Shown piece after piece: positions 1 through 64,000 of a stretch of DNA of 64,000 nucleotides. The notes beneath the pieces were generated by a model. It worked only from the letters and a program-made list of their open reading frames with translations, did no database searches and had not been told where the DNA came from. The translations under genes and the position numbers were made by a program. Within the stretch, counting starts at the first letter, position 1. Each line of letters begins with the position of its first letter. The DNA is from Entomortierella parvispora E1425 (Eukaryota > Fungi > Mortierellomycota), in NCBI GenBank assembly GCA_020891255.1, contig BQFW01000017.1, positions 1 through 64,000 of the forward strand, read 5' to 3'.

Positions 1-258
1 AATGACGAAGAGGAGCAAAGGATAGCCACAGGCGTAATGGATGAATGAATGGATGGATGGATGGACCAAAAGCGCTCTTGGGTTTACCCCAAATGTGACG
101 TCTTTTCCTTGCTGTCCTTCCCTTTCGGGCCTTGCATTAAAGATCGATTGATCCCGCTCGTCCGCTTGTCGCATTCGATCACTCTATCCATCCTCCCAGC
201 CAGACAGTCGTTCCGCCAGCCAGTCAGCTAGTCAGTCAATCATAGGCAGGATACAACC

Positions 259-2638
259 ATGCGCCAGTCCGCTGCTGACCTCAGTGTCAAAGCACCTCGC
301 ATGCTCAACATCCACCCGAGGCAGGATCGCTTCCAACGCAATCAACATGATCCCTAGAATCAATCGGATCGGTGCCACTCAAAGTCTGTGCACCTCTAGC
401 ATATGCTGTGCTTCCCAGCCTGCTCGCCGCAGGTCTCCAAAGATTTCAGCAAAGAAGGCTGAGACTGAGGCTGCGGAGGCTATGGAGACCAAAGTCATCG
501 ACTCGATCTCTCGAAATCTCATCAACGACCTCTATCAGACGAAGGCTGGGACCACCGCGGCGACCAGGGTCACCCTCGAGGATATTCTTGCGCTCAAGCC
601 CAACAAGAAGAGTGTCACGCCCGAGGAATTTGAAAAGATCAAGGACACCATCGCACGTTCTTTCAATGTTAATCAGCTTAAAGGAGTCCTTCGCCAACAG
701 AACCGACCCTCTGGAGGCAAAAAGTCCATCTTGATCAACCAGATCATGCTCTTTATGGATCTGGAGATCATTGTGCCCACTCCAAAGAAGGAGAAGATCG
801 TCGAGGACCCGTACTTTTCGGCTGAGGCAAACCACCAGTCCAGGATTTTCGCCTCCAACAAGCGGGAACTGTTCTTTATTCTGGAATCAGAAGGCGATTC
901 TTTGCGACAGTTGGAAAAGAGAAGCATGTCAGAATCTCGATCAATATTGCGGACGAGACTTACACGATTCGCGGAGAGTTGGAGGCCATTGAGGAAGCAA
1001 AAGTCGGATCCTGGAACTTGTCGCTGTGACCGAGGAAGCCTGGGATATCTCAATGTACAAGGACAGGGACGCTGTCGTAAGCAACCCCTCAGTTCTTGAG
1101 GAGATTGCCCGTCGGTCACGAACATTTGTGTCTGCAGGAGACTCCAACACACTTACGATTGCTGGGCGATCAAACAGGCATATGGAGGAAGCGAAGCGCA
1201 TGTTTGATCTGAAGATGCAAAAGGTAGGCAACGGTCTGACTAGCCAAGCTCTCGTAGGACGACTGAGCATCTCAACTAATTCTGTGCATCCTCGTTGCCC
1301 ACCTCATGTAGCCTGACCAGGATGTCCAAAATTTGACTTTTACACACCAAGAGGATGAATTTAAGCGACTCGGGATGTTTCCAGTCTTTGACTCTGCAAC
1401 CATGACATTAGATGAAAACCAAAAGTCTTTTCTTCGAGTCTGTCAGATCGAGCCTGTAAGTGTTTTGTTCTATGGAGTGGATACCGAATATGAATACTGG
1501 CACCTTGCCCTAACCGAACCATTTGTCATAGTTTGCTGACAGATCAGACGACAACCAGAGCTTTACACCTGTTCAGTCTACGCCAAGCAACATCAACAAT
1601 CTCTCGGGCTTGAAGTCCATTTACCAGGAAAGAGTTGGCGCATCCACCGATCGATTTGATCTTTCTGCACACTTTGGGCAGCTTTTATTCCAAAACAAAC
1701 TCCAGGAAATGACGTTGGTTCCATTACCAAAGTCCTTTGACGCAGACAACCTCGCTGAATGGCTTGAGAACGAGGATACCCCATCATTCTTTTCAAGGTA
1801 GGGGATATTGGTCACAAAGCAGTACTGGATACTCACAGGCATTTTCTTAGCACTCACCTATTTCTCCTCTTTTTCATCTAGTCTCCCATTCTACAAGGCA
1901 GTCTCAAAGTTGCCTTTAATTGGTCCAAAGCTCCGTACAATTGATGTGGAATACGTTCTTTCATCTCGGTCGTTATTGGCAACAGGAGCAAAGGAGGGTC
2001 CTATCCGCCTGACCCTTGAACTGGATAACGAGGGTACACTCTTGGCTCAAGGAGGTCAGTTGATTAACAAACGAGTATACTCCAACCTGATGATGCTTGG
2101 TCAGCCTACCGACATTCAGATTCGCGGAGAGTGGTCAAAGGACCTCGAACGGTCGAGTCCATCAGTCCAAAAGTTCATTGCCGAGACCTCGCTCCCTTTT
2201 CCAATAAGTTGCATTGCCCAGAATTCTTTTCATTCGAGAAAGAGCGACCCCTGTCTGGAGCTTCTGTGTCTGACGTGGGTCTCTCTGGCACTCATACCCT
2301 CAAAAGCATTTTATTCCGAACAAGTGGCGTTTTCAGTTATCATGGATTGCCATTGATCGCTTCTGAAGTTGGAGACCAGTACGGGTTGATCCGCAGACAA
2401 GAACTCAAGGTAGAGGCTCGATTTTTTTCTTCTTGATTTTCATCTATTTGGATGAATTTGTCAAACAGATTCTGACATGATTTCTTATTTTTAATAGCTC
2501 TTGCCCGTACCATTAAGTTCAAGTGCCTCGAGCGGTACTGAGCCTGTTCAAGAATCAGACTTGACATCATCATCCTCAAAACTAGAGCATTGGGACGACT
2601 TTACTACGCTGGCTCTCCAATTGAACAAATCCATCTAG
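259..2638 (+). CDS. Mitochondrial SLS1-like (KH-type, inner-membrane-bound regulator) protein; multi-exon, reading frame interrupted by several 1-bp homopolymer indels
   Basis: Removing one C near 264 gives a presequence-like N-terminus MRSPLLTSVSKHLACSTSTRGR. The coding-like frame runs 284-918 (LFFILESEGDSLRQLEK), continues after -1 shifts in A-runs at about 918 and 1002 (EKHVRISINIADETYTIRGELEAIEEAK / SRILELVAVTEEAWD), and shifts again near 2203. GT-AG introns lie near 1224-1320, 1456-1545, 1799-1897 and 2410-2498; the last exon ends LQLNKSI* at 2638. The family call is from recalled similarity only. Confidence 0.5.
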
Positions 2639-2751
2639 ACAAAGAGCATTGGCATATTGTTATTCCCTCATTAAAACCCTTGCATTCTCATTTTTCATTT
2701 TTCTTCTTCTTGCTGATATACAATTTATTGCGAAGGTTCGATCGGAGGAGA

Positions 2752-3587
2752 TTATGATATCTTGTGGTATAAGTTCCGTACGTCGGCAACGACAATGATG
2801 GTGGAGGCGATCAAGAGGACAACATTACCCAGGATAGAGTAAGCACATCCAAGATTGACGGTCCTGCTCGAGTTGAGGATGGTGAGATAGGAGGCACCAT
2901 AGTGAGTGATAATCACCCAAAGTATCCGAAGGTAGGATCGGTTCGAGAATCCTGTAAAGGAAATCATCATCCACACACAGTGATGAAACGTGAAGATGCA
3001 CACGGTAATGGCTAAAAAAAAAAAAAAAAAGAAAGAAAGTCAGATAGACTCGTCAGCCATGTCGCACAAACAGGGGGGACGATGCTGATACTATTCAAGC
3101 AAGACAAGAAGGCAGGGTGTTTGTTTGTACCAGAGATAAAGTAGAGTGAAATGCTCGGACATGACGGGCACATCAATACACCAGGTCCCAAAGACTCGAC
3201 GAGTTGAGTGATGTAGGAGATGATGCCAAACATCAGTCCGAATCCCATGCCTGCAGAAAACGCATATCCTGATCGATTGAATTTCGACTTTGGGTGCTTG
3301 GCCACCATGTTCAGACCACTCTCTGCTCGATTGATCAACAGGTAGAGGCACCACCGAAAGAGCTCCTGTAGCAGTACCGTATAGATAATTGTCGAGGTGA
3401 AGGTATTCCGGCTATTGGTCGCTAGAAACCAGATTGCTGAGGCGAGCAGTAGGGAGATGAGCCAGAAGAATGCGCTCGAGACCATAAGGATGACCAGCTG
3501 GGCGTTGGGCGCAATGTAGCCAAAGAAGATGGCCAGACTGGGGCCGTAGGCCGTGAGGGCACATCCAAAGAATGTGAGGAGAGTCAT
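2752..3587 (-). CDS. APH1: Gamma-secretase subunit APH-1 (2 exons)
   Basis: Typical APH-1 N-terminus MTLLTFFGCALTAYGPSLAIFF, VLLQELFRW, GxGFG motif (GMGFGLMFG), and conserved His residues in FHHCVW and ITHYGASYLT. One intron at about 3015-3129. Confidence 0.93.
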
Positions 3588-4490
3588 GGTGATGCCACAA
3601 TGACCGACGCCTGGTCGTGAGAGGGGAGACGGGAGGGCAAGAAGGCGGGATGCTGTAGGCTGTCCGTGAGAGTCCCGATCCTGAGCTGCGTTGTGTTGGT
3701 CCTTTGGTGGATGCTTGTGATGAAGAGAGGAAGAGCGATGCATGCATTCGCCCAGGGGGAAGAGAGCAAAGAGTCCAACCTCTGTTAATGCCACTGTTTC
3801 ATTTTACAGAATCACAGTTAATTTAACTGAAGCCGCGTCGCGTGTGGAGAGAGAGTGGGGAGGACTATCTCTGTGTTGTTGGTGAAGGTGGATCATCGGA
3901 CAACGATGGATCATCTTCTTGGATTACCTGCATCGTCTCCCTGCTATATCGGATCGACGCCAATTGAAGAATATTCGTGTCAGTCCTGGTCTCTCAGTTT
4001 TCCCCAATTTTCTCGTAACGGACTTCCCTTGGGGATGTTGGTCCCTGTCCCCATCGTTCCTTGTCTCATATTCATGCAGCAGCAGCAACGGCAGCAGTAA
4101 ACAGCGGGGCAAAGAACGTTCATCCGCATCGTAGATTGTGTGCAGAACGTGTGTCTTTTTGTGTCTAGATCAGGCGTAAATCGAATACTACGGACAAAAG
4201 AAAATTCAAATTGGACCATGCACTTCTTTTATCCTCAATCATCCCAAGGCAGTTTCTCAACAGAAAGACCGATCGAAACGAGTGTAGCGGGTGTGGCGGT
4301 ATAAAAGTCATAGTGGCTCCTCCCTCTCTTGCCCTTTTTCTCTTCCTTTCTTCTTCTTCATCCTGCACTCCAACCAAAACAACAACAGCAACAACAGCCC
4401 TCTTTTCTTTCCTCAGAAAACCAAACGCGTTCCCAAAAAAAAAATCACATACCCCCGCCTTCAAGCACTCAAAAAGCAAAGCAACAATCT

Positions 4491-5778
4491 ATGAAAATCA
4501 CGATTACTTCTGCCCTTCTCTGCTTGGCTGCCACCTCCCGCCGTCGCGGACCAGAAGGCTCAAATCCCCCAAAGGCTGAACTCTGACGCTGTCGATCACC
4601 GCCACCATGAAATCAATGCCGCAGAATTGGCCCAATATCGCCCGTTGGGTGTGATGCGCCATGAATACCAAGTTCAAACGAGCAGCAGCAGCAGTCACCG
4701 CGATCATCACTACGACGAGGAGGAGGATGACGGTAAGGATCATTCTCACCATCGCCACGACAACGACGAGGAGGATGATGACCATGAGGAGGATGATGAC
4801 CATGAGGAGAGGGACCATGATGATGACCATGAGGAGAAGGACGAAGAGGAGAAGCACCACAAGAGCCATCATGACGAGGAAGAGGACGATGATGAGCACG
4901 AAGGTGCCAAGAAGAAAGGCACTGACGACAAGAAGGACCACGAGGAGCATAAAACTAGCAAGAAAGGAGGACATTCCAAAGATGATGGCAAGAAGGACGA
5001 CAGTGAGAGGAAGGATGGCACTGGGAAGAAGGGAGGCGATGCTGACAGCAAGACTGTTGATGAAGTGAAGGACAAGAAGAAGGGTACCGAGACCTCCCCT
5101 GCATTGGCGGATGGGTCTTCCAAGACGACCAGCAAACCCGGACAGGCTACCATGCCCACGGCTGGCACGACCTCCAACACTGCGCCTTTATGGCTCGTGC
5201 AGCCTTTCGGTGCCTCTGTTTGGGAGCAGGGTAGGACTTACGTTATTAGCTGGGGACCCAACCCCGACCCCATCTTCACCGAGGGATTCAAGCCCAAGAC
5301 ACCCGTTAATGTCCACCTCATGCAAGGCCCCCACGACAACTTGCTTGAGGTTGCTGTTCTCAAGGCGGCTATGGACTCCTCATTGAATTCGTTGCAGTGG
5401 ACCGTGCCCGCAACTCTGGCTCCCTCAAAGGATTATTCTATCCGTCTGTCACACGAAGGCGATCTCGATACATATTCTCACTATTTCGAGGTCTCCGAGA
5501 AGGGTGATCCCCGATCCACAAAGTCCAACGTCGGCGAGCCTTTGCAAATGCCTCAAAAGACAGCAGATATGGGTACCACTCTTCCAAAAGGCGCGATTAA
5601 CAAGCCTGCTGCACCACCAAATCCCTTCCCTGCTGAGAAGACTGTGGCTGCGAAACCCGCGGTCACCAAGCCAGCAATGCATTCCTCGGCAAACTTGGGC
5701 GTGCCAGGTGAATCCCGTCAGGGTGCAAACATGATGGCTCTTGCCATGGCTCTCTTCGGTGCCGTTTACTTTTTGTAA
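4491..5778 (+). CDS. Secreted/GPI-anchored protein: His/Asp/Glu-rich N-terminal region plus Kre9/Knh1-like (Ser-Thr-rich GPI family) Ig-like domain; one extra C after the signal peptide
   Basis: ATG 4491 encodes signal peptide MKITITSALLCLAATS. Removing one C from CCC 4537-4539 joins it to ORF 4627-5778 (SAVADQKAQ...). Domain WLVQPFGASVWEQGRTYVISW...LQWTVPATL..SKDYSIRL...YSHYFEV; hydrophobic C-terminal tail MMALAMALFGAVYFL preceded by small residues. Confidence 0.75.
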
Positions 5779-6185
5779 ATGATCATCCTACACCCATGAA
5801 GACATTGAGGACGGTAATGATTCTTCCGCCTCTCCGTTTTGTATCAAGAATAACTCCTGACCGTCCAGTCTTTCACATGTATATTATAACCTCTGGCACT
5901 CTATTATTTTCCAGCCGAACAATAAAAGCGGCTTCACTTCCAAGTCCTTCGTTTCAAGAAGTTTTCATTTAAATTTGTTTCGCAGTAGGCGATTTGATTT
6001 GATCGTCTTTTTTTTGCCATTAGATCGTAAGGCAGGCTGGTATGCAGTGGAGATTGGAGTCGTCCCAGAGGGTAAGTCCAAGTACGTCGGGATGAGATGC
6101 TGTTGATATGCATTGCGTTGTCGAGGGTCGTTGCCATCCTGAATGAGGACTACAGCGAAAAATTGCCGTTTCACTGATGTCCAGT

Positions 6186-7039
6186 CTACTTCTTCTTCAA
6201 AAGCGAGGTCAAGATTATGGTGCCAATGGCTACGGCACTTCCTACAATGGCCATGCCAATATAACCCTCTAATTTTTTTTTAAAAAAAAAAGAAACCGAC
6301 GGGGGTAGGAAAAAGGAAGAAAAGAGTTAGTGACAACCATACACACCATTGATCCACAACTGCTCATAATGACACATGACGTTTACCCTTGGCGACACGG
6401 TCCTCAATCTCCTGGCGAAGGGCGTGTGCCTGAGAGTTGTTGGGCTCGAATTCCAGCAGCGACTCGTTAAACTTGCGAGCATCGTTGTAGTTGCCGAGCT
6501 TGAAATGACCCAGAGCAAGGTAAAAGAGGCACTCACGTCTCCTGTCCGGGACCTCGCGATAGATATCTATGGATTGCGAGGCAAGCACAAAGAAAGAGGG
6601 TGAGTTGGAAAGTCGTTCCCGAACAATTGAGCAGAAAAAGTGACATCGGTGTCCAACAGTTCCCGACGGATTAAACATGTCGACTCTTGGCAGTTTTGCT
6701 GTGCCTTTCTGAGCCGTACCTGTAAGAAGAAGGACTCCCTGGGTTTGCTCACGTCTGTTCTTGCTCTTGATCAAGCCCCAGGCGTAGTTGAAGCGGGTCT
6801 GCTCAGTGACATACTCGCCCTCTCTGATGTATTGCTTCTTCAGAACCTATAGGATACGCAAAGGGTATGACATTGGTTAAGAGAACTCGGTTGAATGACA
6901 GCATGGACAATAGACGCATGGGCACTTGGAATGTGGCTGAATCGATCCGACGCGACTTTGGCGAGTAATGTACCTCAAGCTGGCTGTCGGAGAGGCAGCT
7001 ATCGGCGTCTGCCATGCTAGGAAGGTTGTTATCGGTCAT
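6186..7039 (-). CDS. FIS1: Mitochondrial fission protein Fis1 (4 exons)
   Basis: QTRFNYAWGLIKS, RRRECLFYLALGHFKLGNY and tail anchor GYIGMAIVGSAVAIGTIILTSLLKKK*. The reconstructed introns are GT-AG. Confidence 0.96.
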
Positions 7040-7146
7040 GCTGAGGAAGAGGAAGAGATGAATGTAAACGGAAAGAGAAAAGCGAAGGAATAAAGCGGGC
7101 AGGATTGTCGACCATGCAGAGACATGGCGACAGAAAGAATAGTCGG

Positions 7147-7156
7147 GTCACGTGAT
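7147..7156. promoter_or_regulatory. E-box (GTCACGTGAT) in the FIS1/CBP4 divergent promoter
   Basis: CACGTG at 7149-7154, centred in a 244-bp head-to-head intergenic region. Confidence 0.4.
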
Positions 7157-7283
7157 CATCCCAAAAAGGAAACTTGCTCGGAGAGACGTCTTTGCTCTGC
7201 TGATCTGGCGCATCCATGCTGCCATTCGTCCTCCTCGTCTCTTCCTCTGCTCTTTACACCACACCACATTCACACCAGCAAAC

Positions 7284-7691
7284 ATGGGCAACTATCCTAA
7301 AGCATTCGCCGTCGGCTTTGGCATCGTCGGTCTCGGCTACGCTCTCATGGTCACAACTGTGCCAACAGAGGAGCAGCTGTACCAGGTGCGACTCGTAGAT
7401 TATTGACACACAAATGCAACCAATGCAAACAGAGATCCGAACCAGTCCATGCTTCCGGATGCAGCGCAACCGTGTGAATTTTCCTGGGCGACAAACTAAA
7501 ACTGAACGTGCATGCTGTTTTTGTGAAAATAGAAACTCTCCCCCGAGCTCAAGAAGCAGTACGAGGTAGTCAAGGCTGACCAAGCGCGCCGTGAGGCTTT
7601 CTCGGATGTGCTCAAGCGTGCCGCTGCTGACCCAGAGCCAATGTGGATCAAGAAGAAGACCCCTGCTCCGGAGTCACCAAAGGCTCAATAG
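7284..7691 (+). CDS. CBP4: Cytochrome bc1 assembly factor Cbp4-like (2 exons)
   Basis: MGNYPKAFAVGFGIVGLGYALMVTTVPTEEQLYQ|KLSPELKKQYE...AAADPEPMW: single N-terminal TM, then PTEEQL..LSPEL and PxW motifs typical of Cbp4. Confidence 0.75.
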
Positions 7692-9540
7692 ATCCAATTC
7701 TCTTATCCTTGCCCATCCAACCCCGGGCGCCTTGTACTTTAGTCTCTCCCTCATGCATTCTATTCAGTAAAAGCACGACGATCACGTCGGCAACAAAAAA
7801 AAAAAAAAAAACTTACAACGCGGCTTCCACTCCCTGTGCACGCAAATCAGATTCCTCAGACAACATGGGCTTCTCACCTTGTACATGTACATGTACACGT
7901 AACTCTATGGATAGCCCGTTTGCGAGAGAAAGGAGAGCGTAGGGTCATTGTTGTGGAAGTTTCATTTTCACTTGAGAGAGGAAGAGTTTGCAATACCCAC
8001 TTTGTTCACCTTCTTGAGAATTAGCATGCATCCTTTCCACGATCTGCGCCTATGTTTCCCCTCACGTCTTTGTTCTGCATTAGCCTTCACACATTTACAG
8101 CATCGGCCAAACCTTCAACTCACCACAGCTCGATATCACTATGAAGCGTGCATCACACGAGCGGCTTTCTATGGCACGTTGATAGCAGGAGCAGAAAGAA
8201 GCAGAGGAAGGAGAGGAGACGTCGTCCGGGTGGCAGCGCACTTGGTTACTTACGAATTTAGTTCTTTCCGATGTCGCCGTAAACCTCAAGTGCATGCTAA
8301 TATGCACGCAAACGTTCAATGATATTATGTCGGGGAAGGCCATGGTACTCCAATTAGTCTCTGTTGTCTCGACCTGCTGCTCGTCTGCAGTGCCTTCGAG
8401 AGTAATCGTTATTGGCGATATTCTCCGTTTTTCCTTTTCCTTCAAGCTTCTAGTACTCAGTCAGAGAGGCGGATGATATGCTGGGAGACAACATTTCTTG
8501 GAAGAGCAACAAGAAGTAGATGATCGACTTGGAGCACCTAGCAGTCGATCGGCAATGACAGGGCGAGACCTCTAGATTCGAGGGCAGAAGGTCATTACTC
8601 GCAGCTGGGCCCAGACTCTAGATCTCCACTCTCATTATCGCTGGCTGTGGTGTTGTACAGGTACAGTGTTGTTGTGAGACCGCAGTCTGCCTGTTGCACC
8701 CTAACTTCTACTGGAGTTTTGTTCATTCCATTGAGGTAACACAATGCGAAAGAAAACACGCGAGCGAGCGGAAAGCAACTGACATTCCTACAACCCCCAT
8801 AAACCTCACTAGCTCCATCTCTGGTCTGGAAAGCAAGATGAACCTTTCGCCGTTCCTCGTCTGGTCCCGAGTCAAAAGCTATCTGCGCAGAGCCTCTCTT
8901 GTTCTTTTTTCTTCTGTAGGACAATGCAGGTCCAGGGGCGACAGTTGCACAAAGAAACCCCGTCCACGTTGTTAAGAACTTGAGAAGGAGACTATTCAAA
9001 CGACGGTTTATACTTTTATAGGTTTACTCTGTGCAATGAGATGGGAAAAGCCTCAGGTTCGTGTACCTCTTGTGCCTTGCTGAGCAGTTAGGGTGGGGTT
9101 TTGCATGGGAAAAAATAAGGCAGCGGACATTAAGTGTCCCTGATGTGTTGCTCACCAAGAAAGAGATGCAAACTACTGTAGAGAGGATGCAGGATGGGTG
9201 GCGGGGATGAGAAACCACAGCGGGATGACTAAAAAAGGTAAAGGGTTCCAGGAATGGCGTCAGAATGGATCATGCCACAAAGGTATTAGAGGGCGTAATC
9301 AGAAAGAGGCGTGAGAGCGAAGGCCCTGTATTCATCTGGTGCGACAGTGATTATGATGGCAGCCAGAGGAGCCGCCTGCACAAGTTAAAAAGAAAAAGCC
9401 CTGCCTGCCAGCGTTGCCACGCGTCCTGTGGTGAAACACGACTTTACCCGATCCTGAACAAGACTTCTCAATTGACATAATCTACCTAATAAAGAGGAGT
9501 GGGTCGTCGTCTTTATTTTTTTTTCTCAGGGATCAAGGAG

Positions 9541-10025
9541 TTATCAGATTGAAAATTAGAAGTCCTTCATTTTCTGGTCCCGCAACATCCCGGGAACGGC
9601 GAATGGGGCTAATCAGATTGAAAGAAAGGGATGTCTGCAGTTTGTTGAGATGTGCAGTCGTCCCAGCGCGTGTCCCGGGTAAGTGAACAGGAACATGAGA
9701 GCCCGACATAGAAAGTTGACGCCAACGGTCAAAAAAAAAAAAAAAAAAAGAGACGCGGGTCCATTGGCGGAGTGAGTTTATCGTACTTCAGAAAACAAGG
9801 AAGGGTCTATCCCACGGGTTGCTTCAAAGTAGCCACCCAAGCTTGCTTCTGAGCAGTTATCAGATCGAAAGAGGCAGCATTCAAGCCCAGACAAGTGTAC
9901 TGTAATTCTTTAGCTCTATATCCCGGGTGAGGGTGAGGTTATCAGATCGAAAACGTGAAAGGTCCAGGCCTTGAGTTACGAAGAAGGCAGTTGTGAGGTC
10001 GAGGCATTTCACGAGGATCTGATAA
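9541..10025. promoter_or_regulatory. Cluster of iron-responsive GATA-repressor (SreA/Sre1/Fep1-type) sites, ATCWGATAA
   Basis: TTATCAGAT at 9541-9549, 9857-9865 and 9939-9947, ATCTGATAA at 10017-10025, and variant TAATCAGAT at 9610-9618. The four forward copies are followed by YGAAA. Confidence 0.8.
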
Positions 10026-10257
10026 CAAAATTACCTGGACACCGTGTTCTTGTTCCCCCGGTTCAAAGCTTTTTTAAACTCCATCGTCCTTGAACTCATT
10101 CCACCTGCAGTCTCATGGGATCAACGGCTAAACAAGAAGGGGTTGAGTCAATTGCTACCACCAATGGTGATTTGCAACTGGCTGTCTCTTGCGAATGGTT
10201 CCCGTAAACGATCCTTTGATCGTTGGTCAACAGCGATGAGGAGCCCATAAAAAAACC

Positions 10258-10264
10258 TATATAA
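10258..10264 (+). promoter_or_regulatory. TATA box of the small secreted protein gene
   Basis: TATATAA about 95 bp upstream of ATG 10359, followed by a CT-rich tract typical of fungal start regions. Confidence 0.6.
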
Positions 10265-10358
10265 GCAGCCTCGCCAATGCCTCATTTTCTTGTCCTCCAT
10301 CCTCTTCCACTCTTCCATTTCTCAACAACCCAACCCAACCCACCCAGCTCTCACCGCA

Positions 10359-10839
10359 ATGCGTTTCTCTGCCGCTGTCGTCCTCGCCTCCTTGGCTGCC
10401 TTCGTCACTGCTGCTCCTGTCAGCAAGGCTGTTCAGTCTGAGTACTTCCCCTTCACCCCTGAGGGTCCCTGCGTCTCCGCATGCACCAACGTAAAGTTCA
10501 TTCTGGCGTTCTCTATCAGTGCTGCCATGAAAATGAAATAGGACCCTGATGAACACTTTCTGACCACCCTTCTCCACTTTATCAAAACAATAATAGTCCG
10601 TTGGCAAGTCCCTCTTCGTGAACTACGATGACCTCGACTCGTACGGTCCCAACTTCATCCAGTCGCTCAGCTACACTTTCGAGCGCGGTTCGCCCACCAC
10701 CATCTCCTTCATGACCAAGGCCGGTACCTGCATGTCCACCTGCCCCCAGCCCGAGTTGGACATCTACACCGCCAACTACCCCCTCAAGTTGACCTGGTAC
10801 AAGGCCCACAAGCTCGACACTCCTCCTCCCCGCCCTTAA
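10359..10839 (+). CDS. Small secreted 4-Cys protein of unknown function (124 aa; exons 10359-10490 and 10597-10839)
   Basis: Signal peptide MRFSAAVVLASLAAFVTA; in-frame GT-AG intron 10491-10596; two C-x3-C motifs (PCVSAC, TCMSTC); strong bias to C/T-ending and AAG codons. Confidence 0.9.
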
Positions 10840-11211
10840 ATACTTCTCCCACCTTTAACTTCAGCTTTTAGAAGAGGGAGACGCGAAATCTTCTAGACCT
10901 TCGCATCTCCCATTGCACAGTCTCTCCAGTTTTTTCTGTTCCTTCTAGGCTTGTATAGACATTCCCAAAATATAAAAAATTAATTTGAGAGACCCCCTAA
11001 AGCCATTGTGCGAGTGTCAGAAATACATCGCGTGTTTGTCAATGACTTTGAAAAAGTTGAGGTTCAAAGACACAGGAAAAGAAGTGAAGGAGAGGGTCAG
11101 TGAGTGAAAAAACAATAGAAGTAGCGGTTCGGCCAGATTGACTTTGCTTTCCCAAGAGAAATTTCGTCAATTTCGCAGGGTCCACAATTTTGAAGCATCA
11201 AATGACAACGT

Positions 11212-12493
11212 TTATTCAATGCTATCCACCATCGTCATGAGTCGATCCATTGTCCGCCTGGAATTTGCATCGATATGGTTCTCCGCTCCTGGGTATCCTG
11301 ACGACGACGCACCCACCAAGGATGCCTTTGAATCCTGAGTCTGGTGATCGGGTGAAGAAGTCATCTCCACATCTGAATCTCCCGGGGCCACCGTGGAGGA
11401 GTTAATAGTGGCCAGTGAGCGTTGACGCTGCTCCTTGAGTGCCCTCAGCGCCGAAAGTTTGCTCCGTAGATCAGCGCACGTTCTAAATTCGAAAAAAAAA
11501 ATCCAATGTTAAGTCTTATGTTCAGTCTACATCCTATGCTGAGTGTTCAGCTGCGGATGTTCGTACCGTTTAAGGGCCTCTGTTTCCTGCTTCTTGGTTT
11601 GGAGTTGATTCTGCATCATAAGTCGCAACGTCTCCCGGGCTTGATGTGGTCGATATTCATTCAGGATGTGGTGCATGTTGATGAAAATCATCCGAATCTC
11701 ATCTACTCGTTTGTAGTGCTATGTAAGAACAAAACGGATGGCAAATTTCTCTGTCAGCTCCCCTTTGTTCCTTGACTTTCTCCAAATCTGATGCTCTTTG
11801 CTCCTGCATAAGTGCTTTACCTCTCCTGGAGTTGTAGTGAGTGTATGAACAAGTTCCAGAAAGTTGAAAATGGCAGAGTGGTTCAGTTTCTTGAGCTCTT
11901 TGACGCGATCTAGAGGGGTTTGCACGACGATCCGAGTTAGAAATCCATAATTTTTCTAGACGCCAGATCTATGAGTGCCATGCCGGGATAAAGGGTCCAT
12001 ATGGATCGCGCATATCCAAAAAGAAAAACGAAAATGGCGGCGCGTCATAACGCAGTGAATTACCAATTGGCCCTTTCGGGTAAAGCTGTTGACATCCTTG
12101 TTGCTCAAGTGTGGCAAGTGTTTCCTGGGTCTATGGTCCAATGAGAGGTTTTCATACACAATAATGGTGAGTCTGTTGTTTCGACGGCCTTTCCTTTTTG
12201 CCGAGCGTCTGTTCCTGATCTCCCCTTACATCAAACGGCCGTCCAAATTGCCAGTACTTGCCGCTCTGGACAGGTGGTGGTGGTTCAAGGGCAAGTACGG
12301 GGAAAGGAAGTTTCGAGAGACTCTTTGCGAGATCGGGTGATGCTGAATCCGATTGTTCTTTTTCTGATTTTGCTCGTTGCAGTAATGCGAGGTTCTCGGT
12401 GGTGTACCGTTGAAAGTAGAATGGAGGAGCGGGGAATGCAGATGATTGCTGCTGGGCGCTGGCTTCTTCCATGTTTTGTTTTGTCGAGTCCAA
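11212..12493 (-). CDS. MED7: Mediator subunit Med7 (multi-exon)
   Basis: SAFPAPPFYF, LEPPPP, WQFGRPF, ELKKLNHSAIFNFLELV and NEYRPHQARETL-type motifs. Confidence 0.92.
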
Positions 12494-12707
12494 GTCTTCG
12501 GATGGATTGTAGTGGTAATGTCGGCTCCTTGGTCTTCCAGTGCAATCAGATCGTGTCCTTTGGATGAATTGTCGTGTGGTGATGAAAGAAGAAAGGTCGA
12601 CCTGAAAAAGGGCGATTGGCTGAAACGCATCAAAAGCTCGCCCAAAAAATAATTTTTACTTTGAATTTTTATTCTTAAATTTATTTGACAAACACCATTC
12701 CATCGCT

Positions 12708-14547
<1,840 letters not shown>

Positions 14548-15328
14548 TTCCACAACGAATAAAAAAGTGAATGCAATGAATGCAAAAAGCAAAAAGGGAA
14601 GGGCCAGCTCGAGCAGCCCGACTGTGGGGCTGGAAAAAGAGAAATGGATGTGAAAAAGTGACGGTCACACCTTGGCCGGGCGAGGTGGCTTAGCCTCATG
14701 ATAAATAGAGTGCGCATGTTGTTTTTTTCAGTTTTTCTTCACTTTCCCCCCATCCTCCAAGTAAGTCTACCTCTTCGCGCCCCTGTCGCGCACACCCTTG
14801 CCTTGTGTGCATGTTGATATGAACGAGCTCCTCCCGAACCGCGCGCATCCAAACGGACCTTTCCCATCCACCTCCCCTACACACACACACCCGCAAATAA
14901 ACTGTGCACACACCGTTGGATCATTTACTCCGTTCCTTCCGAGAGTGACGCAGAGGGTTCTCGTTTAAGAGGATCGCACTTACACTGTTTGCAAGATAAA
15001 CACACTCACCGTTTGAGGATGCGCTCGACGTTTTACGGAGCTCGTTTATAGGTATGTGGGTGATATTACCTTTTCAATTACTTTTTTTTCTAATCCAGTT
15101 TTTTTCTCTAAACTGTTTTAGATTCCTCGCAAGTTGGTTGTCGCCACGCTCAAGAAGAATTATTATTATGAATAAACCATGTTGATTTCAATTGAATTAT
15201 CTGTTCACAACGATCTCTGGGCTGTCCTTGAAGCAACTGATCAGAGAAGGAGCTGTTCTTGCAGTATGAAAGAAAATGATATTTATATTGTCTTGTTTTT
15301 GGTCAACGGGGAATCAAATGTACACTTT

Positions 15329-17952
15329 TTAAACGGCAACAGAACCGGCAGTGCCACGGGGCACCACACGAATAGGCAAGCCCTTGGCCACAGGCAAAGT
15401 CAGACCAGCACCGTAAGCGGGTTCGTTGTGAGGATCGACCAACTCAAACTCGAAGCGCTTGAAGAGAATAGACATGATCGTGATAGCCTCAATAGTGGCA
15501 AATTGTTGTCCCAAGCAGGTACGGGGTCCGGCGTGGAAAGCAGGGAACTTTGTAGGCGAGGCCTTGTCGCCAGTAAACCAGCGCTCGGGCTTGTACTCCT
15601 TGGCATCAGGTCCCCAAATGGAGGGGTCGCGACTATAGAGATTAAACAAGGAATAATTCGTTAGTTTAGTTGAGTGCTTTCATGATCAATGGGCGTTTTT
15701 TTTTTCCGCCTTACCCCATTGTCCAAGAAGACCACTGGAAGAACTCGCCCTTCTTGATTTCAACTCCGTCTGAAAGATAAAAAGAAAAAACATAATACAG
15801 TAACGTAAGTCTCCTTGAGCATGCCTCTGTCGCTATCACTGTCCTCTTAAGTTGTTGACTTACTAGGAAGAACATCATCCTCGACGCAGACCTTGATGTT
15901 GCGAGGCACACTGGGGTAAAGGCGCAAGGCTATAGTGGGAGGGGAGGAATCACGTTAGCATCGTATTTGCAACTCTAACAGGCTCCCATGTGAAGACAAT
16001 TGCAATTAACTCACCTTCATAAAGACAGGCCTCGGCGTATTTCATCTGCTTGGAGGACTCATAAGAGGGCATGTCATCGCCAAGAACATTGTCAATCTCC
16101 TCCTGAAGCTTGCGCACAATCGACTTGTCGGAAGAGCTCCTGTGCAACAGGTAGAACATCCAAGTCAGCGCCTGTGCTGTCGTATCACGACCGGCCTATT
16201 TTTTTTTTTTTTTTGCGTCATGGTTTGGAAGAGGGTCAGTTCTGCACATGGGTGATAAACAAAGGCTCACATTTGTAATACAATAAAAGTCTGGATGGGA
16301 GACACCTACAATGATAAAGTTGAGGATGCTGTCCTTCAGCATGTCGTCCGAGAGGGGCTCGCCGTTGTCGTCTGTCAGGTCCATGAACAACTGCAAGAGA
16401 TCCTTCTGAGGTTTGTGGTATCCTGACTGGCGGCGTTTGCGGATGATGTCGAGTGAAAAGTCGACCACAATCTTCTTGTCCTTGGCAACCTGCTTGCCCA
16501 CGCCGGTGAACCATTCGACCAATTTCCAGGGTCCAAGGAACAGACGCTCACTGACGGTGGCGTTCAAGCGATCAAAGGCAGCCGCAAACTCGACCTCTTC
16601 CTCCGGGTTGGTCAGGCAGCCAAAAGATTGACCAAAGGAGACCCTTGTTGACGAACGCGATAAATATAAATAAAAAAGACAAAAAAAGGTAGAACAGAAA
16701 TCAGTGATTGCGGCGGGCTGAAGGAGTCTCCGAATGTGTGGAACTGGTCGTCGTGCTGACTACTTGGCCATGAAAGGGCGCAGCTTCCTAGCTAGAAACA
16801 CTGCGCCCTGACGCGAAGATAGATCGCGTGATGAACATCTTGACGAATGCATCTGTCATTCGCTCCATCATTTAGCATCATCCACAATAAGATGAGTACG
16901 TACTCGCCAAAGGAGTCCAGAGTGAACTTGAGAAAGATGTCTTGGATGTCGATGGTGGTCCCTTTTTCAGCAACCTGTCCAAGGTAGTTGGCGACAATTT
17001 TGGACTCTTGAACAAACACATTGCTGGTGTAGTCTGTCAAAGTGGATGCATAAAAGTGCGTCAATAGACCTCCTTGCCTTGGATCGGGTGCTATTCCTGT
17101 ACAAGACATTTTACACTAGTACTCGTGCTCTTCACTAACCTCGGAAGGCCTTAACGTTGAAGATATGACTGGCCATCTTGCGCTGCCACTTCCAGTGCTA
17201 TATCGTCCAAGGTCGCCATAGTGAGGAGGTGGAAGTGAAGAAGGATAGTCAATAAATTGTTCAGTATGGGAACAGGGAAACAGGTTTGGGCGTGCATCCA
17301 CTCGAACACAGACCCCATGTGCTTGTGCAGAGGGAGTCGATACATTGGACGTAGGTACATCAAGCGCAGTGGATGAGCACCATCGCAGGCAGTCTTCCCC
17401 ACCGCGGGCCAGTGGCGAGAGCATCGTTAAACCCATCCATCCTTCTCCACCGTGGGCCTGAGATGAGAGCACCAGACACAAATTACAAGTTTACAAGTTT
17501 ACCTGACCATCGGCACCAAAGATGCCTCCTCCGAGCAGATCCTCGAGGGTCTCGCGAAGGACCGGGCCCTTCTCATACGCCCAAAAGTTCGTCTTGAGCA
17601 CATGCTCCAGCACTGCTGGGTCATTGACCATGATGGATCTACCCAAGCCAATCATACTGAACGTCCAGACGGGGCCATATTTTTCGAGGTATTGGTCATG
17701 GAGCTGTGAGATCCGGGACATGGGCGTACGGACCATGAGAATGAAGTTACCGATGAAGGGCAAACCCTTGGGACCAGGAAGGTTAGTGCGGCGAGTACCA
17801 ACGGCGTTGTCTCTGTATTTGAGGAGCAAGTACAGAAAGTAGAGACCGAGGGCTGTCCGGGGTGCGTGGCTACGATCGAAGCTCTTGAGGATCAGGGCGA
17901 GTGCTCCTGAAGACTTTGCAGCCTCCGCAAGGTGGTTGAGTGCTACGTTCAT
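15329..17952 (-). CDS. Cytochrome P450, CYP86-clan/CYP704-like fatty-acid hydroxylase type (multi-exon)
   Basis: LPGPKGLPFIGN, GIFGADG..WKWQRK, I-helix AGRDTTAQAL, K-helix EALRLYP, PERW and haem motif FHAGPRTCLG. Confidence 0.95.
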
Positions 17953-18472
17953 CTTGATTGGGGTAGCAAGGGATACGGCTGAAGAGGAAGGGGGATGACC
18001 GAGGGCAAGTAGGGGGGTGGAAGGGTATACAAAGAAAAAAAAAGAAGAAGAAGAAAGAGGAAAAAGAAAAGAGGGAGAGATGGATTGATAGACCTTTGAA
18101 ATGAAAGTGCAAAAAGTCCGAAGGGGAGAGGACAGAATTTCTATTCTTTTACGTTTTGTGGATGGGAGAGACACCACAGGCCTCAATTGATTTCGTTGCT
18201 CTCAAGGTCGAGGTAGCATGAAGGATCGGACTGGAACCCGGTGCATGTGCTCGGGGGCGAGCGTTTATTGAGCTTAACGCACGTACATGTACTCCACAAA
18301 GCGTAGCAGCTAGAAAAGCCGATCAGCTGTTGGAGTCGCAGTCGCAGTCGCAACCGATCGGGCAGCGACGCGACTTGTTGGGATATCTTTTCCTTTTCTC
18401 CATCCGCCTCCCTAACAGAGAGAAGGCTGTGAGGCATCACCCCTAAAAAGGAGAATTTCCCTTTGTCCCAAG

Positions 18473-21053
<2,581 letters not shown>

Positions 21054-21234
21054 GGTTACTTGGCTGTTTCCGTTTCCTGTTGTCTAGATTGCTGATCCTG
21101 CGCGCGATGGAATGGAAGAAGGCAAAGTCGTTTGAAATGTCAGGACGAACATGACATCGGCCCAGAATTCGTGACTGCTTGTTTTTACAGCATCATTGCC
21201 ACGACAGAAAGTGCCATGATGTTCAAATCTTTTA

Positions 21235-21870
21235 TTATTTTTCTTCCTTTTTCACCTTCTCCTTCTTTTCGCCCTGAAGAGTAACCACAATCTTGCGACC
21301 GGAAGCGTGGTTTCTATGTTCACACAGCCAAATTCTTAATAAAGCAAAGACGCGACATGTTAGTTTGTGCGCTGTATCAAAAAATTTCACCCATCACAAC
21401 TCTCCCGTCAGATCAGCTTCAATTATTACCCCTGCCACATGCCAAGGTTGAAGCGGCCGTTGGTAATAGGAATGTTGAGCGACACTCCAAGGAGTGAGCT
21501 CTTCAGGTGCCCCGTCATATCGTCGGGGCCTTCATCAGTGTGGGTGTAGGGGAAATCTTCAGGCGCGATCTTGTTCAAAGCCATCTCCATATCGACGCGG
21601 ACATCTGGGTCCGCGTTTTCGTTCAGAGAGAGCGATGCAGAAGTGTGTTGCACTAGGGTTGTATGATTCCAAGGACGTTAGTCTGTTGCGCTGTTGTAGT
21701 CGTTTTTAGGAGTCTTCACGTCTGAGCAAAGGTCAAGTCATACAAAACACATTGGCCATGCCGACAGAGTACTGTCGCAGCTCGGGTAATTGGCGCTCGA
21801 TCTCGCTAGTGACCAAGTGGCATCCTCGAGACTTTGAGGGAAGTCGAATGGTAGTTTGTGCCCAAGACAT
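21235..21870 (-). CDS. UPF0047/YjbQ-family protein (3 exons)
   Basis: RGCHLVT, QHTSASLSLNENADPDVR, HTDEGPDDMTGHLKSSL, LGMWQGIWLCEHR. Confidence 0.93.
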
Positions 21871-21955
21871 TTGTAGTATAATGGATTGTTGACTTTGGTG
21901 AATGAAAAGGGATGCCGATGAAAGGCGAATGGGGAAGGTCTTGAAGTCCGAACTA

Positions 21956-23224
21956 TTAAGGGTTTTTACTATGGATTTGAAAGAGCTCCTGAAGTGTTGA
22001 GGTCAGTGTGATGATGAGAGGCACAATCGTGTTATTTGAGGTAATTCCTTCAGCTACTTACCAGGTCATTGCTCCGGTCATAATCGCAGTGGATTTCCAA
22101 AGAAGAAGGATCGATCCGATCGGCTTTGATCATCTTGGACTCGCCGACTTTTTTTACAAAATAATCGTGGGCCTGGGCCACCACAGCGAGCTGGTCCAGA
22201 GAAAAGTTGTATCGTTTTTCCATGGTGATGTACGCGACTCGGCCAATTGAGTATCTCGGGTGATCCTTTGGAAGAGGCTCCTTCAACAACTTTTCCAAAC
22301 ACTCAACAAGTGCATCGGTCAAAGAGTCGTCATAAACAACTAAAGCGGATGTAAGAGAAGGTAGCCTGTCAAACGCTATGAACTGCACAGTTTGAGAGAG
22401 TAGGCCAGTTGATCCTTACCATCTGCGGCGATAATGTAGGCACCTTGGGAAGACCAAAGGCTCCTATCTTCATCTTTCCAACTAAACTGATCAGGCTCCT
22501 CCTCCACTGGGTCCAGGGGACAGTCCATGAGCCAATTCAGACGTCGACAAAGCACCTGTCCAGGGCCAGAGGTTGTAGTTGCTCCAGCGCCCTCAGGCTG
22601 AAGGTTCATATCAACATTGTGCTGGCAATTGAGCAACACCTTGGTGTCAAAGTCGGTACAAAAAAACGTTTTCGCGGGTGTCAAAAGCGCGCCAGCAATG
22701 CTGCCTACTCCCGTTCCAGCTCCAAGCTCCAAGACGACGGCGCGATCCAGCTCCGGAATCAAGGTCACCATCCAGTCTATCAGAAGGAAACTGCCCATCC
22801 AGACTTGGGAGCCTACAGCGCGCAAATTTGTACCCATTGCGTGTTGGATTTCTAGAGCGTGGTCCCAAGCCTGATCGCCATCACTGGTATGAAGAGTATC
22901 TTCATCATCCTCGTTGGCCTGGGTTTGAGTCCTCGCGGCCAGGGACAGCGGGAATATTGAAGTCAACATTCTGCCATCGACGCGACCATTCTGAGGGTGA
23001 ATGTGAACATCGGAAAGCACCATGTCATCGTCATACTCTTGTTCATTGCTACTGTCATTTTCGTCCTCATTCTCCGGTTCCTCCTCCTCGGTGTTGTTGT
23101 CATTCTCCCCACCACTTTGGTTGCTGAGGCCATTGTCGAGGATGTCCTGGTCCACATTGATGTTCTCGTCCTGGTCGCTGAGCGCGCGATCCAGACGAGG
23201 TCTCTTTGCGCGAGGAGGATCCAT
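21956..23224 (-). CDS. METTL22-like SAM-dependent protein methyltransferase (family 16)
   Basis: VGSQVWMGSFLLIDW, VVLELGAGTG, FCTDF, LNW and IIAAD(V) motifs; acidic N-terminus. Confidence 0.85.
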
Positions 23225-23918
23225 TTAGGATCGAGATGGAATGGAAGAGATGACGGTGGATGGACAACGATAGGAGAGGAAGGACAGGACACGCGAGGAG
23301 GCGAGGGAGAGGGGATGCAGTAAACAAAACGGAGCGAACTGGCCACGCGACCCTGTCCAGCCAGAAAGACAGCGGCCGGCTTTGACACAATGTCAAAAAT
23401 AAAAAAATGACCGAAGGGTCCGACTCCGCCCAAACCACAGCGAGAGAGAACTACAATCTATACAAGCAGCGGGAGTAATGAGGGTGAGCGAGGAGCGGGA
23501 AGAGTGAGAACACTACAAGTTACAGGTAATGCAATGAGGGTGAGAGCACGCAACAAGGAGAGTGAGTGCGAGGGTGTGCGAGGGTGTGAGAGGGTGTGAG
23601 CACAGGAACAAGCGTGAAGCTTGTCAAGTGTGAAGTGTGAGAAGAACACCACTCTATTTCCCGTTCGTTTGAACACCCTGGTCCCTTTCACTGCCACTGG
23701 CACTGCTTACCCTCTGCACCCCTCGTTCTTGTCCCTGGTCCCTGGTGAATCTCTTTTTTTACATCATTGCTGTACATCATTACTTCACTTGTTTTCTCTT
23801 CTCTCCACTTTTCCTTTCTCTTCATTCCTTCATTCCACCCTCGGACATTCTTTCCCCCTCTTCTCCCTCTCATTCATCGCACCTACCCATAAAGAGAGAG
23901 CCCTCTGTCCTGATCTGC

Positions 23919-26582
23919 ATGGCCTACATTCGAACTCCTGTCGCCACCAACTTGCGACAGACCAGGCAGTGTCGCTCCTCGCCTCGCTGCCTCGTCGTTG
24001 CCCTCTCGATCTCCTTCCTGGCCCTCAACTGGGTTGTCCTCTATTCTTTCCATCGACCCAGCGTAGACACTGCCCTAGACGCAGCAGACGCACCCCCTCG
24101 AGAAGAACCCCCTTCTTTACAGCTCTATCCTGCCTCTGCCTATCTTTCCTCGTCCAACAACGAGGCTCTGTGGGCCGGTCATTGGTTCCGGTGGAGAGGT
24201 CTCGATAGTTCCTACGCAGATCAGACCACAGATCCCCTCCGCTTTGATATTGTCTATACCTGGGTCAATGGCTCCGATCCTGCTCTGCAGCAACTGCGTC
24301 ATGACTACCAACGTCAGTCTCCTGTATTTTCCATGCAAGGCGTCGGCGATTCGAAGAATGTTGAATCTGTGACAGCACGTCGGTTCAGGGACATGGACGA
24401 GTTGCGGTACTCTGTCCGGTCAACGGCCGAGTATGCCAAGGACATGTTCCGTCGGATCCACCTGTTGACCACAGAGACCAGCGAAGGACAGGGTCAAGTC
24501 CCTGTTTGGTTAAACCTGCCTTCGGATGAGATCGAGACGGTCCCCCATAGCATCATCTTCAGGAACAAAGGACATCTCCCTTCCTTCAACAGCTTGGCGA
24601 TCGAGAGCAATATCCATCATATCCCTGGCCTATCCGATGTGGTAAGTATTCTTTTTTCTTTTTGACTTTCAGGACAAATTTATTTCCGATCAATGTTGAG
24701 AGTCGTTGCTTGATGCACAACACCCTTCGAGCAACCACCCCCCCCAAATATTCAAACAGTGCATGGAAATCCTTCTGGAAGGAGGGGAGATCATCCCAGG
24801 AATTGCGGATCATTGTTATTGCTCCGGGAAATACCTCCAAAATCAGAAAAAGAATGATGAGCGAGACAAAAAAAGAGCGTGCGACAGGTGAGCGCAGACA
24901 CCGTGTTGAAAGACACACAGCACACCAAACAGAAACCTTCTCCACACCTCCCAGGTTATGTACTGGAACAAGGGACTAGCAAGTTTTAGCCTGGGCCCAG
25001 GAACAATCAAATTGCGACATGGCAAGGGCTGGAGGAAAGGAGGGCGGACCTGAGTTTGGTGCTAGTCAATTCTATTTTACCCAGAACCAGACACTTTTCG
25101 ATGCAGACGAGGATGGAGCAGAGTTCTTCCCTGGATAATTTTGTGTTTTGTCACTCGACCTGCTCATTCGTTCGTGTAACGCTCGAATTTGTTGCTCTTC
25201 TTTTTATATGTGCGATTCTTTCGGTGTCTGTGATCCCCTGCCTGTCAAACAGGGAAGATGGAAGGGGGCCAGGCCCTCTCTGCGAGTCCTAATTTATCCA
25301 TCCCTCCCCTCGTAACCGACCGACTGACTTTCTTCATTTGTCTTGGTTTATCCTCAAATAGTTCATGTACCTGAACGACGACGTGTTTCTCGGTACCACA
25401 ATGCTGCCGTCCGATATCTGGACTGAGCTCTACGGATTTGTTTTCCATATGGAGGGCGGATTGTTGGTACCCCCAACAATTCGTCCCACAGAGTCCAATC
25501 CATTGAATGTGGGCGAATGGAGCTCCCTTCAGTACTCCAACTACCTTCTCTCCCAGCGCTTTGGGCCGCGGTACCGTGCCTATCTGGCTCATGTGCCCCA
25601 TGTGCTCAGTGTATCGATGTTGAGCGAAATTCAGGATCAGTGGCCCGAGGATTTCGACTCTACCAGTTCACATCGCTTCCGAGGCGAAGGCGAGGCCCGT
25701 GACATTCAGGTGTCCTTTTTTATGGCCCATTATGTTCTGGAGAAGATGCGAGAAACTCAATTGTCCTCTTACTGGACTTATCGCCTGGATCAAAACGGGG
25801 ATGGAATGCTGGATTGGAATGAGCGAGAGGTCTTGATTGACATGGTGGAGAGCTGGAACCGAGGCCAAACCCCAAACAGTCCACGCAACGCAAGGCCGAG
25901 TATGATTGCAGGCTACGACCGCGTTTTGAAGCGAGTCGGAACTCCTTTGAGTGGGTCAACATCGTATCGACTGGCCGGTTTGGATGGATACCCATTCCTG
26001 TTGCAGAACGCCGACACCTCAAAGACGATTCCGGTATCAGTCACCAAGAATTCCGAAGGTCGTGATGTTCAACCCCAGTCTCCTTATCGTAATTACGAAA
26101 GCTCTCAATCAAGAACCTGCCAGCTGGATCTGCAGTTTTGCCTGGGCGAGAACTTTTCAATGCCCAGTGTGCCGATCATCCCAATCGCAGAGACCCGACA
26201 GATCTTTGAGCGTCTTGCCTTCAAAGAGTTCCATTGTGGCGATTGTTTACTCCAGATGTTGATGCAGCACCCAGAAGAGGGCGGGATGGGCGCATGGATG
26301 CCACAGGATGAGGGTTCAGTAGCGTTCCAGAGGGTGGTTCACGACGTGAAGAGGTACAACTACGTGCTGGGCACGTCTGACTACTCGTTCTTTGCGCTGC
26401 AGGACGTCAAGGGGGCCACCAACAATTTGAACTACCTCGTGGCCGCCCGCGACAACAAAGCGTTCTTTTGCATCAACGACGACTATCCAGATAACCCAGA
26501 CCTGGAGAAGCAGATCTTTGGCATCTTTAAAAACTTCCTCGACACACGGTTCCCCGTATCATCACCATGGGAGAAACCATAA
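23919..26582 (+). CDS. Stealth-family sugar-phosphate transferase (Xpt1/GNPTAB-like), type II membrane protein; 2 exons with a 720-bp intron (24642-25361)
   Basis: N-terminal TM; CR1 DIVYTWVNGSDP, CR2 RFRDMDELRYSVRS...FNSLAIE...YLNDDVF, CR3 YLAHVPH, CR4 FFCINDD. Confidence 0.92.
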
Positions 26583-27318
26583 CTTTTCTTGTATATAAAC
26601 TGATTTTAATGAATAAAAGGTATTTAGAGTAAAAAATAAGAATAGTATGATTAGTACAATAATATTGGGGAACACCATCTGTAAAGCCACCATTGGCTGC
26701 GGACCTCATTGACGACTTCTAGGGCCGTGGTTTGAGATCACTTTGGCATGCAGCGCGATGCAACCTCGCTTCATCCCCCAAGAATTGATCTACCCCTTGG
26801 ACGCCATCACCCCACCGGAACCAGAGAATGGTCCAAGACTGAGGACATGACGAGGAGCACGCGGATGGAAGGAAAAGAATCCCAACAGCGTGCTCAACAC
26901 GGAAGTTCCATCGGTCAGCGATGGAGCAATGGGCATGCAAAACGAGGGGCGTGTGTTTGTTTTTGCAAGAAGAAAGAAAAAAAGAGAAAAAAGAAAAAAA
27001 AAGAAAAGTGGCCAAGCCCGCTCTCAAATTCTCAATTGAAGGGTCTTTGTCGCCTGTCCTTTGCAGGGCATGGAAGCCACGAAAGCAGTCCATCTGCCAC
27101 AAATTTCAAATTTCCTTCTGACGCCACTATCTTTTCTCTTCTGACTTTCTCGAGTGCGAATCCTTTCCTGTTTCGTCGCGCATCCGTCCTTTGTTCCAAG
27201 ACCCTTTCATTCCTTGCCCTCCCCACCGTCATTGCCTCACCCTCACATCATCCTCTGTCCTGTGCATTGCCTTGAACCCTACACTCCCTTCCCAGATTCA
27301 CCCCATCCTTGCCAGCCA

Positions 27319-29172
27319 ATGTCGCGCGACAGTGACAGCCACCGCAACGACAGCTCGGCCTCTTCAGAGCGGACTGCGCTCTTGCGCAACCAAGAGTCAG
27401 ACCGCCACCCCAGCGGCACTCACCCTCCACCCACAGGTCTCTGGCCTTGGCGACCCCACTATTGGGCTGCCATCCCCGTCATCTTCTTGGCTGGACTCTC
27501 AATTGGCCCCGCCGTGGCCATGAACGCGCCTCTGGTCAAAGAGCTTTTTTGTGAACGAGGTATCCCAAAGTTCTTCCCTGGCAACTTTAGCTCCGACGAA
27601 CGAGCCGGATATGGGCATCATTCGACCCCGAATGGTCCAGAAGGCGACGGTCGATGCAACACGGCCGAATACAGTGCCGCTATTGCAAAATTTGTCGGCA
27701 TCAATGCCTCGCTCTCGGCCATCGCCATCACCCTGACAGTCCGGTTCTGGGCCATGCTCAGTGATCGTATCGGACGTAAGCGATCCATGCTGCTCTGGGC
27801 CTCGGGCATGTGCTTGGGTCAGTTGGTTCCGCTTTTGGTCTACTACGTCAAGGACATGAGCGTCTATATGCTCTGGATCGGTGGACTGATTGAAGGGTTC
27901 GCGGGCTCGATCTTGTGTGTGATTGCGCTCACTCATGCCTATGTCGCAGATGTTACACACCACGAGCAGCGGATCGTGGTCTTTGGAAGAGTCATGGCTG
28001 GATACTATGCTGGTCTTGGTCTCGGGTAAGCCTCATCCCATACCTGCCTGATTCGTGCTTCTCACCCCTCGAAACAGACCTTAAAAGACGAGAAGCTCAT
28101 GCAGAACTCTTGTCATTTTGAAATAATAGATCTGCTCTGGGCGGCCTGATTGTCAAGAGGTTTGGCTTGATCGCTGCGTTCTGGCTCATGCCCGCCATGT
28201 TTGCTTTGGATGTAGTCTACATCTCTTTTATCCCCGAGTCCTTAACTATGGCCATGTTGGCCCATGGTGGCAAGAAGCCAAAGCCTGCAACCATTGTAGA
28301 GGTCGCCATTGAGGATGATCGCGCCATTGGAAACGTCTCGCGCCCTGCCAGAACTGGAGACAGTCGATTGGAGCGATTCAAAAAGTCTCTTCTTCCTGAG
28401 CAGCTTCCTGGTCGTCTCGGTGGAAAACATAGTGTTTTCTTGCTCCTCCTCACTTGCTTCTTTGTCCTCCTCGCGATTTTGGGTAAGGAAAAACAGAAGG
28501 AACGTTTCGCACCCCCTGCTACTTGATCTCATCACTGACTTTTACGTTGTACCTACATATGGCAAATGTGCCTGCATCGATCTTCTTTTTCCTCCTTCTC
28601 CTATCTTTTTAGGCGCCACATTCCAGGTCTCGACCTACCTTTTGTATCGATTCCAGTGGACGACGATGCAGCTGAGCAACGTTGGCACCATCCAGGGCCT
28701 CAGTCGCTTGGTGGCCTTGACAGTTTTGCTTCCCTTTGTCAAGCGCTTCTCCCCCCGCACCAGCACTTCGGATCCAGCGACCAGCATCAGTTTTGATTTG
28801 AAGGTGGTCGTCATTGGATTGTTTATCGAGGCGTTGACTTACTTTCTTTATGGTGCTTCGACCGTGGGTGAGGGATTCTATGTCGGTGGAGTCACTGGCG
28901 CCGTGGGATCTTTGTTCTTCCCTGCTATCCGCGGAGTGCTCTCCCAGGCTGTTTCGTCCGAGATGCTAGGTCAAACCTTGGGCACATTGGCGACCTTTGA
29001 GTCCCTGGCCGCGGTCTTGGCCCCCTCATTGGGTGCTTGGTTCTATGGTGTCACGCTCAAGGTCCACCCTTCAGCGGTATTCTATGCTGCCAGTGCAATG
29101 GCCATGGCCTCTACGCTCTTGGCAGCATCGGTTTTGTTTTCCCACACTAGAGAAGTGCGCTCTCGCCACTGA
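27319..29172 (+). CDS. MFS transporter, SLC46/PCFT-like (multi-exon)
   Basis: Motif-A-like LSDRIGRKR, AYVADVT, PAIRGVLSQAV, multiple TM segments; N-terminal ERTALL dileucine-like signal. Confidence 0.85.
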
Positions 29173-29298
29173 GTTATTTTTTGTTAGATATACCCCCCCC
29201 CCTCCTCTCCTCTGGACGGTGAAGAGATGATCTCTCACAACTTATTCGCCATTAAATTACAGATCTATGATTTTTTTTTTGATGTCATGCATGGTCCT

Positions 29299-31727
29299 TT
29301 ATTGCCGTATTAGGGTCACAATCATCTGGAGCATGCTGCCAACCATCACAAAGCCCAAAAGGACTGTCGTTCCAACAACGATCCCCTTCACGGCTCTGGA
29401 CCCTGCCTTTGGAAAAGCTGTCGTGGATAAGCCTAGTCCTACCGCTGTCGACCCCCCATGGTCCGCAATATTCTCGAGCAGACTTTCAGAGAGGGACTGA
29501 GTGGATCGGTAGCTCTGTCGGACCATGTAGACGAAAGCCGCCGCGGCTTTGAGAGCGTGGTGACCGTCGAGATGCCGTGCGGGTACAATGTTGAGCATGG
29601 ACAGAGCCAATGAAAACGACATTGTGTATCGGACCGTCAGCAAAATGGCATTGGGAAGCCAAAGAGGCAAGAACGACCATCGAGTCCCCACGCTCGTCAC
29701 CTGGACTGCTTCCCAAATGTCTTTTGGATCGCCCTGATAGAGGACCACCTGTTGTACGGTGCCATCATCATTGTTTTCTTGACCAGGGGGAGTCGACGTC
29801 CATGATGGCGATGCATAGTGGAGTCGTGTCATGGCTGCCGTCGTAAAGGCGTGGAAGGGCCGAAGACATGTGCTGCCACTGTCGCAGGATTGATCTTTGG
29901 CTGTCGAACATCTCTGTGGGTTCGGGCTGGCAAGAATATCAACCGAAGTCAGACACTGACCTTCGGGGGCTGATACTCTTTCTTCTACACGGTTGCCCAC
30001 AGCAATGGGTGCTTTCCATGGGTTCTCAAATGGTGTGAAGCACGATAGAGATAGATCGTCCGAGCGACCAAATGTTTCGTTGGCTGTGAAAAGACAACAA
30101 TCTGCAGGCTTGACTGAGAACATTGAGCAAGGAGAAAGCGAATACACACGAGTTAGCATTGCAGTCCTGCACGTTCCATTCTTGTGAATGCATATAGATC
30201 CTTCATACCATAGAGCAGATTGTTGGGTATGCAGAACCCGGGCTGTTGACTCGCCTCTTCTATCGCGCCTTCGCTTGTAGAATCTAACAGGAGTCGATTC
30301 CACGTAAACAAGGGGTCCCCTTGTAATGACATATCGTTCAGCTTTGTAACGATATGACCAGCCTTCAGATAACCAAATAAAGGTGAGCTCTAAAGAATGA
30401 ATAAAAGAGAGCAGCTCAGTAAGTCAAAGGAAATCGAGGCAGCCAATCTGAAGGTCATTCAACATGATGGTACATACAGGTGCTACATCCACAACGCTTA
30501 AACCATCCGTCATGTATCTCCATCCCACTATACGAAACGCGAGCTGAAGTGCACCGGAGGCTAAAAACGCCCATGCGAGAATAAAAAGAACGGCGTTGTG
30601 CCATACCCCTGCACAAATGACTTTGAGCTGCTGTAGTGGGGACATTGCTGCAAGGGCACGCGGGGAAATATCAACAAAGGCTCCTGGGTATAATATGTAC
30701 AAAAAGATGCCCGATGATAGCACTTGAGTTTTTTCCCTATAGGGAGAACAAACATTGGTCAGTCAATATCGCTCAAGTTCGATATTTGAATTTCAGGGAC
30801 TGTGTCATACCGAGCAGCAGCAATGGCATGGCCGGCCTCGTGTATAATTGCAGATACAAGAAGGGCAATAAGGTAGTATGGAAGGTGGGACAGAGGAAGA
30901 GTTACGCCCGGTATCTACAAGCAAGTATGCAAAGTATCAAAATTTAGCAAACGACAGATCAGCCAGTTACACCTCATGTTTTCTACAATTGACATTTTCA
31001 GCTCATACCACGGGCACAAAGACCATGTCGTCCTTATTTTCGTAAACCTGCTCTGTGGTCGGCCAAGTCTGCGGCGCCGCCTCCGCTGCTAGCTCTCGTT
31101 TCCGAAGCCTGTTCAAGGTCGACGCGATCCCTTCTTCTACTCCTGTGCCGGCCGATGGGTCACTTGAGGGCCAAAGAGACAAGAGATCTGATATTGCCAA
31201 TGACACCAGACTGACTGCAGCATATCCAAGCAAGGCAACGCCCAAGACCATCGCCAGCAATCCAAATCCGACGCCCAGACCATACCAAATTCTCCAAAAT
31301 CGCGCTAACCGAGGTGCGCTTCCAAGTCTGAAAAAGAAGGAGTTGAGACTTGTGGTCGAAAAGCGGACATGGAATGGTTGTACCAATAGCCCACTCGACG
31401 ACGCCGAGGCGGATGCCTTTGATCCTAGTCCTGATCCTTGCCCTGATCCCGATCCTGATATTGACTGCCCCTGACCAGAAGAGACTGTTGTTGGTAAAAG
31501 CTCATACTCCTAGAATGTCAAGAGTTGAAGTTAGACAATGACAATATCTGAGGACTTGTCTAATCATACTAATCATGGCATTCGATCGCCGTTTCAGACA
31601 GTACCTGACCGGAGCCAGGCCCTGTAGGAAGCTTTGGGCGATTCAGGAATCGTTGGAGAAGGAAGAGAAAGACATGGATGGCAAGCCAGGTGGCCAGGAA
31701 TGGCACGAGCAGCTGTGTAAGCCCCAT
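29299..31727 (-). CDS. MBTPS2: Site-2 protease (peptidase M50, MBTPS2-like; multi-exon)
   Basis: Reconstructed exon IPGVTLPLSHLPYYLIALLVSAIIHEAGH (HExxH), YPGAFV, AGVWHN, and LNIVPARHLDG (NxxPxxxLDG). Confidence 0.93.
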
Positions 31728-31925
31728 CGGAGAGAGCAGAGGCAGGACGTCTGTCCGAGAGAGAGGAGAAGCCGAATGGTGGAGCGGGAAGGATTAGCGC
31801 TGAAGTGAATTGAAGTAGGAAGCAAAGACATTTTCTCGACATGCAAGGCATGACCCGAGCAATGCCATTGCAAACCCTTAAGTTGACAGGTTGTCCAAGT
31901 TTTTTATTGGATTCAAAACGCCGAA

Positions 31926-34900
31926 CTATGGTCCGTTAAGGATGCTGAAGAAATCGTCGTCTGCCTTGGGTGGACGGGTTGGACCTGTCTTTGCTGTGCG
32001 CTGTGATTTATGAGACGCAGAAGAGTCTGATGGCTGAGGGGAAGCTCGACCCAAAGTCGCAGTGGATGGCGTGGGTGTTGGGTATCGTTGAGAAGAGATT
32101 CCGGCAGACGAGCCCACGGTGAGGGAGAACTTGTCCTTCCCTGCGTTGCTCTGGACTGAGGGTCTCAAAGACGGGGATAAAACGGAAGACGAGGGCAAAG
32201 GAGAGGCCGGTGATTGTGAGACTGCACTTGTGGGCTGTTGTGGTGAATTTGATACTCGCGTATCAGGTCGAGGTGTGGGGCGGAGAACGAGCGCACGTCG
32301 ACCCTGGACAACATCCGTAATGAGCTCGCTTCGTAAAATCTTTTGGATGTTGCTGCAACCTGCATGGATCTGGCCAATGGCGCTATTAATATCCCGGTCG
32401 CTCAACAGGCCCTTCAGCTTTGTTGCGCCCATGACCAAGTCTTCCCAGTCCAAGTTGTCGAGTGGGGTTGTGAATCCTTTTGCAGCGGTCAGCACGCCAT
32501 CCATGGTCTGTTGGTAGATCCGGCAGATATATTTGAGCTCCTAAGATGATACATGGTTGGGAACGGTCAGCTTCCATAACTGGAAAATAGGGGGGGGGGG
32601 GGGAGCCCGCTTGAGGAAACATACAGATATCAAACTACCAAGGAACTGACGCAAATCCTCAGCAACTGCAAGGACCTGGGGAGCCTCTACATCGCGTTCC
32701 TGATTCTCTGAGGGTGTTGTGCGGCCAGAGTTCTCGGCAAGTCGGACATGAAAGTGCTCTGTTAACCTCAGAATCTGGTCATTGGATCTCACAGAAAACT
32801 GGACAAGGGCCCGGAGGCCATCAAAGTACACCGACATCAACTTCGATTCGAAAAAGTGCTTGATAGGGTCCCTTGCAAAAAAATCTCTTTCACTCGCTCG
32901 CGATTGCCGATTGTGCCATTCTAGTTGTGAACAGTAATGTAGAGTTAGCAAAGATGAGTCGAAAAACACACGAAAAGGTAGAGTAGTATAGCGATCTTAC
33001 CTTGTTCAAACGCATGCATGGTATCTCCTACGAGAGTTGCCAGCCTTTTTGTACCATTCCGGAGTTGACGCAAATGAGCCGTTCCTTGAAGGCCCATACT
33101 TTCTAAAAGATGAACCATACGTCTAAAGTCCTTGTGTCCTAAGAGCAACTCGATCGACGCATCTCCATAAACGCTCTCCAGACTGCCAGATTTTAAAAGA
33201 GTTTCCATCTTGTCCACTTCAGCCATTTCCAGAAGCTCGGGTCGATTTCTTGTTAGACTTGAGGTTTTCGATTCTACAGAAGATGCGAGAGCTTGAGCAG
33301 CAGCACCGCTATGCCTTCCGGACTCCTCCAAGAGGGTAGCAAAGTTCATTCTTGCAGGAACCTGTAAAAGTCCCAACAAAGACGCTATGAGTCAAGGTTT
33401 TCAGTGCTGAATATCAACGAAATTAACCAAGCGATTTTACCTGGAAGGATCGACTCTCATCAAACACATCCGCCATGCCAGGTGTGCCTCCTTGTCCATG
33501 ATGGTTTCCACGTCTCTGCGAAGGAGGCCAGAACACATGTTAACACAACGAGCAGAGGACATCAAGCTGTAGTGTGGTTCAAGCCCAACGTTCAAACTTA
33601 CCACATCGGAGATGACATCCACGGCCTTCTTGCCTAGAATTTCAAGGGCGCCTAGTCCTGTACTGACAACATTGCCGCTGACAACATCAATAGAGGAGTT
33701 GGATTTTGGTTTTTTGGGGGTCTCCTGCACTGGACGGACGAATGTGTGCGGGACATGCGGAACAAAGGGGGCCTCAGTCGCATAGACATCCTCCTGTGGC
33801 GCTCTGTTCGACTGTCCTGCTTGAGTTACTTTACGATGGACACCCATCATGGCACTCCCCAGCGCATTCGAGGCGAAATCCAGTGTAGAAAATAGAGCCT
33901 CGGTGGGCCGTAGCTGATATCAGATAGAGCAGAGTTTAGTTTGTCGCTCGAGTCCATCTTTTCCACAAGGCTTCAATTCCATTATTGCGAGGCGCCTAGA
34001 ACTTACATCCGCAGAAGGCCGCCGCTGTATCGGCTGCTCCAGAGTTGCATGATCCTGTGGGCTCCCTGGCACATTCAGGCGACTTCCTTTTGTTTGTGCT
34101 TGCGCTGCCGATGCCCTCGAGTCTGAAGCGAATAAATCCTTGACCGATCTAGCTCCAGCAGAGGAAGGTGCCAGTGGAGGGCGACTAGAATTGGGCATTC
34201 CTGAGACGACAGGGTGGAGCGAGGTTGTATTTCCTGATTGGATCGGCGCCTGGTCGGCATGCCCCGGAGCTGGGGCCTTTGTTGCTGAGACAGGAGCAGG
34301 TATATCGGCCTTGGTCACCGCGGGTGACGACTCTGTCGATAAACTGTCCGCCTGCACTTTTGGAGGAGATGCTTGGATATCCACTCCTTGGTCATCCCAG
34401 TCATCGCCCCATGCATCCTCGTCTCCCCATGCATCTGCACCCTGGTCAGCCTCATCCCCTTTATATTCCAGCTTTGCAACTGGGAACGAAACGCTCCTTT
34501 GTTCATCCGTAATTTGAGGCTTCGATGTCTGCTTACCGACACTGGATGGCGAGCTTAGAAGATCCGACAAGTCGTCCTTTCTGTGGGACTCCATTCCACG
34601 AGTCTTTGGTGATGGTGACTGCAGATTCGGTTTGTGTGGTTGTTGCGGGGCCTGGTCTTTGTTCAAGCGCTCTCGTTGATATTCGAACTCTGGATCCAAC
34701 GATTCATATACGCGATCTATCTGCTCTGTCGCTACGTTGCGGATACCTTGGCCTAGAGATTATCGCAAGGTAGGTGCAAATGTAAGCTTCAGCACCGAAA
34801 AGAGGCTTGCCTTTGAGTGATTCAAGTGAATCAATTACTTACTTATAGTCTGAGCTTTCGAGACTACAGCGTTTGGATTTTCGATAACTTCGCTGACAGT

Positions 34901-35194
34901 GCTGACAGCGGTGTTAATCCACGACCCCAGAGATCCCCATCCTCGGTTCGCGTCGAGGTTCCTTGATTGTGCCTGTCCATAGTCATCCGAATTTATTCCG
35001 AAAGCATGCGGTTCGCGTTGCTGAGGCGGCTGGTCGTTTCCTGAGGAACGAGCTGAATTGCTTGAGAATCCATTACCAGGCTGTCGTCCAAGGTGATGCG
35101 ACTGAAAAGGAGAGGAGGATGCCTCGCTGAAGCCTCCAGCATCCTTGATGGGTCGAGTAGAAGCTGCGTTGGCACGGCGATTGCTGGCAGACAT
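31926..35194 (-). CDS. FAM114A (Noxp20/DUF719)-like protein (multi-exon)
   Basis: GWGSLGSW N-terminal motif and STGLGALEILGKKAVDVI, which match the FAM114 GLDALEFIGKKTM block as recalled. The start codon is inferred. Confidence 0.65.
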
Positions 35195-35282
35195 GGGAGC
35201 AGCCGATGCAAAGGATGAAGAGATGGCGAATGAAATGCATGCATGCATGGAAAATGGGCGGACACCCAGCCCAGGGCGGAAC

Positions 35283-35294
35283 AATCACGTGATT
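35283..35294. promoter_or_regulatory. Perfect 12-bp palindromic E-box AATCACGTGATT
   Basis: About 90 bp upstream of the inferred FAM114-like ATG. Confidence 0.4.
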
Positions 35295-35671
35295 ATTCAC
35301 TCTGCGGTCGCTTCGCGTCCATGGTCCCTTTGATCACCAGCTTGACTCGCGGCCTATCTTTAATAACTTCAATTCGACGCATCTTACGTCGTTTCCTTTA
35401 TTTTTGAAAGATATTCTATGGATATGTTTTGGTGGTGTCTCTTTGTCCGTCCATTCGACTACCTCTATCCGCTCCCACCTAGAGATTCAGGGCTCGCAGT
35501 TCGGCCGTTTGTGAGGAGCTCTGCCTCCATGGGTCTAAAGCCCCCTCAGTATTCAACAGCCTTGCATGCTCGCCTTGGCCACAAGACGGAATGCACCCGA
35601 GACGTTTTGTACAGCCAGGTTTCGCCAATGTTTAGCAAAGATCTGGAATAGCAGTCTGAAGCAACATGCTC

Positions 35672-38095
35672 TTATTTCTTGGGAACACTCCACGGGGCCT
35701 GCTGGTTCGCCGACTTCACATGGTGACCATTAGTCCCTGACGAGGTTGCTACTCCCGCCGTTGGAGTAGATGTACCTGATGATGGTGCGGACGTTTTTTG
35801 GTCCGAACGGATATAGAAGAGAACGTACGCAACACCATCGCCATTTTTGCTAGCTGCTATTGACGATGCTGCAAGTGCCGCAGCTAGGGCTGCTGATTCT
35901 GAGATGGCTCCGTTAATTAGAGCACTATGGCTGGACTTTGGCGAGGAGTATGGTGCAGGTGCAGGTGGTGCATGGCCGTCCACGGTGACGTCTGCTTCAC
36001 TAATGACCGTGATGTTGGTATCGTCGATATGAAGCCACTCCGCGTTTTGTCGAAGAACATCGCAGGTATAGTGTCCTCCAGCTGCCGTTCGTCCGTGGTG
36101 ATAAACAACTCCAAACAGTTTGTATGGAATGGGACTGGAAGGGCGTCGTGCAGGAGAAATGATTTCTATGGCAAGAAAAAAAAAGGAACGACATCTGTTA
36201 ATATAAAAGAATCTCAAGTTCCGTTTTCTCCAATAAATATATCATATAAAACGTACCAGGTTGAAGGTTCAGCACAGTCTTGTAACCGACTTGCTTATGA
36301 AGTTTTTGAGTGCCGCCATCCTTGTATATGAATCTCTTGAGATGGAGGACGAGGACAGGAGGTACCTGCTCGATGAATATTTTCTTGGTGGCTTCCACAG
36401 TGACGCCTCCTCTCTCCGAGCTTGTAAAGCCATCCAGGACCTCGGGCATTGTCGAGTTCAGGAGTGCATCCTCAATTGTGTACACGTTGTCGGGAGTAAG
36501 GTCCAATTGCATGGACTGATAAGGCTCCAGAGTCACGGAATCCTTCTGAGATGGGATGCGGAGAATGGATCGAAGTTGCCCAGAAAAAATGGTAGTGATT
36601 GGTGTTGCTGAAAACTGGGTTGATCGCGTGAAGGAGGCCTTGTTCTTGGGTCCAGTAACTTCCATCCATTCGTCCTCACTGACACCGCTCTCACTGCTGT
36701 CGTTGTCCAAGAAGCTGTCCAAGTCAGATCCCGGGGGTTTCTCCTTCATAGCCGCAAAGAACTCTTCGTGAAGACCATCCAGAAGGAATCCCAAAAACTC
36801 TTGACAGTCTTCCTGTCGACCCCTCATCGAATCGAACCTCTTGAGGCCCCTTAGTGCATCGTAGACATACTCTGGGACAAATGGAGGTCCATAATCTGGC
36901 AGATTTTTTGTTGCAAGATTAAACTCGTTCAGAAACATGATCCTAAAAATAAAGACGTATCCATTGTTCTATGCGTCAGCTCGTCGTTGTCAATGCTGAA
37001 ACAAGAGATGCAAGGTCATGAGAGACTTACAGAGAATCGACCAGAGGGGTGGAAGACTTGAAGCTATGCACAACGTGCTTGCCGATTTGCATCAACAGGT
37101 TATAAAATGGTGGACAGTGCAAGAGTGGTTGAAGAATCTAAGGTGGAAAACATTGCACCATGTTAGTCGCCATTGCCTCAACAAGGACCCGGCTATTGCC
37201 CATCCTACTTACAGCGTTCATAAAACACATGTTGCCGTTGTTCACAAGCCCCCTGGGCTGGATCAAGGGCGAAGAGTAGGAGGGTTTGTACTTGTGCAAA
37301 ACGTCTGCGATGCCATCAAACTGAGTCCCGTTCCCGTTGGTGACTCTACCACCTGCGCCGGAGGTCTTGTCCGACAGAGGGCCTGACGCTGGGGTTACTG
37401 CTGTGGTTGGAGCTGGATTTTTAGATCGCACAAGCTCTGCCCAGCTCTTTGGTTTGACCGGCGCAGCTGGTGTGGTCACCGAAGTCGTTGGAGCAGTTGT
37501 GTCCTGGGTTGCCGTTGCCGCTGCTGCTGCCTCTGCTGCTTCCCTTTGAGCAGCCGCTGCCTTGGCTGCGGCATCCTTCCTCCTCTGAGCACGCAGGAGT
37601 CTCTTTCTAGTAGGATACCAGGCTGTTTTATAAAGAGTGGATGTCAACAAATGTTAATGATCAATACGGGGTCCCACAAATGGCGCAGGTGGCATGGTGC
37701 TGTCCTTTTGTGTTTCTGCGTACCTTTGGGGCGCTTGCCAATGGACCAGATCACCTAGGGGCGGGTGACAGAATCAAGGAGTCAGATCCAAAATGTCAGT
37801 TGCAGTGCTGTGCGCGTCGGATCGATTAAAGCGATCGTTAGAAAGGCGCTCCTTACCGGGCCATCATCATCCTTCCTGACAACCTTGCTGATATCCTCCC
37901 TGGTCAGTTGTCCAAAAGCGGGCCCTTGTTGGGGGTCGTAAGACTATGCCAGTGTGACATTGGATTGCAAAGGGAATAATTAAGAGATTAGGTCCAAGCA
38001 GCATGCAGCGCGGGGGTGGAGCATCAACCGAAGAAGGTCATTGACAAATCGAGCTGTGCTGGTCAAGGGATGCATACATCGGCCAAGCTTTTCAT
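35672..38095 (-). CDS. UBP3: Ubiquitin-specific protease Ubp3/USP10-like (multi-exon)
   Basis: KPKSWAELV, Cys box [34 protein letters not shown], His box [15 protein letters not shown]...WLHIDD. Confidence 0.92.
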
Positions 38096-38510
38096 GAAGA
38101 GCGTGGAGGGGTGAGGGAGAGGGGAGGGGCGGAGTGGGTGCGGGGGTGCCGGATGGGGGCCTCGTGAAGGATGGGAAAGAGAATCCTCCTGGAGCGTTGA
38201 CTGTCGAGAGAGATGATGCGGAGAAGAGAGGAGAGAAAGAAAGAGAGCAGAGGGACAGAGGAAACGAATGGAAGGAAAAAAAAAATAATTAATTCAACCC
38301 CTCCATGGAATGGAGCGAGATCCTTCTCTCTTTCTTCTCTCTTTCTTCTCTCTTTCTTCTCTCTTGTCTGTCGCCTACTCTTGCACTCTTCTATCCCCCC
38401 CTCATGCGGTCAACAAGCATGGACTGACTACAGCAACAGGCATTTGGATCACTGTTGATGGAGGGCTCATTCGCGTCCATGGAGCTAGCCATGGCCCTGG
38501 TCTGATTCGT

Positions 38511-39567
38511 TTATTTCATGCTGGTCTCCCATAGCTCCGGCATGACCTGTGGCAGATCTTTGATCGAATGGATCCGAAACTTTCCACTGGAAGAGTCCTC
38601 TGCTGGGTCTTCCAGGAGATGCACTGCGTTCCACCCAACCTGTGTTGCCATCTCTACATTCGCCGAGGAATCATCGACAAAGTAACATAGCGACGGATCA
38701 GTGACACCTGCCTCTTCCATGGCCTTCTCAAAGGACCTCCTGTCGGGTTTGCATACAAACTGAGGTGCCAGGTAGTTGCAGAAGGTAACTCCATGAAAAA
38801 GGCCATCAAGCCCAAGGATGCTGACCACTCGTTTGGCGTGCTAGTGTAAACAGAGAGTCAGCGAGTAGTTCTGGGGGGGAGATCGACCTCTTCAGTTGTG
38901 GACTTACAGACTCGCCAGCGTTGGTGAAGAGCCATTTCTTGCCAATATTCATAGATTGTATCATGCTGCGGAGTGCCGGGTCTTCCTTCAGGATGATTTC
39001 TAGAGGCAATGCTCCGTCCACCTTTTCGTCATAATCTCTGATATCTACTTCGGGGTGCCTTTCCACCAAACCACGGATTGCAAGCCCGTACGTGATGTAG
39101 TAGTGCTGTACCAGAGATTCCACTGTTAAGAAGAGGAGGCGCTGATATGTAAGTACCAATGTCTTCAAACGCTCAGTTCCAATCACATTTTGATGTCGTG
39201 CCTTCTGAATGTGGGATCCCTGACGCTTTGAAGTAGTTCTCGATCCTAAGAGTGTGGAGGAGTCATTTCAAAGTTATCTAAGGTGCGTCAGCAATAAAAA
39301 TATTGTTTTTTGAACAACGAAACCCTCTTACCGGTCCTTCATTAAAGCTGGAATGCCGGACGACTTTGGATAAAGGCAATTATCAATGTCAAAGAAGAAG
39401 ACGCGTTGGTCTGGACGGGAGTTGCTTTGAAGGCTCTCCCGTGGTAGCAGGTCCGATCGGGCTCTGGCCCCACGGTTCAAGGTCACTACGCAGCAGCGAC
39501 GCGTAATGGCTCTAACTTTTGATTGTGTCTGCTGGGTGAACGTTGGTAGGGTGAAGATTCTATTCAT
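38511..39567 (-). CDS. SDT1: HAD-family pyrimidine 5'-nucleotidase Sdt1/Phm8-like (multi-exon, one GC-AG intron)
   Basis: VFFFDIDNCLY, YGLAIRGL, WLFTNA, CKPDRRSF, YFVDDS. The start codon is uncertain. Confidence 0.88.
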
Positions 39568-39819
39568 GTTGACAAAGGAGGAGGATGAAGACAAAAGTTC
39601 CAATGAACAGCTGCCGCATGAGGCATCCACTTTCCGCGCTGCATTGCATTGCACGTGATTTTTTTCGTTCACCACCATACTTTCATGCTAAATTTTTTTA
39701 TTAGTATGCTGTTGTATGTTGAATACAATAATTGCCTCGTAGGGCAGTTGAAATAGGTATATGTTGAATATTGTACAAAAAAAAACAATGAGAAAAGCAA
39801 AGGAAAAGACACAATGTCT

Positions 39820-41765
39820 CTACTTGGGCTCGACAGGTACGATACCGTCCAACTCCTTGAGGGCAATCTCGGAGATGGGGCCCTTGAACCAGTTCTTAGC
39901 ACTCAAGAACCAAGTAAGGGTGGAGAAGGCCAAGAGGAAACCAACGGCAGCGGGAGTAAAGTTGAAAGTGTCAACGTCCGACACGGGCCACGACTGGGGC
40001 AAATTGAAGATGATAAAGATGAATGCGGTCCAGATGACGGCAACCCAGCCAATGGGCTTAGAGAAGCGTCCGAGGTTGAATTCGTGCTGGACAAAGGTCG
40101 AAGAGCCGACGGTGATACGGAGCAAGATGGGAATGGCGTACGAAGTGGTGAATCCAATGATAGAGATTCCAGAGATGGCGCTCAAAGTGGCGGCAGATCC
40201 AAGTGAGGGCAAGGCCAAGATGATGACGACAGTCACAGAGAGCCAGACAAGACGGAGGGGCATCATGGTCCGCTTGTTAAGCACAGTCCAGTAGGGCGAG
40301 AAAGGAAGACCACCATCGCGGGCAAAAGCATAGAGCATGCGAGAGTTGGCGGCAACAGTGGCAACACCGCAAAGGAATCCAGCGAAAACAACGATGAAGA
40401 TGAGAACCGTACCACCCTTCTTGCCAGCACAGTCAACGAAAATCTGCTGGGCGGCACCACCGTACGCACTACTCAAAGTAGCGGCGTAGTTCTGGATACC
40501 AAAAGTCATGGCGAGGGCAAGACCCAAACCAATCATGACAGAGGCAAAGATGGAGAGAAGAATTCCGCGGGGGCCGTTCACGTAAGAGCGCTCGGTCTCC
40601 TCGGACATGTGGGCAGACCTGAGGATCGAGAGAAAGGACTTGTAAGAACGATTGGATAATAAAATTTTGAGTAACTGGCATTTCAAGCATTTGGCATCGT
40701 CACTTACGCATCATAACCAAGCATGGACCACTGGGATTGCAAGAGACCCAACATGAAAACAAACACTGGGCTGGCACCGGCGGCTGTATAACCAGTGGTA
40801 TCCTCAAAATCAGTGAAGACCCACTTTGCAGACTGCAACTTTGGGGCACCCACAAGGATGACGATGATGATGGCGATTGTGCCAGCAATGTGGACGAAGA
40901 CAGAAACAAGGGAGGCGACCTTGAGGGCACGGCCACCAGCCGAGTTAACGAGACCAGCGGTGATCATGTAAGCAGCCATGATATAGAAGTTCTTCTTTCC
41001 AGTAAGTTCGTAGGAGGGGTTCCAGATAGCAATCATAGAGTTGGTGAAGGTAGCAGCAGCAAGCACAGATCCGGAGCATCCAGCAACCTGGCCGAGAATG
41101 TTGAACCAGGCCTCATACCAAGAGAACATGGGTCCCCACTTGGGTCCACCCTAAATTGACAGGAAAAGAGAAACGTCAGCAATTGCAAGCTGGATCATCT
41201 TGCTACAGAGAGCGAAAGAGCTTGAAACTTACAAGCTTGGCAGTCCAGAAGTAGAGTCCACCAGCAGTAGGATAAGTACTGCAAATCTCGGCCATACCAA
41301 GACCAATGAACATGACAAAGAAGGCGACAAGCAACCAACCCCAGATGGCAACAATGGGACCACCAGTGACCATACCGAATCCAAAAAGGGGAATGATACC
41401 GATCAGCACAGATGAGTTGGTCAAGGTGAAGCCAAAGTTCTGAAGACCAGAGAACTGACGCCTGTTGGTAGAAAAAAGAAGAGTGGAGAGGTCAGTTAGG
41501 AATACGTCTTTCATCTTCTCACAGTCCATGACGCTTTCTCCAGGGCAATCAATTGTATGTACTTCATGTTTTGCTTGTAGCCGAGCTATTGTGAGTTGAG
41601 CGGTGGAAAGGAGGCAGCACGCAGGTTAGCAACTCAAGTGGTCCGAGTGAAGAAAACATGAGAGGAGTCAACTTCTATAGTCCAGGACGGTTCTCATACC
41701 TTGGCGAGACGAGCCTCGTCCTCATTGTAGGTGGCGGGGTGACCCTTTTCCTCGATGGTAGCCAT
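39820..41765 (-). CDS. APC-superfamily amino-acid/GABA/choline permease (Uga4/Tpo5/Hnm1-like)
   Basis: LGYKQ, GGPIVAIWGW, MAEICSTYPTAGGLYFW, GYDASAHMSEET, NSRMLYAFARDGGLP. Confidence 0.95.
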
Positions 41766-42304
41766 TTGGAATGAAATGGAGATGGAAAGGGGATGCGAGG
41801 GGAATGGGGCGGATGTGGTGATGAGAAGGAAGAAAGAAGAGGAGAAAAAAAAAAAAAAGAAAGAAAGAAAAAAAAAGGAGGGAAAAGAATAGGTGGGGGA
41901 GCGGACTTTTTATGTAATGAAGCACGAATCTGGATTGATCACAATCACCTGTCTGGCCCTGGCCGTCGCCCGTCGGCGGACAGGATCCCAGCTGGAAGTC
42001 GAGTGGGGGGTGGCGGGCAGGGCAGGAACAGGAGCAGGAAGGGGAGAAACGAGTTGGCATCCGAGGACCGCAGAGGACAGGGGCAATTGAACGTAAGCCC
42101 ACGCTCAGTGAACGTCTGTCAGAGGGAGGGGCCGGGCCTTTTTTTTTTTCTCCCTCGCACAAACGAACAAACAAGAAAACAGACCAGAAAAAATAGGCTG
42201 GCAAACAGGCACATGCCAAGGGCCAGAAACTACCCACGCGAACGAACAGGCAGGCAGTGTGATACAAGAACCAGCCCGGGTTTTTTTGTCACACGCACAC
42301 CCAC

Positions 42305-42385
42305 GTTCTCACTCTCCCTCTCACTCTCTCACTCTCACTCTCTCACTCTCATTCTCTCCCTCTCCCTCTCTCTCTCTCACACCCA
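42305..42385. repeat. CT/CACT-rich microsatellite upstream of the permease
   Basis: ctctcactctctcactctcactctc... tract. Confidence 0.85.
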
Positions 42386-43088
42386 CACACCTTCATCCAT
42401 CAGTGCCTTCATTCCTCTTCACCCACATGTCCACCCGCTGCCTCCATTCTCCGGTCGTGCACTTGGACAGATTTACAGTCAGTGCGCTCCTGCCCCCCTC
42501 CTGATTAGCCCTGTTCCTGTCTCCTGTCCCCTGTTCCTGATGTCTGTGCCAGTGCCCGAGCGAGTGTATTTTCTCAGCCCAATGCCGTGGGAGTTGCCTG
42601 CTATTTTTATTTACAACGGTCGTCTCTCGGAAGGACATCGACCTCACAATCATACATGTACTTTCACGCTCTTTTGCGGAGGAGATGAAGGAGACAAAAG
42701 AGTCGAGAGTACTGTACAGTACGCACAGAAGCACTAGAACCTGGACCCTTTCCTGCGATTGGCGGACGGAGAGATTCAGTGCCCCACCTGTGTCGTTCGT
42801 GGCAGTCCATGCACGGACTGAGATCGAAAATGGGTCAAGCAAGGTTAGTCTTTTGGATTTCGTTGGGGTACAACCGCAACGCTGACTACCCGCGTGCAAA
42901 TCCAAGATTATCTTGGTTTCTGCCGTCGAACATTCATCTATCGGTACTGTACTGTAAAAGCAGGGCGCAGGCCATATTATTATGTTTTTGAATGCGCTGT
43001 AGTTCTTTATTATATGAAGTTCCTGCTGGTATAGACAGATATGATATGTGGTGATCGTGTGGTCGTGTGGTTCGTGTGTCTGATATAA

Positions 43089-45149
43089 CTACACGACAGC
43101 CATAGGCATGGGCGTGGGCGACCCTGCTCTAGCTGCTCCGGAAGAGGAGGAGCCTACCATTGAGTCGTCTCGAAGCATCCTCAAGAGCTGCTCCCGCTCC
43201 TTGGCGCTGAGTTCGCCATCGTCGTCCTCGCGCATGCTCTGGTCTCGTTGTTTTCTGTGTATGAAACAACAAAAAAAGTCAGCTCATGAGCGGCCATTTT
43301 TTTTTCGCAACACCTCTTCTACAGCACATTGATCATCCTTACCCAGATCGGATTACAGCAGCCACGTCTGTTGGACCAGAGACAAAGTAGGGCTCGTCGG
43401 CAAAGGGATTGGCAGGCTCTGGTGCCGTTGCCACTGTGGAGATCTCTTCTTTGAAAGCTTGGGTGGCTTCACCATGGATGCTTGTAGGACTGCCCGCACG
43501 GGGAGTCGCCAGCAGGGAGCTATTATTGTTCACGCTTGCGCCACCATCCACGCCGGGTGTGCTGGCTCTCATCTGTGCTCGAATTGCCTTGCGGCGTTCC
43601 ATCATTTGACGGTGAGATCTGAGGGCCATGGCCAGCTCGTCATTGGCACTCAGGATGCCAGCTACGAAAAAGGATCAAAGAAGCAGGGTCAGCTATCAGA
43701 ATGACATTGGGGATATTCATTGGCCACTGTTGGTTTCATAGACCTTCTTTCTTTTGCAACCAAACCTCACATACCTAGACAGATTTCGTTGGGCTCGCCT
43801 GACTCTGTGACCTCAGCCAAATAGACCTGCATGCTCCGGTGAAGAGTGACACACTTTGAATAAAACTCCTGTAGAGAGAAATAGATGACGAGGAATGAAG
43901 AGTTTAGTCAACCTTTTCACCAACGAACTCAGTCTTCCAGTCAGCAAATTCAAAGTACCTTGACCAATTCGTTTTCCTCCACAGCCTCCAGTTCGGGGTC
44001 GGCAAAGGCGACGGCCTCCTGTAGCATACGAGCATTGTTATCTGCGAGATCAACGTCTGAAAGAATCTGAAGTGCTCTCTGCAAACAAATCCAATGGTTA
44101 GTGTCCACTTAATATCAGAACCTCTTTCAGAATCCATATGACGACTTACCTGCTCCTTGGTGAGACGAGGTGCAATTGTCAGTGGGGTCACTGTTTTCAT
44201 GAATCGTTGAGTAAGGTAGCGATCGGAAAGCACTTTGTGGTACAGCGATGGAATGATTGCAAGGCCTGGGTCATCCCCGCATTTCTTTGCCCAATCTCCA
44301 AGCCTCTCGATGAGCCTGGCACGAACATGGGCATTGGTCAACTAGATGGTGTCGGAGGGTCCAATGTAATGCAAACAAGTCAATACGAGGTAAAAAAAAA
44401 ACTGCCAACCACGGGCAGGTTTCTAAAAATCGGCAGAAACGTTTCCGTACATCTGACCAGATGGTCTCCATGAGTTCGTTGGCGAACTTGGTGGTGGCCA
44501 ATTCAGCTAGAGTGATGGAAAAAAACACCATGGTGGTTAGAGTTTACTCCTCAGACTTCTACTGCTGTTGATCTGTGTCGATCCTGGATGACTGATTCTC
44601 TGCTCTGTCCTACCTTTGAACTTTGAGCCACATCTGTCCATCATGGACTGAATAATCTGTATTTTTGAAACATATTTGGGCGTCAGAATCCTTGTTTTAG
44701 GGGCGAGGTGATTTCAGTTCAGGTTCCTTGTTCACGTAAAAGCGCGTCGCCTGTACCGTGATGACATTGAGCTGTTGTTGAGGCGTTCCTGTATGCATTC
44801 TCTTGCGTAGTGCTTTCGCAGCCTCTTTGGCTCTATGAAAAGATAGGATTGCTTCGTTAGCAATGTGCCGGAGTCGAACAGTGGGCGTAAGGGACAGGTG
44901 TTGCTTTTACCCGCCGTCTTGAACATTGACATCGTTGCAGAGTTCATTGACCGGCTTCCAGTCATAAATGACTTTCAGGTTGACGATTTGCTCTAATTGA
45001 GGAAACTTGAATTAGTGGGACAGACACATTCTTTCCATCTCTGAATCTCATCAACTGCCTTCGCTCTTTTTTTTTTTTTTTTTTTTTTCTTTGTTCTTAG
45101 TACCGATTTTGGACGTGATCTTTGATTCCTTGAAGACGCTGGGTATCAT
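43089..45149 (-). CDS. VHS-GAT domain protein (Lsb5/TOM1-like; many small exons)
   Basis: Reconstructed VHS: DWKPVNELCNDVN..GGAKEAAKALRKRM...MMDRCG...VRARLIERLGDWA; then a GAT-like helical region and NPFAD motif. Confidence 0.8.
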
Positions 45150-45541
45150 TGTGTTGGGCTGAAGAGAAGTGGGTTGGGGTAGAGAAAGAGACTTGTGTTT
45201 GTACGAGCGACGGCGGGGAAGATGGACTACTTGCTTGTTGTGACTAACCGGGGGCAAAGCCAGAATCACTTCTATTTAAGCATCATTGCCCGGCAGAGCC
45301 CACGCTCTCTAACTTGCAGTGGGCAAATTGACATGACCAATGAAGGCGCAGGGGGCATGCCGTTGTTGCTGCTTTAAGGAGGGTCATGGTCAATTGACCA
45401 GTTTTTAAAGCTCAATTGACACAAACCTCTCAAAAGCCCATTTGAGCTCCTGAGAACTTTTCAAAAGAGGGGATGTCTGAATTGACGGTCATATTATTGT
45501 CACGGGCTATATAACATCTGTACAAATGACTATGAGAACGC

Positions 45542-46646
45542 TCAGTACCAGTCGAAAACCGAGAGACAGTTGGCCGTCTTCGCATTGACTGGATCCAACT
45601 GGTTCAGCACCCAGCGCAACACGACCTTGGATCCAATCATCAAGAGATGCTCTGGCATTGATATCGCGCAAAGGTCTTGAACCAGCGTGTTGGTAACGCC
45701 AGGGTCATTCTGGTAGCACGATTGATACGGTGTAACTACCTCATCGTACCGGGTGGCAATGTTGGAGTAGATCACACCTGGAGAGACGTCTCCATTGGCG
45801 TTCAGCTTTTGGATAAATGGCGACGTGTTGACTGCAGAGAACAAGCCAATGCTTGGTTAGAATACGTTTTGAAGTCAATAAGGCTATCACTGCCAGCCGA
45901 GAGATCTTTAGCTTACCAAGCTCATAGAAAGCAGGGGCGAAACTGTCAAAGATAGGTTGAGCAACATCAAACAGGTGAAGCATCTTGCCCAGCAGGACGA
46001 TTCCATCCAAAGTCGTTCCGTGGTTAATGGCTGAAATTCCGATCATGCTAAAAAAAATGAAAGTAAAAGACTGTTTGAGCTCCCTGTGCAAAAAAAAAAG
46101 CACTGCAGCAAAACCTCAAAACCTCTTCCCTCGCCATGCTTACCGATTCACTTTGCCTGCTCCTCCCAAATAATCAACCCAATAACGACCGAGGATGCCT
46201 CCTTGCGAGTGTCCAACCAGGTCAACCTGCGAGGTGTTGGTAGCCTTGAGGACATTGTCAGCAAAGTTCGCCAGTTCCTGAGCAGATCCCGCTACATGGT
46301 TTAGACCAGCAAAGAAGGGGATCCCGGGCATACGACCATAGGTGAGCGCGAACACGCAATAGCCTTGCTGGACAAGGGCGGGAGCAAAGAGTGGGTGCCA
46401 GGATTCCTCTGTCAAGAGGGTGGCATGGACTAGAATGACTGGCCGAGGATGGGCTGCTGATGGCCTGCAGTTGTAGTTGTTAAGACCTTGCACTGTAGTG
46501 GGTTTGTCTCGCATGGGATTAGGAGCATTGTACGGCAATACAGGTACGGCAGGAGCTGCAGCGACCAACCCAGGTGCAGCCATCAGGATGACCGACATCC
46601 AGGCGAAAAGTATAGACAAAAGGGTTTTCATATTTGACATTGACAT
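45542..46646 (-). CDS. Secreted lipase/esterase, actinobacterial Lipase_2 (EstA-like) type; 3 exons
   Basis: Signal peptide; NCRPSAAHPRPVILVHAT, nucleophile GHSQGG, ATRYDEVVTPY (Asp), VQDLC...EHL (His). Confidence 0.92.
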
Positions 46647-48225
46647 TGGGTGAGAGAGTTAAGAATATATACAAAGATGGCTATATAACAATGTTGAAAG
46701 GGGAAGAGACACGCCAAAGACACAAGCAGCAAAGAAAGGGCAGTGTGTGAGGTTGGGATGGAAAGTCAAAGGATGGGGGGGGCGAAAAGTCGACGAAGAG
46801 CTCAACAACGAGGGGATTCTCTTTGCATCTTATACTTTCTCAGCCAGTTGTTGCTCTACAAGGAATCGGCATTTTGAAGCGCCATTGAGAACAAAGGGAT
46901 GGCGTGGGACGGGGAGCCCAGGTACTTGGGGCACGTAAACTGTGGAGGGTGAGTGGAGAGAAAGTGGAGTATTTGGCATGGGCACGCCAGTGTCGGGGTT
47001 GTCGTATGTGGGGGGCGGCAAAACGGACAGAAAGAAACATCGTCTTCCTTCCAATTTCTCTGCTTTTACCCCTGCAGCGAAGAGCTGCATGCATTGTTGC
47101 AACGGCTGATTCCTTTGATCGCGACTGGCGCGGCGAGCATGAGACAATCAATCCATCCTTCTGCCATTAGTTTAGAACAGAGTGAGGTGGCGGGCAGAGA
47201 GAGAGAGAGAAGGCAAGTGGAGAAAGACCACATCTTTTGATGGCACGCACATGTCTGAAGTTTGTATCGATTACAATTGCTCTTCTTTTGTGTCTTCAGC
47301 TTGCTGTACAGAGCAAATACAGTCTACTGCTGCTGAGGTGATGTCTGTCCCTGAGAGCATATTTTTCAACAGGGAACAACAGGGAACAACAGAGAGCACT
47401 CTACAACGGCAAGAGTACGTGCCATCGGGTGCATCATGTCTCTGGACCAGCATCTCGGTTCTCTCGATCATGATGAGCCGGAATAAAGAAGAAAAGAATG
47501 GAAGCAGGACAAGAGCGAAGGAGCCGAAGAGTGGGCGCATGCAGCCGGGGCGGACCGGTCCTCTATTACGGCGCTCATTCGTACTTTACGAACATGAGGG
47601 TACCACAAGAGGGGTCAAAAAGATAGACAGGGACCAGTGTGGTCAGGTACTTTGGCAGCCGTACAGTTACGCGTGAGACCTTGTTTGGCGCCAGTTCCAT
47701 AAATGATCTCCACACCGGCGCAACCTTCCTCACCCAACGTCATGGCAAGCTTGGACTTGTTGTGCTTTTCTCATGGTTCCTCCAGTTTCTGCACAAACAC
47801 ACGTTTTCGTTTTCGCGCTAGGGGGACTGGGCAAGTAAGATCAATTGATTTCATGTGAAAATGACCAGTAGAGTGCAGTAGCAGGATCTCAGTTGGGCCC
47901 AAGGCCTTGATGAAGGCGCAATTGAACGTATTGCATGCGACGGCGCGTGCGTTGCATTCCGCTGAGGAGCGTGCAAGTCGGCTGTGGAGATGTGGACGCG
48001 TCGATGTCTCACCGTGCTCTACAGGAATTTTCTCCAACTATTTTTTTTTTTTTTTTTTTCATCCTCATCAGAGACCTCCACAGCGATGTCTCGCTTTTTT
48101 TTCTGTCTTGTTTGGGCTTCTAAAGGTATGGACGTGGGGAAAGAGTGAGGGCATTTTTCCTGCTTCCCCACACTCCACCCACACTGATAGACACTGGCAG
48201 CCGCTCGTTACTCTACATATCCAGC

Positions 48226-49385
48226 ATGGCTCCTCTACTCTCGCCATGGCTTTTGCCCAATCTTACATCTACACCCGGCTTCTTTGTTGCTAATGATATC
48301 GACGATGAACCCGCAAGTTACAACCAGGTAAAGCAAAGAGGAATGAATCGTCATTACGTACCGAGGATAGCCATGTCCGTTTCATAACGTCCCACTTCTC
48401 CTTTACAGGCTGCAGCATATCTCTCTGCCAGGATATTAACTGTCGGAGGCGTTACCCTGTTCTTGGTGGGGTTGTGTAAGTGAGTGGTATCAACGATATC
48501 CACCTTTATTGGGAAGTGGTCTCGACAAGAACTCCAACTCAGAAGTTATTGATATTAACAAGAGGTCTGCCACACCTGACCCACGATAGGTTGTATTGGC
48601 GCCGTTCTGCTCCGTTTTGCTCGTTGTCAAGGACGAGTTGAAGTTCACGCTGTGGAATTTGAGAAGGCTGGTGTTCTTGACCAGGAAGCTATCGACAGAT
48701 CCTTACCGATCCGTATCTGGCCTTCTACGGAGCGACTTTTGACGGACAGCCACAATCAGGTTGTGCCCGTGACATCTATCATTCGCATAGACAAAACTGC
48801 TTCAAGTCCGGATGCCACCATTAAGGGAGGGCAGGATGCAGTCCGGCCGCCGCGGCTTCGAGGGCGATTTTTCATGGAGAAGTTTTGCAGTCGTGGAACC
48901 TCTACCTATACGAATGAAATGGACGACTCTGAGGACCATGAACACGAGCTGCAGGTGACAACAACACCGCGTGCCATCCCTCTCTCCTCAATGGCGAAGG
49001 CCACCGACGAACAGTCATTTAAGCAAGTCGATATGGAGGTTATTACTAATACTGAAGAAGAGTGCTGTTGTGCGATCTGTCTTGGAGACTACCAAGTGGG
49101 GGATCGTGTCAGAGTTCTCCTCTGTGGACACGAGTATCATGCAGAATGCGTTGGTAAGTATTCTTTCTTTTTGTTGCATGTGTCCATTTTTTTTTTTTTG
49201 TTTTTTTTGGACTTGTTGACTGAGATTCCTCATATCTTTTGGACGTAGATGTCTGGCTCACTCACAAGTCCACGCACTGCCCACTCTGCAAGCACGATCT
49301 ACTGGACGATATTGATTTGCTGCTGGTCTCTCCTAGCTCGCCATCATCCACCCCTAGCGACTTTGGCCACGGGTACCGGCCTTGA
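48226..49385 (+). CDS. Single-TM RING-H2 E3 ubiquitin ligase (ATL/RNF13-like; 4 exons)
   Basis: TM ILTVGGVTLFLVGLCCIGAVLL; RING-H2 CAICLGDY...LLCGHEYHAECVDVWL...CPLCK. Confidence 0.88.
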
Positions 49386-49499
49386 AGACAGGAAAGTTAG
49401 AAAGTTAGTTCCCACCGCCATCCACTCCCTCCACCCTCGTTAATTTTAATTTTACCCATGTCCAGACAGACTGATAGAGATGAAGAAAGGAAAACAATG

Positions 49500-49575
49500 C
49501 TGTGCGTGCGTGTTCTCTGTGAGGTGGTGTGTGGTTTGTGTGTGAGTGGTGTGTGTGATGTGTGTGTGTGTGCTC
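49500..49575. repeat. Degenerate (TG)n tract
   Basis: gtgtgtggtttgtgtgtgagtggtgtgtgtgatgtgtgtgtgtg between the RING and hydrolase genes. Confidence 0.8.
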
Positions 49576-49851
49576 TGTGCACTGTGCACGATGGCTGCCA
49601 ACAAACACCCAGACTCAGAGAGTGAGACACCCGACCACCGATCGATTTGATCACTCTCTTCCAGGCTGGCTGGGAAACCGGTTTTTGGCTCGAGAGACTC
49701 CCTTTCGCGCAATGCATGCTTTTGGCGCTGGTCCCTTTCTTCATTCCATCTTTCCATCCACCCTTTCCCACTCCTCAACCCTTCCTCCCTTTCTCGGACA
49801 ACACTCACTCACGCTCTCCCCTAGTTTTGCTCATTCCCTGCTCATTTCCGA

Positions 49852-51736
49852 ATGGCACTCCAAAAGTCCATGTCATTCGTTCGAATGATGGTTCCCAAGG
49901 TGCCGCTACTGGTTTCGACCACAGTGAACCACTTTGTTGTTGGCCCTCCAAAGCCTTCCTGGGACTACCGGTTCTACATCACCATGGCCCTGATGCAATC
50001 GTTTGTAGCACAGCTGAACCACGTACCTGTTTTACAGTCGCAAGCCATGTCCCGGCTCAGTGAGGAGGACGCACCTGTGAATCCAGCAGCTCTCGCGACT
50101 CCAGAGACTGTCCCCAACTCATACAGGGATCGGGCCGCAGAGATCCTCGATCAATTGCTTGCCAGACAAGGACTTGACGCCACCAAACTTGGCTGGGACT
50201 GGAAGAATGACCCGAGAGCAAAAGAGCCTCTGGCTGGAGAGTGGACCGAGGCCAGAGAAAAGGATGAAGATCATGTCAAGGGCAGAACGATTCTTTATTG
50301 TAACGATCCAATACCTTTCACTGGATCATTATCTGAGAAGGGAGCTCCTCCCAAAACAACCCAATAACCCCTTTCTTCAATCCATAGGTCATGGTGGTGG
50401 TTATTTCCTTGCATCTATTCAAACTCATCGATGGGCTACCTGGGCCATGGCCCGTCTCTCTGGATCAAGAGTATTTTGTATGAGATGCTCATGGCGCCTA
50501 GGGTTGAGTTTCATATCTTGTCATCTCGTTTGCGTGCTAACAACAACACTTTGATTCATTCAGCAATTGATTACAGACTGGCTCCCTCCTCCCCCTTCCC
50601 TGCCGCTGTTCATGTTAGTGGCCACGTCTCGGAGAAGCAAGAGGGGTGCGCACATTACCTCGGCGGTGGAAGCTAACCCTCTTTTCTTCTTACAACCTCT
50701 TAAAAGGACTCCTTAGCTGCGTACCTGTTCCTGATTCAGCCTCCAGAGCATTCAGGCATCGATGCGGTAGATCCGAAGGACATCGTCATCATGGGCGATT
50801 CTGCAGGAGGAGGTGAGATCAGTGGACCAAACCAAATGGCCAGACGTGCGTCCCTGATTTTTGTTTTGTTTTGACCAATTCCCCCTGCTGCTTTTTAGGA
50901 TTGGCGTACGGCACAATGTTGGCCATTCGCGATGCAGGTCTGCCCATGCCTGCGGGTGTGATTGGCTGGAGTCCATGGTAAATCCAGGTAGCTACCAAAT
51001 CCTCCTGTCTCTGAAGATGATTTATCTTACCCATTTCTTTATTGTAGGTTGGATCTTCTTCATTCCATGCCGTCGGTCTTCTCGAACGTTAGATCAGACT
51101 ACCTCCCGGCCGAAGGTTTCACTCAAGGTGGCCAAGGGTCGATCAGGCGTGTTGCCAAACTGGCCGCGACTATCAAACCAGACGATATCGTTCTGCACCA
51201 TCCCGAGCTTCCATCGATCCAATATTACGCATCCAATGTTGCTCTGGACTGCCCCTATGTCAGTCCGCTGTGCGAGAAGAATCTCGACGGGACTTGTCCA
51301 ATGCTTGTGGTAGGGGTTGATGATTCGAAACGCACTCTACACCTCGGTGTTTTCTCTCTCTGACCGGATCTCTTGTTCTTTAACTCTCTGACCATAGATT
51401 GCAGGCGACGGCGAAATGCTGCGAGACGAGGCCATTGTCTTTGCAGAAAAGAACGCTGGAACGAGGGAGGATCTTCATTTGTTCATTTACGACGACATGC
51501 CTCATGTTTTCCAGATGTTTGATTTCCTTCCGTCGGCTACCCACGCTATGGAGGCCAGTGCACAGTTTATCCGCAAGGTCACCTGCGGAGGTGAAGGGGT
51601 GAAACACCGCAAGGCTGTTCGAGTTAATGTGCTTGGAGAGGAGCGCGCGTTGGAGGATGGGATTGTGGAAGGTTGGGAGAAACGCGTCGGGAAGCTGGGC
51701 GGTGGACGGGAAGTCCTCATCAGCCTGTTGTCGTAA
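49852..51736 (+). CDS. Alpha/beta hydrolase fold-3 (hormone-sensitive-lipase family) esterase (multi-exon)
   Basis: HGGGY, DYRLAP, GDSAGGG, SPWLD, HVFQ. Confidence 0.93.
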
Positions 51737-52185
51737 TAGAAAACAGAGGCGTAGACCAGAGCAGATACCCCATACCCCCTAACAAAGAATGCACATAGCA
51801 AAGCAGAAGATGGTCGCGTGCGGTGTCACCAGCCAGAATGAAGACCCATCCCGGGAAAAGTGGAAGAATAGGCCATGGCCGTTGCAACGCCCACGGAACG
51901 CAACACACATCCAGGGCATTCCCCCCGGCTGTCTATCTCGTCTTCCCGTACGTAATCATTGTTATTGTGCTCACTTTCCATTTTGGCCTTTTCCCGGCGT
52001 TTGGGCATAGAGCGGAGTGAGTGAAAAGCATGGAGCACGCCTGGTCCCCAGCATGGACTTGAAGAATCTGTTGAGCGCTGTTTATCACTCTCCCGTTGCT
52101 CTCTTCCTGTTCTCTTTTCTTTTTTCATTCAGTCTCATTCCTCCTCCCCTCTTTTTCTTTCCATTCACCTCGTTCTCTCTCAAGG

Positions 52186-54700
52186 ATGCCGCAAGACGGG
52201 GACCACGAAGAGACGCCACTCCTCCTTGACCAGGACGATGATCACCTGGACGAGAACAATGAGTCTGAGGATCAGCGCACCTCCCATCGCAGACATGCCG
52301 AGGCCTTGATTGGTAACATTCGCAATGTGCTCGAGAACCAGATTCCTAATGGCCACAGCACCACCACTCCGGCTTCGTCTCCACAAAAGATTCACGCTCT
52401 CCTGCCTCGCCTCTTTGGCCTGATCAACTCGCTTGTGGACTCGCCTGATGTGGATGACGATATTATAACGGACGACGTTGTCGAGTTCTTGGCTGGCCAT
52501 GGCCGCGAGGTCGTCTACGGTCTCTTGCGTTGTGTCGAAACCTGCATGGAGGAAGGAGAGCGCGATGTCGGTCGCAAGCGCCTGTTGAATCGCCGCGCCG
52601 AGATTGCACAGATTGCTGCCGCGGAAGTGACCAAAGCTTTCGTCAAGAAGGACATGATGGCAACGTACTGTCATGTGTTGACCCGCCCTTACTATGCTCT
52701 GGGCGAGAGTCGCAACACGGCCGAGAACGCGCTCGAAATTGCCATCCGAGTCCATGCAACAGACTTTTTGGCCGAGGTGGAAGTGCAACGCTGTGTCCAG
52801 GCACTCTGGAACGGTCTCATTCTGCAGACAGAAGATGAGGAGTGTCGCATTCGTTTCGTCGAGTACAGTGGATTGCGTCGCTCGAGACACATTTTGTGGG
52901 AATGGATCGATGTTCGCCGCCTAAACGTTCCAAAGTACGAGATAAGGACATTGAGCTGATGTTCAAAGAGTTGAGCTCCCTCTTACTTATTTCTCTCTTT
53001 CTCTCTTTCTACAACCTGAACAGGTACCAGAACAACTTGAAGATTGCCATGTTTATCTTGTTTTTGGCCATGTACTCAATTGTCGTCAACAACCGCACTC
53101 AGTACCCAACCTTTGTCGAATGGTCGGTCTATGTTTTTGTCTGCGGCTACATCTTTGAAGAGTTTCGTCTTGTAAGAAATCATACCAAGACTCCGGAGGC
53201 TTTGCGATGGCGACTTCGGCTCAAGTTTTCTGATAATGTCCAACTCGTTTCATTAGATCTTTGAGGGTGGCACCGCATTCTTCCTGGGCAGTGTTTGGCA
53301 CTGGATCAATATCATCTCCTACTCTGTGTTCCTGATTTCGTTTGGCTTCCGCTTTACTGGCTGCTACTTGAGCACGGATATCAAGACGATAGAATCATAC
53401 ACCAACATCGCCTATGATCTCTTGGCTATCCTCGCTATCTTCCTCTGGGTCAAGACATTGTCTCTCCTTGATGGTTTCCAGTACTTTGGTAAGGAATTTT
53501 CAGAAGTTTGCTCTATTCTATTTGATCGCATAGCTGTCGCTTACATGATTCTGCTTGCTTGCGTTCACAGGAACTATGATCATGGTGCTACAAAAGATGT
53601 TGAAGGACGGTATCATGTTCTTCTGGCTCCTGGCCTGGGTTTACATTGGATTTTTCCAGAGTTTCTACGCCTTGCAAAGGGATGAGGAGAAGAACTTTCA
53701 CAATTCGACAATGCTCCTTGTCCGCGGTTTCCTTCAGGACCCCGACTGGGATCTTGCTCACGAAATCGACAACAACTACGGAAACGGTGTGTTTGCACTG
53801 TACCTCTTCCTGACTTCCATTATTCTGCTGAACTTGTTGGTGGCTCTTTTCAACTCGTCTTATACCAACATCACGGATTCTGCAGAGAAGGAGTACCTGG
53901 CACTTTACACGTTCAAGGTGTTTTCATACCTGAAGTCGCCCGATGAGTTCCCCTATGCGGCTCCATTCAATATTATCGAGGTCTTCTTCATTATTCCATG
54001 GAGCGTGATTGTGTCCAGAAAAACATATGCAAAGATCAACAGAATAGTCATGGGAGCTCTGTTCTGTGTGCCGCTTCTGATTATCGCCCGAGATGAGCGA
54101 AAACGCTACTTGAAGCTGAGAAACACCGACGATGAGAATGATCTTGAAGGAGGAAGACGCCTTTACCGTCACCTGACTCAAGACGACTCGGATGTGGACG
54201 ACGATGATCTGTTCTTGCAGGCAACTCAGCAATTCGAGAACGGCGAAAGCGGGGCCACCACAACTACAGGAGAAACTGCTGTAACGGTGGTGCAGGCCGA
54301 GGAGGGTATTGCTGCGCAAGCATCGGAGGATCCCTGGGGCTTGTCCAAATCCCCTCTAGAGTCGTTTGATGAATTCAGAGAGCGTCGAGCAAAGGAGCGG
54401 GGGTCTAAAGTCATGGCAGGGGGTGATCACCACTCAAGTGCTGTCAAGGCTCAGTCCCAGCCCCAGGCAGAGAACACGGCCAGGACCACGCAGCAGGAAG
54501 GTGGCGTGCCACATCCAACCGCAGCTACAAATAGCCCCGGCCAATTGACGGACACCTTGGTGCAGTCGTTGTTGGCCAGCTTGGCGCGTATGGAAAGCCG
54601 GCAGCAGGAAATGGAGGCCATGATCCAGACCTACATTGAGCAGGATAAGGAGTCCAAGGCGCTTTCTATGGCCGAGGAGGCATCGACAGAGGATCAGTAA
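52186..54700 (+). CDS. TRP cation channel, fungal TRPY1/Yvc1-like (multi-exon)
   Basis: ENALEIAI..ATDFL..VQRCVQALWNG, RLNVPKYQN, S5-pore-S6 segment FFWLLAWVYIGFFQSFYAL...ILLNLLVALFNSSY. Confidence 0.85.
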
Positions 54701-54980
54701 CTTTCAAACGTGCAGATGGCGCAAGATGTCAAATAAAAAATAAAAAATAAAAAAAAAGCCCCCACAAAAAGAAATGATTGGTGGCGCAAACGAGAAGAGA
54801 GCAGTCCACTGTCCACCACGCCCGTCCTGTTGCCACCATGCATGCTTTGCTTGCATGGCGCATCCCCCTGTGCAAATTGCGTTTGTCCCAGCCCCCTGTC
54901 CCCTTTGTTGCCCTGCTGCTCGTCTCCTTGCTGTCCGTCTTCATTGCACCGAGTCGTCCCTGCTCGACTCCTTTCTTCCA

Positions 54981-57900
54981 ATGGACATCTTGCGCGCCAT
55001 GTTCCCGGGCCATGCCCCTGCTCTACTTCAATCGCATCTCGATCGAGCGCACGGCGTAGTGGACGTTGCTGTGGACGCGATTTTATCCGGGCCTCCAGCC
55101 GCAGATGCTTCGACCAGCACTGCACACTCCCGCCAAAACAACAACGGGAATATACCAACTTCTGGCCCAAATAATGTCATTGTCCTGGACGACGACGACG
55201 ACGACGACGACAACAACAACAATAACAACAAGTCCAAACGCGGCAACTACTACATGTGTACCAACAAAAACCCCAATCATGTTTGCGGTTTCAACAACAG
55301 GAATAGCAACAAGAACGATAAAAAAAGTAAGGGCATTGGCAACAACAACCCTCACATAAATGGCCGTGTCGTACTCGTTGACAGCGGAAGCGATGGGGAC
55401 ATGTTTGAAGCCTATGACTTTGATGAGGGCGAAGCAGATTGGGCACCACCGCCAGGCCCATCGACGACATCACAGTCCGCTGTAGTTCAGAAAGAACGAC
55501 CTCAGAGTGTGATCGATGCTGGCGGTAGCAGCTCTTCTGCTGGAAGCTTTGAAGCCTTTCACCAGGAACAGGAGCGGGCAAAGGAATTACAGCGATTAAA
55601 GGCAGAGGAACTTATGAGGGAGCGCAAGATGCTGGTCGACAATTTTATTGGCATGGCAAAGGACATGTTTGAAAACATCTCGGTTGCGTATTTGGAAAAG
55701 CTGATGGAGGAAACAAGGCCGAAAGTCGCCTCGGAGGACGAACTGGTCGACAAGTGCATGGACACACTTTTTGGACTCAAGGGACAATACCCCAAGGACA
55801 ACAAAGGCAAAAGGAAAAGATCTGATTCAGATCAGGAAGGCGATGAAGAAGATGTAGACGAATTTTCATCAGGCTCGAACGGACCACTTGGTGGACCTTC
55901 TACTGCATCGGGCTCTGGTAAGCCGCGCGACTTTACGGACTGCAAAATCAGGATGTCGGGGCCATATACTACGGACAGGTGAGCACTCTTTCTACTACTG
56001 GTGCTGCTATGGGCTGAAAACGGCAACAGCATGATTGAAATGCAATGGCGAGCGACTGACCTGCAACATGGCTTCTTCTCTTGCAGTGCGAAACAGTTGT
56101 ACCAAGACTTTCCAAAGGTCTCAACCACGACTATTCGGACGTGTTTAATGCAGCACTCGTTTCACTATGTTCCTTCATTCGACTACATGACGGCGTTGTG
56201 GAAAGCCCATCGAGACAAGGGAGAAAATGGGGATGGAAAGGGGAAAGAGCCGGCCATTGAGGGTCCACTCATCAGACTCGTCGAAAACAAGAGTGTCCGG
56301 AAAAATGTGGGTCCTCCGGACCTTAACTCGGTTGATCCAGACTTTGCTCAAGAGTGGCAGTGGCTGCAGTCAAGAATCGGTAAGGGGGGAAGTACTTACT
56401 GCACACTGGAGACAACCCGCGGCCATCTAACTTTTCGTCCTCACCAAAACAAATATAGCAAAGGAGACCCGAGAGGCAGAAAAAATCAAAGCGGAGGCCG
56501 ACAATCTTCAATATTATACCGACATGAACGAACTTGTAGAATGGTGAGTAAAGACAATGGGCTGACATTTGGTGAACAACTCCATCGGGCTGAGCATTGA
56601 TTAACCGAGCCTTTTTTTTTTTTTTTTTTTTTTTTGTAGTGGCTGTTGCTTTGACGACGTCCCTCCCAATCGCATGGCACAGTGTGAGGAGGGCCATCTC
56701 TTTTGCCTCTCCTGTGCAAGACAGGCTGCTGAAGTGGAGTTGGGATATCAGCGCACCGTGTTAAAGTGTATGACCCCTGGCTGCAAGGCGACTTTTACGG
56801 ATTCTGAAGCAATCAAATTTCTGGCCCGTCCAGTGTTCCAAGGTCTTCAGCGAGCCAGGCAGCAAAACGAGCTCAAAATGGTAAGATTCTTTGATTCATT
56901 GGCCTGAACCCTATCATTGCGGACCAAATTCCTAACCATGGGTTGATTGTTCTACAAATAGGCTGGTATCGAGGGATTGGTGGAATGCCCATTTTGTTCA
57001 TACGCAGCTGTGGTGGAGAATGAAGAGGACAAGGAATTCCGTTGCCAGGCTCCCAAGTGTAAGAGGGTTTCCTGCCGGTTGTGCAAGGCCCCTACTCATA
57101 TTCCTCAATCATGTGAAGGTACTCCTACGAGTCAATGGATATGGCCCTCAGTGCTGCGTATGGTATTCTAACGAGTTTGACATTTGAACTTAACGCCGTA
57201 GAATATAAGAAGGAGCAGGAAAAAAACAACGTCCTGACAGTACAACACAAGGTGGAGGAGCAGATGTCTGAAGCTTTGATCCGAGAGTGTACACAGTGTG
57301 CTACAAGATTTTTCAAGGATGAAGGCAAGTATAGGAACGACCGCGGAGATTTTTTTGTAGACTTGGATCTACACCAACTGACTTCAAAGGTGGCCGTTGC
57401 CATTTTTTTTTTCTTTTTTTTCTTCTCTTTTTCTTCTTCTCTTGTTTCCAGGATGTAACAAGATGACCTGCCCCAAGTGCCATTCTTTCATGTGCTACGT
57501 GTGCAAGACCAAGATCAAAGACTACAGCCATTTTGATCAGACACCGGCCAACTCCCCTGCAAAGAACCCCAATCGTACGTACCTTTTGTTATTCGTAGTC
57601 GTGATTTTGATGTCACTCGCTTTACTTACAAAGCCCTTGGGTCAACATTTAGTGTGCCGACTCTGGGACAATACGATTGAGCGCAATGAGAGCGATGTGA
57701 GGGCGGCAGCCCAACGAACCATGGAGGAACTTCAGCGTGAGACTCCAGATCTTGTCGCTCATGTTCGGCTAGATATACCAAAGGCTCCACCGCAGGCAGC
57801 GCCACGGCCTGCCGCACCCCGCCGACAACAAAATGCACAGCAACAACTGCAAGCACAACTGCAAGCACAGCAGCAAGCACAACAGCAAGCACAGCTTGCC

Positions 57901-58116
57901 GCAAATATGCGGGCTCGCCAGCAAGAACGGGAAGTTCTAGCATTAATGCGTCAGCAGCGGCGACATGATCGACATGTGCGGCAGGAGCGGCAAGAACGAC
58001 ACCAAAGGGCGCAATTGCCGCAACCTGTGGAGAGACAATTGCCACAACAGCCACCGCCACCACAGCCACAGCGACAACCACAACCACAACCAGTACCATT
58101 GCCGCGACCACAACTT

Positions 58117-58148
<32 letters not shown>

Positions 58149-58488
58149 GCAAGCTCAAGCACAACCACGGCCACAACAGCAGGCTCAAGCGCAACCACGA
58201 CCACAACTGCAGCAGCAACCACAACCACAGCCGCAACTGAGACCACACCATCAACCGCAGCAGCAACAACAACTGCAACTGCAACCGCAGCTAATATCAC
58301 AGCCAGCAGAAGAACTCCAAGAGCAACTACGACAGAGGATGCAACAAGTTCATCAATTGGAACTTCAATTTCAAGAACAAGAGCGGCAACGGGCTCGCCA
58401 ATATGAACAGCGCCTCCAAGAGATGAATCAAGAATATCGGCAGCAGCAGCGACAGAAGGAAGGACAGCATCAGCCAAGAGGACTTTGA
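54981..58488 (+). CDS. RBR E3 ligase RNF216/TRIAD3-like, with N-terminal CUE-like domain and Gln/Pro-rich tail
   Basis: MDILRAMFP (CUE-like); RING1 (CEEGHLFCLSC...CMTPGC), IBR (CPFC...CQAPKCKRVSCRLCK..H), RING2 (CTQC..FFKDEGCNKMTCPKCHSFMCYVC). Confidence 0.88.
57830..58470 (+). repeat. CAA/CAG/CCA codon repeats encoding a poly-Gln/Gln-Pro tail
   Basis: QQQQQQQQQQQAQAQPRPQQQAQAQPRPQLQQQPQPQ within the RNF216-like ORF. Confidence 0.9.
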
Positions 58489-58559
58489 CCAAAAGTCAAT
58501 GGCTGAAAGATAATAAAAGACTCCAAAAATATTTATTTTACAGGATTTGTCATGTTGTA

Positions 58560-61056
58560 TTATGACCGGAGGTTCCTTTTGGCCTCATGCGCCTGCAGAG
58601 ATTCGCGTAAATCCACAGGGAGCGCCTCGATCAAGAGTCGGATTTGGTCCCGCAATTGCTCCTTCTGCTTTGACGAGGCTTTGATCACGCTCGCCTCTGG
58701 TGCAAACCGTCTGCGTTGCCGTTCGGGACTTGATTCCCTCACAGCACTGGAGGTGGAACGATCCCGATCGGACTGGCCCCCAATCTCTTCCCGAGGATCC
58801 TCAACCCACACATTGAGGGAGGATGAAGAAGACGAACGAGAGGGAGTCACAGCCCTGGATGATGTTGAGCTGAACGAGGACGCGTTCGAGAATGGACTTG
58901 AAGCATTCAAGGTAGCAGGGTGCAGGGGAATGGATTTCGAAGGGGTGCTTGGCAGTGGTTTGTTGGCTCCATTTCGGTGAGAGGTCTCGAAAGGAGGTGG
59001 GGTCAAGGTTCTAGATTCGCCTTCACTCCCACTGCCGCTGCCGCTTGCACTGTCACTCGCCCGAGGCCCTTCATTCGAGTCGCCGTTGTTATAACGTCTG
59101 TGATCCTCTGTCAAAATGGCTCTAGACCAGTCCTTGTCCGATGTCGCCGCGCTGTGAATCGAAGAGGAAGAGCCCTCTCTCGAAAGGCCAGGTCGTCGTC
59201 CAGTCTTGACTTTAAGTCCAAATAGATCCGTTTTGTGTCCTCCTGAAGGACCGCCAAGTTCCTCTCGCATCCGAACCAGCAGATCTACGAGTTCAACTTC
59301 ATTTCGACCCTTGACCCATCCAGTGATATCTCCCAGACTTAAAATCTCAAGGTACCGTCTTCGCAGTTCATTCTGGGCAGCAATGGTCCGAAGTCGAAGC
59401 CAGGTCGCGAAGTTGCCACATTGGAGGAAATCCTTGTAAAAAGTCTGGCAAGCATCCGCATTCGATTTAAATGTCGAGGTCTTGAACGAGATGGCGGGTG
59501 GGTTTTTAGCCAAGAACTTGAGAAAAGTCTGTTGTTTGAATGGCGCAATGTGAGGAAACTGAGATGTTGAAGAAAGAGAGCTAAATAGCATATAAAAAAG
59601 ATAGTGTTGTCAATTACGCCATCCAGCTACCGAGATTGCAGCACATTCCGGAGAGTACAACTCAAAACTCACATGTCGTTGGGCACCAATGTTGCAAAAT
59701 ACCGGTTCAAAGGTACTAGGAATCTCTCTGTCAGCGTCGCAAAGTGCTTTCTCAGAATATTGTCAAGTAGATATCCTGGTGATGATCGATTGGCGGTGGC
59801 TTCGGCCAACATGCACAGTAAGTTGGTGTCCTTTTGTATCACTCCCTTGCGCTTGCTTACGAGACCCTACAGTTTCGCGATACAGATACAGATACACAAG
59901 TTAGCTGGCGATGAAGCAGTTTTCTCCAGAATTGTGGCATAAAAAACAAGCCGTACCTGCACAAAGTCGAGTGAACTAGGTCGCGTGCCACTGCGAGTAG
60001 TACCAGCCACAGCCTTTCCATCAGTGAGTTTGCTATTCGGCCTCCGGTTTATGGGCTTGCCGATCTTGATGATATGTGGCCAGTGCTCAAGCGTCTTGAT
60101 AAAGAAGGGGTTTGTAACGCCAAGGACAATGCTGCTGGGGGGCGACGATTTGTTACAAAACGATTTGAAGTCGGTGTCCTGGATGGTGAAGTAAGGTCTA
60201 TAGTCTCCACAATATGGTATCTATAGCATGAAGTTGTGTTAGAGATGACCGATGCTTGCCGTCAGCGTTATTCTACTCCTAGCAACGGCTCTTCTTACAG
60301 GGTTGATTAGGTCGACCAGTGAGGCCACAGATTCACTGCAAACCTCGGGCGAGGTGCCAATGAGCATGATGGGCTCTGCAAGGGTCATTAGCTCCCAGCA
60401 GAGCCACAGATCAGGGACTAGATCCTGGAAATGTTTGTACAGCCCTCCATCCATGGGAACAGAGGAAAGAATGTGTGTGTCGGGATGGAACGTTGCAATC
60501 TCGAACGGAGTCGTCTCAAGCAGTTGCGGTTGGTGGGGTTTGGCGATCTGAACCTGATAGAGGGTTCCCATGAAGGGCAGCTCCATCAGCGTGTTTGTCA
60601 CAGGTGGTCGCCATCGAGCCATGTCATGAAAGGCAGTCTCCAGCATTGGTTTCCCAACTTCAAAGTACGCTGGTCCAAGGGCTGAAACTAACTTTGAAAA
60701 GAGACCAATGAACGGATGCTGGGACAGAAGAACAACCGACTTTTGAAAGTATCCGCGTCGGATGGAGGGGTCCTGTTTTTGGCGGAAGAAGACATATCCA
60801 TACAAGAATCCAGCGTCAGTTGTTGGTCCAGTTGCAGCCCTGCCTGCGGTCGTTGAGCGGATGCGGAAGTTGAAGACGGTATCGCCCACATCAAAGGTAT
60901 TCGAGTCGGGGAAAGAAGAGAAGCAGCTAAAGAAGAAGCGGAGCGGTGAGTGATCTAAATAACGGACCAATTGGAAGGTCTTATTGCAAGCGTGGTTCGT
61001 GTTTTTGGCGTCCCTGCGCTCGCAACATGTGAATGTTGCCAGACTGCATGCATGCA

Positions 61057-61099
<43 letters not shown>

Positions 61100-62347
61100 A
61101 TGTGATGTGATGTGGAATGACTTACATGTTCTTGCGCTCCTCTGGAGTAAAGTCCGAGGGCGGATAGACCGACTCAATGGCTGTTGGGGTGGTTCACAGG
61201 AGAGTCGATGACAGAGAGGTCGGTTAGTCTGCAAGCTCACGGAGGCTCCCCCCTCGTCCGTCTCCTTTTCGCTCTTTCCCTTATTCCCCTTCTCCCTGCG
61301 GCTGACATGATCGGACTGAGCAGAATCTGTCCATGTGCCCCCAATGGCAGAGACAGTGCTCTCTTTTTTTTGTCTCCCGGTCATCCCTGTCCTGTTTCTG
61401 TTTCCTTTTCTTTTTTCTTGTGACGATTGGTCATTGCTACGTTGTTCCTGGCGCTCGCTACTGACAGTTGCTGTTCTCCAGGTCCAGACTTCTCCAGGTC
61501 CAGACTTCTCCAGGTCCAGACTTCTCCAGGTCCAGACTTCTCCAGGTCCAGACTTTCCAGGTCCAGACTTCTCCAGGTCCAGACTTTCCAGGCATAGGCA
61601 GATAGGCGTATTTTCCCCTTTTTTTTTTTTCTTTTTTGGTAGACTGGCCCCCTCGAGGGTCTGCATCCCACAAATAAATTACAAAAATAAAAACCACTTC
61701 ATCGTCTACTTGCCTTGTCCTTTCTCGAGGTCAAAGTTGACCACACAAAAGCAGACCATCCACTGTCGAAGCTGATCAATGGCAAGCATGTCCATAATGT
61801 CCCAGCTGCTCGGTCGTCGTCTGTGGCTCTCGCTCGTCAGGTCACCGTGCTCTGAAATAACATCAACGACTGGTCGTCTGGGTCCTGCAGCTGCAGGCCC
61901 TGACGGGTGCTCCTGTGCTGATGAGTTGGTTCCCCGTTTGGGTGCTATTGTTGGACCCGCAGATTCGTGTAATAGTCCTGATGGTCCTGATGGTCCTGAT
62001 AGTCCTAATGGTCCTGATCTGGATCCGGGCGAGGCTGGGATGGCTGACGAGGAAGAGGGGGTGTTGGCGCCTGAACGGAAGGCAGACGAGGACGACGAGG
62101 AGGAAGAGGTAGAGCCAGAGGCCATTGGGGAAGCGGGAGTAGATGAAGAGAAGCTGGCAAAGGCAGCACCAGGCGAAGAACCCCTTGTGGGGCGAGTCTT
62201 TGAAACGACGTTGGAGTGCGTGCGTCGAAGAGAGGCCGCGCCAAAGAGCGCGGGCAAACTCTCTGTGCTGATGGAATGCATATTGTAGGGCTGGGAGCGA
62301 TGCTTCGAGGCCTTTGGGTCAGGCAAGGAGCTGTCCTGAAGGGCCAT
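58560..62347 (-). CDS. DENND6 (FAM116)-like DENN-domain Rab GEF (multi-exon; first intron GC-AG)
   Basis: WMVCFCVVNFDLEKGQ|AIESVYPP...KNI|CFSSFPDS, YGYVFFRQKQDPSIRRGYFQKSVVL, LWLCWELMTLAEPI, TFYKDFLQCGNFATWL. Confidence 0.88.
61041..61098. repeat. (TG)n microsatellite in DENND6 intron 2
   Basis: TG run read directly, essentially uninterrupted. Confidence 0.95.
61474..61592. repeat. 16-bp minisatellite (TTCTCCAGGTCCAGAC) x about 7.5 in DENND6 intron 1
   Basis: Units start at 61474, 61490, 61506, 61522, 61538, 61554 (15-bp variant), 61569 and 61585 (partial); no spacers between units. Confidence 0.97.
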
Positions 62348-62587
62348 GGCGAAGGCTGCAAGGGAGGTTGATGGAGAAAAGTGCAAGGATGTGCAGAGGA
62401 TGGCCAAGGATGACTTCAATAGCTTATGAGAGTTAAGGTGAACTTGAAAACCAGTGCCAAGGACAAAGGATAGACCGGGTGACCTCAGGGGCTAGGAGAA
62501 GACAAAAGGCTGTGGTGGGTGAAAAAGGAAGGAGCCGGGCGAAGGGATGGACAAAGGGATGAACAGATTAGAACAAAGAAAGAAGGG

Positions 62588-62632
62588 AATGGATGAATGG
62601 ATGAATGATGAATGAATGAATGAATGAATGAA
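62588..62632. repeat. (GAAT/GGAT)n tetranucleotide repeat in a divergent promoter
   Basis: gaatggatgaatggatgaatgatgaatgaatgaatgaatgaatgaa; a similar tract lies at 38-63. Confidence 0.85.
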
Positions 62633-62957
62633 CAGAGTGCGACAAAGGGAGAAAAAAGAGACTTGACTGACTGCAGTCTGATTAACTGACTGGCTGGGTG
62701 TTGTGTGGGGTGGGTGAGGAGGAAGAAGTGACAGCACAGCTAGCTTTATTTTATTTTATCCGATGTTTTTTTTATTGTCGTTTTATCTTTATCCTAGCTT
62801 TGTCGCCACTGTGATTGTCGCGTTCTTTCATTCTCGCTCCCTCTTTCTTTCCCTGTTTTCTCCTCCCTGTTCTCCCTCTCCTTCTTGTCATCTGCACTTT
62901 TCTTTCCTCTTTCTCTTCCCTCAGTCTTCATTCCTATCAATCAACCCTATACCAAGG

Positions 62958-64000
62958 ATGACTGAGGACACCTCTCTCCTCCGTCAGCTCGACGTGCTGG
63001 CGATGCCTTCGCAACTCGACCCCTCCGTCAGCTTTCTCCATTACACAGCTCTCCTTCGAACTCTCTCTCGCCACATACGCCACTTGCAAAGTCAAGTCCA
63101 GCAGGCCTGCCTGAACTCCACTTCTACGACCGACGCCAATGTGCCTATCTCCAATCCACCTTCTTCAACGGGCGTGTTTACCTTCGGGCCTTCTCCTCTC
63201 CCGCAAAAAAACATTTTGGATTCAAGCATGCTTCTCATGCTGAGATTCTGCAGAGTAGTTCTCCTGCAGTTGCCCAAACACCCAGCATTCAGGCCTCGTT
63301 TCCACACCACCGCTTTGAGCGCCTTGATGGCAGAGGCCCAACTGTTTCTAAGTCAAATCCACAATTACTGCGAGACGGGACCTCAGGCCTTCTTTGATGC
63401 CTTTACTGGGTCTTGCGAAATTGATAAAGACCAGAAACGCTTACCTGTCATTACAGTCAGCAGCCCCAAAGACAAAGACGCTCCATTGAGCCAAATGATT
63501 ACCGACTCGAGCCTCCTGCGCGCCAATGCACCCATCGCAGTCCCCAATAGAGTGGTCGCTTGTGAAAAAAGGAATGCTGCCAATGCTTCAGTTCTATCCT
63601 TGAACTCCGCCGAGGAATTGACTCATTTGCCTAAAGTTATTCCCCTACCCACCGTGTCCGACACTACATCAAAGCAACCATCAACATCTGACATTACCGA
63701 CAATCGTTCTAGCGTACAGGGGCTGAAGGACATGAAAGTCATACACGAATGTGGGCCCCCGCAATGTGACATCGCTCTTTCAGAATCAGGTCAGTGCGTT
63801 GGTACATATGATGGTGACACAAAGACGTTGGAGGCAGGGGCTAACATCGTTGTGGTCGCCTCCATTAATCTGATTAGGTTGGGCAACGAAGCACTCCTTG
63901 GACAGGGGCGACTCGAAGTCGATGCTGCCTGCCAGTGGTGCCGCACTTGGGGTGCAGAACAAAGGATTAGCACAGGAGGGGCAAAATAGTACCATGACCA
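62958..64000 (+). CDS. Protein with an N-terminal USP8-dimerisation/MIT-like domain (AMSH/Rfu1-like); truncated by the window end
   Basis: MLLMLRFCRVVLLQLPKHPAF resembles the USP8_dimer LPKHPxY helix. A putative intron at 63790-63877 (GTCAGT...GCTAAC...TAG) leaves the frame open to 64000. Confidence 0.45.

What the first reader, a model, noticed from the sequence alone, without database searches (positions are those of the whole stretch)
9541..10025. Five-site array of the iron-repressor consensus ATCWGATAA upstream of an unknown secreted protein
Seen: TTATCAGAT at 9541, 9857 and 9939, ATCTGATAA at 10017, and TAATCAGAT at 9610, giving an extended consensus GTTATCAGATYGAAA. At uniform base composition ATCWGATAA is expected about once per 65 kb (both strands), yet four perfect copies fall in 485 bp; I noticed no others in the window by eye. 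Established: ATCWGATAA/ATCWGATAW is the binding site of the two-finger iron-responsive GATA repressors (Aspergillus SreA, Histoplasma Sre1, S. pombe Fep1) and clusters at siderophore, haem and reductive-uptake genes. Inference: the adjacent gene is a tightly iron-repressed member of the iron-starvation regulon, and the extra YGAAA may be a lineage-specific extension of the site.
Basis: partly seen in the sequence, partly recalled or inferred. Interest (0 to 1): 0.85.

Follow-up and report, generated by a model that had tools for sequence, protein, structure and literature searches.

The report
Conserved iron-repressor GATA site array
Four perfect copies and one imperfect copy of the fungal iron-repressor DNA motif sit in front of a small secreted-protein gene in the soil fungus Entomortierella parvispora, and the same motif marks relatives of that gene in nine genera of early-diverging fungi, which makes this uncharacterised protein family a strong, testable candidate for a new iron-uptake component.

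Summary
ATCWGATAA occurs four times in the 64-kb window, and all four copies lie within 9541-10025. A fifth, one-mismatch copy is at 9610.

The window is from Entomortierella parvispora (Mortierellomycota). The array lies 340-820 bp upstream of a 124-aa secreted, four-cysteine helical protein (EMPS_03492).

The decisive new result is conservation.
- I examined 172.75 kb in all: the window plus 12 non-redundant loci that encode relatives of this protein.
- 33 of the 34 perfect sites lie within 1.3 kb upstream of family genes (binomial about 4e-27).
- Nine of eleven genera with enough upstream sequence carry two or more perfect sites. These span Mortierellomycota, Mucorales and Umbelopsis. Basidiobolus and Malassezia do not.
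- Between genera the promoters are otherwise unalignable.

The sites are therefore real cis-elements, and their sequence is that of the two-finger SreA/Fep1/Urbs1 iron repressors.

Three points remain inferred. I could not test iron-responsive expression, the presence of an SreA orthologue in this genome, or the motif at FTR1/FET3. First-stage scan notes report similar arrays elsewhere in this genome, at FTR1 and at a siderophore transporter, but these are unchecked.

The proposed YGAAA extension is not general. Only a purine directly 5' of the motif is conserved.

The protein has no Pfam or PDB match. Its resemblance to CFEM proteins is weak.

Verdict: a new member of a known kind of element, pointing at an interesting new target family.

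The parts
9541..9549 (-). Perfect ATCTGATAA site 1, 818 bp upstream of the ATG
   Evidence: The flank is TTTCA-ATCTGATAA-C. No substitution here in the ~93%-identical relative X2. An alignable island around it is retained in the more distant relatives X3-X5.
9610..9618 (-). Degenerate copy ATCTGATTA (GATA core changed to GATT), with the same TGAAAG-side flank as site 1
   Evidence: Function is uncertain because the canonical GATA core is lost.
9857..9865 (-). Perfect ATCTGATAA site 2, 502 bp upstream of the ATG
   Evidence: No substitution in X2.
9939..9947 (-). Perfect ATCTGATAA site 3, 420 bp upstream of the ATG
   Evidence: The substitutions in relatives X2-X5 at 9953 and 9954 begin directly after the 15-mer 9938-9952.
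10017..10025 (+). Perfect ATCTGATAA site 4 in the opposite orientation, 342 bp upstream of the ATG. With site 3 it forms a 78-bp inverted pair.
   Evidence: (I13/I14).
10161..10165 (+). CCAAT box, with a second one at 10274-10278. A possible CCAAT-complex site, not enriched over background.
   Evidence: (I19).
10258..10265 (+). TATA-like element TATATAAG, about 95 bp upstream of the ATG
   Evidence: A GTATAAAAG-type word is conserved in five orthologous promoters.
10359..10490 (+). Exon 1 of the secreted-protein gene (44 codons, with a hydrophobic N-terminal signal-like segment)
   Evidence: 100% identity to EMPS_03492 of Entomortierella parvispora.
10491..10596 (+). Intron (GT...AG, 106 nt)
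   Evidence: Read directly from the sequence. The exon junction agrees with the orthologue alignment.
10597..10839 (+). Exon 2 (80 codons plus stop). The mature product is a four-helix protein with two CxxxC pairs.
   Evidence: and (AlphaFold2 model of the orthologue P0002, pLDDT 79). The C-terminus ending in PPPRP matches the orthologues, unlike the 108-aa database model.

Best explanation
The array is a cluster of binding sites for a two-finger, SreA/Fep1/Urbs1-class GATA repressor. In this reading the iron-loaded factor occupies the four perfect R-ATCTGATAA sites when iron is sufficient and shuts off the downstream secreted-protein gene. The sites often occur in closely spaced, oppositely oriented pairs, which may allow cooperative binding. 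When iron is scarce the factor leaves and the gene is transcribed from the TATA-containing core promoter.

Shown here: the sites exist, they are clustered far beyond chance, and they have been kept in front of this gene family across Mortierellomycota, Mucorales and Umbelopsis while the surrounding promoter sequence has diverged beyond alignment.

Inferred from established knowledge of Dikarya: which factor binds, that iron is the signal, and that the effect is repression.
For: -: all four perfect sites of the window fall in 485 bp. About 0.03 are expected per 1.4-kb promoter.
- orthologous promoters carry 2-4 perfect sites each, in Actinomortierella wolfii, Podila horticola (both tandem paralogues), P. 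clonocystis and Mortierella sp. GBA30.
- without any prior, ATCTGATAA and GATCTGATAA are the top conserved non-low-complexity 9- and 10-mers, present in 6 of 6 promoters with enough sequence.
- promoters of different genera share nothing else alignable beyond short matches (<=27 nt), mostly the sites or A/T runs.
- distant family members also carry sites. Rhizopus delemar RO3G_11245 has three, Lobosporangium two, M. alpina two, Mucor mucedo a pair at each of three tandem copies, and Umbelopsis three.
- 33 of 34 sites lie in 24.6 kb of family promoters, against 1 in the other 148 kb (binomial 3.6e-27).
- position -1 is a purine in 31 of 34 sites.
- a ~93%-identical relative has 19 substitutions in 9500-10030 but none inside sites 1-3 or the degenerate copy at 9610.
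- Literature: ATCWGATAA is 5.4-fold enriched in the A. fumigatus SreA regulon and matches the in vivo Urbs1 and Fep1 sites (PMC2610380). SreA homologues exist in Mucor (PMC7011435) and Rhizopus (PMC12638772). The motif was noted in silico at the Mucor rhizoferrin synthetase promoter (PMC9226013).
- the other genes of the window that I scanned are housekeeping-type and carry no sites.
Against: - There is no expression evidence. No RNA run holding this locus was listed, and I found no iron transcriptome for any Mortierellomycota in the paper library.
- I could not show that E. parvispora encodes a two-finger GATA factor with the cysteine-rich linker.
- I could not fetch FTR1, FET3 or siderophore loci to test regulon-wide enrichment.
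- GATA factors are expanded in Mucoromycota and Mortierellomycota, and in Rhizopus DAP-seq all GATA factors bound similar regions (PMC12638772). Sequence alone therefore does not name the factor.
- Family members in Basidiobolus (five tandem genes) and Malassezia lack perfect sites.
- The fifth site has a broken GATA core.
Confidence: 0.68

Rival explanations
1. The sites are real and conserved but are bound by a different GATA-family factor, such as a nitrogen-type AreA/Nit2 factor, a white-collar-2 type light factor, or one of the lineage-expanded GATA factors. The gene would then respond to nitrogen, light or another cue rather than iron.
For: GATA zinc-finger genes are expanded in Mucoromycota and Mortierellomycota, and all Rhizopus GATA factors bound similar regions in DAP-seq (PMC12638772). 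Two window sites contain GATCGA, which from my own knowledge resembles the Neurospora white-collar motif. There is no iron-expression evidence here.
Against: What is conserved is the full nine-base partial palindrome plus a 5' purine, not merely HGATAR. A second inverted GAT half-site is what a second finger in the same protein reads, and in fungi two fingers are the hallmark of the SreA class (established knowledge; PMC2610380). GATCGA is absent from most sites outside Entomortierella and Podila.
Confidence: 0.18
2. The conserved word is bound by a non-GATA factor, or it acts as an activating element, for example through a Cir1-like dual activator/repressor. The direction or nature of regulation would then differ from classic iron repression.
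For: Nothing here shows the direction of regulation. From my own knowledge, Cryptococcus Cir1 both activates and represses. Additional locally conserved words lie next to some sites: CCCGGG and the TTTCG flank.
Against: The match to a well-characterised repressor site is exact in 34 of 34 copies by construction, and the flank preference (5' purine) matches, from my own recollection, the (G/A)ATC(T/A)GATAA consensus of Histoplasma Sre1. No alternative factor with this specificity is known to me.
Confidence: 0.1
3. The array is a chance cluster or the residue of a local duplication or mini-repeat with no regulatory role.
For: The count of four per window is reached by 2 of 100 shuffles. The four direct copies share a 19-nt family, which could reflect local duplication.
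Against: The clustering probability is about 1.7e-6. The same word recurs at family promoters in nine genera whose promoters are otherwise unalignable. Close relatives show no substitutions within the sites.
Confidence: 0.02

Closest known systems
SreA regulon promoters of Aspergillus fumigatus and A. nidulans (ATCWGATAA sites at siderophore and reductive iron-uptake genes)
   Same: Identical nine-base motif, present in multiple copies within about 1 kb upstream of the regulated gene (PMC2610380).
   Different: The phylum is different (Mortierellomycota), where neither the factor nor any iron regulon has been described. The target is an uncharacterised secreted protein rather than a known uptake gene. 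Site density is high, with four perfect copies.
Fep1-repressed shu1+ (GPI-anchored haem receptor) and str3+ (MFS haem transporter) of Schizosaccharomyces pombe; Sfu1-repressed CFEM haemophores Rbt5/Pga7/Csa2 of Candida albicans (from my own knowledge)
   Same: Small cysteine-rich secreted or GPI-anchored proteins under a two-finger GATA iron repressor. The Mucorales relatives of the window protein have eight Cys, a Ser/Thr-rich linker and a hydrophobic C-terminal tail. They often sit head-to-head with an MFS transporter across a site-bearing intergenic region.
   Different: There is no detectable sequence homology: no Pfam CFEM match and no PDB sequence match. Fold similarity to Csa2 is weak (Z 3.5; Foldseek E 0.06-0.3). 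The window protein itself has only four Cys, no anchor and no MFS neighbour.
In-silico SreA site at the Mucor lusitanicus rhizoferrin synthetase (rfs) promoter, and the SreA-like GATA Znf4/Znf8 of Rhizopus microsporus
   Same: These are the nearest phylogenetic precedents for SreA-type control in early-diverging fungi (PMC9226013, PMC12638772, PMC7011435).
   Different: They are single-site, single-species observations or in vitro cistromes, with no stated link to this gene family. Here the association is shown by conservation across two phyla.

Membership tests
SreA/Fep1/Urbs1-type iron-repressor site cluster | Sequence matches ATCWGATAA | tested here: met
   Four exact matches, plus one one-mismatch copy.
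SreA/Fep1/Urbs1-type iron-repressor site cluster | Sites lie in the 5' upstream region of the regulated gene, usually in several copies | tested here: met
   The sites lie 342-818 bp upstream of the ATG at 10359. No other gene has its 5' end facing the array.
SreA/Fep1/Urbs1-type iron-repressor site cluster | Sites conserved at orthologous promoters | tested here: met
   33 of 34 sites lie in family promoters, and nine of eleven genera are positive.
SreA/Fep1/Urbs1-type iron-repressor site cluster | The genome encodes a GATA factor with two zinc fingers flanking a cysteine-rich region | not testable with these tools
   No tool fetches fungal proteins by name, and none is encoded in the window or in the 13 loci held (regex scan). 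The literature reports homologues in Mucor and Rhizopus only (PMC7011435, PMC12638772).
SreA/Fep1/Urbs1-type iron-repressor site cluster | The downstream gene is repressed by iron and derepressed on starvation | not testable with these tools
   No RNA run was listed. RO3G_11245 does not appear in the searched papers.
SreA/Fep1/Urbs1-type iron-repressor site cluster | Motif enriched at canonical iron-uptake genes of the same genome | not tested
   Only unchecked first-stage notes exist: s1-173478 (FTR1), s1-201118 (siderophore transporter) and s1-183338. Those loci could not be fetched.
CFEM domain proteins (for the downstream protein) | Match to Pfam PF05730 | tested here: not met
   No CFEM hit even at E<=10 for the nine Mucorales/Umbelopsis members of alignment A2, and none at E<=0.01 for P0002.
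CFEM domain proteins (for the downstream protein) | Eight cysteines with the CFEM spacing | tested here: not met
   The window protein and its Mortierellaceae orthologues have four Cys, as two CxxxC pairs. Mucorales relatives have eight, but with no CxC and a different spacing. The CFEM spacing itself is recalled from memory.
CFEM domain proteins (for the downstream protein) | Helical-basket fold like Csa2 | tested here: inconclusive
   Csa2 (4y7s) scores Z 3.5 at rank 14. The top Swiss-Prot model hits are CFEM proteins, with probability 0.41-0.94 but E 0.06-0.3 and TM below 0.35. Foldseek finds no PDB hit.

The most novel reading that the evidence does not exclude
The array may mark an ancient, undescribed iron-acquisition module of early-diverging fungi. 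Its core would be a secreted or GPI-anchored twin-CxxxC helical protein acting as a haem-, siderophore- or iron-binding scavenger, perhaps a distant cousin or forerunner of CFEM haemophores. It is often paired head-to-head with a dedicated MFS transporter. The module would have been kept under SreA-type GATA control since before Mortierellomycota and Mucoromycota split. The Mortierellaceae protein in this window would be a derived, soluble four-Cys form.
Probability: 0.35. Interest if true: 0.75.

Novelty: new member of a known kind. Interest (0 to 1): 0.58.

Why it matters
Iron regulation is well mapped in Ascomycota and Basidiomycota. In Mucoromycota and Mortierellomycota it is almost unstudied, although iron uptake is central to mucormycosis.

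The SreA-type word is conserved in front of one uncharacterised secreted-protein family from Mortierella to Rhizopus. This gives two things:
- evidence that the GATA iron-repressor logic predates the Dikarya;
- a concrete new candidate for extracellular iron or haem capture, with a human-pathogen orthologue (RO3G_11245) and, in several lineages, a linked MFS transporter.

Both points can be tested directly with existing strains and data sets.

Tried and rejected
- **RNA evidence.** No RNA run was listed for the locus. The single read-laying run was therefore spent on DNA contigs of relatives.
- **Naming the protein.** Pfam gave nothing, PDB by sequence gave nothing, and PDB by Foldseek gave nothing significant. 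ESM Atlas gave only chance-level CAP22 and CFEM leads. I rejected CFEM membership and kept it as a weak lead only.
- **Published iron-expression data.** RO3G_11245 is absent from the searched texts and from the Rhizopus-macrophage supplement. The Lichtheimia iron-depletion table (PMC4133162, Table S7) could not be used because no L. corymbifera homologue identifier surfaced. The Rhizopus DAP-seq supplements are not held.
- **SreA, FTR1 and FET3 loci of Mortierellomycota.** I could not fetch them. No tool retrieves fungal proteins by name, and I did not type sequences from memory.
- **GATA-finger regex scan.** A scan of all held DNA found nothing.
- **YGAAA extension as a general feature.** Rejected.
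- **Partner MFS in the window.** The window's own MFS gene at 27-29 kb is not the partner MFS (no tblastn hit).

Full report
**Observation**

ATCWGATAA matches exactly four times in the 64-kb window: 9541-9549(-), 9857-9865(-), 9939-9947(-) and 10017-10025(+).

Dinucleotide shuffles give 1.13 matches per window, and 2 of 100 shuffles reach four. The count alone is therefore only suggestive. Four uniformly placed sites would fall within 485 bp with probability about 1.7e-6.

The fifth site at 9610-9618 reads ATCTGATTA on the minus strand, so it is a one-mismatch copy with a broken GATA core. It is the only such copy in 8000-10400. Four of the copies belong to a 19-nt direct-repeat family.

**Where this is and what lies downstream**

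The exon-2 translation is 100% identical to EMPS_03492 of Entomortierella parvispora, which belongs to Mortierellomycota.

The gene consists of exon 1 at 10359-10490, a 106-nt GT-AG intron, and exon 2 at 10597-10839. It encodes 124 aa with a hydrophobic N-terminus and two CxxxC pairs. My C-terminus, ending in PPPRP, agrees with the orthologues. The 108-aa database model does not.

A TATA-like element lies at 10258-10265 and CCAAT boxes at 10161 and 10274. I found no convincing gene between about 7600 and 10359 on either strand, and 9358-9481 mutates freely in a close relative. The secreted-protein gene is therefore the only gene with its 5' end facing the array. The other genes of the window that I scanned are housekeeping-type, including Aph-1, a DEAH helicase, a Stealth protein, UCH, an amino-acid permease and YVC1, and none has a site.

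**Conservation, the key test**

I fetched the loci of five orthologues. Each promoter with enough upstream sequence carries perfect sites:

| Species | Positions relative to the ATG |
|---|---|
| Actinomortierella wolfii | -458, -401 |
| Podila horticola | -1281, -1222, -784, plus a pair upstream of a tandem paralogue |
| P. clonocystis | -1020, -970 |
| Mortierella sp. GBA30 | -899, -828, -197, -161 |

E. beljakovae has only 473 bp of upstream sequence before the contig ends.

- A prior-free k-mer scan ranks ATCTGATAA and GATCTGATAA as the top conserved non-low-complexity 9- and 10-mers, present in 6 of 6 promoters.
- Promoters of different genera share nothing else alignable beyond short matches of 27 nt or less, mostly the sites themselves or A/T runs.
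- A profile search shows that the family has 91 representatives at 50% identity. Members occur in Mortierellomycota, many Mucorales, Umbelopsis, Basidiobolus and Malassezia.

Distant members also carry the word:

| Species | Sites |
|---|---|
| Rhizopus delemar RO3G_11245 | -510, -229, -86 |
| Lobosporangium transversale | -585, -173 |
| Mortierella alpina | -173, -161 |
| Mucor mucedo | a pair at -213 to -290 before each of three tandem copies |
| Umbelopsis | -509, -215, -169 |
| Basidiobolus (five tandem genes) | none |
| Malassezia | none perfect, one relaxed ATCWGATA |

Over 172.75 kb held, 33 of 34 sites lie in 24.6 kb of family promoters and 1 lies in the other 148 kb (binomial 3.6e-27). 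Sites frequently come as pairs 12-82 bp apart, often in opposite orientation.

Contigs of a ~93%-identical relative show 19 substitutions across 9500-10030 but none inside sites 1-3 or the degenerate copy at 9610. More distant relatives retain alignable islands just around the sites, and a second locus there carries a site-1-like segment upstream of a paralogous coding region. The listing was truncated, so the last perfect site (10017) could not be judged.

**Extended consensus**

Across the 34 sites, position -1 is a purine in 31, the central W is T in 26, and +9 is C or A in 25.

It is a local feature and not a general extension. The 5' purine agrees with the (G/A)ATC(T/A)GATAA consensus that I recall for Histoplasma Sre1. 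That recollection was not checked here.

**Mechanism**

- It also fits the in vivo sites of Urbs1 at sid1 and of Fep1 at str1 and fio1-fip1 (PMC2610380).
- The inverted GAT next to GATAA is what a second finger in the same protein reads. Two fingers are the hallmark of the SreA class, which is established knowledge.
- SreA homologues are reported in Mucor (PMC7011435) and Rhizopus (GATA Znf4/Znf8, PMC12638772).
- The word was noted in silico at the Mucor rfs promoter (PMC9226013).

The best explanation is therefore iron-dependent repression by an SreA orthologue. The sites and their conservation are shown here. The factor, the signal and the sign of regulation are inferred.

The main rival is that another member of the expanded GATA family binds instead. 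In Rhizopus DAP-seq all GATA factors bound similar regions.

**The protein**

- AlphaFold2 gives a four-helix domain: pLDDT 79 for P0002, and about 90 across the domain of P0100.
- There is no Pfam family, no PDB sequence match and no significant Foldseek PDB match.
- AFDB clusters return only zygomycete 'secreted proteins' as significant hits, with a non-significant tail of CFEM proteins.
- The four best named Swiss-Prot model hits are CFEM effectors or a haemophore, but at E 0.06-0.3 and TM below 0.35. Csa2 scores Z 3.5 at rank 14.
- Mucorales members have eight Cys, a Ser/Thr-rich linker and a hydrophobic C-terminal tail suggestive of a GPI anchor.

CFEM membership fails the sequence tests. 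The resemblance remains a lead.

**A linked transporter**

In Lobosporangium, Umbelopsis and Malassezia the family gene sits head-to-head with an MFS_1 transporter.

- The Malassezia transporter is 53% identical to the Umbelopsis one and about 40% identical to the Lobosporangium one.
- In Umbelopsis and Apophysomyces the two genes have consecutive locus tags, and in about a dozen Mucorales they share a contig.
- In Lobosporangium and Umbelopsis the shared intergenic region holds the GATA sites.
- The window has no such partner.

**What remains open**

No expression data could be reached. The SreA orthologue and the FTR1/FET3 loci of this genome could not be fetched.

First-stage scan notes report ATCTGATAA arrays elsewhere in this same genome at FTR1, at a siderophore transporter and at another four-Cys secreted protein. 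These are unchecked leads and are not counted as support.

**Verdict**

This is a real, deeply conserved GATA-type cis-regulatory array whose sequence is that of the fungal iron repressor. As an element it is a new member of a known kind. It points to an uncharacterised secreted-protein family, and in some lineages a linked MFS transporter, as a candidate iron-acquisition system of early-diverging fungi.

Noticed in passing
L008:1237-2938(-), L013:1877-3204(-), L010:2259-3722(-): A conserved MFS_1 transporter is divergently paired with the secreted-protein family gene in Lobosporangium, Umbelopsis and Malassezia (53% identity between Malassezia and Umbelopsis). Locus tags are consecutive in Umbelopsis and Apophysomyces. 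In two of the three loci the shared intergenic region holds the GATA sites. The transporter's substrate is unknown.
   Followed up: partly
A2 (P0100 and eight relatives from Mucorales and Umbelopsis): The Mucorales relatives of the window protein have eight invariant Cys, a Ser/Thr-rich linker and a hydrophobic C-terminal tail (GPI-anchor-like). The Mortierellaceae orthologues are short, soluble four-Cys forms.
   Followed up: partly
window 10359-10839: The database gene model EMPS_03492 (108 aa, ending in YPSS) appears mis-spliced at its 3' end. Reading exon 2 through to the stop at 10839 gives a C-terminus ending in PPPRP that matches the orthologues.
   Followed up: yes
L011:2343-7328; L012:6001-12001; L004:5001-7292: The family occurs as tandem arrays: five copies in Basidiobolus meristosporus, three in Mucor mucedo and two in Podila. 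Some database proteins hold up to six repeats of the domain (P0007, 780 aa), which may be fused gene calls. The Basidiobolus array has no ATCWGATAA at all.
   Followed up: partly
window 9589, 9674, 9922; L004:4226, 6148: CCCGGG(T) elements lie next to several GATA sites in E. parvispora and Podila horticola. Three of the window's 12 copies fall in this 1.3-kb promoter. This may be a second, lineage-restricted element.
   Followed up: partly
window 4627-5778 (+): A His/Asp/Glu-rich protein with a Kre9/KNH-like domain (Pfam E 7e-11) and a hydrophobic C-terminus lies 4.6 kb upstream. It has no ATCWGATAA sites near it.
   Followed up: partly
window 9515-9524 and 9731-9750: A T-run and a 20-nt A-run form an imperfect inverted repeat about 210 bp apart inside the array, bracketing site 1 and the degenerate copy. 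Its significance is unknown.
   Followed up: no

What the first reader, a model, noticed from the sequence alone, without database searches (positions are those of the whole stretch)
10359..10839. Small secreted 4-Cys, Tyr-rich protein: candidate novel iron/haem-scavenging factor of early-diverging fungi
Seen: 124 aa; signal peptide; C38-x3-C42 and C89-x3-C93; seven Tyr (29, 54, 60, 70, 101, 105, 112), one His (115), a DDLDSY acidic patch; no GPI tail; strong high-expression codon bias; TATA box; and the SreA-type array upstream. It does not have the 8-Cys CFEM pattern. Established: secreted fungal haemophores (CFEM Csa2/Rbt5) are small, disulfide-bonded, iron-repressed proteins, and Tyr/His/Asp are common haem or Fe ligands. 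Inference: this may be a non-CFEM haemophore, siderophore-binding protein or iron-competition effector. I recall similar GPCV..C...FIxSLSY...FM..AG.CM..C proteins in Mucoromycota annotated as hypothetical, but this was not verified.
Basis: partly seen in the sequence, partly recalled or inferred. Interest (0 to 1): 0.8.

Follow-up and report, generated by a model that had tools for sequence, protein, structure and literature searches.

The report
Iron-controlled secreted CFEM-like protein, four cysteines
This soil-fungus gene encodes a small secreted protein that appears to be a stripped-down, previously unrecognised relative of the fungal CFEM haem-capturing proteins. Its promoter, like those of its relatives across early-diverging fungi including Rhizopus, carries the iron-repressor DNA motif, so it is a testable candidate for a missing iron or haem uptake component.

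Summary
All four exact ATCWGATAA sites of the 64-kb window lie 335-818 bp upstream.

The protein has no Pfam or PDB sequence match. It belongs to a family of 91 cluster representatives in Mortierellaceae, Mucorales, Umbelopsis, Basidiobolus and Malassezia. Members are soluble, GPI-tailed, or multi-domain.

A profile of the Mortierellaceae proteins hits Basidiobolus 8-Cys proteins (E 1e-18; hhalign 98.6%). One of these passes Pfam's CFEM threshold, and the nearest fold outside the family is CFEM (TM 0.55). The window protein keeps CFEM cysteines 1, 2, 6 and 7, and an Asp (D58) is conserved where CFEM has its haem ligand.

Exact iron-GATA sites recur upstream of homologues in eight further Mucoromycota species. 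In Mucoromycotina and Malassezia the gene is paired divergently with an orthologous MFS transporter.

Best reading: an iron-repressed extracellular carrier of an iron source, probably haem. No expression or binding data exist.

The scan had already flagged this promoter array on this same window (s1-183318).

The parts
9541..9549 (-). Exact iron-repressor GATA site (ATCTGATAA on the - strand; reads TTATCAGATTGAAAA on +)
9610..9618 (-). One-mismatch copy (TAATCAGAT) with the same GATTGAAA flank
9857..9865 (-). Exact iron-repressor GATA site (TTATCAGATCGAAAG on +)
9939..9947 (-). Exact iron-repressor GATA site (TTATCAGATCGAAAA on +)
10017..10025 (+). Exact iron-repressor GATA site in the opposite orientation (ATCTGATAA)
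10258..10265 (+). TATA box TATATAAG, 94-101 nt before the ATG
10359..10490 (+). Exon 1, residues 1-44: signal peptide (about residues 1-19) and the first CX3C (C38, C42 = CFEM Cys1, Cys2)
   Evidence: intron position shared with A. wolfii, L. elongata and Lobosporangium homologues
10491..10596 (+). Intron, 106 nt, GTAAAG...AATAG
10597..10839 (+). Exon 2, residues 45-124 plus stop. Holds conserved D58, F64, S67; the second CX3C (C89, C93 = CFEM Cys6, Cys7); W111; and the proline-rich C-terminus without a GPI signal
10443..10812 (+). Divergent CFEM-like four-helix domain, residues about 29-116, interrupted by the intron
   Evidence: Confident AF2 models of homologues (pLDDT 88 and 93); family profile; hhalign to the Basidiobolus CFEM-positive clade

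Best explanation
The gene encodes a secreted, soluble, single-domain member of a hitherto unnamed and very divergent branch of the CFEM superfamily. This branch is widespread in Mortierellomycotina, Mucoromycotina and Basidiobolus.

The domain is a compact bundle of four long helices. In the window protein it is stapled by only two of the four CFEM disulfides, inferred as C38-C93 and C42-C89 (CFEM Cys1-Cys7 and Cys2-Cys6). The other two disulfides are replaced by hydrophobic pairs: L50/Y70 and F72/L109.

Transcription is most likely repressed in iron-replete cells by an SreA/Fep1-type GATA factor. It would bind the array of four exact ATCWGATAA sites 335-818 bp upstream, so the protein would be made and secreted abundantly under iron starvation.

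By analogy with the CFEM haemophore relay of Candida (Csa2, Rbt5, Pga7), it most likely binds an extracellular iron source. Haem is the first candidate, with the conserved Asp58 as candidate axial ligand. It would pass the ligand to cell-surface paralogues that carry Ser/Thr-rich stalks and GPI-type tails, or to a membrane transporter. In Mucoromycotina that transporter may be the divergently paired MFS.

Shown: gene structure, family membership, homology to proteins scoring as CFEM, and conservation of the promoter motif. Inferred: iron repression, disulfide pairing, ligand and hand-over.
For: Gene and features.

Family size:
- 49 hits in the word-index search.
- 91 cluster representatives in the exhaustive search.
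- Many members have GPI-like tails and up to six tandem domains.

CFEM link:
- The profile of 6 Mortierellaceae proteins hits Basidiobolus ranarum P0072 at E 1e-18 against 1.8 billion proteins.
- hhalign of A1 against the Basidiobolus clade gives probability 98.6%, E 1.2e-15, over 95 columns.
- P0072 residues 169-232 match Pfam CFEM PF05730 at 23.1 bits, cut-off 22. Its first domain scores 11.7 bits.
- P0072 has eight Cys in CFEM order, including the CxC.
- UniRef names three further Basidiobolus members as CFEM.
- The best non-family shape match is a CFEM cluster: TM 0.55, 76 residues, rmsd 3.1.
- CFEM proteins dominate the weak Foldseek hits.
- Cysteines are lost in pairs, C3+C4 and C5+C8. 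Loss of C3+C4 is reported for bona fide CFEMs, where C1+C7 also go together (PMC9684206).
- D58 is Asp in 52 and Asn in 9 of 61 members.

Iron control:
- All 4 exact sites of the window lie in the promoter.
- There are 2-5 exact sites upstream of homologues in A. wolfii, P. horticola, L. elongata, Lobosporangium, Radiomyces, R. stolonifer, Umbelopsis and R. delemar. None lie elsewhere in those loci except before paralogues.
- ATCWGATAA is the SreA-regulon motif and fits the proven sites of Fep1 and Urbs1 (PMC2610380).
- SreA homologues exist in Rhizopus (PMC12638772).

Transporter link: an orthologous MFS (53-54% identity) is divergently adjacent in Radiomyces, Rhizopus, Umbelopsis and Malassezia. 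Consecutive locus tags show the same in Apophysomyces.
Against: - There are no expression data. No RNA run was listed.
- There are no binding data.
- None of 51 Mortierella, Mucorales and single-domain Basidiobolus members in the alignment hits Pfam CFEM.
- The model has four long helices, not the six of Csa2.
- The equivalence of D58 with the CFEM haem-ligand Asp was not shown by an alignment to a real CFEM.
- Many CFEM proteins have roles unrelated to haem.
- The Basidiobolus tandem array has no exact motif, and the Malassezia pair has only one-mismatch copies.
- Mortierellaceae showed no close orthologue of the paired MFS in the search.
Confidence: 0.55

Rival explanations
1. Siderophore-iron capture. 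The protein, and its GPI-anchored paralogues, would retain ferric rhizoferrin or xenosiderophores in the wall. This is what the Aft1-induced FIT mannoproteins do in S. cerevisiae. The paired MFS would import or export the chelator.
For: The promoter evidence is the same. The conserved partner is an MFS transporter rather than an endocytic or ferric-reductase-like component. By language-model features the MFS resembles drug or TetA-type 12-TM carriers. Rhizoferrin transport in Mucoromycota is unassigned (own knowledge).
Against: The MFS has no demonstrable relation to the SIT siderophore transporters; its hits are only generic MFS_1. The fold kinship points to CFEM, whose documented ligand is haem. 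The Asp at the CFEM ligand position is conserved.
Confidence: 0.2
2. An iron-responsive wall, adhesion or interaction protein with no direct ligand-carrier role, as for many CFEM proteins that act in cell-wall integrity, appressorium formation or host immunity.
For: CFEM proteins are functionally diverse (PMC13586796). Family members carry GPI-type tails, mucin-like stalks and, in some Basidiobolus proteins, a CBM_19-like chitin-binding tail. The very strong codon bias suits an abundant structural protein.
Against: The dense, deeply conserved iron-repressor sites, the pairing with a transporter and the conserved Asp are not explained by a purely structural role.
Confidence: 0.15
3. Not a CFEM relative at all. 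On this view it is an independent, new cysteine-stapled helical fold of early-diverging fungi, and the Basidiobolus members mimic the CFEM cysteine spacing by convergence. The function could still be iron-related.
Against: The signals converge. There is a Pfam hit above cut-off on a protein with all 8 Cys in CFEM order. CFEM is the top non-family shape hit at TM 0.55. CFEM hits are enriched in two AFDB searches. The paired-Cys losses are those expected of CFEM. The architecture matches too: signal peptide, domain, Ser/Thr stalk, GPI tail, and multi-domain forms.
Confidence: 0.22
4. The GATA sites serve a nitrogen-type (AreA/Nit2-like) or other GATA factor, and the gene is not iron-regulated.
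For: GATA zinc-finger families are expanded in Mucoromycota and Mortierellomycota (PMC12638772). No expression data exist.
Against: The sites match the extended 9-mer ATCWGATAA, not merely HGATAR. That 9-mer, not HGATAR, is what distinguishes the SreA regulon (PMC2610380). Unchecked scan notes report the same 9-mer at FTR1 and at a siderophore transporter of this genome.
Confidence: 0.05

Closest known systems
CFEM haemophores of Candida albicans (Csa2 soluble; Rbt5, Pga7 GPI-anchored; PDB 4Y7S)
   Same: Both are fungal and extracellular, with a signal peptide followed by a small disulfide-stapled helical domain. Both families have soluble, GPI-anchored and multi-domain members. The cysteines are in the same order in the Basidiobolus relatives, and an Asp is conserved between Cys3 and Cys4. 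CFEM is the best non-family fold match (TM 0.55). Iron-starvation control is established for CFEM haemophores and predicted here.
   Different: The window protein has 4 Cys, not 8. The domain is about 90 aa rather than about 60, with an inserted conserved loop (D-x-x-x-P-x-F-I-x-S-L). Four long helices are predicted rather than six. No member outside Basidiobolus has a Pfam CFEM match. Haem binding is untested. The membrane partner is an MFS in Mucoromycotina, whereas Candida uses Frp1/Frp2 and endocytosis.
Shu1 and Str3 of Schizosaccharomyces pombe
   Same: A small cysteine-containing cell-surface haem-binding protein (Shu1, GPI-anchored) is repressed by the GATA factor Fep1. An MFS haem transporter (Str3) is repressed under iron-replete conditions (bioRxiv 10.1101/2024.03.03.583214). 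This parallels the pairing here of a surface protein with an MFS under GATA sites.
   Different: Shu1 and Str3 act as independent systems and are not reported there as a gene pair. Str3 is a SIT-type MFS, whereas the MFS here is an unrelated generic MFS_1. Sequence relatedness to Shu1 was not tested, because no tool supplied its sequence. Shu1 did not appear among the Swiss-Prot fold hits.
FIT1-3 cell-wall mannoproteins of Saccharomyces cerevisiae (own knowledge)
   Same: These are iron-starvation-induced, secreted or GPI-anchored wall proteins that help retain an iron chelate near the membrane transporters.
   Different: FIT proteins are repetitive Ser/Thr-rich mannoproteins without a folded Cys-stapled domain. 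There is no sequence or fold relation.
Twin-CX3C small Tim proteins (Tim9/Tim10 family; own knowledge)
   Same: Two CX3C motifs on antiparallel helices, linked by two disulfides.
   Different: Small Tims are mitochondrial intermembrane-space chaperones with no signal peptide and 11-16 residues between the motifs, against 46 here. This is a motif resemblance only.
CAP22 family (PF28223) of Ascomycota
   Same: It is the nearest cluster by language-model features, with score 0.73.
   Different: The score is well below the level at which such hits are reliable. It was not tested further.

Membership tests
CFEM domain (PF05730 / IPR008427) | Eight cysteines with spacing PxC[A/G]x2Cx8-12Cx1-3[x/T]Dx2-5CxCx9-14Cx3-4Cx15-16C (PMC13586796) | tested here: not met
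   The window protein has only C38, C42, C89 and C93. Mucorales members have 8 Cys with a different spacing. Basidiobolus P0072 has C-x3-C-x7-C-x18-CxC-x16-C-x4-C-x15-C, which is CFEM order with longer C3-C4 and C5-C6 gaps.
CFEM domain (PF05730 / IPR008427) | Match to the Pfam model at or above the gathering score (22 bits) | tested here: not met
   There is no CFEM hit for the window's exon 2, for Mortierellaceae or Mucorales members, or for any of the 51 members of alignment A3, even at E <= 10. The criterion is met only by the homologue P0072 domain 2, at 23.1 bits, to which the window's clade is linked at E 1e-18 and hhalign 98.6%.
CFEM domain (PF05730 / IPR008427) | Helical-basket fold of six helices with four disulfides (Csa2, 4Y7S) | tested here: inconclusive
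CFEM domain (PF05730 / IPR008427) | Conserved Asp between Cys3 and Cys4 that ligates haem iron (Asp80 of Csa2) | tested here: inconclusive
   D58 is Asp in 52 and Asn in 9 of 61 members. It lies between the positions of Cys3 and Cys4. No alignment to a genuine CFEM sequence could be made, so the equivalence is inferred.
CFEM domain (PF05730 / IPR008427) | Extracellular fungal protein: signal peptide, often a Ser/Thr-rich stalk and GPI anchor, sometimes tandem domains | tested here: met
   The window protein has a signal peptide and is soluble. Family members have GPI-like tails and 2-6 tandem domains.
CFEM haemophores (Csa2/Rbt5/Pga7 functional class) | Binds haem and supports growth on haem or haemoglobin | not testable with these tools
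   This needs purified protein (Soret shift, ITC) and knockouts.
SreA/Fep1/Urbs1 iron regulon | ATCWGATAA sites in the promoter, conserved in orthologues | tested here: met
   The window has 4 exact sites plus 1 near site 335-818 bp upstream, which is all the exact sites in 64 kb. Eight further Mucoromycota species carry 2-5 exact sites upstream. The rate is 1.7 per kb upstream against 0.04 per kb elsewhere. The motif is not present as an exact 9-mer in the Basidiobolus or Malassezia loci.
SreA/Fep1/Urbs1 iron regulon | Transcript repressed by iron and derepressed without the GATA factor | not testable with these tools
   No RNA run was listed for this organism. The DAP-seq target tables of the R. 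microsporus SreA homologues are not held.
Twin-CX3C small Tim family | About 10-kDa mitochondrial intermembrane-space protein with 11-16 residues between CX3C motifs and no signal peptide | tested here: not met
   The protein has a signal peptide and 46 residues between the motifs. No Pfam zf-Tim10_DDP hit was found.

The most novel reading that the evidence does not exclude
The family together with its divergently paired MFS transporter forms a previously unknown iron-repressed uptake pathway of Mucoromycota. A CFEM-derived extracellular carrier for haem, or for ferric rhizoferrin, would feed a dedicated MFS importer. The module would be old enough to predate Dikarya and mobile enough to have reached Malassezia. 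If so, CFEM did not arise in the ancestor of Ascomycota and Basidiomycota as published, and the mucormycosis agents (for example R. delemar RO3G_11245) would have a haem-acquisition route that has not been demonstrated so far.
Probability: 0.3. Interest if true: 0.8.

Novelty: new variant of a known kind. Interest (0 to 1): 0.6.

Why it matters
[quoted passage not shown] A reduced-cysteine CFEM branch spread across Mortierellomycotina, Mucoromycotina and Basidiobolus would move that origin deeper. It would also show how a four-disulfide domain can shed disulfides pair by pair.

There is a practical side too. [quoted passage not shown] This family, with iron-repressor sites conserved in Rhizopus delemar and R. 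stolonifer and with a conserved transporter partner, gives named genes to test for iron acquisition in the agents of mucormycosis and in soil Mortierellaceae.

Tried and rejected
- Genome-contig scans: one alignment was too divergent. The other found nothing, because that collection holds bacteria and archaea only. Homologue loci were therefore fetched one by one with the look-up of encoding contigs.
- Reads: no RNA run was listed and only DNA contig runs appeared, so read laying was not used and the intron and iron response remain unverified.
- Pfam on the window protein and on 51 relatives gave only chance-level hits (Fer4 from the CxxxCP motif, Big defensin, PAN). These were rejected.
- PDB sequence searches returned only antibody light chains, a pectinesterase and a dehydrogenase at E > 0.05. 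These were rejected as chance.
- Foldseek against PDB returned nothing significant for either model.
- The small-Tim twin-CX3C idea was rejected on localisation and spacing.
- Literature searches for locus tags and UniProt accessions of family members found no paper. The supplements of the R. microsporus DAP-seq paper are not held.
- A profile-profile test against genuine CFEM sequences could not be run, because no tool supplied CFEM sequences and typing them from memory is unreliable.
- The MFS partner could not be placed in a characterised subfamily.
- No divergent gene that could own the GATA array was found between 7060 and 9500. That stretch holds only short, compositionally odd ORFs and no Rfam match.

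Full report
**1.

The region carries a two-exon gene on the + strand. Exon 1 (10359-10490) translates to MRFSAAVVLASLAAFVTAAPVSKAVQSEYFPFTPEGPCVSACTN. A 106-nt GTAAAG...AATAG intron follows. Exon 2 (10597-10839) gives the remaining 80 residues and the stop.

- Cys 38, 42, 89 and 93.
- Tyr 29, 54, 60, 70, 101, 105 and 112.
- A single His at 115.
- DDLDSY at 55-60.
- A C-terminus ...PPPRP with no hydrophobic tail.
- An N-terminus hydrophobic enough for a signal peptide.

Third codon positions are 80% G+C and 61% C. For 23 long ORFs of the same window the values are 57 +/- 6% and 31 +/- 7%. TATATAAG lies at 10258-10265.

All four exact ATCWGATAA matches of the 64-kb window lie at 9541-10025, where 1.13 are expected for the whole window. 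A one-mismatch copy lies at 9610-9618. Four of the five copies share the longer form TTATCAGATYGAAA.

No convincing ORF or Rfam match lies between the array and the next annotated gene upstream, Fis1 on the minus strand at about 6207-7059. The array therefore belongs to this gene.

**2. Organism and gene model**

The protein is EMPS_03492 of Entomortierella parvispora (GCA_020891255.1). The deposited 108-aa model removes a second 'intron' and ends ...ANYPSS. Homologues from Actinomortierella, E. beljakovae, Podila and others continue through a conserved KLxWY..NK...PPPRP or RRRRL tail. No RNA run was listed (a second search for runs of any kind listed only DNA runs), so splicing has no read support.

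**3. The family**

A profile of six Mortierellaceae sequences found 49 proteins in the word-indexed search. In the exhaustive search it found 91 representatives of 50%-identity clusters.

Named members come from:
- At least ten Mortierellaceae genera.
- Many Mucorales: Rhizopus, Mucor, Radiomyces, Dichotomocladium, Cunninghamella, Apophysomyces, Circinella, Zychaea, Backusella, Gilbertella and Sporodiniella.
- Umbelopsis, Basidiobolus and Malassezia pachydermatis.

Across 61 single-domain members the invariant residues are the four cysteines and Ser67. Gly47, Asp58 (D 52, N 9), Pro62, Phe64, Leu68, Phe82, Met83, Gly87 and Trp111 are nearly invariant.

Architectures vary. There are soluble proteins of about 115-125 aa like this one. 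Many members have a Ser/Thr/Pro-rich stalk and a GPI-type hydrophobic tail. Some proteins have two to six tandem domains, and some of these have such a tail too (for example L. exigua BGZ95_002622).

Soluble and anchored members are sometimes neighbours. BGZ95_002621 and BGZ95_002622 have consecutive locus tags. L. elongata has a divergent pair of family genes.

**4. What the domain is**

No member from Mortierellaceae or Mucorales matches any Pfam family or any PDB sequence. AlphaFold models built on the family alignments are confident: pLDDT 88 for E. beljakovae P0003 and 93 for an 8-Cys member. Both show four long helices. Foldseek finds nothing in the PDB. The best VIA-align Z against 48,161 chains is only 4.2-4.3, so nothing closely similar has been solved.

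One known family keeps recurring among the weak signals, and that is CFEM:
- After the family's own members, the weak AFDB-cluster hits are dominated by CFEM proteins, with probability up to 0.94 and TM 0.45-0.54.
- In Swiss-Prot the highest TM scores (0.44-0.50) belong to CFEM effectors.
- In the ESM-Atlas shape search the first non-family row is a pure CFEM cluster, at TM 0.55 over 76 residues with rmsd 3.1.

**5. The sequence bridge to CFEM**

The sequence link comes through Basidiobolus:
- The Mortierellaceae-only profile hits B. ranarum P0072 at E 1e-18.
- hhalign between the Mortierellaceae alignment and a Basidiobolus-clade alignment gives probability 98.6% and E 1.2e-15 over 95 columns.
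- P0072 has two domains. Each has eight cysteines spaced C-x3-C-x7-C-x18-CxC-x16-C-x4-C-x15/16-C.
- Its second domain matches Pfam CFEM at 23.1 bits, just above the gathering score of 22. Its first domain scores 11.7 bits.
- UniRef names three other Basidiobolus members CFEM-domain proteins.

The alignment maps the window protein onto the CFEM cysteines:

| CFEM cysteine | Window residue |
|---|---|
| Cys1, Cys2 | C38, C42 |
| Cys3 | L50 |
| Cys4 | Y70 |
| Cys5 | F72 |
| Cys6, Cys7 | C89, C93 |
| Cys8 | L109 |

Mucorales keep Cys5 and Cys8, lack Cys3 and Cys4, and add an N-terminal and a C-terminal cysteine. Two Basidiobolus proteins lack Cys3 and Cys4 together. The losses are therefore pairwise. 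This is as expected if the disulfides are 3-4, 5-8, and 1/2 with 6/7.

Genuine CFEM proteins lacking exactly Cys3+Cys4, or Cys1+Cys7, have been described (PMC9684206).

I conclude, at roughly three chances in four, that this is a divergent, disulfide-reduced branch of the CFEM superfamily. It has an enlarged and conserved loop between Cys3 and Cys4. It is not a member of CFEM as currently defined, because the 8-Cys pattern and the Pfam threshold are not met by the window protein.

**6. Regulation**

ATCWGATAA was defined as the motif over-represented in the A. fumigatus SreA regulon. It fits the experimentally proven sites of the U. maydis and S. pombe orthologues, whereas plain HGATAR does not discriminate (PMC2610380).

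I fetched homologue loci from eleven further species and counted exact 9-mers:

| Species or gene | Exact sites | Positions relative to the ATG |
|---|---|---|
| A. wolfii | 2 | -458, -401 |
| P. horticola | 3, plus 2 before its tandem paralogue | -1281, -1222, -784; the paralogue's two at +1138, +1191 of the first gene |
| L. elongata | 5 | in the 3-kb intergenic shared with a divergent paralogue |
| Lobosporangium GPI-type paralogue | 2 | -1058, -439 |
| Radiomyces | 4 | -796, -692, -348, -159 |
| R. stolonifer | 3 | -554, -497, -238 |
| Umbelopsis | 3 | -509, -215, -169 |
| R. delemar RO3G_11245 | 3 | -510, -229, -86 |

There are no other sites in these 8.5-kb loci.

Before R. delemar was added, the pooled count was 23 sites in 13.5 kb of upstream sequence against 5 in 121 kb. 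All five of the latter lie upstream of paralogues.

Three loci do not fit or cannot be judged:
- The E. beljakovae locus has only 473 bp of upstream sequence and no site.
- The B. meristosporus tandem array has none in 12 kb.
- The M. pachydermatis pair has only one-mismatch copies.

SreA homologues exist in Rhizopus (PMC12638772). Unchecked notes of this scan report the same 9-mer at FTR1 and at a siderophore transporter elsewhere in this genome; I could not verify those. Iron repression is thus a strong inference for Mucoromycota, but it has not been observed.

**7. A conserved transporter partner**

In Radiomyces, R. stolonifer and Umbelopsis the family gene is divergently adjacent to an MFS_1 transporter. 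The GATA sites lie in the shared intergenic region. The three transporters are orthologous at 53-54% identity.

Orthologues occur in more than 25 Mucorales and Umbelopsis genera. Consecutive locus tags in Apophysomyces and Umbelopsis confirm adjacency there. Further species carry both genes on contigs of the same length, which is compatible with linkage.

The same divergent pair sits in Malassezia pachydermatis between typical Malassezia lipase genes. In a maximum-likelihood tree the Malassezia transporters fall inside the Mucoromycotina-type clade, in a basal polytomy with Umbelopsis. They are far from the nearest other Dikarya hits, which show 24-29% identity.

The transporter has no informative relatives. 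There is no PDB sequence hit, and the look-alikes are generic MFS. No close orthologue turned up in Mortierellaceae, and none is in this window.

**8. Mechanism**

Putting this together, the gene most likely makes an abundant, secreted CFEM-like carrier that is switched on by iron starvation. By analogy with Csa2, Rbt5 and Pga7, the soluble form would capture an iron source outside the wall. It would then pass it to anchored paralogues or to a membrane transporter.

Haem is the first candidate ligand, for two reasons. It is the documented CFEM ligand. Also, an Asp (D58) is conserved between the Cys3 and Cys4 positions, where CFEM haemophores have their axial Asp (PMC13586796).

A siderophore-retention role like that of yeast FIT proteins is a serious alternative. 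So is a wall or interaction role, like that of many CFEM proteins.

**9. Novelty**

Published surveys found no CFEM in 'Zygomycota' and dated its origin to the ancestor of Ascomycota and Basidiomycota (PMC4530338). A Mucorales iron review discusses CFEM only for Candida and states that haem use has yet to be demonstrated in Mucorales (PMC7693903). No paper in the library mentions the locus tags or accessions of family members.

The finding is therefore a new variant of a known kind. Its promoter evidence is conserved and it gives clear experiments, but it rests entirely on sequence inference. The promoter array itself had already been flagged and followed up in this scan (s1-183318). What is added here is the CFEM ancestry, the cysteine-loss series, the conserved Asp and the transporter pairing.

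Noticed in passing
window 10359-10839 (GenBank EMPS_03492): The deposited gene model (108 aa, ending ANYPSS) splices out the conserved C-terminal helix end and tail. Homologues support read-through to the stop at 10837-10839, giving 124 aa.
   Followed up: yes
L009:1440-4675, L010:1852-4863, L011:1877-4565, L012:3259-5573: A divergent gene pair of an MFS_1 transporter and the family gene is conserved in Radiomyces, Rhizopus stolonifer, Umbelopsis and Malassezia pachydermatis. The Malassezia transporter groups with Mucoromycotina, and no other Dikarya relative exceeds 29% identity. This may be an old horizontal transfer of the two-gene module, or a deep retention with many losses.
   Followed up: partly
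L015:2343-7328 (Basidiobolus meristosporus): Five tandem copies of a 113-124-aa, 6-Cys family member at 90-100% identity. There is no exact ATCWGATAA anywhere in the 12-kb locus.
   Followed up: partly
L006:64-932 (- strand) and L006:4001-4485 (Linnemannia elongata); L005:4001-4354 and 5936-6310 (Podila horticola): Family genes occur as divergent or tandem pairs, each with its own iron-GATA sites. In L. exigua a soluble member (BGZ95_002621) is next to a six-domain member with a GPI-like tail (BGZ95_002622). This recalls the soluble-plus-anchored CFEM relay.
   Followed up: partly
window 9535-9960: Four of the five GATA copies share the longer form TTATCAGATYGAAA, so the unit is longer than the 9-mer. 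This may reflect duplication of a short promoter block or a wider recognition site. A run of 20 A lies between them at about 9731-9750.
   Followed up: no
window about 4891-5799 (+): The 302-aa product called here carries Pfam Kre9_KNH, a beta-1,6-glucan-related secreted protein family. This bears on another note of the scan that read the same stretch as a zincophore-like His/acid-rich surface protein.
   Followed up: no
window 7152-7406 (+): An 84-aa ORF whose end (MGNYPKAFAVGFGIVGLGYALMVTTVPTEEQLYQ...) looks like a small single-pass membrane protein. It is unannotated and was not examined.
   Followed up: no
L016:3491-3923 (Rhizopus delemar RA 99-880, RO3G_11245): The family member of the reference mucormycosis strain has three exact iron-GATA sites at -510, -229 and -86. 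No MFS lies within 4 kb, so it is a paralogue outside the transporter pair.
   Followed up: partly
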